A program made the position numbers and the translations under genes. This document shows positions 1-64,000 of a stretch of 64,000 nucleotides of DNA, piece after piece; position 1 is the first letter of the stretch, and every line of letters starts with the position of its first letter. This DNA comes from Blepharisma stoltei ATCC 30299 (lineage: Eukaryota > Protista > Ciliophora), in contig CBFDEM010000051.1 in the NCBI GenBank assembly GCA_965603825.1, positions 496,001 through 560,000 on the forward strand, read 5' to 3'. The notes under the pieces were generated by a model. The model was given only the letters and a program-made list of their open reading frames with translations. It had not been told where the DNA came from and did not search any database.

Positions 1-60
1 CAGCGAGCATAAAGTGCTTCCTAGACTAAAAAACACAATTTTGTCTATTGCTCCTGCCAT
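1..60 (-). CDS. 5' end of an unidentified gene running off the left edge (MAGAIDKIVFFSLGSTLCSL...)
   Basis: ATG at 60-58 after an AT-rich leader; open to the window edge, but only 20 codons are visible. Confidence 0.4.
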   Translation of the reverse strand, partial: MAGAIDKIVFFSLGSTLCSL

Positions 61-560
61 TAATTACAATAAAAATTTTATGTTATTTATGATAGATAAA
101 GGCTAAACAATAAAGGAACGTAGAGATAAGGAAAGAAAAAGAAGAGAAAAATTGATTCATTGCTTCTTAACTACAGATTTTATTTGGAAGTATCTATTGC
201 TTTATGAGCTCACGCACCAATGAATATTTTGAAAAGTCTCTCTTAGCTCATAGTTAGATTGCATTATTTGAGAAACTTAAGCAACAGAAAAATTTAAACT
301 TAGTCAGCCAACTCAAAAAATATGCTTATGTCAAAGTTTTCAAAACTAGTAGTAAATTCAATAAATTAATGTTTGAATCAGTCATTAGTATAAACATTCT
401 CTAAAGTGCTTCCAATAATATGCTATAATATCAAAGCTAGATATTAAAATTTTGGACACTGCTAATTTAAGATTCTAACTCAACTTAATTTTATAATAAT
501 CGACTGTAATTTCGGCAATTAATTTAATAATGAGGTAATGTAAACTAAACGCCAATCAAC

Positions 561-1724
561 CTATACAGCTCTATATGTTTTATTTCTAAAATCATATTCT
601 TCAGCGTAAATTTCATCCTTAAATGGTCTTGGAATTAGTTTCGGATTTAAAAACTCGGGCCCTGTGCGCTTAACTGCATCAATCTCTAATGGAAGTTTTG
701 CTAGTCCCACAACTAGCAGTTCCTCTTTATCAATTTGAGATAGCGGGATTGATTTCGAGCTCGTCATTTCCTGGCTAAATTTTTCTTGAAAATAATTTCA
801 ATCCCTAAAAGTCTTGCTTGAGGTTTTGGCCATACCTGGCTTTCGTATTATTTCTAGAGGTGATTTTGGTTTTTGAGAAATTCTTGTATAAAGCCCTAAA
901 AATTTTTGTCCCATAGGAATATAAGTTTCAAATTTTTGATTATTTGATTCTCTTAATGACATATATCACGAAAAAGAATTTGTCTCGTCTTTATCTGGCA
1001 GATTTCTATCAATTTCATCGAGCTCTTCAAGTTTTTCTCTATATTCAGTAGCTCTGTTGAAGAGTAGGTCTCCAGGCTTTTTCTTTGCTTTCGAACTCAA
1101 TTTTTTTTCCAACAAATTCCACTCATTTTGAACTTCATTATAATGGTTTAATATCCTTTGTTCTCTCCCTTGCCGTATTTTATCATAAATTATCATACTT
1201 GATAGCTTTTTAGCTCCTGTAGTCGATTCAAGCTTCGAGTTATTTTCAATTTCAAGTAATCTCTCTTTGAATTTTTCTTCATAATTTGTGTGGTCCCTCG
1301 TATTGAAATTTAATCTTGTCGAAGTTTTACTCAAACCCTTTCCGTTTGTTTTTTCAGGTGTAGAGGGGCCGTTAGATTTAGGATTTGTAAATAGTTTTGT
1401 TGGCCCGATAACGCTGTAAGCGAGTAAGTTCCCTTTATTATCAAATTTGGGGAAAAAACTCTTTTTAGGAGTTGATGGGATTTTTTCTTGCAAGAAGCTT
1501 GTGACATCGCCTTCATGCTCTAGTGCAAAGTCTTCTTCGATCGAGCAAAGATTCTGAAAACTTTGATCATCGCTTCTAATCCTTTTAAGGAGTTTAAAGC
1601 TTTTTGAAGGCTTTATAATCTGAGGCAAACTATCGATTTTCATTTCATCTGAGCTTGAATTTCGCTTGATTCTTGCATGCTTCGGTTTTGGAAATTGAGA
1701 TACTGAGACAAGAGATTTTTCCAT
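561..1724 (-). CDS. MYCBP-associated protein (MYCBPAP)-like, about 387 aa
   Basis: ORFs 966-1799 and 561-767 join through two TGA=Trp codons. GNLLAYSVIG, KKPGDLLFNRATEYREKLEELDEID and SWYMSLRE...LEIIRKPG resemble the MYCBPAP N-terminal block. Start chosen at aataaaATG (1724). Confidence 0.6.
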
Positions 1725-1752
1725 TTTATTAAAGTTATCGCTAGTTAAGGAT

Positions 1753-2394
1753 TTATCGGCCTTCATCAATAAAGTTATTCCTTTTCTTGATGCAGACATA
1801 AATATAGTGAGAAGTGCTTCCTTCTTCTTTTGTCATAGCTGCAGTTGCAGATAGCACAGGCTTGGCAATTTGATACTCAAAGACGTTCCAAGAAAACTCT
1901 GGCTGCTTAAAATACCTATTCCTGTTTTCAGGTGGCGCATAACTTATTGATACATAAATCCCATCTGGCTTTAGCACTCTGTGTATTTGTGTTAACATTC
2001 TTTTTGCCATGATATTTGACCGGTCACCACAGAGAATTGAGTCTAAAGTCCCTTTATCAATTACTGCGTCAAAACTGCCTGTATCGAAATCCATTGACAT
2101 CACGTCTTTGCAGTCAAATTCAATGCCTTCTTTATCTTGATATAGGGACTTCATATCATCAATCACAATAGGAGAGTTGTCAATATTCATGATATATTGA
2201 TAGCCTTCTTTATGCATATCTTCTGCAAGTTTCGAATTCCCGCAGCCAACATTTAAAATTTTTTCATTAAATTTGATATATTGGGTTATAATGTCTTTTA
2301 TGCCTGACCACTTTTGGTACCAATCGAATTGCTCTTTTTTGTGCAAGTATCTTTCTTGCCAATATCCAAGTCTTCCATATTGGGCTGAAACCAT
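1753..2394 (-). CDS. Class I SAM-dependent methyltransferase, EEF1AKMT4/METTL13 N-terminal type
   Basis: YGRLGYWQERY, FDWY, ILNVGCGNS (motif I), FDAVIDKGTLD, HRVLKPDG. Start taken at ATG 2394; the track start is TTG. Confidence 0.9.
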   Translation of the reverse strand: MVSAQYGRLGYWQERYLHKKEQFDWYQKWSGIKDIITQYIKFNEKILNVGCGNSKLAEDMHKEGYQYIMNIDNSPIVIDDMKSLYQDKEGIEFDCKDVMSMDFDTGSFDAVIDKGTLDSILCGDRSNIMAKRMLTQIHRVLKPDGIYVSISYAPPENRNRYFKQPEFSWNVFEYQIAKPVLSATAAMTKEEGSTSHYIYVCIKKRNNFIDEGR

Positions 2395-3094
2395 TTTATT
2401 AGATAGTTCGAGAAATTGCAAATAGCAGCTTTATAATTGAAAGGATTATGCTTATTGAGTATTGATGCACCTTGCAACTTTTTTAGCTCGATTTAGAACT
2501 ATCAAAGGATCAGGATCTTAACCAGAATTTAATAATCTTATGAGATTTGCGTGAGGCTAATTATGACTTAAGATTAGAAGTGGATTTATTGGGCAAAATG
2601 TTTGAGGTAAGGTAGCTTTAAAGCAAAAGAGCTTTTCAGCTGTAGACCCTCGGTCATTTATGCAGGTACACATCGAAGATCTGAAAGCAGATTTCGTTGT
2701 TAAGCCTGCAATAACTAGTATCATAAAGAAATATGCACTCTATGGTGAATGTGTGCTGTTGCTCGGCTAAAATAAGTTTGGGTTTGCTGATCTTAATTTT
2801 TAGCAAATCAGTCAGAGACTCAAAACACCATAAATATGTTTATAATCGCTCCATTTATTTTGCAAAGGCTAAATTGATATCAAAAGCAAAAAGAATAATG
2901 CAAGTCTATTGAAGCTAAAATTATAGCCTTAATCTGCTTTATTGAGATATGTTTTATAAATATTTAAATGTAATTAAAATTAGCAACCAACATTAAATGA
3001 TATGCAATTCTAATAAAAAGAAGCTTATCTTGAATAAGGCATTTATTCGCAAGAATTTACTTCTTTAAATTAAATTGTTCAGGCTTAGGTTCAA

Positions 3095-3166
3095 GGCCGT
3101 TTGGTCTAGTGGTATGATTCTCGCTTAGGGTGCGAGAGGTCCCGGGTTCAATTCCCGGAACGGCCC
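3095..3166 (+). tRNA. tRNA-Pro (anticodon AGG)
   Basis: Acceptor stem GGCCGTT/AACGGCC, D arm with AGTGGTA, anticodon arm CTCGC-TTAGGGT-GCGAG, T arm CCGGG-TTCAATT-CCCGG, followed by an oligo-T Pol III terminator. Confidence 0.97.
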
Positions 3167-3355
3167 TTTTTAGCATTAAATTAGTTTATTAACATTCAAA
3201 AATAAAATTCAAACATCAAGATGAACTAAAATGCATCAATATTTATCATACAGAAAATTATCTTATAGCCATAAAGCAGTTTTAATTTAATTTTACTTCT
3301 ATAGATATTTGAAAAAAATTATTATAGAGAATTGCTGCTTGAAAATTCTAAATAA

Positions 3356-5395
3356 ATGGAAAAGCTCATCCCACTTTTCAATAAGCTGCAAGAAGTCTTA
3401 ATATCTGCTAATATTTCCCACATCATCAGTTTACCACAAATAGTAGTCGTGGGATCTCAATCTTCAGGCAAAAGCAGTGTTCTTGAAAGTATTGTCGGTA
3501 GAGATTTTCTTCCTCGAGGCTCTGGGATAGTAACAAAATGCCCTCTCCGTTTAAAACTCGTAAAAAGTCAAGAAACTCACGAATATGGAATTTTTAAGCA
3601 CATCCCAGACACATTTTTTGACAACTTTGATGACATCCGTGAAGAAATAAAAAATCGAACCGCAGACCTTGTAGGCAATGGTAAATCGATTTCTACGAAA
3701 CCTATAGAGTTGACTATTTATTCTCCTAATGTCCTTGATATCACTTTGGTTGATTTACCAGGAATAGTTAAGATCTCAGTTTCAGGGCAAAGTAATGATA
3801 TTGAACAGAGCATCCGTAATATGATTATTGAGTATATTTCAAACCCAGATACCATAATATTAGCTATTTCAGCTGCTAATAATGATTTAGCCAATTCAGA
3901 TGCTTTACAGCTCGCCCATCATGTAGATCCAAACGGAGAAAGAACTATTGGAGTGCTCACAAAAATAGATATCATGGACCGAGGGACTGACGCTATTGAT
4001 ATGCTGAATGGCGCCGTTTTCCCGCTTAGGCTTGGATATGTAGGCGTCATGTGCAGAAGTCAGGAAGATATCAACAGAAACGTGACAATGAAGAAACATC
4101 TTTTGAAAGAAGAAAAATTCTTTAGAGAAAGCCCAGTTTATGGGAGGTATGCTGATCGGTTGGGGATCAAATATTTGACGATGAGACTTAATAAAATATT
4201 GCAAACTCATATAAATAATAGCATTCCTGCAATAAAGAAAAAAGTTCATGATGAGCTGGAAGCTAATTTGGAGAAATTAAAAGAGTATGGGGAAGCTTTG
4301 TCATCCAGAGATGCAAAAACAGGAGTTCTGTTAAGTGTCATACAAAAAGTAGCAAAGAGCTTTCAAGAAAATATTGAAGGGAAAAATGTGAGAAATGTCA
4401 CAGAAGAACTTATGGGTGGAGCCAGAATTAATTATATTTTTCATCAAATTTTTGTCAGCGGGATTTCAAAGATTGATCCATTACAAGAATTGAATGATCA
4501 AAAAATAAGAACTGCGGTCATGAATGCAACAGGACTTGGAAGCTCTTTGTTTGTTCCTGAATCTGCTTTCGAAATTTTAATCAAAAGCCAAATCCCAAGA
4601 TTGCATGAACCTAGCTTGAATTGTATGAATTTGATATATGAAGAACTGAAGAGCATTATGAGCAAAATTGAGATTCCTGAGCTTGAGAGATTTAAAAAGC
4701 TGAAAGATGCTGTTTCAGAAGTAATAAACCAGCTCTTAGCATCCAGACTTAAACCAACTAGGAAAATGATAGATCGTTTAATTGACGTTGAAGGTGCTTA
4801 TATCAATACACACCATCCTCAATTTATCGGTGGTTCTAAGGCTCTTGTAACGGCTCAAAGCCAATTAAGGCCAGCTGCCCAAGAACCTCTAATTGACAAA
4901 AGTATCCTTCCGCAGCCCATCATCCAGAAGAAAAAAGAGGAAACAATTATGACATCCTCTTCTTGGTTCTCATTCAGGGCTCAAGATGCCCCTAAGTCTG
5001 ACCAAGAGGAAGAAAAAATCCCTGAAAAGCCGAAAATTAGCTTCGATTTCGTTGGTCCTCCGTCAAATCTGCAGCCATCGTCAAAAATGACACCTGAAGA
5101 AAAAGAGCAAATTGAGATGATAAAAATTTTGATAAAATCATATTTTGACATTGTCAGGGTAAATATCGGGGATTTAGTGCCAAAAACGATTATGGGATTT
5201 TTGGTGAACAGATCAAAAGATGAGCTTCAAAGAGAGTTGGTTAAGAAATTGTATAAAGAAGAGCAGTGTGACGAGTTGTTGGAGGAGTCTGATGGGATTA
5301 CACAGGAAAGAGAAAAAGCCCACGAGGCTGCAGACGGGCTGAGAAAGGCAATTCATATTTTGAATGAAGTAAGGGAGTATAAAATTAGTGAGTAA
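3356..5395 (+). CDS. Dynamin-related GTPase (Drp1/Vps1-like, no PH domain), 679 aa
   Basis: LPQIVVVGSQSSGKSS, DFLPRGSGIVT, DLPG, TKID; middle domain; GED with IKSYFDIVRVNIGDLVPKTIMGFLV. Confidence 0.96.
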   Translation: MEKLIPLFNKLQEVLISANISHIISLPQIVVVGSQSSGKSSVLESIVGRDFLPRGSGIVTKCPLRLKLVKSQETHEYGIFKHIPDTFFDNFDDIREEIKNRTADLVGNGKSISTKPIELTIYSPNVLDITLVDLPGIVKISVSGQSNDIEQSIRNMIIEYISNPDTIILAISAANNDLANSDALQLAHHVDPNGERTIGVLTKIDIMDRGTDAIDMLNGAVFPLRLGYVGVMCRSQEDINRNVTMKKHLLKEEKFFRESPVYGRYADRLGIKYLTMRLNKILQTHINNSIPAIKKKVHDELEANLEKLKEYGEALSSRDAKTGVLLSVIQKVAKSFQENIEGKNVRNVTEELMGGARINYIFHQIFVSGISKIDPLQELNDQKIRTAVMNATGLGSSLFVPESAFEILIKSQIPRLHEPSLNCMNLIYEELKSIMSKIEIPELERFKKLKDAVSEVINQLLASRLKPTRKMIDRLIDVEGAYINTHHPQFIGGSKALVTAQSQLRPAAQEPLIDKSILPQPIIQKKKEETIMTSSSWFSFRAQDAPKSDQEEEKIPEKPKISFDFVGPPSNLQPSSKMTPEEKEQIEMIKILIKSYFDIVRVNIGDLVPKTIMGFLVNRSKDELQRELVKKLYKEEQCDELLEESDGITQEREKAHEAADGLRKAIHILNEVREYKISE

Positions 5396-5784
5396 TTAAG
5401 AAATTAAATGGCATAATTTCTTGAAATCTTATAAATGGTTCATGGAAATCGGTTCAGGACTGATCATTATGCAAATAACCAATTCTTTAACTTATAAAAA
5501 TTCTCCGAACTAAAGCTGGCTTATTTAAAAAAACACTTATTGATTATCCTTTCCCCCTTCGCTTTGCCTCAATATCAAGTATTTGACTAAAAAAATTTTG
5601 ATTCGAAAATAATCATTTCCATTATGTATTTTTTCCTTATCCCACCAATAGTCATTTTTTACCTCTTCCCTTGCCTATTTTCACTGAAAACGTATCCTAT
5701 CAGAATTCAAAAACCATGCTTAATTATGATTCGCTATTTAATTCATAAATAGGTCTGACGCGATCTATCCTTTACAATGAATTT

Positions 5785-7194
5785 ATGCAAATGGATTCAC
5801 AAAACGATCCCCAACCAGTACAAGACAATAATATGAATACACATACACACACAAACTTAAACGGAAGCACACACTCGTCAGTTCAAAATATTGACAATGA
5901 CATTCGTGTCGCTGTCATAGGAAACGTTGATTCAGGGAAATCTACATTGGTCGGCGTTCTCACTCGTTGTATTACAGATGATGGTCGTGGATCTGCTAGA
6001 AGCTATGTATTTAATTATAAACACGAGCTCTCTAATGGTCGTACTTCGAGTATTTCGCATGAAATTATGGGATTTTCTCCAAACGGCTCACAAGTTTCAC
6101 CTGAGCACTTGACAGATTCTAAAAACAAAACTTGAAACTATATTGTCGAAAATTCTAGTCATGTAGTTACGTTTTTAGACTTGTGTGGACACGAAGCATA
6201 CTTAAAGACCACAATTTTTGGGCTTGTAGGGTTGATGCCTGACTATGCTATGATTGTGATAGGAGCGAATATGGGACTTACAAGAATGACAAAGGAGCAT
6301 ATTGGCCTTGCATTAGCTTTGAAAATTCCTATGTTTTTTGTATTCACGAAAATTGACATTGCCCCAGAAAATGTTTATAAAGAAAATATTGCTTTGCTGA
6401 CTAAAGTTATCACAAATCCAGCCGCAGGAAGCAGACTTCCTTTGCACATAGATGATAGTACTGATGTCACTGATCTTTGCAACATGATGGAGGCAAGAGT
6501 TTGCCCAATCTTTACTGTTTCTAATGTTACTGGACAAGGAATAGAGAAGTTGAGACAGTTTATGTTTAGATTGGAATCAAGGACAATGATAAGTGGAATT
6601 TTTGGAAAAAATGATGACCCAGTTGAATTTCTAATTGATGGCGTCTATATGGTAACTGGAGTTGGACTTGTTTTATCTGGGATTCTGAAGTCTGGCACTG
6701 TAAGACTTAACGATAATTTGATGTTGGGTCCTGATAAAACTGGCCAATATAAAAGCATTACTGTTAGAGGAATCCACATTAAAAGGGTTGCAGTTGATTA
6801 TGCAATTTCTGGGCAGTCAATTTGTTTGAACATAAGATCAAATAACAAAAAGGAACAATTAAAGAGAAATATCGTGAAAAAAGGCATGGTAGCAGTTGAT
6901 AGAGCATTATGTATGGAAACTGCTTGGGAATTTGACGCAGAAATTGTGGTTCTGCATCATGCAACTACTATCCGGCCTAACTATCAGCCAATAGTGCATT
7001 GTGGAATTGTAAGGCAAGCTGCAAAAGTGATGAGCATGAATAAAGAACTTTTAAGAACAGGTGATACAGCTCTAGTTCATTTTAGATTCATGTTTAGCCC
7101 AGAGCTCATCCATCCAGGGATGACAATCTTATTTAGAGAAGGCAGAACCAAAGGACTTGGTGTCATTTCACAAGTTTATTCTATGAGTAACTAA
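5785..7194 (+). CDS. GTP-binding protein GTPBP1/GTPBP2 family (EF-Tu superfamily), about 469 aa
   Basis: GNVDSGKSTL, HELSNGRTSS, FLDLCGHEAYLKTTIFGL, TKIDI, FREGRTKGLG. Two track ORFs join via TGA=Trp at 6133-6135. Confidence 0.94.
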
Positions 7195-7217
7195 ATGATA
7201 GTTAAATTATGCATTTT

Positions 7218-9122
7218 TTAGTTTATTTTTTTATTTATTTTTCTTTTTATTGATTTCACTACTCGGAAAATCTCCTTTTGATTTTTCAAAATTATTTTCA
7301 TCAATTTTTCTTGCTTATTTTCTTCAGTATCCTCTGTTTGTAGCCAAGAGCTGCTGAATTTAGATGGAGATCTTTCATTATTAATGTCTATTGTGCTTTG
7401 TCTGAATTGCTTTTTTAGCTCCTCTTGATCAAATTCAGCATTTCCTATCGTTTCTAGTAGTTCTCCGATTTTCATTTCGCGGTTTAATGATTTTGTGAGC
7501 AGATCGTTTTTCTTTTCAGGGTACCCTTCATTTAGCATAAGCATAAATGCTTTCCTCGGCACAGCTAAAGCTTGCACAGGAGCTTCTCCAGCGGCGACAT
7601 AATCAATTGATACTGGAGCTTTTGTTATGCATGAATAGTCTCCAATAACAGTTCTTCCACTTGAAAACTGAAGCAAGACTTTAGGAGCCCCATTAGCAAA
7701 GGTTTTACAATTAACTTTTCCTTTTGTAATAAAGAGTACTTCGTGAGCTTTTGTGCCCCTTTGTAAAATAAGCTCTCCGGGCTGGAAGACTCTAGGTTGA
7801 AAATGAAATGCCAAATCATATTTAAAATTCCCTTGGCCGAGATACTCTTTAAACCAAAAAAAAACGTCGGAATATAATCGGTTTATTATTGAATTTATAA
7901 TCGATCTAGGAAGCCACTGTAGATACTCGTGATCTATAGCAATAAGATCTTCATATGTTTCTGCTTTCCAATATTTTCCTGCAATATCTTTCAATCTGTT
8001 ATGTTCTTTATAGTTAGCAAAATGGCAAACAATTTGAGCCCTAAGCTCTACTGGGATATCTCCATGTTTTTGTTCCAAATTTACAAGCCATTCATTTAGC
8101 TCTGCACTGTGGTCTGGTTCTGATAGAATTTCATTGAATTCTGAAACTGTGCTATTAAAAGTTGCCATAATAATAGAATATGCTGCTATCCCAATAATAA
8201 TTACTACGATCATGAATCCTTTTTCATATAAATTTACAGGCAAGAGATCTCCAAATCCAATTGTTAAAAGAGTAGTCGAAATATAATACATCGTCCTCAG
8301 CAACTTTTTGCTGTCTGAAAAGTGTTGCAAGTAAACGTCATCAAAATTGTGATCCCATTTCATGTACCAGCCTCTAAATAAGCAGGCTGTTGCATATATA
8401 AAAGTAAGCATAATGATTAGAAGCTGTGACAGCCTTCATGTCACATCAAAGATGAATCGGATTAAGTTTAGGTCATTTCCTTGCTTTGAAAATTTTATTA
8501 TCTTGAATAAAGAACTCAAAAACTTGTACTGTAAGTTAAGGATTCGCGAGAATTTTAAGAATCTTAATAGTCTGATGATATATTCAACGTCTGGGTTAAT
8601 GAATCTTCACGGCATTAGGCAGATTAAATCGACTAAAAATCAAGATTTTAAATATCTAATTGCTATAGATCGATGCGATATAATAAGGTTATCACAGTAA
8701 TCTTTATAGTCAGTAAAAAAAGAAAATATCAGATCAGCACCAAAAATGCATTGCATAATCGTATCTCATACCAAAGTGCCACCTTCTGGTGGGGTAAATG
8801 CTAAAAAATGCAAGCAGCTTCCAATTGAGTAAATAAGTAAAAAATCAATAAATGTGTTAAAAATGACCTTCCATTTGGTATTGTTATGGATGATAAATCG
8901 AGGCTTTTTGAAAGAATCCTTTAAAATCTGCTGATTGATAATTCTTTTTATTCCTTTAATATGATCAAATTTTGGTTTCATGCCAGTTGCAATGGAATAA
9001 AGCTTATGGCGCTTATGAGGTTGAGTATTATACAGATTTCCCATAAGGAGCTTTGAATGCTCAGAAAAATTATCATTTTGGTCTGTAGGCAGAGATTCTG
9101 CTGTTGCTAATCATCTCTTCAT
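7218..9122 (-). CDS. 6-TM CNBD-family K+ channel, paralog 1 (about 634 aa)
   Basis: Continuous frame when TGA=Trp, starting MKRWLATAESLPTD. S4 RLLRFLKFSR, pore TTLLTIGFGDLLP, C-linker and CNBD-like fold. Confidence 0.9.
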
Positions 9123-9226
9123 TTAAATTAATAGATTTTATTAAATTCAGATATAGCCAGCTTAAAAATGAATTAAATATATAAAAAACGATATTACAAA
9201 TTTAAAGCTCTTTATAAATCCGATCG

Positions 9227-11260
9227 CTAATCGTCTTCATTTTCAAGTTTTTTTTTTGCAAACTCATCACTAGGCACAGATGTATGCGTTCGAGATAGAT
9301 TAAATCCTTTTTTACCTTCTAGATCGCTTACCTCCATGGTCTTCAAAAGCAATCTTTTTTTAGAAATATTTCTCTTGATAGCCCTTATTTTTCTTTTCAA
9401 GTCATGCTCACACTTCTGTAACTTTTTCTTAATTTCAGCTTCAAAACTGTCTTCAGCACGAACTATTGGAGTTGTTTCAAAATAATCTGCTGCCATACTT
9501 GACCTTCTTAAATCAACGTCTACAATTTCAGAGTTTTTATTTACAAGATCACTTCTATTTCTTCGGTTAAGCTTTTTCTCTGCCTGAGCTATTGCAAGTT
9601 GAATTTTATTTTCTCTGTTTGTAGATTTAATAATCAGTTCTTTTTTCTTGACAGGATATCCTTCATTTAAAATTAATAAAAATGCTTTTTTAGGTACAGC
9701 GAAAGCCTGAACTATACTTTTGCTTTTTATTACATAATTGACAGATACTGGGGTATTCATCAATATAGAAAAATCGCCTACCACAGTTCTTCCTTTATTA
9801 AATTGCAATATTGTCTTATATTTGCCATTTATTAAAGTTTCGCATATAACCTTTCCATTTAAAATAAAAAGCACTTCTTTGGCTTTTTCTCCTTTTTCAT
9901 ATATCCTCTCTTCTGGTTCAAATAATCTAGGCTGGAAATGGAATATTAAATCATATTTAAAATCTGAATTTCCAAAGTAGTTTTTAAACCAAAAAAATAT
10001 ATCTGTAAATAAAGAATTAAAAATGTTTTTTATCAGAGATTTTGGTAAATGCGTTAAATATTCATTTTCAATAGTCGCTATTTCATCATAAGTTTCAGCA
10101 GTCCAATATTTTCCAGCTAAGTCCTTTAAGCGATCGTTTTCTCAATAGTTGACAAAATGTTCAATAATTTTTGTTCGAATATCTTTTGGGATTTCTCCAT
10201 GCTTTATTTCAATAGAATTAAGTCAAGACTTCAAGTCAGAGTTTCAGTCTGGCTCAGATAGTATAAAATTGAACTCCGAGACTGAACTAATAAAAAGTCC
10301 CATCGCGTATGAATAAAAGGCAATCCCAATAATAATGACAACTATCATAAATGCTCTTTCATATAAATTTACAGGTACATAATCGCCAAATCCTAGAGTT
10401 GCAAGGGTTGTTGTCATAAAGTAAAGTGTATGAAACAGTCTATTTGAAGAAGTTGCTTCTTTATCAAAATAATGGTCTGCAAAGTTATCTGGAAAGAAGC
10501 TGCTATATCAATAGAACAAGCATCCAACCGAGTATATAGAAAAACACATAATAATTAAATACCTCCAAAGATTTCTAATGCAGCCTATTAGAAAGCGGAC
10601 TTTATTTAAGTCATTTACTATTTTTGAAAATTTCATAATTTTGAACGAATCATTTAGCATTTTGTTAAATATTTTTAGCACTCGCTCAATTCGGAAAAAT
10701 CTTAAATTTCTGATTAAATATTCTAAATCAAACCAGATATAACGGAAAGGTATGAGACAGAGCACATCTCTAAAGAATCGAAATTTCATATATCGCAATA
10801 TAATCTTCCTATGTGAAACCACTGTATCCCCATTAGAATTTTGGTAGTCAGTAAAAAATTTTAATATTAAATCTACTCCAAATATACACTGCATTATTAT
10901 ATCAAGAGTTTCATATATATTTTCAGGTCTTCCAAATGCTAAATAAAATAAAGAGGTAATTAATGAATATCCGATCAAAAAATCAATAAAGTTATCATAA
11001 AGCATCTTTCACTTGGATTTATTGCTGATCACTCAACGAGATTTGTTCTTTTTTTTATTTAGTATAGTGTATTTCAACGATTTATGGAAAAAATTATCAA
11101 GAATTGATTTTCGATGATGATGGTTTGAAAAAAGCGTTTTTTGTCTCTTTATTTTGGCTATTTGATCGCTATATAATGTTCCCATAATCAAATTGATATG
11201 CTCGTATTGGCTTTCAACGTTATCTGTTGGCAAAGACTCACCGGTGATAATCTGTTTCAT
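9227..11260 (-). CDS. 6-TM CNBD-family K+ channel, paralog 2 (about 677 aa)
   Basis: Tandem paralog starting MKQIITGESLPTD. S4 RNLRFFRIER, pore TTTLATLGFGDYVP, CNBD-like domain; fragments join through TGA=Trp. Confidence 0.9.
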
Positions 11261-11488
11261 CTGGCAATTTTATTTAAATATATTTATTAATTTTATCAAA
11301 TATAGAAAAGCATATATGCTAACTAAATGTGCGTCAACAATTAATAAATTTGTAAAAAAGCTAAAATATATTTTTCATTAGATTTTAGATTACTTATTTT
11401 AGAATTTCTTGCTATAGCATGTTGATATTATTATATATCTATTTAAAAAATAATATAATCTATTCGAATCATAGTATGAAAATTTATT

Positions 11489-14400
11489 TTATAAAGTATG
11501 TTCAGAAATATCTTGATTTCCAGTCTGAAATTCAGAAGCAGCCGAATTTTCACCAGGATATTCAACTTCTGAAAACTGAGGCGTGATACTAATAGAACTC
11601 GTATCTTTTTCCCTCCTCTTTTTTGTTCAATTTTTTCAGCTTCTAAATACACTTCTAGCATATATCATTGCAAAGAATAAATTTGTTTTGCCTTTGCCCT
11701 TCAATTGATTATTCTATATAAATTTTACTCTAAATTCTGAATTGAACCCTGTACTTATTTTATCTCTAATTATCTGAAGCTTTTTAATGGTAGTGTTTTC
11801 TTCTTTTCTTATCAATTTCTGTGATTTTTTGTCTAAATGTTTAACTAAGCCAATTGCGTGCTTTCTTTTAAGGACTGCAAAAAGCATATCATTATAATAT
11901 ATGTATCCTTCAGAATCTATATGAATATTCATAATTGACAACAGTTTAATAACTTTCTCATGTGGGGTATCCAATGGGACTCCTAAATCTTCGCCTAAGG
12001 AGTACATAAGCTCAACAATAAATTTGTAATGAATCCTTATTCCTTCACTTGCCACTGAATAAATTGCCCAAGCTTTTTTGAATTTCTTTACATCTTTATT
12101 GAAAATGATTACTCCACTTTTTGCATCATTGGCAAAATCTTGATAGTCTTGCAAAATTACCATCACAAAAACGTTAAGCATAACAAAAGTAGTCGCTGCT
12201 ATAAAAGTGCATCAATATATATAAGAAACCGTTTCCCCAGCTGACGAATTCGCACAATCAAACATGGCATCAGGTCAGTTTTCACCTGTTGAGTGTCTAA
12301 AGAGCTTAACTAAGGCCTTATCGAAATTATGCATGTTGCTATAATCATCGAACATAACCCCATTGTCAATAGAGTGATAAAGAAACACCCCAAGTATTGC
12401 ATAAATAATATAAATCAGCAGTAAAACTGATGAAACATTTAGAATTGAAGGTATTGAATAGGAAACCAAAGTGATCAACTCCTGAAGCGTTTTGAATTTC
12501 TTTACAAGTCTAATAATACGAGTCACCCTCAGAACCCTTACCGTTCTAATGACTTGTGGAGCCCTGCTCAAAACTGAACTCCCTGAAGAAATATAATAAG
12601 TCATGATTAAATCAATAATAGACGAAACTACAACAAAAAAATCAAACCTGTTCCATCTATCTCCAAAATAAGTCACTCCCATTCCGGTTATTTTTATGAT
12701 TCCTTCACCTATAAATACATAGGTGAACGCAGAATTTAAATTTTCCAGTACACTTGTCCATGTTTCAGAGGCTTGCTCATAGTAAAGGCACATCACAATG
12801 AAATTGAATATAATGCAAGTGCTTACAAATGCTTCAAAAGTCCAGTGCGCTTGCATTGTATAAAAAAATAATTGAAATTTATTTTCAGGCTTGTTTGATT
12901 TTTCTATTTGAGGCTTTGATTGGGAAATCAAGGTTTGGAGCTCGACTCATACCATCTGCTCTTTAGAAAGGATAAGTGAAGCTAAGGAGCTCTCATTTTT
13001 TTTAGCTTCAGTGAATTTTTCAAAGATGACACCAGCTAAAAGGTTGATGAAAAAAATTGATGATATGGTTAAATGGATTATGAAATATACAGCAGCACTT
13101 GGGAAATATCCTTGAATAGGAGCATGACCATCTTTATAGCCACTTATTGTTAGAAACATGTAATCCGGCCAATTTTCTTGGGTTGTCAATATAAATGAAG
13201 CTATCATAGCATCTGGGACGCTATCAAAATTGAAATTTGAGTTCACCCAATCATATCCTAAAGATTGGCAATCGTCTATGTTATCAATATTTCCGTTAGA
13301 GCATTTATACAATTTTCCACCAAATAGCGATACCCCTAGAATAGCAAAAATAAGCCAAACAAGTAAAATGACAATTGCTACATTAAAAACTCCTATAAGT
13401 GACTCTATCAAGGCGTTAATCATAATTTTCATTTGAATATTGTGGCTTATAATTCTCAGGGGTCTCAAAATTCTAAGCAGCCTTAGAACTTTAATCACAG
13501 GGACATTTAAATTTGTTAAAGCAAGATCAATAATTGATAGTGTCACTATCATAAAATCTAATTGACACCAGGAATCTCTAAGATAAGATCCTTTCGATAT
13601 CAGAAAACCCATTGAAATGCTTTTTATGACACCCTCTATACCAAAAAGTATTGTAAAAGCTATATCAAAATAATAAGAAATTACAACTCTTGTATCATCT
13701 TCAGAGTAGTCAAGCAGATAAGTATCCCAAATCAATTTTAGTGTGCTACCCATAATTACAAATAGTATAAAGCCTTCGAACTTTTGACTACTGGTCAATT
13801 TATATGCAGCCTTCCTCAAAAAGTTATTTTTTGAAAATACGAAAAAGCTTCTTTCACATTCAATTCCTTGATATAAAGTTTTAGTATCTTTTTTAGTACT
13901 CGCTGTATGCAAATCATCTAAGTAAACGTTTTCTTCACTACCACTATCGCTATCACTGTCACTTAAATCTTCAAGCATTTTTAGCCTTTTTTCTTTCTTT
14001 TTTCTTATCCTGGCTGTCATAGAAAAGATGCTGCTTCTCCTCTCACTTTTTGTTGAGATTGAATCAGTATCATCATCTTCGTCTTCATTTGAGAACATAT
14101 CAAGGACTAAAGCCAAAAATATGTTTAATAAAATCTCATTTCCTAATACTAGTCACCAAGCTGGAAATAGCACACCCGAATACCCATATGTTGATCTCAT
14201 GCATACATATTGTATATAATTTCAGCTCTCAGCAGTCATTATCTGAAAAATTGAAATAAAAGAAAAATAAAAATCATTGAAATTGTATTTATACTTAGAC
14301 TCTGTAAAATCAAGTTTTCCTGCAAATAGTTGGAGACCAATGATAGTAAAAATCAAAAGAAAAAGTAAAACAAAAATCATTAAATAAAAAAAATTTGCAA

Positions 14401-17400
14401 GGTTTTTTGATAATTTGTTGATTATATGGGTCATGGTCTGAAGATATCTAAAAAGCCTGACAACTCTGATAACTCTGAAAATTCTTAAAATTCTGATTGC
14501 CCATAATGCTTTAAACGAAGTTCCTGAGTCTGCTAGAAATAGATACTCAATTAAGCCTAAAACAGTTATAACACCATCAAAGATGTTCATTTTTTCTCTG
14601 CAATAGTCAGCAAACCCAAGGCCTAAAACTTTTATCCCCATTTCTGCAACAAAAATAATTGTAAAAACAGAATTCATTGTAGTGAGAGTTGACTCAGTAG
14701 ATGAATCAATGCCATAATGGTTGATTGATAAAACTATTGTATTCGTAGCCACGCATAAAATCATCACATAACTAAAGCATTTGCTTTTGGAAATCACTTT
14801 TAATGGATATGAAAACTTTTGTCATGTTCCTAAAGCACCTCGGCTTCATACCCTGTATTTCATGCTGTCCATTTTTTCTTTATATTCATTTGCTTTTATT
14901 CCATCATTCGAATTTATATCATATCCTGACCAGTCTCCAATAACATTATTTGTTATTTTGTCCTTCTCTTTCACTTTTTTGATTATTAAAGGGACTTCAA
15001 TTGAAGTCATATAAAATGCTATCTTGGCTCTGAATTTTGTGCATAAAAAATTAAAAACTTCAGGCTTGTCGCCTATGTTTCTATATCTGTCCAAAACATC
15101 TAAAACATTGTTATCTCATTTTTGAGTAAGACTTTCTAAATCACTCAATACGCTTTTTCCTCCTCTATAGACAAATGTATATTTTTTTGATAGGCTATGC
15201 TCATTTTGGGTATCTTCTCCATTCAAAACATCATAAATAGAATCTGATGAGATTTCGTTGTTTTCGTCAATATGAGCTTTAAGTTTTGTGGATTCAGGAA
15301 CATTTTTAAGTTTTTGCACTAAATCTTTTCGAATTTTTATATTTTTTACCTTTGTTAGCAGAGGTGTTAATGTTTTAGTTGAAGTAATTTTTGATAGGGT
15401 TCTTTTGGGTGTGTTTTGGAATAAAGATGTCATTCTTGATAGCAAACTCCCTTTGCGTGTCATAGAATCTTTAGGCTCATCACTTACAGAATGAGAGTTC
15501 ATCATGCTCAGCGTCATTTCTGCAGGTTTTCCTGGGTTTAGTAAATCGTCTTCAAAACTGTCAGCTGAGAATTTGTTTGGGTATTTCAAATTTCTTTTCT
15601 CGCTGAGAGGCTGCGAAGTGGTAAAGTTATGAGCGTCGAACGCAATTTTTGGAGAAGGCAAGCTGTCATTTTGGTCTTTAACTGCTGCATCTTTATTATT
15701 GATGTTATTTTCAAGTGAATTCATATCTAGAAAATCAGAAAAAGCATAATCCATAATTTTAGGCTTTGCTTGCTGAAAAATTCCGCTCATTTTGAGTTTT
15801 TTTGAATTTAGGATTATAATTTGATCCCCAGATCTTTTATTTCTATCCAAACGCGGAATTTCTTCTTTTTCCTCACGGTTGCCTTGAATTAAGCTATTTT
15901 CTGGGTCTGAATCAGATTTATCCATTTTTGATGGATTCCCTTCTTTATTTATTGCGTCATTTTCCGGAATTAAATTCTCCAATATCGAAGAATCAGCCGA
16001 TTCTTCATCCTCAATTACATCTTTCGATTTTTGTTTCAAACGGGCCTTTTCCATTTCTTTGGAAAAGTTTGAAAATAAAATGACTTCCATAAGGTTCAAG
16101 ACCAAAAAAGTCCCAATGAATATCAATGTAATAGAAAAAATAATTGCCATTGGCTGATTAAAAGCCTTTTCTTCAATCCTCATTATATCGCTCCAGCTTT
16201 CTTGGCTGATCGACGTAAAGCATTGTAAAAATCCCATCATGACATTATCAAAATTGATCATTCCATATTGAGGATTATTTAAGGTATTTACACATTCATA
16301 GCCTTGGCCACAGTCCATGCTTCCGCATGAAGTCATTCTGCTTAGCGGGTACTGCATAGCCCCAGATTCTAGGTTCATGCATTGATAGGTAAACATCCCA
16401 CTAAATAATTGGTTGCCGATTATGCCAAAAATCAATAGAACAAAAAACAATATAATGAAAATATTTGATAGTGGCAAAATTGACCCCAAAAGTGCTAAAA
16501 CAAGCACACGCAGACCCTTGAGCGAAGATATGCTTTTCAAAGGTCTTAGAATTCTAAGCGATCTAAGAGCACTTAAATTCACCCCAGAATTTGCATAGTT
16601 TGCAGCTCATGCAGTCACTAGAATAGTAAAATCAAGGATGTTCCAAGGATCTCTAATATACGAAGTTTTCTTGAAAATAAATCCATAAGCCAAAACTTTT
16701 AAAGCGAACTCTGCAGTGTAAACATATAAAAAAATCTGATCCATGATTGATAGATTTTGAGGCTGAGAACTAGCATTTGGGTCTTCAATTGATAAAACTA
16801 TCGCATTTGCAATAATAAAACATAAAATAATAGCATCAAAAGCTGGGTTACTCACAATATGATAGCAAAACTGAGAAACTCCACATTTTATCCTTAGTAA
16901 TGCTTTTCTTAATTCGAGAAGAGGGTAATTGTCATTTAATTCTTCAATTATTTCAAATTGAGTAAACTCTCTGATCTTTAAATAGCCCTTAAGTGCCTCT
17001 GAGGTATCAAAGCTGAGTGTTGATTGATTGTCTGTATAGCTAGACTTAAGACTTTTGATTGTGTTTCCAGCTGAGTATTTTTTACTGCTATTATCCATGT
17101 CTAATTGCAGTAGAAAGCTAGGATTCATAGCAGTTGTATGCAAATTATTTTTTCCAATAAAAGAGCTTCGGAAAGATTCATTTAGACTCGATTCAAAGAT
17201 CATTGGAGAGTAGTTTTGATCAAATGATTTGTTTTGGCCGTTTAGGGTAAAAGCATTATTTTCATAATCCTCTTGTTCTTCGATGTTGTTGGATTTATAG
17301 TGGTTTCTTCTGCTTTTTGCATCAGTGCATTCACTTGCGTTTGCTCAATCATCAGAGATGCTCTCATATCCTAGTCTAGAATTATAATTGGGCCAATACG

Positions 17401-17413
17401 ATTTTTCTTGCAT
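11489..17413 (-). CDS. Four-domain voltage-gated cation channel alpha subunit (Cav-like, EEEE ring), paralog 1, about 1969 aa, one 15-nt intron
   Basis: Four S4 segments (LRSLRILRPLK, IRILRIFRVIRVVR, LRLLRILRPLR, IRTVRVLRVTRIIR). Pore loops SQESW, TAESW, TQENW, TGENW. EF-hand-like C-tail. Single frame with TGA=Trp plus intron 11714-11728. Confidence 0.93.
11714..11728 (-). other. 15-nt spliceosomal intron GTAAAATTTATATAG
   Basis: GT-AG with A at -6. Removal skips an in-frame TAG and restores the C-tail shared with the paralogs. Confidence 0.9.
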
Positions 17414-17820
17414 ATTTATCAAAAATTATTGATAGGCAATATTTTGAATTTATGCTTATTGCTTTAGAGCAGTTGATTAAGCTCAGTCATATGGATTAAA
17501 TGCCTACATTACTTAAAAATTTAACTTTTAAGCAGTTTCAGAATGAAATAAAATAAAATTTAGTAAATTTATAAAAAATATTTGCATATATCAGAATTCA
17601 TATATTAAATAAATATATTTAATTTGGAAATTAAACAGTAAATATTAATTAACTCTTATGAAAATAAGAATTAAAAATATATACTTATTAAATAATGATT
17701 AAGTGATTTTCGAGGAATCACCTATATTTTAGATGTGACAACTCAATAAACTATTTTATAATAGCTAATTTTCATTTAAAAGCTTTAATAAACCTAAGAA
17801 TTAAACATGATAGTGTATGG

Positions 17821-20800
17821 CTATGTATTTATTTGGTCTTCAGATGCAACTGAGTTTTCACCTGGAAATTCAATCTCAGAAAATTGTGGTGTCACACTAA
17901 TTGACCCGTAATTTTTATTTTTTCTCCTTTTAATCCAATTTGCTCAGCTTCTGAACACTGTTCTTGCGTATATCATTGACATAATCAAATTATTTTTTTG
18001 TTTGCCATTGTTCTGATCCTTCTGAGTTAGTTTTCCCTTATTTTCTGTTGAATTTGTTTTTTGTTTTAATTTTTGTAGCTTCTTCGACGTTTTTAGCTCT
18101 TCTTTCCTCAATAACTTTTGAGAGTCAATATCAATATCCCTTTTGAGGAATTTTGAATATTTTCTTTTCATTACAGCAAATAACATATCATTATAGTATA
18201 CAAAACCCTCAAAATCTATATCTATTTGCATTATCAATAGTAGCTTAATGACTTTTCCGTAGGTATATTGATCAGATACACCCAAGTCATTCCCAAGTGC
18301 ATACATAAAATCGACTAAAAATTTATAGTGTATTTTCTTTCCCTGAGTCGACTCTGTATATGTTGCTCAGACTTTTTTGAATTTTTTTACATCTTTATTA
18401 AACATAATAACGCCACTTTGAGCGTCATTTGTAAAATCTTCATAATCTTGAAGAATCACCATAACAAATAAATTCAGCATAATAAACGTGGTCAATGAAA
18501 TAAAAGATATTCAATATATGTAAGAAACTGCCTTTCCTGCAGAGGATTTTGCACAATCATCCATTGACATTGCCCAACCTTCTCCAGTAGCATGGATGAA
18601 AAGCTTTAAAAGCGCTTTATCGAAATTGTTCATATTATTGTAAGAATCGAAATTTGTTCCATTATCTATTGAGTGAAATAAATACACACCTAAGATGGCA
18701 TAAATCACAAAAATCAATAGTAAAATGGCAGATACATTAAGTATTGATGGAATTGAGTAGGAAAGCAGAGTAATCAAATCTTGCATAGTCTTGAATTTTT
18801 TTATAAGGCGAATAATTTTTGTGACTCGTAGCACTCTTAATGCTCTGACTAATTGTGGCACCGTTGCCAATACTGAACCTTCTTGAGGAATCATACCAGA
18901 GAGGAAAAAATCCAAAATAGAAACAATGACTACAAAAAAATCAAAGCGATTTCATCTATCTTTAAAGTAAGATTTTCCAAGCGCAATTATTTTGATAGCC
19001 GCTTCAGAAATAAAAATGAAGGTAAAGCTCATGTTAAAAAGCTCAAGAAAATCCTGATATTTTTGCGGAGCTTGATCATAATACAAGCACATTAATATAA
19101 AATTGAGGATGATGCATGTAATTATAAATGCTTCAAAAATTCAATTGCTTTGGAATTTATAAAAAATTAGTCGGATTTTATTTTGCGGTTTATTTATAGT
19201 ATCAATTTCAGGCTTTGACTGTGTTATTAAAGATTGGATCTCAACCCATATCATTTGCTCTTTTGTTAAAAGAAGCGATCCTAATGAACTCTCATGCTGC
19301 TTAGCTTCAATAAATTTTTCAAAGACAACTCCAATGAGTAAGTTTATAAAAAAAATTGAACACATGCACATGTGAATAACAAAATAATAAGCTGCGTTAG
19401 GGTTATTGTTAGGATAAAGTGCATGGCCAGGCTTAGTTGTTGCACAAGTTAAATACATGTAATCTGATCAATCATCTTCAGACGTCAGTATAAATGATGC
19501 AACCATAGCTTCAAAGACGTTGTCAAAATTAAAGAAATATAAATCCCAAGTGTAGCCCATTTCTTCACATTTTTCTTGAGTAAATATTCAAGAAAACGAA
19601 CAAAAATAAAGCTTTCCAGCGAATAGAGAAACACCTAAAATCGAAAAAATTAATCAAAGAATTAGAATTGCGCTTGCTACATTGAGAACCCCTATTAAGG
19701 ACTCAATTAAAGCATTTATCATAATTTTCATTTGGACATTGTGTGTGATTATTCTTAAAGGACGCAAGATTCTTAGCAATCTCAAAACTTTTATCATTGG
19801 CCAGGAAAAATCTGTTAAAGCCAAGTCTGTGATCGATAATATAACAATGGCAAAATCCAATTGACATCAATGATTTCTTAAATATGACCCCTTAGAAATA
19901 ACAAACCCCATAGATATAGATTTTATAGCCATCTCAAGTCCAAAAATGCAAGTAAAAGCAATGTCTAAATTATTTGATATGGTTATTTTGATATTGTTGG
20001 GGTCCACATCAAATAAATAAGTATCCCATATTAGCTTTGCAGTGCTTAATGCTATCACGATCAAAGCACAGACTTCAAATGCATGATGATTTGACAAACG
20101 ATAACAAAACTTTCTCAATTTATTTTCTTTTGAAAAAATTCAAAAACTTCTGCTACATTCAATTTCAGCAAAATAAATCATGCTTTTTCTATTTATGCTA
20201 CTATTTTTCAAGTCTTCTAATGACTTGCCAGCTTCATCATTTTCATTTTCTTCAAAGTTCTTTTTAATGCTAGGCTGTATCTTTTGTCGAATTTTTTGTT
20301 TTTGGGAAGAAATAGATGTTTTGTGAGATAATCTAGTTGAATTAGCTTCTGAATTAAAATCATTATCTTCATTAGAAAATATGTCAAGAACTAAAGCTAA
20401 AGCAATACTTAATAAAATTTCATGCCCAACAATAAGCCAAATCACTGGAAAAAGAACGCCACTATAGCTATAGTCAGTTCTCATTGAATAAAGTTCTTGA
20501 TAATTCCAATTAGCCCCTGTCATGATTTGGAAAATCGAAAGAAATGAAAAATAAAGATCATTAAAGTTATAGCCAATATGTGCCTCATAAAATTCCATTT
20601 TTCCTGCAAATAGCTGAACACCAAGTATTGTAAAAATAATTAAAAAGAGACCTTGGAAAATGATGATATAAAAAAACATAGAAACATTGTGGGATAATTT
20701 ATCCATAATGTGGTTCATTGTTTCCATGTACCTGAATAATTTAACAACTCTGGTTACCCTGAAAATTCTAAATACGCGGATTGCTCATATAGCACTAAAT

Positions 20801-23700
20801 GCAGATTTTGAGCCAGATATATAAATAAACTCAATAAATGCCAAGATAGAAATCGCCCCATCAAACAAATTCATTTTTTCACGGCAATATCCTACTAGCC
20901 CCATTGCAATAATTTTTATTGCCATTTCTGCAATAAAGATTATTGTAAACATTGAATTGATTTCTGAAAGTGTGTTGTCAAGATTTTCATCGATCCCATA
21001 ATAGTTTATCGACAATACTGTAGTATTAAATATAATGCAAATAATCATAAAATAAATGAAAAATTTACTTTTTATAAATACCAATAGAGGATATTTAAAT
21101 TTTTCTCAGTTTCCCATAAATCCTGGTGTCCATATCATAAATGCCATGCTATCAATTTTTTCTCTATACTCATTAGCCTCAGAGTTTATATCAATATCAT
21201 ACCCTGATCAATCTCCTATAACATTATTTTTATCTAAATCATTTTGCTTCAGAAATTTTATAATTTTTGGGACATCAATCGTCATTTTATAAAATGCTTT
21301 ACTTTTTGATTGCTTTTTGCACAAATATTTAAAAATATCAGAAAAATCCCCTTTATGTTTGTATTTATTCAAAAAGTTTGCGATCTCATTTTCTCATTTT
21401 TGTGTAAGTTTTTCTATGTTAGTATAAATACTTTGGCTCCCTCTATATACAAATTTATAAGTTGGAAGTTTTGGCATCTTGTCAAATTCATTTTCTATAA
21501 TAAAATCCTGCAGGACATCTTCTATAGAGCTTGAGCTAATTTCATTATTTTCTTCTAAAAAAGCTTTAACCTTTGTATGCTCAGAAAGTTTTTTTAGTTT
21601 TCCTATTAAATCTTTCTGAATTTTTAAATTTTTTATTCTTGTAACTACTTGTGGAAGCTTATCTGATGAACTTTTGGTGCCAGAGCGTTTAAGATTAGAG
21701 CTAAATACAGTGGTTATCCTTGATATTAATGATGCCTTTTTTGCTAATTTTTCTTTGGTATCAATATTGATATCTTGGATAGAAATAGTATCGTTTTTGG
21801 TACGTGACTTTATTAAGAAATCTTCTTCGATATTTAATGATAATGAGCTTTGATCTACCAAATCAAAACTTTTATTCTCTTGAATTATAAGAGCGGAATC
21901 CTGCTTTTGTCTAAACTTGCTCATGCTTAAAGTCATTGACCCCAGGCTATCAGTTATCTCATACTTATTGAAAATTGGACTACTTTCAAATAAGTTTTCA
22001 GAAGAATCAATTAATTCATACATTTCGCTTGTATTTCTATTTCTTGAAGCAATTTCTGCCTTTTTAAAAATATCATGCATTTTTAGGCCTATCTTGTTTA
22101 ACTTTACAAATTTTTCATCAGTATTGTCTGAATTTTTTGATATAAGCTTACATTCATGATTTTCATATTGCAGTGAGGAGTTCTCATTATTAGATATATG
22201 TTTTTCGTATTTCTCTGAAGCTTCAGCATCTTCAAAAGAGTCACTTTGAGATATTAAATAATTTAACAGTGATAAATTTGCCGATTCATCTTCTTTTATG
22301 TCTTTTAATTTATGCTTCAGCCTAACCTTTTCCATTTCTTTTGAAAAATTTGAAAATAAAATCACTTCCATCATATTCAGCAACAAAAAATTCCCAAAAA
22401 ACATCAAAGATACAGAATACAGAATTGCAGCAAATTGGTTAAGCGTTCGTTCCCCATATTCCATTATTTCAGCCCAGCCTTCTTGATTTACTATTGTAAA
22501 GCTTTGTAGGACCCCAATTAAGACATTATCAAAATTTGTAAAGCCGAACTCAGGATTTGCTAAAGTTTGAACACAAACATTTCCTGATGGGCATGCCATT
22601 GTCCCGCAGACTGAATAGCCATCTATAAAGCTTTCACTATATTTGCCTGTTTCTAAATCCATACATTGGTATTTAAATAATCCTCCGAATAGTTGATATC
22701 CTATTATTGCGTATAATAAAAGCACAAAAAATAGGATTATCAATATGTTCGCTAAAGGGACAATAGAGCCTAAAAGTGCTAACACAAGCACTTTCAAACC
22801 TTTTAGAGATGAAATACTTTTTAATGGTCTGAGGACTCTTAGGCTTCGCAGAGCATTGAAATTTAAGCCTTGATTTGAATAAAATTTTGAAATATAAACA
22901 GTAAGGAGAATAAAAAAATCTAAAACATTTCATGCATCTCTGAGATATGCATTTTTGCAAAAAATAAATCCAAATGCAATAACTTTTAATGCAAATTCTG
23001 TTGTGTAAACATAAAAAAAAATATCTTCAAGAATTTCAAGGGATGGAGATTGAGCGGATTTGTTTGGGTCTTCGAGGGCCAACACTACTGTATTCATAAA
23101 AATAAAGCATAAAATTAAGATATCAAATATAGGATTTGTAACAATTTTATTGCAAAGCTGAACAAATGCACATCTTATGCGGAGTACGGCTTTTCGAAAT
23201 TCAAGCATTGGGAAATTGTCAAATTTTTCGTCAATCTCTTCAAATTCTGTTCACTCACGTATTCTTATGTATCCTCTTGCTAGTTCTGAGTCATCAAAAT
23301 CAATGGTTGGTTTATGCGATAAAAGTGATTTTACTGTTTGAAATTCTGGGACATTTGTATTCAGTTTTGAATGGTAATATCCATTCTCTATGCGGTCTTG
23401 AAAAAAAGAAGACAAGGCATTTGCTTTAGGATAGTCTTCATCTCAATTAATTGTCTGCAAAGTATTATTTAGCGACGTGTCTGATATCAAGCGCTGAGAT
23501 TTAACTTGGCTTGCAGTTGATTTATTTTTTGGAGAAATAGAAAAATTAAATCTCTCTGCAGACTTGCTAAAAAGGCTCTGATTAGGAATATTTGATTGAG
23601 AAGGTTCGGCCTGTCTTGTTTTGCTTAGATAGTTTTCAGAAAAATTTTCTGGATTCTCAGTATTAATCTGAGAAAATGATTTAGAAGGCTTCTGTAACAT
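17821..23700 (-). CDS. Four-domain voltage-gated cation channel, paralog 2 (atypical E-A-D-E ring), about 1955-1960 aa
   Basis: Colinear with paralogs 1 and 3 and continuous with TGA=Trp. Pore loops NQEGW, TGANW, SEDDW, TGEGW. Ends at TAG 17821-17823. Confidence 0.92.
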
Positions 23701-24021
23701 TAATTTTAAGAAAATAATATAGTTAGAATAAAACCATTGTTTGATTAAATAAAAATACCTCATATTTCAAATTGATTATGCTTTCTATTTTTTTATTCTA
23801 GTTTAAAATTCTTATTATTAAAATATCCCTAAAACTACTATGGAGATTTAATACTGATGGAAATAACTAGATCTTAAATGACTTAACTAATTCTGATTTC
23901 ACGAAAAAATGATTCTGAAAACAAGCATAATTTTATTATTACATATGAATTGGATATTTTTTGATTTACTTTCAATAAGATAACACTTTAATTCAACTTA
24001 TTTCAAAACGGATAATCCGTA

Positions 24022-26085
24022 ATGTCCCTTAAAGGAGAAGTGAAAATTGCTGTTCATCTTGAACGATTCAGAAATATTGAATTGTTTAAGCAAGGATTAT
24101 ATCAGCTTCGCTTCAGACTATATTACACATTAGATTCGGAAGTAATTTTGAAATAGACTTTTTATGCAAATCCAACAGAACTATGAAGCCTAAATAAGTC
24201 GGCGAGAAACTGACTTAAAAAAGATCCTTCAAGCGTTCTATCAGCATATATTGATGATGAAATTCATGCCTATAACACTCGCTCTTTTCTAATCAGATAT
24301 CAAGAAGAAAATTTCTTATTGAATGAGCTGTGTGTATTTGTCTGTTCAGTTCCGGCTAAAACAAAAGTAGCCTTGACTCTTGAAGCAGAACTTCTCTATA
24401 GTAATTTAGAAAAAAAGAATAGAAAAGAAGAGTCTGATGAACTCAGAGTTCTGGATACAAATCCGGTCATGAAGCAAGTTGTAGCAAAAACCTATATAAT
24501 TAGCAATCTTTGAAATCCTATACACCAGTACTTGCCTATAAGCTTCGATCCGACTTATTTTTGCTCAATTGATGCAATTATTCACGTTTTGCCATTCTCT
24601 TATGACATCGGGCACAATGGAGTTATGAAAATTCAAAATGAATGCTTTGATCAGCTAGATAAAGTTGAAAAAAAGATTGCTGATCTAGCTTATTATAGTT
24701 TTCTAGATCCTTTAAGGCTTAGCTATAATACTATTAGGGTATTGGCCCTTTTAATACAAAATTCAAATCTGGTCAAATCAAAAGATATCCAAAAATTTAT
24801 ACCAAGAGAACTTAAAAATCCGACTTTCAATAGAGAAGATTTGCAAGTCAGTTTTTATGATCTAATAGAAACTGATGACCCTGAAGAAATTTCTCAGAGG
24901 ATTATGGATGAGATCCAAATTGTGGGCTATGAAATCGAAAAATCGTTTGCGATGCTAATACAACTTATAGAAATTTCTAATAATATCCCAATTGATATCC
25001 TAAAAGGATTTTTTGAGCAGCAAGTTAATAAGCATTTTCAAGAGTACATAATAATTGAAAATAAGTCCCCAAGTATCTATCGAAATTGCAGAGAGTATGC
25101 TCAGAAAGCTGAAGAAATCCGCAGATCTCCTTATTATGAAAATTTAGAAAGACTGGAAATTCATTCAGAAGATCTATACCATGAAAATGATTGCCATCCT
25201 ATATTTTTTCTAGAAAATTATAATACAGTAGAGACAAGCTTGCTTCAGTGCCAAGCACCTATTAAAGTAGATCCTCAAGACCTGACAGTTTGCAAAATAA
25301 ATGACATTCATGTATTAGTCCTTGTTCATGGATACAAAGGTTGCTCAGCTGACATGCATCTCATAAAAGGCTATATCAACCAGATTTACCCAGATATTCA
25401 CATTTTATCATCTAAAACTAACGAATACCAATCAGATTCCCTAATTGGTTTGCAAGGATACAATTTGGCTTCTGAAATAATCCAATACATATCCATTAAT
25501 CGTATTCCTCTCCACCGCTTAAAACTTTCTTTCCTTGGCCATTCTTTGGGTGGACTCATAGTCAGATCAGCTCTTCCTCACTTATCACGTCTAAAAGAAA
25601 ACTTATATTCCCTTGTAACCTTATCATCTCCTCATTTAGGCATTGGCATGTCAAGGAACCCACTCCTCGAGCTAGGAAAATGATTCATAAGAAATTATCA
25701 AGGAAGCGATTCTTTTTCGCAAATGACTTTCCAAGATTCAGCTAATTTAAAAGACAGCTATATTTATGAATTAAGTCAGCATCAAGGCTTAGAATGATTT
25801 GAACACATTTTATTATTTAGTTGTCGAGATGATCCTTATGTTAACGAAGAGTCTGCAAGGATCCAGATGAGCTCGCATATGAAATATTCAGCAGGATATG
25901 AAGAAATGATAAACAATATTTGGGGGAAAGTTAATATGGAAAGAATCACAAGAATTGATGTGCACTTCAAGCATGAAGATTTGAGGAAGCAGTGCTTGTG
26001 CTGTGGGAATAGACATATTGATTTTATTGACAACTCTTGCTTCATCAGGATGATTTGCTACAGCTTCCCTATATTGTTTACATAA
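24022..26085 (+). CDS. FAM135-like protein with C-terminal DUF676 alpha/beta hydrolase (putative lipase), about 682 aa
   Basis: N-terminal VHLERFRNIELFKQGLYQLRF and TRSFLIRYQEE. Hydrolase motifs VLVHGYKG, SFLGHSLGGLIVRSAL, LSSPHLG. One intron and several TGA=Trp codons. Confidence 0.9.
24142..24156 (+). other. 15-nt intron GTAATTTTGAAATAG
   Basis: GT-AG with A at -6; removal skips an in-frame TAG in the FAM135-like gene. Confidence 0.88.
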
Positions 26086-26129
26086 GTATTAATTGCATTA
26101 GCTTAAAATTATATTCACAAGCTTTTAAA

Positions 26130-29100
26130 CTAGACTATGGTATTTTCAATTTCAGAAGTGGCTAAGGAATTGTCCCCCGGGAACTCGACTTCTGTAAATC
26201 TTGGCGTAATACTTATAGATCCTGTTGGACTTATATTTTCCCTTCTCTTTTTGGTCCAATTTCTCCAGCTTTTAAATACACTTTTTGCATAAATCATAGC
26301 AAAAAACAAATTGGTTTTTCCTTTACTATTTATTTGCAAATTCTAAATAAATCTTACCTTTGATTCTGAATAGAAATTTGTTGATATTTTATCCCTTAGC
26401 TGCTGCAGTTTTCTGGAGGTGCTATGCTCTTCTTTTCTAATTAATTTCTGTGATTTTGAGTCTAAGTTTTTAGCTAAATCTTTTGCATGTTTTCGTTTCA
26501 TGATGGAAAAAAGCATGTCATTGTAATAAATGAATCCATCTGCATCTATATGTAATTCCATAATAGATAGCAATTTAATAACCTTATCATGCGGAGTATC
26601 TTGACTTACCCCTAATTCGGGCCCTAGTTCATACATAAGCTCAACCAAGAATTTATAATGAATTCTCATCCCTGAGCTTTGCAATGAGTACGGTCCTCAT
26701 GCCTTTTTGAATTTTTTCACATCTTTATTGAAAATTATGACCCCGCTTTGAGCGTCATTAGCGAAGTCTTCATAGTCTTGCAAAATGACCATCACAAACA
26801 CATTTAGCATAATAAAGGTTGTGGCTGATATGAAGGTGCATCAGTATATGTAAGAAATTGTTTTCCCAACTGAAGAGTTCATACAGTCCCATAGTGCGTT
26901 AGGCCAGTTTTCCCCTGTTGAGTGTCTAAACAGCTTCACTATAGCTTTATCAAAATTATGCATGTTATTGTAATCGTCAAAGCACTCCCCGCTATCAATA
27001 GAATGATAAAGATAAGCTCCCAGAACAGCATAAATCACAAAAATCAACAGTAAAACAGCTGAGACATTTAAAATGGAAGGTATTGAGTAAGACACCAACG
27101 TAATCAGCTCTTGCAAAGTTTTAAACTTTTTTACTAGCCGGATTACCCTCGTCACCCTAAGAACTCTGATAGTTCTGATAAGCTGTGGAGCTGTATTAAT
27201 CAAGTTATTGCCCGATGTGATTATATAGGTAAATATTAAGTCTATAATTGAAGAAACGACTACAAAAAAATCAAAACGATTTCAGCTGTTGTAAAAATAT
27301 ACATAGCCCATTCCTGTAATCTTAATTGCACCTTCAGCAATGAAAACATACGTAAAAGCTGTATTAAAGTTTTCTAAAACACTTGTGTACTCTGCTGATG
27401 CCTGATCATAATAGAGGCACATTAATATAAAATTCAGACCTATACATATGCTTATAAAAGCTCCGAAAATCCAGTGTTCTTGGAGATCGTAAAAAAATTT
27501 TTGGAATTTGTTTTCAGGTTTACTTGATTTTTCTATCTGAGGCTTTGATTGAGCAATTAGCGATTGTATTTCTACTCATACCATTTGCTCTTTAGATAAA
27601 ATAAGTGCAGCTAACGAACTTTCATTCTTTTTGGCTTCAGCAAATTTTTCGAACATGACACCAATCAGAAGATTGATAAAAAAAATAGACGACAATGACA
27701 TATGAACAATAAAATAAGTAGCTGCACTCGGATAATAATTAGGAATAGGCGCATATCCTTCTTTGTACGCCGCACATGTTTGATACATTCAATCAGGCCA
27801 TCCTTCTTGTGTAGTTAATATAAAGGAATCAACTATTCCAGTTGGAACATCATCAAAATTGAAATCGATAGCTTTTCATGAGTATCCTAGCTTTTCACAC
27901 TGGACTTGGTTATCGATATTTGAGTTGGAGCATGTATATAGTTTCCCTCCAAATAACGATACGCCTAAAATAGAAAAAATTAGCCAAAGGAGTAGAATAG
28001 CTGCTGAGACGTTTACGACTGAAATTAATGACTCTATTAAAGCATTAATCATGATCTTCATTTGTAAGTTGTGGCTGATGATTCTTAGTGGTCTGAGAAT
28101 TCGGAGAAGCCTCAGCACTTTAATAGCGGGGATATTTACACTTGTAAGAGCTTGATCTATAACTGAAAGGATTACAATAATAAAGTCCAGCTGGCATCAG
28201 CTATCTCGTAGATATGATCCCTTTGAAGCCAAAAACCCCATTGATATTGCTTTTATGATCATTTCTAAGCCAAAAACAACAGTGAATGCTAGATCAAAAT
28301 AATTAGAAATAACAACTTGTATATCATCAGAAGATAGCTCCAACAAATAAGTGTCCCAAATTAATTTCAGAGTGCTCACAACAATTACAAATAAAACAAC
28401 GCTTTCATATTTTGGGCTACTTGTGATGATATAGCAGAGTTTCCTCAGCTTATTTTCTTTTGAGAAAATATAAAAACTTCTTTGACACTCAATTCCCTGA
28501 AACATGACCTTAGCTCTTTTCATTTCGCTTTGTCGCTTTAAATCCTCCAAAGTTTTGGTTCCTTCAGCTTCTTCATAAATTTCTTCGCTTTCGCTCTCAT
28601 CACTTAAATCTTCCAAGATTTTTAACCGCTGCTCTTTTCTTTTTTTGATTCTTGACGATATTGAAAAAATGCTTCCACGTCTGCTTTCGCTCGTCAATGA
28701 TCCTGTCATGTCTACGCTATCTTCATCTTCTTCAGTTGAAAACATATCGAGAACTAAAGCTAAAAAAATGTTTAGCAAGATATAGTTCCCAAGCATAATT
28801 CAGAAAGCTGGGAATAAAACTCCAGCATAGCCATAGCTTGATCTCATGGTTGTATACACTTGGTTATTCCAGTTTTCTTCTGTCATTATTTGGAAAGTAG
28901 AGAGGAATGCAAAATAGAAAGTATCTCAGTTATACTGATCATGAGCTTCAGTATAATTGAGCTTTCTTGAGTAGAGCTGCAAGCCCAATATTGTAAAAAT
29001 CAAGACAAAGAGGGAAAGGAATATCATCAAATAAAAAAAATTCATCGTGTTTTTTTGAAGCTTTTTCAAGATGTGGGTCATTGTTTGGAGGTATCTAAAA

Positions 29101-32054
29101 AGCCGTAGAACTCTGACAACTCTGAAAATTCGCAAAATTCGGATTGCCCTAAGAGCTTGAAGAGAGGTCCCAGACAAAAATAAAAATTCGCATAATCCAA
29201 CAATAGAAATTGCTCCATCAAATAAATTCATAGCTTCTCTACAATACCCAAGAAACCCAAGAGCAATAATTTTGATGCCCATTTCTGAAATAAAAACAAA
29301 GGTAAAAACTGTATTTATGGTTGTTAGAGACTCCTGTGTGGATGAATCAATTCCATAGTGATTAATAGAAAGTGCAATAGTATTCGCAATTACACAAAGG
29401 ATCATTATATAGTTTAACCACCTATGTTTGACAATTACTTTCAGAGGATATGTAAGTCTCTCTCAGTTTCCAAGTGGTCCATTATTCCATAGCCGAAAAT
29501 TCATGTTATCCATTTTTTCTTTGTACTCATGAGTTTTTATTCCTTCATTAGTATTTACATCATACCCAGACCAGTCTCCAGTCACATTTTTTGTCATCTT
29601 ATCTTGTTCCTTGATAGTTTGGACAATTAGTGGGACTTCGATTGTTGTCATATAAAATGCATATTTTATTTTATATTTTCCACACAAAAATCGAAAAATC
29701 TCGTTTCTGTCACCCTTCTCGCTATATTTATCAAGTTTGTCAGAGACTTTATTGTCTCATACTTGTGTGAGCTTTTCTAGATTAGATAAGACATCTTTCC
29801 CACCTCTATATGCAAATTTATATTCAAGCAGTGGGCTAGTATTGATTTCGCTATTAGATGGGATTTCACTCGATAGAACATCGTATTCGGAAGTTGATGC
29901 AACTTCATGCAGCTCATTGATAGAAACTTTCACCTTAGTTGATTCTGAAACATCTCTCATTTTTTGGCGTAAATCTTTTCTTATTTTTAAATTCTTTACT
30001 CTTCCCAACAAAAAAGGTGAGATTGATTTGTCGCCAGTACTTTTAGAAGTTGGCTCTCTTTTTACAGGACTTTTGAACAAAGAAGTCACTCTTGACAGCA
30101 GTGAGGGTTTTTTTGATAAAACCCCGCCTTTAGTCTCAATTGTTGCAGAAGGTGAGTTTCCCATACTATGAAATACTGGAGGGCTGCTTACAGCTCCTAA
30201 AAATGCCTCATCATTAGCATGATCAGCTGAGTCATTTTGTTTTAAAGTTTTGCTTTCAGCAGTGTGCTTTAAATTTAGATTATTTGATTTATCTCATTTT
30301 GGAGACGGCAGGCTTTCCTCTAGATCTTTAACAGATATTTCTTCATTATTTTGCAACTTTATACTACTGTCAACAGAATTAAATGCTTCAAAAAAATCTT
30401 CGCCTTTATTTTTTAAATTTAATCTTGCTTGCTTGTAAATTCCATGCATTTTTAACTTTTTATTTTGACTGAACAAAATTTTCTCATCTTTAAACAAGGA
30501 TCGGCTTGTTTCTTGCTGGTCTTTATATGCATCATCTCTATTTAAATCAATTTCTGATTCAGATTTATCGAGATTCATGCGATCGTTGATATCCTGCTCA
30601 AAAGAATCATGGTCTTGGACTAAATTTTCTATAATAGATGACCCTACTGATTCTTCTTCGCAGACTTCTTTGTTTTTTTGCTGAACTCTTAAATTATCCA
30701 TTTCTTTAGAAAAATTTGAATATAAAACGACTTCCATGATATTCAGCAGCAAGTAAGTACCAATGAACATTAGTGAGATCGAAAACATGATTGCAATTGG
30801 CTGATTAAATGCTTTTTCCCCAATAATCATTATTTGTGTTCATCCTTCTTCACTGATAGAAGTATAGCATTGCAAAAGGCCTATTAAAGCATTATCTCAG
30901 TTAATTTTCCCATATACTGGATTATTCAAACTTTTAACGCATTCATAGCCTGGCGGACACGTTTTGCTTCCACAGACTCAGTCATCACCAGGTGCCATTA
31001 AATACTTTCCAGTCTCAAGATCCATGCATTGGTATTTAAACAGTCCTCCAAATAATTGATTTCCAATAATTCCGTATATAAGCAGTGTAAAAAATAATAT
31101 CAGAATAATATTGGATAAAGGTATTATAGATTTCAGTAAAGCAACAATAAGCACTCTTAGCCCAGGCAGAGAAGAAATGCTTTTGAGTGGCCTGAGAATT
31201 CTTAATGAACGTAATGCATTTAATTTAACACCTGTTGTAGCATAATATGATGCTCATGCAGTACTGACAATAACAGCGTCGAGAACATTTCATGGGTCTC
31301 GCAAATAAGCTCCTTTATTGAGTATGAGCCCAAGAGCTAAAATTTTTAATCCTGCTTCTATTGTATATACATATAAAAATATATAATCAAGAATTTGTAA
31401 ATGTTCAGGCTGAGTGCTTGCATTCGGATCCTCAATAGATAAGACTACTGTATTTGCAAAAATAAAGCACAAGATAATCGCATCAAATACCGGATTCGAT
31501 ACTATGTGCAGACAGAACTGAGAAATTCCTGAAATTATCCTTAAAATAGCTTTTCTGAGCTCAAGCATAGGATAATCATCATTTTTCCCTTCAATGATTT
31601 CAAAGGGAGTCCATTCCCTAATTTTTATATATCCTTCCAGTAGCTCATTGTCACCAATATTCGCCAATGGTTGGTTCATTGACACTGTTTTTGAGCTTAA
31701 AAACGAATTTGCAGCTGAGTAAATTTTCTTGTTATTTGAATTTTCCTGTTCAATTCGTTGAAGAAACGAAGCGTGTAGTGCAGTTAGCTGTGGCTCAATA
31801 CTTAGACGGGTTGGAGATCTAAGGGTTTCATTATAACTCGATTCCATTATGAGAGCGTGAAAAGGAGTTGTAGTAGGTCTGCTAGGATAACCAGAAGAAT
31901 AGGTATTCTTACGATTTGGCTCTTCATTATGGATATTATTTGTTTTTTTCTTTCTAGTTGACTTTCTTCTAAGAGTCTTCTCATATCAATCTTCAGAAAT
32001 TTCTTCGCCGTCAAGTCCAGATATGTGAGAATAGGAACTAATTGATCTTTCCAT
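26130..32054 (-). CDS. Four-domain voltage-gated cation channel (Cav-like, EEEE ring), paralog 3, about 1969 aa, one 15-nt intron
   Basis: Pore loops SEEGW, TEENW, TQEGW, TGENW; four Arg-rich S4 segments; colinear with paralog 1; intron 26343-26357. Confidence 0.93.
26343..26357 (-). other. 15-nt intron GTAAGATTTATTTAG
   Basis: Same position and phase as intron 11714-11728 of paralog 1. Confidence 0.9.
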
Positions 32055-32420
32055 TATAAGAGAAAGATAATTAAAAATTTTAATAAGATTGAACTGCTCA
32101 TTTTTTAGCTATGAGTAAACAGCTTAAGAGAGAAATCATGAATGCTGTGCTCTTGGTAAAAAAATTTATATAGATGTTAATTTTGCATGATATTATTCAG
32201 TAAGTAATCTAGAATAGGAATATGGAAAACCGTCCATGACACTAAGCTTATTAAATTATTACAGAACTCTTATAGGTTTACAATTGATGCTACTTGATTA
32301 AAATTATTCCAGTAATCACAAGAGCTTACGTCACTCATATAAAAACTGGAGAATTACTGGAAAAGAAGCACCAATTATGATCTAATAAAATTTATAATTA
32401 TTTATTCTAATACAAGTTTA

Positions 32421-33050
32421 CTAATCAATTGAATCCAAATCACTTGGCAGTCCAAAATGAGCGTTCAAGTCAGATTCTGAAATTGCTGGATTTTGTTTCA
32501 TGAGTCATGATTTTGCTACCCAAATATTATCTGTCCATATATTAGCTTTCCTCTTGCATTCTTCTATTTCTGCTAAATTTTGCTCATAAGAAGCTTTAGA
32601 GCACTTTTTAAGTGAGTCTCTCTCAGCTGTCAGCTTTTCTTTTAATTCTTTCAATCTTTTTAGAGATTTAAGTTGCTCAATTCTCTCTTTGCTTTGTGGT
32701 TTTTCTTCTTTCTTATTTTCAAGCTCTTGAGCCAATGCTTTCCTTTGTGTTTTTAGTTCAGAAATATTATTCGATAGGTCATCAATTTTTATTCTTCTCA
32801 TTTGCTGAGATTTGGATGGGAGAGCTCATAAGAAGTTCCCTGCGCCAATTTTATCTTGCTCGACAAGGTTATCGTCTATTAAACTTTGAACAATATCTTT
32901 AATTGTCTGCAATACAACTCCTGCTTTGCTGCCGATGTTTTCGATCTCTTTGAGATTAAAAACCTCTTTCTAAGTAGTTGTTACTCGTGTATAAAAAATA
33001 TTCAGGATTCTTTGCCGCTTTTCTTCAACGCTTAAACCTTTTTTGCCCAT
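32421..33050 (-). CDS. MND1: Meiotic nuclear division protein 1, 204 aa
   Basis: MGKKGLSVEEKRQRIL, VFNLKEIE, KDIVQSLIDDNLVEQDKIGAGNFLW(TGA)ALPS, ANIWTDNI; one 15-nt intron. Confidence 0.95.
32970..32984 (-). other. 15-nt intron GTAACAACTACTTAG
   Basis: Removal joins FYTR to KEVFNLKE of MND1 and skips an in-frame TAG. Confidence 0.9.
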
Positions 33051-33381
33051 TTATAAAGGCGGGATCGAGAAAAATAAGAAAATTGCAGATGGTTAATGTT
33101 TAAAAGAAAAGGAAGCAGCATAAATGCAAACTTTTAATTTAAGCTAGTATATTAAATTAGGATATTAATACAATAATATTCCTCAATAAGAATTCCAAGA
33201 TAATAATTAAATATCTTGGAAGCCTAACTTCCTTAAGCTAGCTAGCTCTAAAATAATTAAAATTAATTAGACTTGAACTGTCTTTATTATAAATAGCACA
33301 TAGTAGCATTTCTTCAGATAATAAAATACCGAGTAGACTTAATTTTTATACAAGTTAATGGTGAACTTTTCTTAATAAATA

Positions 33382-33663
33382 ATGGAATCTCAATTTGAGG
33401 CTGCAGTGAAAATCGTCAATGAATTTGGAGCAAGCGGACAACAACTAACAAATGACCAAGCTTTAGCTCTCTATGGACTCTTCAAACAAGCAACAGTCGG
33501 CGACGTCAACACCAGCAGACCAGGAATGTTTGATCCAAAAGGTAAAGCCAAATGGGATGCATGGAATGCTAAAAAGAACGTAAGCCAAGCTGATGCTAGA
33601 GCCCAATATATTCAGACTGCTCGCTCAGTTCTCCCTCCTGCCTGGGCTTCCAGAATTGCGTAA
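33382..33663 (+). CDS. ACBP: Acyl-CoA-binding protein
   Basis: [37 protein letters not shown]. Confidence 0.96.
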
Positions 33664-34476
33664 GTTAACTTAAAATTTATTAAGTCTATCTAAATCTCAA
33701 TCATAATGCTTTCTTTCATTCATTGTTAATATATTGTTGGAATCTAAAATCAAGCCAGGGAGATGCCGAGAAAAGCAGATGATTAAATGAAATGGCAATT
33801 TTGTATTGGGTAAGAAATTTTAGGAGAAAATTATAAATAGAGTTGACTAGCATTGAAGAGGCGTCCAAGCTATATATCTGGATATAAAAACATATGAAAT
33901 AGCTCAGATTCATCGCATAAAAGTGTGTAAGCAAAAATCAAAGCTTTTTAGCTTCAGATTATTTGCTTGAAATTTAATCAACTTGATATGTAAATCTGCA
34001 TCTAGTCAAAATTTATTATTTAAATGGTTTTACTTTTCAGGAACCTCTTTGCAGTTGCTTTAGAAGCTTTTTTCATTTAAAAACATTTAAGTGATTTATT
34101 GGTGCATTCTAAATCGTGAAAGATCGAGATGGTAAGGTTTTTGTCAAAAATACGACTTCGCTGCAGATCGGCAAGGTTTATGGATAAATTGAAGATGCGA
34201 GTTGTCAAAATAATAAAACTAAAAAGAAACTGTTTGTTATTTTAATTTTTTGAGATAAAATGGAATGGAATGGATTTCATTTCATATTTCTCAGATCTCC
34301 TAGGCATAAAAATAGTAATCTAATTTTAATTAAAAATTGAATGGTGCACGCAAATAATAATTGCTTATTAAATTTGTATTTATCAATCAATATTTATATC
34401 TAATCATACTTAATTATTAGATAGAGAGTTAGCACTGATTTTTTAGCTAAAATTATTTATTTATTTATTTCAACAA

Positions 34477-35253
34477 TTAAAGTTTAGTCTCATTTTTCAA
34501 ATTTATTTCTTCGAGCTTTTGCTTTTTTCTTGGGTGATCTTCGCTCATGACTTTTCTAGCTTTTACGACAACGTTCTCAATGATAAGCGGTTCAATGTAA
34601 TTAGCATCAAAAGGAGCAACCACTAAGAAAAAGCATCCGTTTCTAAAGTGCGATGTCACTTCCTTGACGACTATATTATTAAAAGTAATTAAAGAATCTG
34701 ATTCAGTTTCTATAGTGCCTCTCATTACTTTATCTCCTGAAGTGTTATTTATCAATAACTTAGCTGGCCTTTCTGTGGTAAATAGCATAATTTTGAAGCG
34801 AACTGGTTTTGGTAACGAAATTTCATTTCCTTCCAAATCCACTAATTTAGACACAAGACAAAAGGCTCGCTCCTTATATACAGGATAAGGAATTGTGCTT
34901 AGCAACTCAATTTTATATTGGAAGTCCATATGGTCTCCACAAATCATCGACAGTAATTCCCAACTAGTGGTAGCTTCATTGCTTGGGATAATCACAGCCG
35001 AGCTGCTATTAGACCCTTTTAAGTTTCTTATTTCTTCTGAAACCTCGTTAATTTTTTCATTTGCCATTTGTGTTTGCTTTAATAAAAGAGTTATGATTTC
35101 AGCTTGCTGGCACATTGCCTGAGCTAATAATGATAAATCTGGGCTCGCAAATGCATTTTCTGATGAATAATTTTTCAATTTATTTATTTGAAACAGCAAT
35201 CCACAGTTACACTGACCATCTCCCGCAGGACAAATATTGTTCCACTTGCACAT
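34477..35253 (-). CDS. Uncharacterised protein with N-terminal coiled coil, beta-rich domain and basic NLS-like tail; possible Ig-fold transcription factor
   Basis: 258-aa ORF; ends IEPLIIENVVVKARK...PRKKQK. The fold assignment is inference only. Confidence 0.65.
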   Translation of the reverse strand: MCKWNNICPAGDGQCNCGLLFQINKLKNYSSENAFASPDLSLLAQAMCQQAEIITLLLKQTQMANEKINEVSEEIRNLKGSNSSSAVIIPSNEATTSWELLSMICGDHMDFQYKIELLSTIPYPVYKERAFCLVSKLVDLEGNEISLPKPVRFKIMLFTTERPAKLLINNTSGDKVMRGTIETESDSLITFNNIVVKEVTSHFRNGCFFLVVAPFDANYIEPLIIENVVVKARKVMSEDHPRKKQKLEEINLKNETKL

Positions 35254-36179
35254 TTCAAATGTCAGTAATGTCGATTTGAAATGTCTGGAATAAATGGCCT
35301 TGTTCTCGTCCCTTTTAAGATAATATTAGCATAAGATTAAGTACTTTATAGCTAAAAAATTGCCAAATTCATGAAGTAACAATTATATGAAACGTAACAG
35401 GCTAAAAAAATTATTTTTCTTATTTATTAATTTTTATATTTTTGAAAAATTTTTGAATAATAGATGAGAATTTTGAAAAGAAATTTAATATAAAGAAATC
35501 ATTAAGATAGGGAAAGCTTTATAAAAAACAAAAGTTTTTGATAAAATATTGAATCTTACTAAAAATAATATTTATTTTTCGGGGATTGAGAGGAATATTA
35601 AGGCATAGGAAAAATGGCTAATTAACGCAATATTAATTGTGAGTCAGCTGAAAGTTAACCTTCAGCAAAAATATTTTTGTTAGTTTAAGGGCAAAAATTG
35701 TGTTTATCCAAAGAGTAAATTTGCGATTGGGTTTTAAGCATAGCTATTCATAGTATATATTACTTAATATCTAAATGCTGAGAAATTTTGCTGGATAGCT
35801 TATCAAGTTACAAATTAAGCATTCTCCTCCCTATTTCTTGCCATATTTTAGTCTCCAGTGTTCCATTATTTCGAGACTAATTTAATATGGATTTTCTTTA
35901 AGTGAAATTTTCTTGAATAACTTCCTTCTTTTAAATTTTCTGAAATTTTAAGCATCAGAATTATTTATTATTTAGAATCGCTAAATAAAATTAGCTATGT
36001 ATTCGTAATTAAAGTTAATATCAACATGATTTTTGTTTCGTTTTATTAATGTTGATACCTGGAATTTGCTTTAATTTAAGATTTGGTTAAATTATTTTGG
36101 GATGAAAAATAAAACCTTCGTGAATTATAAATAACTTTTTAAATCGTTATACATTTTTATGATCGGTTATATATGATAA

Positions 36180-37742
36180 TTAATTATTACATGCAGAAAA
36201 TTTAAAAGTTTTTGTGGTTTGGACTTTGTTTGTCAAGTCTCGCAAATTTTTATTTACATAAACCATGTATTTATCAACTCTTTCAATCCCAATTATAACT
36301 GATATAAGGTCTCTGAGATTAATCTTGTATTTTATTTCATAGTTGTTTAGCGAGCACTCCCGAGTAAGTCTCTTTATTTCATTTTCTTGCATTTCAAGAT
36401 ATTCGTTTCTCAGTTTTGTTAATATATTCTCTAGAATCATAACTCCACTGATTCCTTCAAACCTTTCTTTTGATTTTTTCATGGCGGTTTCATCTTCATC
36501 GTAGATTTCTCAGAACAAGTTCATTCTTTTTGTGTGTTTATCTATTTTATATTCGGGCTTTTTCATTCTGATATTTTGTGTCAGTTTTGTAAGTCTTTCT
36601 TGAATATTGTTTCATCTATTTCTCTCAGTAAAAGCTGGAGTGTTTGATTTTCTTTCAGCCTGGGATAACAAAATTTCTGATTGCTCATCTATTTCTAAGC
36701 TTTTTTTAGCAAGGAGATTTAGGGAATTAATAGCTAAAGTGTCTAAAAATCTTGGGAAATGCTCAGGCTGAGGGATTTCATTGAGTTTTCATAGAGCTTT
36801 TATGATCCATTTGAGGCCTTCGCTTCGAGTATCTTTCCCTTCAAGAAGAAGTCCATAAAAGTGTGTAGATTGTGCAGCTTGCACTGAGTTTATTTGTTTT
36901 CTCAAAAGGCCTGCTTTGTCATCAAGCTCTTCAAGTTCATCTGTTCTATTTTTAATTTCCTTCAATATTTGTTCAATAATCAAATTAGTTTCAGCTTCTT
37001 TTCTGTTCAGCTCTTCCCTTCTGTTTTGCTTTCTAGAAAGAATTGCTGCAATTTCTTCTTGATTTTTTCTTTTATTTAGCTTAGCCTTCCTTTCAGCCTC
37101 AGCAACATCATTTTTTCATTCTGAGTAAGCATCTTGCACATTTTTCATTTCTTCTCTCATTTCTAAGCATTCTTTTCTTAATAATTCTCTCCTATCATTA
37201 ACTTTTACATACTCTTTTTCTAATTCTATTCAAATTTTCTTCAATTCATCTTCATAACTTTTATTAAATTTTGATTTTTCTTTATTTTCATACTCTTCTT
37301 GTTTTTTTATTAATCTCATTTCAGCTGTCTCTTGCACTTGTCCAAAGGAGTTTTTCGGTGTGATTTTATTTACAGATGATGACGATCTTTCTTTGGATTT
37401 TCTTAATGATAAATGCTGCTCAACGACATCTGCATGACTAAGTCTTCGTTTTAGTCTTTGCTGAGCTTCAATTAAATTTTCGACTGTTTCAATTCCTCGG
37501 ACGTTTTCTTCTCATTTTTCTAACGAGCCTACAGCTTCTTTTTCGCCATCTTCGCTTTGAAAGCGTCGAGTTCTTCTTGTTGTTTGGGAAAAAGCTGGAA
37601 TTTTTGGATTGAATTTTTCTGATGATTCTCGCAAGCTAGAATGAATTGCAATCCTGGAATCTATATTTTGTTGGCTTAAATTTGGTAATGAAGATCGCTT
37701 AGGAAAATCAGCAGAACTTGATCTTAACGCAAAAATATTCAT
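36180..37742 (-). CDS. Uncharacterised coiled-coil protein, about 520 aa
   Basis: Three track ORFs join via TGA=Trp; E/K-rich heptads and the block HFYGLLLEGKDTRSEGLKWIIKALW. Confidence 0.8.
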
Positions 37743-37900
37743 TTTTATTAGATGAAACCTTCGATACATGAAAAACATCCTAATCAAAGATTATTGAAAT
37801 AAGTTCAATAGAAAATAGGTGGATAATAAGTAAAATTGATATAAATTTAAATTAAAATTTTATTGAATCTCCAACAAATTTAAAAAAATTTGTTACACTG

Positions 37901-38308
37901 TTAATGAGGTGTTAAAAATTCCAATGAATATTTATTTTCTAAATATTTTTCTGCCCTTTCCCAATTGAAGCGCCTATAAGTGATATTTTTATGGACTGCC
38001 CATTGCCTTAGCTTAGTTTTATGCTCAGGAATCCATCTTTTCCTTTCTTTTTGTTTCATGTCACGTTCTGTATATAGACTTAAAGGATTTCTATGGATAC
38101 TGATTGGAGGAAATATAGGTTCGCTAGCAGCGTTCGTTAGTTTTCTTTCCTTGCTTTTATTAGTTTTAATTACAGGCTTTGGTGTTTGGCTATTAGTTGC
38201 AAAAATAGATGCAAGTTCAGCTTTAGTTTGAGAGAGTCTCTCCAATAAATCATAACTACCATCTGATGGTTTTGAAGCGTGGAACTTTTTTGAGGTATTT
38301 TTTCTCAT
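37901..38308 (-). CDS. Hypothetical basic protein, 135 aa
   Basis: ATG-to-TAA ORF with coding-like composition filling the space between two genes. Confidence 0.6.
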   Translation of the reverse strand: MRKNTSKKFHASKPSDGSYDLLERLSQTKAELASIFATNSQTPKPVIKTNKSKERKLTNAASEPIFPPISIHRNPLSLYTERDMKQKERKRWIPEHKTKLRQWAVHKNITYRRFNWERAEKYLENKYSLEFLTPH

Positions 38309-38346
38309 ATTTATCTAGCACTTATTATATTAATTATACAAATTGA

Positions 38347-40941
38347 TTAAAAATCATTATCCCAGCCTATATGTAGGCTTGGTTCTCTATCATATATTTT
38401 CGATTTAATCGGGTCACTTATCTCTTCAGCTTCAAAAACCTCGTACCTATTTTTTGGGCTGTTGAGTGCTTCTTCAATCTCATTGTCTAAATCTAGAAAT
38501 TTTGGAACAAAAGGCATTTTCAAGGCTTTTGTTCTTAGCCGACCCCAATTTAAATTTTCAAATCATATATTGCATTTAAAAGCTTTGGTCCCACCTCCAG
38601 TACGAGCAGATGGATTTTTGTTAAGTAGCTGCTGTATTAAAGGTTTAGCTGAATTTGTTTGAAGCACAGAAGAAGGATAGGAAATTCGATGCTCAAGAAT
38701 TTTCTCATAGATGCTGTGTGGATCAATTTCATCTTCTCCAAATGGGACTTTTCCATATAAAAGTTCGTATAAGACAATTCCTAAGCTTCATCAATCAGCA
38801 TTGAAGCTGTAGCCAGAACCCAAAATTACTTCTGGGGCCATGTAATGTGGAGAGCCTATTGTAGTATAAGTTCTTCCATTAATAATTTTTGCAGCTGAAA
38901 AATCAATTAAGACTGGATACCCTTCTTCATCGATGATCATGTTTTCTGGCTTCAAATTCCTGAATATAATATTCCTCTCATGCAGATACTCAAAAATTAA
39001 TGCAACTGAAGCAATTAAATATTTTGCATGTATTTCACTTACAAGCTGAATTTCTTTAAGAATGCAAAAAAGATCCTTTCCTTTTATATATTCAGATATG
39101 AAATACACTCTCCAAGCATCTTTAACTGTATCTACAATGCTCATAAGCATTGGATGGTTCATCTGCAATGCAATTTCTCTTTCCATTTGCAAATTCATTT
39201 GAATCCCGAGCTTTTCAATTTTTTCTTTCAGCAAGGCTTTAACAGAGTACAATCTATTTCTAGCTCGATTAGCCATAAGAAAAGTATTCCCAAACATAGA
39301 CTTCCCCAAGGGTTTAATAATTGTTAAATCAGCCAAAGAAATAGAAATTTCTTGTAATTCAATTCGATGTTCAATTCTGGCTCTAATTTCCTCGCTAATC
39401 AAATCTAAAAAAGCACTTTTCCCAATCATTCAGCATATAACTGGCCCATCAGCCTGTATAGAAGCTGATCTAGTTGTTCCATAAATTAATGCTCTTTCCC
39501 CAAAATAATCATATTTCGTAATTATTCTAACTCTTTTATTCCCTTTTCTACATACAACTTTTCCTGACTTCACAATATAAAAATACTCACCTGGGCGATT
39601 TTCCAAAATAATGGAATCTCTATCGTTGAAATACATGACATTCAATGAATTTTTTAGTGCTTGATGCTTTGTAACACTAAGGCCTGTAAATAAAAAAACA
39701 TTATCCAAAATCACTTTAAGATCATTTGCTGCTGTAATTTCTTTGAGATCTCCTTCAATGCATTTTTCAATTGTTGCTTTTGAAATTTCAGAGACATCAG
39801 TTTCAATTTCTGCTATAACATCGTCAATAAAATCACAATTAGGAGTTACTAATAAATCTCTATCGCCTATGCATGTCAAGTTTCCATATTTTCTGCCTGA
39901 TAGTGAAACTGCTGACCCCCTTAATACAATATAAAGGTATTCCCCTTTTTTAGTTCCTTTTGGGATAATTAATGCTCCAGGTTGGTACCTGGTGGTTATC
40001 ATATAATCAAGCAATTTTTCAATCTGACTTTTTTTTAATGCTGACAAAACTTGGCTGCTTTCAATTGCAATTCTTATAGAATTTTTATATATTATTTGTT
40101 GTAAACTATCACCCAAAATTTCAAACAAACTTTGGCAGCTTATAGACACAACTTTTACATCTCCAACAGCTGTTATTGTTGCAGATCTTGAATGATCATA
40201 AAGCTCTGATAATTCCCCAAAATAGTCCCCTTTGCCTAGGTGTCTTACTTCGAGATCGTTTTTGCTACAAGTTGCAATACCTTCTTTTATTATATAAAAC
40301 AAAGTCCCATAGTCACCTTCCCTTACAATTTTTTGTCCGTTTCCTCATCTTTGGGTATTGAGCGATGCCAAAATGCGGTCTTTTTGAGCTTGAGTTAATG
40401 ATTTAAAGATTGAGATATTGTCGATAAATTTTTTATTTTCCTCATGACCTAATAGATTTACTCTCCGAACTGCGTCTTTAAACGTATCACGATCAACTCC
40501 TCAGAGATGGCATTTTTCAATTGAAATTATTGAAGCAGTTCGAGGCCTGGCATCAAGTAGAGCTAATTCTCCAAATCCAAAACCAGGGGAAATCAGATTT
40601 TTTTTCGTTCCGTTCATGACAACCTCAAGTCTTCCACTTGCCAAAATATAAAACGACTGGCCAGGCTTCCCCTCTTCAAAAACATATTCTCTTGGACCTA
40701 TTGTATAATGCTTCATTGTTCGGGCTATTTCAAATCTAGAATCCTCATCTAAGCCTTTTAAAATAAAGTGACTAGCTAAGGCATTCATTATCATTTTCAT
40801 GTCTTCTTCTGTTTTATATCTTTCTTCAACATTCGCAGTTGCAGCTTCTTGGTTTTCATCGCCAATTGAAGTGCTCCTATGCTTTCTTGATATTAAAAGA
40901 TTGTATCTTTTTGTTGCTAAACTAGTGCATCCATTTCCCAT
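38347..40941 (-). CDS. cGMP-dependent protein kinase-like protein (four CNBDs plus AGC kinase domain), probable pseudokinase, 864 aa
   Basis: MGNGC acylation-type N-terminus. CNBD cassettes FGELALLDARPRTAS, FGELSELYDHSRSAT, a degenerate third and FGERALIYGTTRSAS. Kinase motifs GKSMFG, FRNLKPEN, DFS, HYMAPE. Confidence 0.9.
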
Positions 40942-41333
40942 TTTATTTATAATTGATGAATTTTTACTGGATTTAGAATATTTTATTATGGAAGATATGC
41001 TCAGAGTCTATAAAAAGCGGATAAGTCTTAATTTGGTGAAATAATAATATGAAATAAAAAAGGAGGACAAAAATAATTACCTAGAAAGTCTAAGAATTGA
41101 TGTACAATTTCAAAGGCTATAATTTTGAAGAAATCAGTGTGTAAACAATCAGGTGTGAGAAGCAAAGAAAATTATTTATATTTTATAAATATTATAATTA
41201 TATTTAGAGCGTAGCGAAATGAGATACTTACATATAATCTGATGCAACTAATATAAATCACTTTAAATGGAGAATATATATATAAAGACCTGTGCTAAGT
41301 TAATTATGTTATAAATAAAAATTCGAAATTCAT

Positions 41334-41741
41334 TTATAAACCAAAATCTACTTCATTTTTGGCACTTTGGTTTCGAACTTTATAAACATTGCTTCCGGTC
41401 GTTTTCCATGATCTTCCATCCATCCTTAATATCTGTCTATGTTCAGATCTCTTATAAACAAGTGATATATTTGAAAAGACTCCTGTATAAAGCTGTCTGA
41501 ATGCAGGCTTCTTAAAGGTCTCTAAGCTATTAAGTCTTGTCAATGACTTTCTCTTTATCAAGCTATTCGTAGTCATTGGTCTCGATAAAAGTCCTACTGA
41601 TCTTTTTGTATTAGATAGATTTGTGAAGGACATCGTTTGGTAATGAATTTTGTTCCTGAAATTTGCTCTGGAGCGAGAGTCTCTTTCTTCTTCCCACATT
41701 TCCAGTTGCTGGAATTTTGATTCAAGGGATAAGATATTCAT
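41334..41741 (-). CDS. Hypothetical protein, 135 aa
   Basis: Intact ATG-TAA ORF; no recognisable motif. Confidence 0.55.
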   Translation of the reverse strand: MNILSLESKFQQLEMWEEERDSRSRANFRNKIHYQTMSFTNLSNTKRSVGLLSRPMTTNSLIKRKSLTRLNSLETFKKPAFRQLYTGVFSNISLVYKRSEHRQILRMDGRSWKTTGSNVYKVRNQSAKNEVDFGL

Positions 41742-41828
41742 ATCAGTTATTTTTCAATAATAATACAACAGAAATAGACATTTAATTATTTTTCTCTTAA
41801 ATAATCCTTAATTTCCTGCTTTGCAGTC

Positions 41829-42893
41829 TTAATCTACAATAGAATTCCTTGAGCTTACTTGTGTACTGAAAATAAATTCTTTATTTACAGGCTCATTTTT
41901 ACTAGCAACCGATCCTCATTGGCTGTCATTAAAGTCCTTGACAATAACACTTTCATTAATATTTTCAATCTCTTCATTATCACTCTCTATTTCGCTCTGC
42001 TTTGAGTTTTTATATTTTTCAATGTTAGCCAAAGAATTAGATACAAGCTGAGATAAAATTTTATTCCCAAGCGAATTTCTTATAAAAGGATGATTTAGTA
42101 GCTCTTTTGAGCTAGGTCTTTCTTGAAAGTTTACTCGCAAGCATTCATGAACAAAATCGTTAAATTCGTGAGACCATTTGCTAGGTTCAAATAGCCCTTG
42201 AGCAGGGTTTCTTTGAACTGCTTGCATAACTCTAATAGGGTGAAGATGAGAATAAGGTGGCTGCCCTTCAGCCATTTCAATGGCGGTAATCCCTAATGAC
42301 CAAATATCAGTTTTATTATTATAGTGTGTCTTAGAAATCACTTCAGGAGACATTCACAAAGGGGTCCCAATTATTGTGTCATTTTTAGAGTTCTTGTTCA
42401 AAACATGGGCTGAAACTCCAAAGTCGCAAAGTTTAGCGACTCCTCTATGATCAATTAAAATGTTTGCAGCCTTGATATCCCGATGAATTTTATTATTTTC
42501 ATGCAAATAATTCAATCCTTTTAAAACTGCCTGACAGATGCTTGAAATTTGCTGCTCATTTAACGGCGATTTATTGACTTTAATTAAATCGGCAACACTG
42601 CCAGCAACGCAGTATTCAATTATCATCCATAGCTCATCATCTTTTATATAAGATCCAATATATCCAACGATATTTGGATGGCTTAATTGCTTCATAATCG
42701 AGATTTCTGTTTTTAAAGACTCAATGTCATCACCAATTGGGATTATTTTTATCGCCACTCGGCTTCCTGTTAGCTTGTGGATACCACGAAATACAGAACC
42801 GTATGCGCCTTCACCAATTTTGTCTCAGAGAAAAAACATTTCCTCAGGATCCTCATAATTAGATACTATGTCTTGTAAATCTGAAAAATTCAT
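41829..42893 (-). CDS. STE20/MST (GCK-type) Ser/Thr kinase, about 354 aa (3' end uncertain)
   Basis: IGEGAYGSV, VAIK, IHRDIKAANIL, DFGVSA, GTPL-W(TGA)-MSPE, DIWSLGITAIEMAEGQPP. Confidence 0.92.
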
Positions 42894-43633
42894 ATTATTA
42901 TAAATGAGATATACCTCAGAATAAATAATTAGCAAATTAATTGATTGAGACATAAGAAATAATTATATAGGCTTAAAACCAAGTCTGGCTTATCTTCATT
43001 GAGAATCTGGCTATTTAATGAATTGATAATAAGTTTACTTTTTCTAAACAAAACTCACTTTTCTTTGAGCGTCTTTTTAAAATAATCATTTTTATATTTA
43101 GCAATATGATATTTATTAATATATCCTTGATAATAAATATTAAGGAGAATCTAAGCCGCTGTTCAAATCTGCGTTTTTTTCTAAGAAATTTGTTCTTTCA
43201 TATGCCTTTCCAGAATCCTGCCAATTTTCTAATGCACGCTTCCTTTCTGTGCTCTCTAATTATACTTTGTCTCCCTTATATATTTCTTCTCAATAAATCC
43301 CATAGCTACTCTTACAGCTCCCATGATATGGAGCATTGATCAAAGACAATATAGCTTCTAAGCATCTCACAAATATACTTAGGCAGCAAGATTAAGTTGG
43401 CATTCAGACAGACATTAAAATGCAGCTAAGCATTTCACATATTTTTCCTCAAATAAAAAAAATTGATATTTTTACAACCTATCAATATAATATTTACTTG
43501 AGGTAATCATTAATGAGAACTATTCCTTAATTTAGCATTTATTCTGATTATTATGAGAATATTTCAATAAAAACTGTTTGTTTAATAAGAATAAAAGAAA
43601 CCCTATTTAATCTATCTGTAACTGTCAATATAA

Positions 43634-46600
43634 ATGTTTACGAAAGGCTATAGTATCAAATACAATACAGAAACTTCTCTAAATGCTGTTAACGACATGA
43701 CAACCTTTACGCACGCTATCAAAGAATATGCTCCGAAAGAAACTAAGATTCCCTTCAAAGGAAATTCTTTAGCACTATACGATGATGACAGCAAATTCAT
43801 TTTTTGCAGTGTTGAAGGTCGTGTTGCAGCTTGTGACAGAAATAAAAATGATGAAATTATATATGATGTCCAGCTTCCTGGAGGTGGGCTTTACGCATTA
43901 ACTTTATTTAAGGACGAAAAGCACTTTTTGACAGGAGGTAAAGAAGGAGTCATTCGCCAATATACCCTAGGCAACAAAGAATTTAAGTTTGTAAGGGATT
44001 TTCGTGGCCACACCAACAAAATCAGTGAAATTATACTGTCAAAAGATGAGACGCAACTATATAGCTGTAGCGACGATTCGACAGTCAAGATTTGGAACAT
44101 GGAAACTGGGCAACCAGAAGACATTTATACTCATGGTGACCGCGCTTTAACTATGGATTTGTCAATCGATGGGAGATATTTAGCTACAGGCAGTGCTGAT
44201 AAAACAACCAAGATTTACGATCTGCAAGAAAGAAAGATAATAGGAACTATTGAAGGAGCAAAAAATACTATTTGGTATGTAAAATTTAATAAAAAATGCA
44301 CAAAAGTTGCTTCAGGAGATAATGATGGCGTTGGGTATATTCACGAATTTGGAACCTGAAATATCCTTCATACATTAAAAGGTCATGATAAAAGGGTCTC
44401 TTGCATTGAACTGATTAACAACGACAGGCGCTGTGTAACTGCAAGCAATGATACCACATTAAGAGTTTGGGACTTAGTAAATAATTCGAACCCAATAATA
44501 TGGAAATGGCATCTAAATTGGGTAAAAGCTATGCTAATCAGCAGCGATGAGCTAAACGTTTTCTCAATATCAGAAGATCATAGAATTATAACCTGGAGAG
44601 TCCCAGAGTTTGACGAAAATAGCATTAGGTTAACAAATGGGCATACTAAAGATATTTACAACATTATTTACTCACAAAAGCGAGGTTTATTTTTCACGAA
44701 TGCAAATGATAACTTAGCTATTGCATGGGATTTCAACACAAAAAAGAAAGTTCATGAATTTACCCATAAGGATGGGGTTTATGCGAAGTGTTTAACTCAT
44801 GATGAAAATTATCTAATTACTTGTACAGCAGCAAATGAAGTAATTTACTGGGATCTTGATTCATACACTCAATCCTCTCCAGAAGAACCAAACGAAGCAA
44901 CAATTAAGGCAATTTTAGCGACTAAAGATGGAAAGTATTTAATTACAGGTGACACTATCTGCAGAGTTACCATAAAAAGCATAGGAAATTCAGGGAAAAA
45001 CACAACTCTAGCTGTTTTTAGAAAGCATAAAGCAACTATCTGGTCACTCGCTGTCAACTCTACATCAACACTTCTTTTTTCAGGCGATGAAACAGGACTA
45101 ATTTACGAAATAAACCTCATAGATGGAAATGAAATTTGTAGCTTCAAAGGCCACACGGGCAAAGTAAAATGCTTGGAAGTGTCTAAAAACGACAGCTTCT
45201 TGGTATCTGGATCGTGGGATAAAACGTTCAAAGTTTGAAGTATCATAAAACGAAGTTTAATAAAGAGCGTTACTGTAGATGATACTGTTAACACAATTTA
45301 TTTCACAAATGATAACAACTATTTTATGATGGCTCAAAAAAACCAATTTGTTTCTATATGAAGTTTAAGAAATTTTACTTTAGTGACTGAAATTAAATAC
45401 GATAAAGATTGCACTGCGCTAGCCCTAACTTCAGATGAGCAATATATGATAACAGCCGAACAGGAAAATATATATATAACCAAAAATCCATTATCATCAA
45501 GTTCTTTTTGGATCTATGGAAATAGAGATATTTATGAATTTTTAATATACCTCAAATACATTATTATCGGAGAGCCTAAGCCTTATAAGCCAGAAATGAA
45601 TAAATATTTGATAGCTCCGGTAATGATGAATATTGTGCATGTATATAGCTACTTCAATCTAACCTCCCATCTAAAAAAAGCATTACAAGACGATGCTCCA
45701 TTTTTCTCTTCGAAAAAAAATGTAAGTCCTCTTTCTCTTTGCCTGTCAAAAGATTATCCAGATGCTGCCAGTATAATTATAAACTGGGTCATTAGCAACT
45801 TAAAAACAAACATTTATGCCGCAAAATGCATAGAAGATTCTCTCACAACTTTAAATTTCAAAGGCTACCCAATTATAAGTGAGCTTTATGAGAATTTTTG
45901 GGTGAACACGAAAGATCATACTTTGCCAAAATTCTGCCCAAAAAGTATTAAATTTCCAATAACAATTTCTTCAAGAAGTATTGAGCCTTTTTCTGAAAAT
46001 TTCTTCAAAGAAAATGTCAGTGCAAATGAAGGAAAATCAGTGAAATATTTTATTTCAACGGTCTGTGTGAATATGGCACCTGGATCAAAAGAAAGCATTG
46101 CATTTTTAAGAAGTATATGAAAATGCTCCAATGAAGAAATTTTTAGAACAAAATATGTAAAGAATTTGCTCCATTATAAATGAAATCAACTTTGGTGGAT
46201 AAAAGTCATAGAAGCATCTATATACGCTATTTACATGGGCTATTTAATAGCTTATGCGATTAACTTTCCTGGGTATGGAGCTGAAGCAGTACCACTGTTT
46301 ATAATTAATCTCGTACTTGTCGGGATCGTTATATATAGAGTTCTGACTGGCGGAACAGTTGTTTTAGAAAGCGGATGGGATTTGATTGATTTACTCCGTT
46401 TTGCATGTTTAATTATATATGTCCTATTTATCTGGTTCGATTGCTGGCAAAGCAACAACAATTATCTATTTACGTTGCTTATTTTCTTATCGTTCATCAG
46501 AGGTATTTCATATTTCCGCATATTTGAAGAAACCCGATATTTAATTCACCTTATCCAAGAAGTTTCATTTGACATCGGCTCATTCCTTGTATTGCTGCTC

Positions 46601-47242
46601 TACTCCACTCTTTCATTCGGTGTCATTTTTTATACAATTCAAAACAACTCAGACCTTCACATAAAGGACTATCTAACTATGGCTTATCGAATTGATTTAA
46701 ATGATTTTGACACAAAGGGTTTTAATTCTTTTGAGTGGGTCATATTCGGCTGTGCAACGCTGGTTAACTCAATTATTATGCTGAATTTATTAATCAGCAT
46801 CATGGGTGATACCTATGAGAGAGTCAATGATGGAATGATTGTTGCTGATGGAAAAGAATTGGCTAATTTGATCATTGATTGCGAATTGCTGCTAATTTGG
46901 AAAAGAAACAAAACGGTAAAAAAATATTTGCAAGGATGCAGAGAAGAAGGAGACAAAGTTGACGAGACGTGGGGAGGCTCGACAAGAGAAATTAAAGATA
47001 AAGTAACGGTGATGAAAAAAATTATAGATGAAGGGGATAGGGCAGCAATTGAAAAAATTAAAAAACTGAATGATGAAATAAAGAAGGTTACAGATGAAAA
47101 GCTCAAAGATGATGAGACTAATCTAGGCAAAATAATTGAAATTATTGATAAAGGAAGCTCCAAAGTGGAAGAAATGGATGAAAATATAACAAAGTTGGCT
47201 GCAAAGATTGAAAAGTTGCTGAAAAAGAATAATACAAAATAA
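43634..47242 (+). CDS. WD40-repeat, ankyrin-like and TRP-like 6-TM cation channel with C-terminal coiled coil, about 1202 aa
   Basis: Four same-frame track ORFs join via TGA=Trp. Many GH...WD repeats; an SPLSL ankyrin-like turn; RGISYFRIFEETRYLIHLIQEV and IIMLNLLISIMGDTYERV (TRP/PKD-type S4-S5 linker and S6). Confidence 0.88.
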
Positions 47243-47585
47243 GGGAAAACAAGCATTAAATAAGATTTTAATTTTTACACTCTTTTGAAATAATTAAGAC
47301 AATTTGGATAATTGATAATTGATAAAAAATAACTAAAATATATAAGATCGCAAATAATTTGTTTTGATCTTGCTTTTATAAATCAATTTTGTATATTTAA
47401 AAATAAGGTTTTTTAATATGATCTTCTTAGAATAGAAAATACTTTTTTAGTTCAAGGTAGCTTTATCATTAAAGAATATTAAAATAATTACCATTGGAAG
47501 TTGAAAATGAGCTCACTTATAGAAACTCTGCGCTTCTTTAAGTGCTTCTATTATCTTACTAAATTCATAATTCCTAATATAAAAT

Positions 47586-47993
47586 ATGCACGAAGACCAC
47601 GGGAAGTATTTTTCATTTGGGAGACATTCTTATACTGACTATCATGGCGATATGAACGATCCTACAGGCCTAATTGAATACCCAAACTCCAGTTTCCATC
47701 CAAGATTTCTTTCAGCTCGCAAATCAGGCTTAGAGCGTGGAATAGACCCAAAAGAGAAATGGATGGCTTACTGTAAACCAAGCTGTACAAAAGAAGAAGC
47801 CATGGTAAAGAGATGCGAAGAAGCCTTGAAACTGCTTAAGGTTGGCGACAAGTCATGCATTTATAGGTATAGAGAATGGGTGGAATGTGTTGAAAATTGT
47901 GTGCAACCCAAAATCTTCTATCATCTTAGTGGAGCAAGCCGCAAAGGTCCAATAGATTGGCTCAAAGGACATGGGCTAACTGGACTTCATTAA
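47586..47993 (+). CDS. Ubiquinol-cytochrome c reductase hinge subunit (QCR6/UQCRH-like)
   Basis: DPKEKWMAYCKPSC...KRCEE...KSCIYRYREWVECVENCVQPKIFYHL, the hinge cysteine pattern. Confidence 0.8.
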   Translation: MHEDHGKYFSFGRHSYTDYHGDMNDPTGLIEYPNSSFHPRFLSARKSGLERGIDPKEKWMAYCKPSCTKEEAMVKRCEEALKLLKVGDKSCIYRYREWVECVENCVQPKIFYHLSGASRKGPIDWLKGHGLTGLH

Positions 47994-48502
47994 TAAAATT
48001 ATGTGGAGAACATAAATTGGTGATTTTATACATAAATTAAGAAATTAAAGGAATAGAAAATTTAGATTGAGAATTTTTCAGTAAAATATACATTGCATTA
48101 TCACTTTTAAAGCTCTAAAATTAGTCTCATTTTGAATATTCAGTCATGATATTTAAACAATTAAACGTTTGTGCTTATTATAAAGGAAATACTTTATATA
48201 CATTTTAAATGTCTCCAGCCTCGATAATTTGAATGTCTTCTCTCTTTTATAAATTTATAAAACAGGTCTATTTTTCAATACAGCCGTTTAATAAAATATC
48301 AGCTTAAATTCTAAAAATAAAAATTTAACAAATTATTTGGTTAGATAGGAAACTGCAATATTTGATTTCCTCATACAGATTTTTTATATTACTAAATCAT
48401 TGATTAATTTAATTTATATGCAAATCTTAATTATAAAACAAATATAATAACTAATTCGTTATTAATATTCTTTATAAAGAAAAATATAACCCTTTAAGCT
48501 TA

Positions 48503-51500
48503 TTAAAGAATCATCACCTTTTCTCTACTAATTCCTTGCGTTTCAACCATTTTCCCGATCCATCTATTAAACCCAGACGGTCCGCATACCCACACTCTTG
48601 AAACACCTCTGCTTCCAACCTGGCTTCTAAGCATATCATCATTAATTTTTCCTCCAATTCTTTCGCCATCTATATTTATATGGACAACCAAATGTGTGCT
48701 AAACTTTTTCTGAGTCGCTTCTAACAGATCCAATCCAAAAGCCTCTGACTTAGATCTGAAACTAACATATAAGAAGAGACAAAAACCAGTTGGAGCATGG
48801 TCATTCCATATAGAATAAGCTAAATCTAAAAATGGAAGAATCCCAGTGCCAGCTGCAAAGCCTAAGTAAAGACCTGAAGACAGCTGAGTAAGAGCTAAGC
48901 CAGGTCCTAATGGCCCTTTAATCTTTATAGTGCTATTGCTATCAAGATTGTATATAAAGTCTGACATTTTCCCATCTGGGTAATGCTTGATATACAATTT
49001 TAAGCTTCCAATAGTGCTTGACTCATTGTACTGAGCTGCATTAAATTCGCATTTGATTCCTTCAGCTTCTATTTGCTTTTTCCAACTATAAAGATTAGCT
49101 GACACCAAGCTATAGTATCTTCTAACTACATTCAGCCCTATTTTTGCTTCAACTTGGAAGTGCTTTCCCATCCACTCTAATCCTTTTGGCTTTTCTCTAA
49201 CCTCATATGCATTTGATCTCAGTTCTACGCAAACTGTGCTTTGAGATATATTGTGCTTTCTAACAATTTCCCAAGTCATGCTCCAATCAATTGTGTCACC
49301 TTCTATTGGCTTAATTATATTGCAATTTTTTGCGATATTTCCTACTACCAAGCTATAAGCTAAATTTTTAGCCATCTGGGAATGTTCATATGGAAAAGTC
49401 CCATCTCCAATGCTGCTGCACCCATTTATATATTTTCCTACGTCTTCTCCTATCACATCTTTTAGCATATATGCGCCACCAGGATGATTTTGCATAAAAC
49501 CAGAAATATCAAGCACATATTCATCTAAAAATACCCACTGTGATTTCTTTATGTTTATTTCATCCAATATTTCTGAGTGGTTTAAGCCTTTTTTGTCAAT
49601 AAAAGTGTCTTGCATTTCTTTGTCTGCTGTGATAGTTGATTTTCTATTGATTTTTTTTCTTTTAAAATTAAATATAAAAGGCATAAATAAATGGCCAAAC
49701 CTATGCCTAATTTCCAAAACTGCAAAAACGACACAAAGGACTCCATAAAATACATAAACTGTATGTAAGTTGGTATCATTTTGCCTTATCTCCCAGCCAT
49801 ATTTTAAGTTAACTAAAGCTGGGATCAAGCAAGCCCATCCAATGACAGTGTGAATTCTTCTGGATACTCTTAATACTGACAAATCTTGCTTAAACATCAT
49901 CCATATTTTAGTGAATAGACCTGTAACAGCTTGTGATAACACTAAGGTGCACAAATAAAAGCCTATTCTTGAGTGATAGCGAGGCTTATCTGACAAAGCA
50001 TCATAGCCCAACTTGTCTTTTTTATAGACAATATAAACGCTCGCAAGTGTGAAAAATATTACGACAGCGCCTGACAGTGCATGAATTAAGTATGCCATAA
50101 AGGACCATTTGAAATATCTGATCGCCATAATTCCAACTTGTACAACGCAAAGCCACATAACTGTCATATAAATTCCATGGTTTTCATAAAGAGCTCCGTC
50201 GATATCGTCTCCATGATGGAAGTATGAGTCAGCTTGAGTCATGCCAAGCTTGATCTTACCCATCCCAACTGCATTGTGAATGGGAAATGTAGTCAAATCG
50301 CTTTCTGAATTATATGCAAAGCAAAATTCTGTTATCATGTTCGGCTTTAAGACTACGTCACATTTAGAATCGCCAGTATTCAAAAGACGAGTTACAGTGA
50401 CGACCATTGTTTTGTTTGCTGTAAATTCAGCATTAATCATGTTCGCGTTATTTTTACAGCCTTTTAAAGAAGAGTCTTGGCTTGGAGTTGTGTAGCCTGA
50501 GCTGTATGAATCCCAAGCTTGGAAAGCTCCGTTTTCTCTAATGACGATTATCATATCAGTATCTTCCATAGCATGCCCAAAACCTATTGCGCACCACCCA
50601 TCAAATTTGCACTAAATAAATTTTACATTGAATGTGAAGGTTACTTGTGTCTCAGTCATAACCCATGATAATGAAAAGTTTGGGTCTAATTCTACACTAA
50701 CTGTTTCTGCTCCTCCTTGTGTATAGCTGCTTGTTCCTTGTGTGCTGCCTAGTTTCAGAATTCCAGATCCTACATGGTTATGTCTATTGAAAGCTTGCAA
50801 ATTAGGCTGATCTAAATATGCATAGCAAAAGCTCGTTACCATATTTGGGTTTAATACTTTATCGCACTTAGTGTCGCCTGTATTTAGTGGTCTTGTAACT
50901 GTAACCAACATTTTTCCATCGACAAAGCTGGAACTTTCTAGCACAATGTTATTTTCACAGCCAGGAATTGTAGCATCTCCATTAGGTGGTACATAGTCAA
51001 TGCTATATGCGTCTAAAGCTTGAATAGTTCCATTTATACGCGTAACAATGATCATGTCTGTATTTATCATTGCTTGGTTGAAGCCTATGCCACACCAACC
51101 ATCAAATGTACACTAAATAAAGGTTACGTTAAAGGTAAAAGTGATATCAGTCTCGTTCATTAGCCATGACAGAGAAAAGTTTGGATCAAGCTGCATGGTG
51201 ACAAGCTCTGGGTTTAGCATAAAATAGGAACTATCCTGAGTGGTTCCAATTTTCAATATTCCTGACCCTACACTGCTATGTTTGGTGAAGCTCGTCAGGT
51301 TTGGCTCATCTAGATATGCAAAGCAAAATTTCATAGGCACATCTGGCACCAAAACTTTATCACACTCATTATCCCCAGTGTCCATCAATCTTGAAAAAGT
51401 TGCAGAAATCTGGCCATTATCAAAGCTTGTGCTTTTAACTATTATGTTATTCTGACATCCCTGTATGCCTGTGTCCAATTGTGGCTGCTGAAATGTAGTA

Positions 51501-52262
51501 CTATACGCATCCCATACCATAAGTTCTGAATTTTCTCTGATAAGAATTATCATATCAGTGTCAGTCATGGCTTCATTAAATCCAATGCCACACCATCCAT
51601 CAAAAGAACACTATATAGAAATTACGTTAAATGTAAACACAAGGTTAACTTCATCTTCAACGACCCATGATAGTAGAAAATTTGGATCAAGTTCGACAGA
51701 AATAATATCAGGAGGATTATTGAAGTAAGCATTTGCTTGGGTTGTGCCAAGTTTTAGCACACCAGATCCTACCATATTGTGTTGGGTGAACTTTGTGAGG
51801 TTTGGCTTGTCAAGGTATGCAAAACAGAAGTTTGTGACCATATTAGGAGCTAGTACAATATCGCATTTAGGATCTTGGGTATTTAGAAGACGGGTGATAG
51901 TTGCAAGCATAATACCACCTGTAAAACTAGCACTTTCCAGAATTATATCGTTTTTGCATCCGGAAATGGCGCTATCTTGGGCTGGAGTCTGAGGTTTAAA
52001 GCTGTAAGAATCCCAAGCTTGCATTAACCCATTTTCTCTGATTAAAATGATCATATCTGTGTTAATCATTCCAGAATTAAAGCCTATCCCACACCAGCCG
52101 TCAAACGAGCACTGAATAAGAATTTACATTGAAGGTGAAAGTTATTGCAGTTTGGTTCATTATCCAAGATAAATGAAAATTTTCATTTAATTCAACAGTT
52201 ACTAAGTCTGCAAGTGAAAACGCTAAGGAGATATAAAGAATGAAAAAGGTGAATTTTACCAT
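48503..52262 (-). CDS. Signal peptide, 4x DOMON, cytochrome b561, cytochrome b5 and FNR-type FAD/NAD(P)H reductase fusion, 1232 aa, four introns
   Basis: MVKFTFFILYISLAFSLA signal peptide. Four GWC(G/A)IGF..M..TDM...H repeats. b561 histidines in ENHG, IHAL, YHSR, RIHT. b5 motif HPGG...HS. Reductase motifs RRYYS, GPLGPG, AAGTGILPF, VCGP. The spliced length (3699 nt) is an exact codon multiple. Confidence 0.92.
50612..50626 (-). other. 15-nt intron GTAAAATTTATTTAG (DOMON4)
   Basis: Joins TFTFN to CKFDGW. Confidence 0.93.
51113..51127 (-). other. 15-nt intron GTAACCTTTATTTAG (DOMON3)
   Basis: Joins TFTFN to CTFDGW. Confidence 0.93.
51611..51625 (-). other. 15-nt intron GTAATTTCTATATAG (DOMON2)
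   Basis: Joins VFTFN to CSFDGW. Confidence 0.93.
52112..52127 (-). other. 16-nt intron GTAAATTCTTATTCAG (DOMON1)
   Basis: Joins TFTFN to CSFDGW; removal is needed to keep the signal peptide in frame. Confidence 0.92.
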
Positions 52263-53138
52263 CTTCTATTTTTATTAATTTCACCAGCTCCTATGATAAG
52301 TGACTAAATCTTTATTAAATATGGCAATTGATAAAATTTTTAGACAAAAAAGGAGCTAGATTAGCAATTCTATCTTTGAGGAGATCAGATGAAACGATAA
52401 AAGGTAGCTTAAAATGATTTTTATTATTTCAGAAACTTTTGTTTGGCTTTTAAGTATTTTTAATTAAATTCTTTTTTTGGCTATTATAAATTTAATTAAT
52501 GAGACAAGTTATTACAATAAAGTTAAAACAAAATTTAATTGGATTTCTTTGGATTGGATAAAAAATTCTCATTATAGGTTGGCACTTTTATCCCATATTA
52601 AACCAATGTTGAACTTAGGAGAAATGGTGAGCAATTTAACAAGGAAAATGTCTATTGACAGCTTCTTAAATTTGAGTGCTAGCACCCAAAAATTATTAAA
52701 ATATTAAAGGAATAAAAGAAATAGATGCTATTAGTTTTGCGCTTTTATGAATTATTTTTTAAATAAATCTCTTTCATTTTTGTTTGCCAATTTTTGGGTG
52801 TGTGCATCTTCTTATAATTTTGCCTTCGAAAATAATATCTCAATTTTTAGAGTAATCATAGGTCTTTATGCACCTATTTAATTGAAGGATTAAGCTTAAA
52901 AATTGTCTTTCATTTCAGCTAATAATTTCCAAAAAAATTGAGGTTGAGAAATTACTTGAATTAAGTACCTTTCTTAATAATTTTTCATTCCCTTTATTTT
53001 TCGAGATTAATTTTTTATAACCTCAACTAAAAGATTTATCAAGTAATTAAATAAACAATTAAAGACCATTTTTAAACAAATCAGGAAAATAGATCTGATT
53101 TTATACTAATTAAGAAGTTATACCATTAAAGAACACTT

Positions 53139-53590
53139 TTATTTCATCATCTTTTCTAAAAGATTTAATTTGTTGAACATATAGTCTTCGAGCCGTAGTT
53201 CCTCAATGGATTTAGACTCGAATTCTGATGCTGTATTTATATTTGTAATATTTATTTCAATGAAATCTAAGAAGTTATTTTCTCAGATTGAATTTTTGAA
53301 TTTATTCAAATGTAAAGTTCCTTTTTTGGAGTTTAAGATTTTATGTGATCGTAATTCTATTGAATTTAGGGGTATAAGAAACTCACGCTTTTTCTTGCCT
53401 GGCTCGTTATTATCAGGCAATTTATTAGTACGGAAATGCCATAAAGGATCCAAAGAAGTTTGCTCATTAGTTGGAATCTTAGTGGGTAGTGAACATTTTT
53501 GATTCGCCAGGGTTGAATTTTCAGGTTTGAATATTTCGGTTAAATGCCATTTGATCAGAACAAATTTGGTAGGAAGATAGATACACAGAG
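53139..53590 (-). pseudogene. Orphan reading frame ending in a Nup98-type GLEBS motif; probably the disconnected 3' part of the gene at 53878-54564
   Basis: Frame without an upstream ATG: ...KKGTLHLNKFKNSIW...ITNINTASEFESKSIEELRLEDYMFNKLNLLEKMMK*. Homologous to the C-terminus of 54747-55771. Confidence 0.65.
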
Positions 53591-53877
53591 AAAGTTAACT
53601 GAAGCTTTTTGATAGTAGATATTTGCGAGTAAGTAATTTATCCGAGAGGCATTTCTCCTTTAATTTTAAGTAATGCAAGATTTTATATCTGTATGCATAA
53701 GGAATTAATTGTATTAATCAATTCTAAATAAATTTAAATATCTGCTAAGTTTAATGCAATCGCAATTATTATTAACAGATGTCTTATGAGGAAAAGTGCA
53801 TAGGAACTTTAAGAGGAATGGCTTAAGAGAACAGCTTTTAGCAAGTGTCATAAGGGTAATATCATCTGAGAAAATGA

Positions 53878-54564
53878 CTAGCGTACTAACGTTCCCCTAA
53901 GAAAATAGCATGTTATCAATTTCCCAAGTAAGTGCCACACTATGAAAAGTTCCGATCAATGGATGAACCAAAATATTTCAGCTGTTATTGAACTCTTACG
54001 GCTAGATTTCCTATTATCATAAAACATCTTAAAAAACACAGGGGCTGACAAATTCATTACATCTTTCACATTTTCTTTTATAGAATTTGAATCAATATTT
54101 GTTATTAAAAGTTGCCAATCTTTGAGTTTTAATTCTGCTTTTGAAGGGCTCAGTTTAAAAATGCTCTCGAAATCGTTTTCTGAAGGCGATTCGTATACTT
54201 CTTCTGAGCGCGTTTCATCAATTAGCTTGTTGAATTTTTCTTCGAGATCGTTTACATAGCTAAGTGCCTTGTCTAAGGAATGCCTTACAACCTCTACAAT
54301 TTCTTTAGATTCTCTAATAAGCTTGGTTCTGAAATTTTGTAGTGATTCTTTCATCTCAATTAATTTTTGGTTAATTAAATTTTTGGTATCTGAGTCTGGC
54401 TTAAAGTAGACCTTTAAGCATCTGTGCCGCTTTTCGTTTTCTATGTCTTCGATATGCTGGAGTGCATGGGATTTGCAAAATATCACAGGCTGTGCAGAGC
54501 AGTCACATTTCCCATATGGCTTGCTTGTGCATTGGCTAATATAACATTTTGGGGAGTTTATCAT
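53878..54564 (-). CDS. Cys/His-rich (B-box-like) Zn-finger and coiled-coil protein, paralog B (possibly truncated)
   Basis: CYISQCTSKPYGKCDCSAQPVIFCKSHALQH followed by a coiled coil; reads through TGA 53956 to TAG 53878. Confidence 0.65.
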
Positions 54565-54746
54565 ATTTATTATAAAATTTCAAAGTAAAATTCTGGGCTG
54601 AATTTAAATTAGCAAATCGTTAGTATAGGTAAGGCAAATACTTGATTTTTAGCAAATCGGCAAGAGCAAGTGCATACCAAACAATAGCATCGCTCTTATA
54701 TTCTTTTGCCAATTAATAGTTATTATTCTATTTTCAAAACTTAGAT

Positions 54747-55771
54747 TTAATTGAGATTAGATTTATATATCTTTAATATAGAATCCAAAGGGATATTGAA
54801 TTGATAATCTTCAAATCGTAACTCTTCTACTGATTTATGATTAAATTCTGAAGATGCGTTAATGCTTCTAATGTATATAATTGAGCCTGAATCGTCTCGA
54901 CTTGACAAAGGGCAATATTTTATAAGCTTTGTGCCTCTCTTTTGTATATTTTCATATGAAACACTATCAGGATTGTGAAGTGTTGATTGACTAGATTGAA
55001 ATGACTCTTCTCTATCAGCTTGAAATAAACCTTTGATGTGGAATTGAAATAAACCTTGCCTATTGGGTTGAAAACTTTGACTGTTGGGTTTAAATAGGTC
55101 TTGGCTATTTGATTGAAATAGGCTTTGACTGTTGGCAGGCTCTAGAGAGCGAAAAAGAGATGGGGGTGGCTGATTCTCAGAAATTGGTTTTGGTATCTTG
55201 AACGTTGAGTCTATATTTTGACCTGAGAATTCTTGAGTAAGGTAAGGTGCTGATAAGTTAATCATCTCTTTTACTTTTTCTGCTATATTATTTCAACTAA
55301 CAGTATTTAGTGTTGAAAGACACCAATTTTTGAGTTTTATCTTTGCATCAAAAGGGTTTAATTTAAATAAACTTTTAATATCATTTTCAGAAGCTAAATC
55401 ATAAAATTCTTCTCTTTCTGTTTCTGTAATTAGGCTATTAAATGATTCTTCAAGTTTAGTTATTTTTTCAAGCGCTTTATTTAATGTATTTTTAGTGACT
55501 CCAATGATTTCTATAGAATCTTTGATAAGCTTGCTTCGTGATTTTAATAAAATTTCCTTCATCTCAATTATTTTACTTTTGATTAAAGCATTGGTTTCCG
55601 ATTTGGTTTAAAGTAAAGTTTTAAACATCGATGATACTTATTGTTTTCTATGTCTTCAATGTGCTGAAGTGCATGAGATTTACAAAATAGCACAGGCTTT
55701 TCTTCACAATCGCATTTTCCATATGGCTTTTTCATGCATTCGTCAGCAAAGCATTTTGGGGTCTTAATCAT
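54747..55771 (-). pseudogene. Zn-finger, coiled coil, xLFQ repeats and GLEBS protein, paralog A; one frameshift near 55600 (pseudogene or assembly error)
   Basis: Three track ORFs are colinear with paralog B. One base is missing at AAACCAAATCGGAA relative to B's KPDSDT. C-terminal SINASSEFNHKSVEELRFEDYQ. Confidence 0.65.
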
Positions 55772-56206
55772 ATTATTTTTATATATTTTCTACAAGCTTA
55801 TAGAGGTTAGAGAATGAAATCTTCAATTATTTTTGTTATTTGTAATCAAAATGGTAGTATTCCAATAATTTGCAATTTGGATCTCACTTTTTTATATTTT
55901 GCGAATAAATACTAATTGATATTTTTAAAGCTAAGTTAAAAAGGCCAAAGAAATGCTTTAAGACAGAATCAATCTTATATTTTTTAAAGCACATGATAAA
56001 AAAGTTTCTATTTTGTTTTTTTTATTTTTAGGTTAAATATTTCATGATTTGGCTCAATTTTAGTAATTTCTTTCTTATCAGATTCAGTTTTATAAGGATT
56101 TTTATGCTGCTCAGTTTCTTTTTAAAATATTTTCTTTTATGTCTTAATTGTTGTTAGTGCTGAATATAAAAATGTAAAAAATTTAATTCAATTATAACAT
56201 AATTTG

Positions 56207-58337
56207 ATGAAATCTTTATCAGATGAATGGTGAATCCAGGAAATTGATAGCGCTTATAGAAGCCTAAAAGAAATAGCTAGCTATATTATCTTTATTTCCT
56301 GGTGCTCGAGAACATTGAATTCGATGTATTCATCAAGAATTTTGGGAATTTTTGAAACACTTATGTTTGGCATATCAATTTTTCTTTATTTTCTGGCACA
56401 AAAATTCGTCTTTTCACACAAAGGAAAAATTATCATGGCTATTGTAGTCGCAGAGTATGCAAATTTTTGAACATGAACTATAGTGCATTTAATTAAAAAA
56501 GATTACAACCCCTTAGCGATAATTTTTTCCACAATATTTATCATTTTCATTCAAACTCAATATGTCAGGTCCAGTATTATTGTCTTTGCCATTGGAATCA
56601 AGCATATTATTCAATGGTACGTGATTCCGGCTTATTTTGGACTTGCTGAATATTCGCATGATATCCACACTTACATTGGAATTGGAGGAATTTTACTATT
56701 AAATTATTTAAAAACAATGCGCAGCCGTATGGTAAGGCTTGAAAGGTTTGAATACAAATCTAAACTAGAAGAAACCAAGCAGAAGTTCTTTGTTGTCTTG
56801 CAAAACTTTCCTGATGGACTAATTGTAATTTCTAACAGCTCGCAGATTGAACTCGTAAATGAGAAAATTCAATCTATGCTGAACTGCTCAAAAGATTCAC
56901 TCCTGAATATAATAAACTCCCTTTGCTACTATGAGCAAGATACCAATTCTACATCAAATCACCGCTTAATTGAAGATATAGACAATTGCGCAGAATTTGA
57001 TATGGACCAAGAAATCACTCTTGGCATTGTTTTATTTAATGAGAAATTTCTTGAGTGGAGGGCGAAAAAAATCCTTTGGGGTTCTGATGAAGCCATAATA
57101 ATTACTGTTCATAATATTGATCACATAATGCACTCTCAGCAAGCATTAACTCAGCGACGATTTAAGAATGCAGTGTTTCATTCTTTATCCCATGAATTGC
57201 GAACGCCAATAAATGCTATTATCTCAATACTAGATCAAGCTTTAATCAATGATATAAATAAAGATAAACTTGCTTTAGCTTATGTTTCTTCTAAGCAGCT
57301 TTTATCATCTATAAATGATATGCTTGATTTTTCAAGAATTGTGAATGGAACGTTTAAGTCTCTTTCTACAAATTGCTCTGTAAGAAAAATGATTGATGAA
57401 ATACATCAGCTGATTAAGAAGCAAGCTTTACAGAAAGGAATTGATATAAGAACAAGAATTGATGAAAGCATTCCAGATTTCATAAACTCAGATTCAAATC
57501 GAATTTTTCAAATACTGCTGAATTTATCAATGAATGCTCTAAAGTAATTACTAACTTAGGTTTACGAAAAGAGGATACATAGAAATATGTGCCATTCTGA
57601 CATTTGAAAATAAACTAAAGTTCATCATAAGAGACACAGGAATTGGGTTCTCATATGACAAATTGAAATGGATAAGAGAGATGCTGATCAATATGAAAGT
57701 TACTGATATTGGCAAAGAAGGTCTTGGATTAGGGCTATATATATCAAATATGATAGTAAAACAGCTTGGTGGAAGCCATATAAGAATCCATTCAGAACTG
57801 GGGGTTTATACTTCATTTAGCTTTTCTATTGATATAGGACTTGAAAAACCAGAAATTTTTGATGACTATTCTCTAAAGGTTCCTTCGGAAAGAAAATTCA
57901 ATATAATAAATAGATTGTCTCGCCCACGAAAACGATCATTAAAAATCCAGAAAAAAGTACTGCTTGTGGATGACAATGATTTGAACAGAGCAGTTGTCGG
58001 AACAGTTTTAGATTCAGAACACATTTCATACATGGAAGCAAGTGATGGAAAAGAAGCTGTCAATAAAATCATTGAGTATGATAAACTTGGAGGATTTAAA
58101 GTGGTAATAATGGATTGCAATATGCCTATAATGGATGGCTGGGAAGCAACTAGCACTATTATACAAATGCATAATGATAATGAAATTTCTAATTTGCCTG
58201 TAATCATTGGATATACAGCATTTACTTCTGATGAAGATGTACAGCTTTGCTATAGATGTGGGATGGTTGAATATATTGCAAAGCCTGCATCGACTGATAT
58301 ACTACTGAAATCTATTTTTCGATATTTAGATGAATAG
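56207..58337 (+). CDS. Membrane hybrid histidine kinase (TM, PAS-like, HisKA, HATPase, receiver), about 704 aa
   Basis: PDGLIVI, SHELRTPINAI, QILLNLSMNALKFT across a 16-nt intron, DTGIG, GLGLGLYIS, LLVDDN, MDCNMPIMDG, YIAKP. Confidence 0.93.
57544..57559 (+). other. 16-nt intron GTAATTACTAACTTAG
   Basis: Phase-2 intron with CTAAC branch motif; removal restores the N-box NALKFTKRG. Confidence 0.92.
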
Positions 58338-58519
58338 AAGAAAGATATTATTTATATAATTAATTGTAAATTTTTGTTGCTGAATGAATAATTAGCTGGC
58401 TAGTATTAAATTAAGTTGATATCATAATCCTTAGGGTTTTTTCAAGTTTCCTTCAAACTTTTTGGCAAGTTAATTATTATTTTAAATAAAGCCATTTAAG
58501 TCTAATTTATTGAAATCTT

Positions 58520-60968
58520 AATATTACAGGATGCGTTAATAATGTAATATTAGAAAAATCAAGCTTTACTAATGGAGCAATGACAGCAACCATATCAAGA
58601 CTCCTCAGCACAGGAGACTCTACTTGTGATAAAGTGTTGATTCCTAATATGATCACAGGATTTTCTTATGCTTATCTCAATCAATCAAATCTGCAGAATT
58701 TTACTATGCACAGCAAAAAAGAGTCAGGAATTTTGGGCCCCACACAGGGCTCCTCAAGTTTTAGTATAGGTGGATCAGAGCTAGTCACAGTTGATTTAGA
58801 CCCAAAATTTTCTTTGACATGGATTATGACAGCTACTGAAATTACTTTTACTTTTTTATGCAATTTTGATGGGTGATGCGGCATAGGATTTGGAGAATCA
58901 ATGCTTAATACAGACATGATTATTGTTATGAGGGTTAATGGAAAATTCCAAGCTTGGGATACGTGAAGCACATCATTCGCTGCCCCTGAAAAAGATGAAA
59001 GCGTCAGTGGGTGCAAAAATGATATTGAATTAGTCAGTTCAATATGAAATAATGGGACCATGCAAGTTGTAATGACGAGAAAATTGAGCACTGAGGACAA
59101 CAAATGTGACCTAGAGTTAGCACCGAATATGATTACTGGGTTTTGCTTTGGATATTTAGTGCAAACCGATTTAAGTAGCTTTGGAGAACATAATGTTGTA
59201 GGAAGCGGAACACTAAAACTAGGGACTTCGCAATCAGATTCCTATTTTCACGGTGAGGCTTCTTCACTATTCGGAGATCCTTATGAAAATCATGGAATAG
59301 AAATGACTGTAATATGGCTTTGCACTGCACAAATTGGAATCATGACCATGCGCTACTTGAAGTGATGAAGGCTTTCGGTTTTTTTTCCATTTCACTGCGT
59401 GTATGGCTTGTGTGTGTTTTACAGTAGGGTCTGTATATCAGACCTATAAAATAGATTTGTTACCTTATAATACAATGACTGAGAAAGTCCGATATCACTC
59501 TCGAATCGGCTTTGCTTTATGCTTCTTTAATTTTGCTCAAGTTGTGATAGGCTTAATAGCAAAAATCTGAATGCGATATAAATAAGACTTATCAGTTTTA
59601 AGGCTTTCTAGAAGAATTCATGCTATTTTAGGCTATATTTCTTGTATCCAAGCATTAATAAATTTGAAATACGGCTGGGAGCTTAAAAATGACAATGATA
59701 AGCTATGTAAAGTTTAGGATATGCCTCTCTGTGCTTATTAATCTTCGTATTGGAATTAAGGCATAGATTTGGTCATGTGATAAGCCCCTTTTATGCAATT
59801 TTAAAAAAACAAAGGTAAACAGAGCCTCTCAATTGAACCCAAACAATAAAGAAATGAGTGTAAACTTCGTAGATAAAAATGGAATGAACCACATAGAAAT
59901 CATCGAAAAAATACTTAAAGAAAACCTAAAATGGGTATTTTTTGATGAATTTGTGGTGGACGTTTCTGGATTTATGCAAAATCATCCTGGCGGAGATTAC
60001 ATGCTGCGAGAAGTAATAGGAGAAGATGTGGGGAAATATATAAATGGATGCTCAAGCATTGGAGATGGAGTTCTACCATATGGGCATACTCAAATAGCAA
60101 GAAATTTGCTTAATATTTTGGTAGTTGGAAAGATTGGCCAAACAAATGACTATATTTTGAATAAAGATGGGATAACTGATGATACTTGAAATATGAACTG
60201 AAAAATAGCAAAGAGATATAATCTTTCCTCGACGACCCAATCCATAGAATTCAAATCACATAAATGGGCTGTTAGAGAATCTCCAAGAGGATTTGAATGG
60301 ATTGGAAAGCATTTCAGAGATAGAGCAGTTATTGGATCCAGAGTAGTTAAAAGATACTATAGCTTGCTAGCTGCGAATTTATATGATTGGCATAAGCAAG
60401 TTCAAACTTAAGGATACTCAAGCGAGTATTCAAAAAATCAATATGTAGTCCCAGATAGCAGAGAAAACCTAGGCTATGTATAAAGCATTATGAGAATGGG
60501 AAAATATCTAATTATTTATGTACCCTTGACATTGGGTACAAAGTTAATATTAAAGGGCCTTTTGGTCCTGGTCTTGGACTTCAAGAAATTCCGCCAAATC
60601 TTTGTCTAGCCTTTGCTGCGGGAACTGGGATACTGCCATTTTTAGACTTAGTATACACAATATGGAACGGCCTTACACCTGAAGGATTCTGCTTATACCT
60701 TTATATAAGTTTCAGAACAAAAAACGAGAGTTTTGCCTTAGACTTGCTTGAAGCCACACAAAGGAAATATAAAGCGAAGCTCATTTTGGATATAAATATT
60801 TCTGAAGAAAAAATTGGGCAAAAATTGACGTTAGAATCCCTTGAAGCAAAAATTAATATAGCAGAAATATCAAGAGCTTGGGTTTGTGGGCCATCCGGAT
60901 TCAATAGATGGATTATTAATATTATAGAAAATCTTGAGATAAAAAGAAATCTTTTGATGGTTCTTTAA
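58520..60968 (+). pseudogene. 5'-truncated, disabled paralog of the DOMON-b561-b5-FNR gene
   Basis: Colinear with 48503-50950. In-frame TAA 59583, TAG 59715 and TAA 60409; frameshifts near 59380 and 60470 and probably near 59720; no signal peptide or start codon. Confidence 0.88.
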
Positions 60969-61020
60969 ATTTTAATCGTTTGAGTTTTAATTTTCACACC
61001 ATTTTAATTATAAAACGGCA

Positions 61021-62043
61021 ATGTTAATTTTTATCCTTTTAGGCTTAACATTTGGGAGCGATATTTGTGATGTTTCTGTCGATGGTGGCATTTGTCTCTA
61101 TGAAGGTGAGTCTGTAATAAAACCACCAGCAAAGCTAAGCTCTCTAACTGGATATTGGACCTTTGACGACAATAAAGGCTTAGACTATTCAGGGTACAAT
61201 AATCATGCAAAATCTTCAGTACCTGCAGGACATTCATCAGGTGGCCGAGGATCTAGCGCAAAATTCTCTGGCTCTGAATATTTTGAGGTTCCAAGTGACG
61301 ACTCTATAAGCGCAAAAATATTTTCAATTACATTTTGGGTCTATTTTGAAAAAGATGATACATCAAAATCTAAAGAAACCTGGTGTCCAATATTACAAAA
61401 AGGAGATGATGACATTGAAAATTTAATATACGAAAGAACACCAGGGATTTTCTGGAATCGAGAAACAAGAGCATTAAAAGTTTATGTCACGACTACTGAA
61501 TCATCCGATTTTCCTGAAGGAGAATACGTAGAATCTAACGCCAGACTTTTGCATCATAGGTGGAATCACATTGCAGTTGTAAGGACACAGTCAAAAATTA
61601 AGCTCTATGTTAATGGAATCCAAGACAATTCAAACTCTACGTCAGGATGGACTAATCCAAATGAGTCACCATTATATATTGGTGGGACACCAGCAACAAT
61701 AGAAAAATGTTTGCTACATTTATTGGTAGACGAAACTAGATATTATGAAAAAGAATTATCTGATATGGAAATAGAAGCAGAAGCAGCTGGAGCTCTAGGA
61801 CAGGTTGAGCCAAGATTTATTAGATTGGGCTGTGTGGACTGCACAGTTTCTACAGCAGAAAGTTCTTGCACAAGTGATTACCACCTTTGCACGTCTATTG
61901 AACTTCATTCTGGAGCTTATAGTGTTGCAAGAATTAATGGCTGGACAGAATTGAATAAAAATGTTTGGTCATATAGCGCACTTGAAACTGACTCAGAAAG
62001 CAATGACCAAGGCTTAGGTTTATGCTGTTTGAATCTTGGCTAA
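61021..62043 (+). CDS. Secreted LamG/concanavalin A-like jelly-roll protein with Cys-rich C-terminal domain, 340 aa
   Basis: Signal peptide; GYWTFDD, FSITFWVY, RWNHIAVV...KLYVNG, PLYIGG; C-terminal CVDC...C...LC...CC. Confidence 0.85.
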   Translation: MLIFILLGLTFGSDICDVSVDGGICLYEGESVIKPPAKLSSLTGYWTFDDNKGLDYSGYNNHAKSSVPAGHSSGGRGSSAKFSGSEYFEVPSDDSISAKIFSITFWVYFEKDDTSKSKETWCPILQKGDDDIENLIYERTPGIFWNRETRALKVYVTTTESSDFPEGEYVESNARLLHHRWNHIAVVRTQSKIKLYVNGIQDNSNSTSGWTNPNESPLYIGGTPATIEKCLLHLLVDETRYYEKELSDMEIEAEAAGALGQVEPRFIRLGCVDCTVSTAESSCTSDYHLCTSIELHSGAYSVARINGWTELNKNVWSYSALETDSESNDQGLGLCCLNLG

Positions 62044-62083
62044 TAATTTTACATAGAATTCTGATTTAAATAACTATAATAAT

Positions 62084-64000
62084 ATGAACTCTCATAGTGA
62101 GCTTAAATTTAACCCACAAGGAGTTATGGGGAGAATGGAATGATTTAGAGATTTAAGAAGAATCTTTAATAAATTTGGAATACAAGAAAACAAAAACTCC
62201 GAAAATGACATAGATTCAATTCAAAAAATTCAATTATTAGAAGAGCTTAATAATCGAGCTCACAAGTTCGAGCTACAATCTCCTTCTGATATTGATGCTA
62301 ATAACTCAACAACATATTTTAGCTTTGAAGAAGTCTTAAACTGTCTAAAATCGTCTGATTCTAAAATTTTGACATGAGACAAAGTCATTGATTTGCTGAT
62401 ATCATTATCAGTCACACTAAAAAGCAAAAAAACCCAGAGAAAACCTGATAAAAGTTACTATAGAAATCCTTCAATAGATATAGAAAATCCTCAGCAAATA
62501 GAAGTAACACCTTATACGATAGATGAACTTTCAAGTATTCTAGATCAAGCAAATGCTCCGCCCAAGCCGTATCATGGATGCTTATCGTTAAAAGATTTAA
62601 GGACCCCTATTAAAAGCTTTAGGGAAACTCCAGATGATAGAATTAATAATACACTTTCTCGATGCTCTAGTTCAATAAAACTCTTGTGCAGTGAAATCGA
62701 AAACTATGAGAAAATAAACTCAGGGAATTCTTATGATTTAAGTTTTCCTGGAAATAAAAGCTCTATTGTCCCAGAAGCAAAATTAAGAAAATATGGGAAT
62801 TCACTATTATATCTAAGTTTGGCTGGGAATTTATTGACTCATACAAAATGGGAGTTTCCTGAATCGCTGATAATTTTGAATTTAGCTTCAAATGAAATCC
62901 AAGAATTTAGTATGTCCAAAAGCTTGCCAAGCCTAAAATTATTGAACTTAAGCAATAATAGAATTAGAACTATTGGAACTTTGCCAAGGATTAAAGAAAT
63001 AATTGAGCTTTATGCAGGCTATAATTGCTTAACTTCAGTAAGTACCTTATGCAAGCTAGAAAAACTTAAAATTTTAGATATCCAGCATAACTCGATATCA
63101 AACTTTGAAGATATTGCGATATTATCAATAAATCCAAAGCTCACAACTATGAATATAAAAGGAAATCCTATAGAATCTCGACTTAATTTTCAAGAGTCAA
63201 TAAAAATAACTCTACCGAAAGTTTACAACTTAAACCCTACAAGTATTTTTGAATTTTCTGAATTTAAAGATTTTGGATATATGCCTTTTATTCCACTCAA
63301 AAAACCTCCAGAGCACTCTAAGCCATATCGTCCAATAGGCCCAGATTCTTCTATAAAAGAGAATTTTTCCATTGAAACTCCTCGGCCATTAACGCCTGTA
63401 AAACCTCAAAGTGTTTCTTATTCCCTCAACAGTTCAAAAATCCAAGAAAGTTTTATAAGTCTATCAGAGAGAACCAAGATTGCAGCTGCCCCTCAAGCTT
63501 CTTTTCGTAGCACAAAGCATGATGAAGAAGAGTTTGAAACCCCTATAAATTTCTCAGAAATTCCTTTTCAAATTCCAACACCTAGGAGTGAAGAATTTCC
63601 ATCAAGGCAAAGATCTCAATCAGTGACTAAAATTTCTATGGCTAATTCAATGAGCCAGATGCCGGCCAATAAATATTTAGTATCACAAGGACACAATACG
63701 GAAATTAATTCAGCCCAACATAATAAAAGTGATGTTGAGAGTTCTTACAATTCAATGCCTCAGGCAAAGACACTTTCTAAACTATTTGAGAGTTCCAGAA
63801 ATAAAAACAAAGAAGATGCATATGAAGAAATGATGAGCTTTATGTCACAAGCTGAAAATAGAATTAAAAAGGAGCCAGAAATAAAAGAAAATTTCATTGA
63901 AAGTGCTATTAATGCAGCATCAGCCCCTATTTTAAAATTCAAAAATGAATATGGGATTAGACCTGTAAAGGTAAACTATGGAAATCCAGAAGCTGCATTA
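62084..64000 (+). CDS. SDS22-like leucine-rich-repeat protein, running off the right edge
   Basis: Open frame with TGA=Trp from ATG 62084; LNLASNEI, LNLSNNRI, LYAGYNCL, LDIQHNSI, MNIKGNPI. Confidence 0.85.

Follow-up and report, generated by a model that had tools for sequence, protein, structure and literature searches.

A gene of the ciliate Blepharisma stoltei ATCC 30299, on the minus strand at 52262..48503 of the window (the whole 64,000-nucleotide stretch of DNA analysed), belongs, with four repeats, to a protist family that is widespread and apparently unstudied. Its single chain joins four DOMON domains to a cytochrome b561 membrane domain, a cytochrome b5 domain and a b5-reductase-type module. 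By the features tested, it is a CYBDOM protein to which b5 and b5-reductase domains have been added. The built-in b5/b5-reductase, which leans to NADH, probably serves the reduction of one-electron acceptors outside the cell or in a lumen.

Gene structure and expression

The gene consists of five exons and four tiny introns. Exon 1 (52128..52262) contains the start codon, a likely signal peptide (about residues 1-18, by inspection) and the first two strands of DOMON 1; an RNA contig reaches position 52259. Exon 2 (51626..52111; Pfam DOMON, E 1.6e-15) holds the core of DOMON 1, with the codons of its putative ligands placed by alignment at 52069 (Met) and 51781 (His), followed by a linker and the first strands of DOMON 2. 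The core of DOMON 2 (Met 51568, His 51280, by alignment) and the first strands of DOMON 3 lie in exon 3 (51128..51610; E 2.4e-18), and exon 4 (50627..51112; E 1.8e-18) likewise combines the core of DOMON 3 (Met 51070, His 50782) with the first strands of DOMON 4. Exon 5 begins with the core of this membrane-proximal DOMON (50234..50611; Met 50569, His 50278; E 1.2e-14). It continues with the cytochrome b561 domain (49685..50200), the cytochrome b5 domain (49337..49579; Pfam Cyt-b5, E 3.8e-9) and the b5-reductase-type FAD and NAD(P)H domains, which run to the TAA stop (48503..49324). The exons contribute 45+162+161+162+702 = 1232 codons. Pfam searches and structure models of the four-DOMON gene were made exon by exon.

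The introns occupy 52112..52127, 51611..51625, 51113..51127 and 50612..50626 (16, 15, 15 and 15 nt; 61 nt in total). Each is AT-rich, runs from GT to AG and lies in phase 0 directly before the Cys of the motif C-x-F-D-G-W-C, so that its position is identical in every DOMON repeat; intron 2 ends in an in-frame TAG. These lengths are consistent with the somatic genome of the heterotrich B. stoltei, which has introns of 15-16 nt and reads TGA as Trp. A bacterial origin or use of the standard code is ruled out, as paralogs read through TGA as Trp and one homolog carries the name B. stoltei.

The gene is expressed as one spliced transcript. A single contig spans it from end to end in run X1 (48492-52259) and in run X2 (48517-52226), with 61 gap letters that fall exactly at the four intron sites and with no coverage of the gene flanks. 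Introns 2 and 3 are missing from the contigs of all four runs, and introns 1 and 4 from those of X1, X2 and X3. The runs belong to one study, were consulted as assembled contigs and were guessed to be RNA; the loss of introns together with the gene-bounded coverage identifies the contigs as spliced RNA. A public annotation of B. stoltei (GCA_914767885.1) has a 1232-residue product with identical start and stop. Working from the DNA letters, an earlier note had proposed one 1232-residue chain after splicing of four tiny introns, to be checked by junction reads. Both sources agree with it, and the DOMON and reductase parts lie on one transcript. Four separate open reading frames, or a read-through artefact, are ruled out by the spliced contigs and the public gene model.

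The GCA_914767885.1 sequence equals that of the window apart from insertions, and a neighbouring gene is also found on it.

Membrane core and reductase module

Pfam recognizes DOMON, Cytochrom_B561, Cyt-b5 and FAD_binding_6 in exon 5, with NAD_binding_1 below the cut-off. The model of the whole exon (pLDDT 82.6, pTM 0.69) has a low-confidence linker at residues 327-339 and poorly defined inter-domain geometry. The DOMON-b561 part modelled better (pLDDT 92.2, pTM 0.79). Five helices follow the DOMON in both models, and the DOMON matches that of DBH (Z 10.7). The closest structural matches of the b561 domain are Arabidopsis b561 and Dcytb (4o6y, 5zlg; Z 13.6), barely above unrelated helical bundles yet backed by a sequence profile that aligns the four membrane His (145, 177, 213 and 254, exon-5 numbering) with those of the solved b561 (4o6y). 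These His sit on four separate helices and are conserved in 85-86 of 86 core relatives.

The DOMONs and the reductase are predicted to lie on opposite sides of the membrane, with the N-terminus out and the C-terminus in. A likely signal peptide (judged by eye), the five helices, a C-terminal tail with nine basic residues beyond the final helix and sequons in the DOMONs would place the DOMONs outside and the b5 and reductase domains in the cytosol, the arrangement that the earlier note had assumed; one further sequon lies in the last outer loop. At the ascorbate site of the plant CYBDOM HYP1, Arg307 and Asn311 correspond here to Leu247, a hydrophobic residue seven positions ahead of the last His, and to Arg251. 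Conservation of the basic residues R165, K168 and R251 on the cytosolic side suggests that ascorbate-type donors may also bind.

In the b5 domain, the putative heme ligands His376 (in HPGG) and His410 are conserved in 86/86 and 85/86 core relatives, respectively. The b5-reductase module contains RxY(S/T), KxY..G..S, GxGxxP and CGP motifs, and RxY, KxY, GTG and CG are kept in most of the 86. The domain order given in the earlier note (four DOMONs, b561, b5, reductase) and its motifs HPGG..HS, RRYYS, AAGTG and CGP were all found. In fold, the reductase ranks b5 reductases and Ncb5or above NOX domains, with Z 21-22 to Cbr1, CYB5R3 and Ncb5or. Asp648 occupies the b5-reductase specificity position, which is Asp or Ser in relatives. 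In b5 reductases, an Asp at this point, after a strand, favours NADH, and nucleotide preference here accordingly leans to NADH on sequence grounds. The chain ends in Leu, and relatives end in Leu or Met, not in the aromatic residue that usually lies beside the flavin in FNR-type enzymes.

The DOMON repeats and their putative ligands

DOMON matches in exons 2-5 range from E 1e-14 to 2e-18. Identity among the four repeats is 48-61% at the protein level and about 60% at the DNA level, and short linkers of about 15 residues separate them. Their alignment shows Met15, His111/112 and five cysteines common to all four. A single DOMON exon found no match in the PDB with phmmer, but a profile built from relatives did, aligning this pair of DOMON residues with their counterparts, also Met and His, in the cytochrome domain of cellobiose dehydrogenase (CDH). 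The first Met (G-F-x-x-x-M), which aligns with the heme Met of CDH, is therefore the likely heme ligand, rather than the Met of the 'TDM' motif. Among the core relatives, the first Met is kept in 78/82 and the His in 69/86; the 'TDM' Met varies (53/86). The earlier note's view that all four DOMONs keep a Met and a His is upheld for the first Met and the His, which are invariant in 4/4 repeats here and in 12/12 repeats examined in other heterotrich arrays. The view is refined for the TDM Met in the motif given there, which varies in relatives and is probably not a ligand. The ligand sets for the predicted seven hemes and FAD were recovered together with the FAD/NAD motifs; outside the DOMONs, ligands and flavin motifs are kept in 81-86 of the 86 core relatives. 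The three extra DOMONs are best explained as putatively heme-binding copies that arose by tandem duplication of an intron-bearing unit.

A protist family with variable arms

The rarity that the earlier note implied is overstated. The DOMON-b561-b5-reductase core is a multigene family in this genome (41.46 Mb in 64 contigs searched), where ten further apparently intact genes encode it with one DOMON each, and it is widespread in protists. A broken paralog also lies in the window (58517..60968, plus strand), about 6 kb from the four-DOMON gene; it retains extra DOMONs (at least 1.5) and the b561, b5 and reductase parts, with frame changes and in-frame TAA stops. Among 169 sequences or clusters examined in a profile search, at least 74 have the DOMON-b561-b5-FAD-NAD order, including proteins of Stentor, Fabrea, Euplotes, Stylonychia, the glaucophyte Cyanophora and the stramenopile Platysulcus. 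From the ciliates to the glaucophyte and the stramenopile, the domains are fused in one order and no ligand is lost, and most members have one DOMON. A unique architecture is ruled out by the ten paralogs, these relatives and the heterotrich forms with five or six DOMONs. The companion claim, that no protein of this architecture has been characterised, agrees with a literature search that found no published description of it (Iyer et al. 2007 was not covered). Fusion of DOMONs to FAD/NAD oxidoreductases is mentioned in general terms (PMC10784552).

A non-ciliate clade (FastTree support 0.99) bears additional outer enzymes. Most of its members are fused to a heme peroxidase near Dictyostelium peroxinectin and myeloperoxidase. 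The majority of these peroxidases have the proximal His motif, and the distal motifs occur where the N-terminus is present; one such fusion is an Atlas cluster of 179 members. One member is fused to a multicopper oxidase. Long DOMON arrays are also found without any reductase.

DOMON arms of 2, 4, 5, 6 and 20 repeats were seen and arose several times. Heterotrich-like environmental contigs (15-nt introns, standard code) encode arms of 5, 6 and at least 2 repeats joined to this core; every repeat retains Met and His, and a 15-nt intron again precedes the Cys. In a tree, the repeats of these environmental arrays cluster together (100/99), separate from those of Blepharisma, whose DOMON 4 is placed with the one-DOMON paralog on C44 (96/81). 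This points to separate amplifications of the intron-bearing unit. More distant forms with 2, 4 and 20 DOMONs lie in other parts of the tree or list; spacers rich in Pro and Ser occur in the 20-DOMON relative. The sequences thus point to arms amplified separately, at least twice in heterotrichs and again elsewhere, with a shared origin followed by homogenisation of the repeats as a possible alternative. Gene callers that ignore tiny introns split such arms into fragments, so that databases under-count them.

Comparison with known systems

An outer Met/His DOMON followed by a four-His b561 bundle is shared with CYBDOM proteins (Arabidopsis HYP1/CRR, animal FRRS1/SDR2, insect CG8399). Three of their features are found here: DOMONs with Met and His, a b561 core with four His on four helices, and a predicted opposite-side topology. 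However, characterised members are fed by ascorbate from the cytosol and lack b5 and flavin domains on that side, and none of those compared has four DOMONs; some insect CYBDOMs have two (PMC10691727).

In the FRD superfamily (FRE/FRO, NOX and DUOX), too, a single polypeptide takes electrons from NAD(P)H and passes them outward by way of FAD and two hemes in the membrane. Its DOMON-FRE subfamily in Naegleria and oomycetes has one or two outer DOMONs (PMC3591440), and DUOX adds a peroxidase-like domain, as do some relatives of the present family. Here, though, the membrane domain is a b561 with four His on four helices instead of a Ferric_reduct domain with His pairs on two helices, and the reductase is of the b5-reductase type with an extra b5 relay. 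No Ferric_reduct domain (PF01794) is present in the protein, and its flavin part is FAD_binding_6 and NAD_binding_1, not FAD_binding_8/NAD_binding_6. Filing it as a FRE/NOX is ruled out on both membrane and flavin domains; the likeness is a convergent build, not membership. In the genome, a six-frame search detected none of PF01794, PF08022 and PF08030, a negative limited by the tiny introns, by TGA as Trp and by silent controls, that for PF08022 among them.

The diaphorase part of nitrate reductase and Ncb5or/CYB5R4 contain Cyt-b5, FAD_binding_6 and NAD_binding_1 in the same order and provide the best structural matches. In contrast to these enzymes, which serve a molybdenum centre or a separate protein, the module here would deliver electrons to a membrane b561 in the same chain; neither a molybdopterin nor a CS domain gave a Pfam match in the four-DOMON protein. 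The CDH cytochrome domain and AIR12 share the DOMON fold with Met/His ligands at aligned positions, but the arm studied here has four repeats, would be fed across the membrane and lacks a GMC flavodehydrogenase or GPI anchor.

Proposed electron path and alternative readings

In the favoured path, the C-terminal b5-reductase-type domain would take hydride from cytosolic NAD(P)H onto FAD, which would hand on electrons one at a time to the tethered cytochrome b5. This domain would dock on the cytosolic b561 heme (His177/His254), and the electron would cross to the outer heme (His145/His213) and on to the Met/His heme of DOMON 4. The fused b5/b5-reductase would thereby replace ascorbate as the supply of reductant, and the protein may do the job of FRE-type reductases, which were not detected in this genome. 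The b561-DOMON half of the path is supported by HYP1, an ascorbate-driven protein in which the same His pairs serve both electron transfer across the plasma membrane and the reduction of Fe3+ and Cu2+ (PMC10784544). Relatives fused to outer redox enzymes (heme peroxidase, multicopper oxidase) were counted in favour of an outward path.

Final acceptors would be fairly high-potential one-electron species at the cell surface or in a vacuole lumen. Judged by the potentials usual for such hemes, electron flow along the chain would be downhill and would end at too high a potential to form superoxide efficiently, making ferric or cupric chelates, quinones, radicals or a partner metalloenzyme the likelier acceptors. 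The three extra DOMONs would most likely extend reach or store electrons, and heme-to-heme conduction is possible; an extension of reach has been suggested for single DOMONs (PMC10784552).

Alternatively, the extra DOMONs might take no part in electron flow and serve in heme capture, adhesion or sensing, or be near-neutral repeats. The lability of repeat number (1 to 20), the arrays without a reductase and the nearby broken copy with extra DOMONs all fit such a role, which nevertheless seems somewhat unlikely, because the repeats have diverged to the identities given above yet keep both ligands and all five cysteines.

An extension of the favoured path, not exclusive of it, is that the four DOMON hemes act in series and carry electrons several nm from the membrane to particulate or prey-bound acceptors, as bacterial multiheme cytochromes do. 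The short linkers, the ligands kept in every repeat examined and the independent amplification of arms speak for serial transfer. On the other hand, beta-sandwich domains arranged head to tail would hold their hemes too far apart unless the arm folds back, the arm of the 20-DOMON relative has its Pro/Ser-rich spacers, and most family members have a single DOMON while arm length varies widely. Conduction along the whole arm is therefore viewed with doubt.

The outer enzymes raise the question of an NADPH-oxidase analogue, in which O2 is the acceptor, directly or via quinones such as pigment, and superoxide or H2O2 serves food-vacuole killing or signalling. The well-supported clade with N-terminal heme peroxidases has a DUOX-like layout, no NOX was detected in this genome, and AIR12 slowly reduces O2 (PMC13452876). 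These peroxidase fusions are, however, equally explained by a wire that reduces the peroxidase and so removes H2O2. The four-DOMON gene itself has no peroxidase, and no partner peroxidase or copper monooxygenase was detected in the genome by searches whose controls were also silent. In contrast to NOX hemes, those of b561 and of Met/His sites lie far above the O2/superoxide couple in potential. An oxidase function is improbable.

Similarly improbable is a partial coupling in which ascorbate or another small donor feeds the b561-DOMON part, as in ordinary CYBDOMs, while the tail of b5 and b5-reductase restores this donor or reduces acceptors in the cytosol. The conservation of basic residues in the cytosolic loops, the ascorbate dependence of characterised CYBDOMs (PMC10784544) and a tether to b5 that is flexible in the model favour it, but the fusion order and ligands persist from ciliates to a glaucophyte and a stramenopile, and the position matching HYP1 Arg307 is hydrophobic.

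Implications

Eighteen alveolate proteomes are listed as having no FRD homologs, and alveolates are the main group lacking them (PMC3591440). For electron transfer across plasma or vacuole membranes in ciliates, the present family is a directly testable candidate, being a single expressed chain. A tentative and probably too far-reaching view is that eukaryotes assembled NAD(P)H-driven transmembrane oxidoreductases independently a second time in this family, which would stand in for FRE/NOX in ciliates and have DUOX-like and ferroxidase-fused branches, the heterotrich arm acting as a multi-heme conductor or electron store and a eukaryotic counterpart of bacterial multiheme cytochromes. If this is true, the NOX/FRE design, a DUOX-like fusion to a peroxidase included, evolved twice, the second time out of b561 and b5 components. 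The natural series of proteins with 1, 4, 5 and 6 DOMONs offers a test of what extra outer hemes do. The four-DOMON gene contains no TGA codon for Trp, which makes its heterologous expression easier.

Relatives of the four-DOMON gene

Extended DOMON arms are not limited to the intact four-DOMON gene. The longest, P0026 (L025:4770-18668), comes from a eukaryotic metagenome contig and encodes 4632 aa with 20 DOMONs on a b561-b5-FAD core; 16 of these DOMONs are near-identical, and the spacers are rich in Pro/Ser. Three heterotrich-like genes (L030:83-4258, L031:1559-6037 and L033:80-2629) contain 5, 6 and at least 2 DOMON repeats, respectively, on the core found in the intact gene, with an intron between repeats, and are carried in databases as fragments.

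Other relatives are fused to additional redox enzymes. A heme peroxidase precedes DOMON-b561-b5-FNR in P0086, P0121 (Cyanophora), P0160, P0151 (Platysulcus), P0089, P0103, P0104, P0106, P0107 and P0129. The layout of these fusions is DUOX-like, but their parts are non-NOX. Many retain the catalytic His motifs, and their Atlas cluster has 179 members. P0093 (L028, L029), a single chain of 2338 aa, is ordered DOMON-b561, multicopper oxidase, DOMON-b561-b5-FNR, joining the reductase to a possible ferroxidase.

Paralogs and probable germline insertions

A broken paralog of the intact gene lies in the same window (58517-60968, + strand), with at least 1.5 DOMONs plus b561-b5-FNR and about 50% identity to the intact gene. 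Its coding sequence changes frame several times and is interrupted in frame by two TAA stops; it has no clear signal peptide, and its DOMON junction has no intron. Among the one-DOMON paralogs, L002 (C44) and L008 (C24) lack the junction intron common to the others, suggesting intron loss.

Compared with the window, the public B. stoltei region L024, probably from a MAC+IES assembly, carries three insertions, all of them in exons 1-2 and none within repeats 2-4 or exon 5. They measure 233, 549 and 211 bp (at about 51816, 52159-52170 and 52224). One of the three has palindromic ends. These insertions are probably germline IESs.

Codon use, variation and neighbors

All 24 Trp codons of the intact gene (48503-52262) are TGG and none is TGA. 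The TGA:TGG ratio for Trp is 35:123 in the paralogs and 105:106 in the other long frames of the window. Selection tied to expression may account for the exclusive use of TGG. In public run X4, second contigs over 48914-50854 differ by 15 single letters, and probably represent another allele or strain.

Neighboring genes encode a cytochrome bc1 hinge protein (47586-47993, +) and a WD40 plus ion-channel protein of 1202 aa (43634-47242, +), which does not imply a functional link. Outside the b561 family, the genome has eight more DOMON matches, on C33, C30, C10, C53, C4, C54 and C12.
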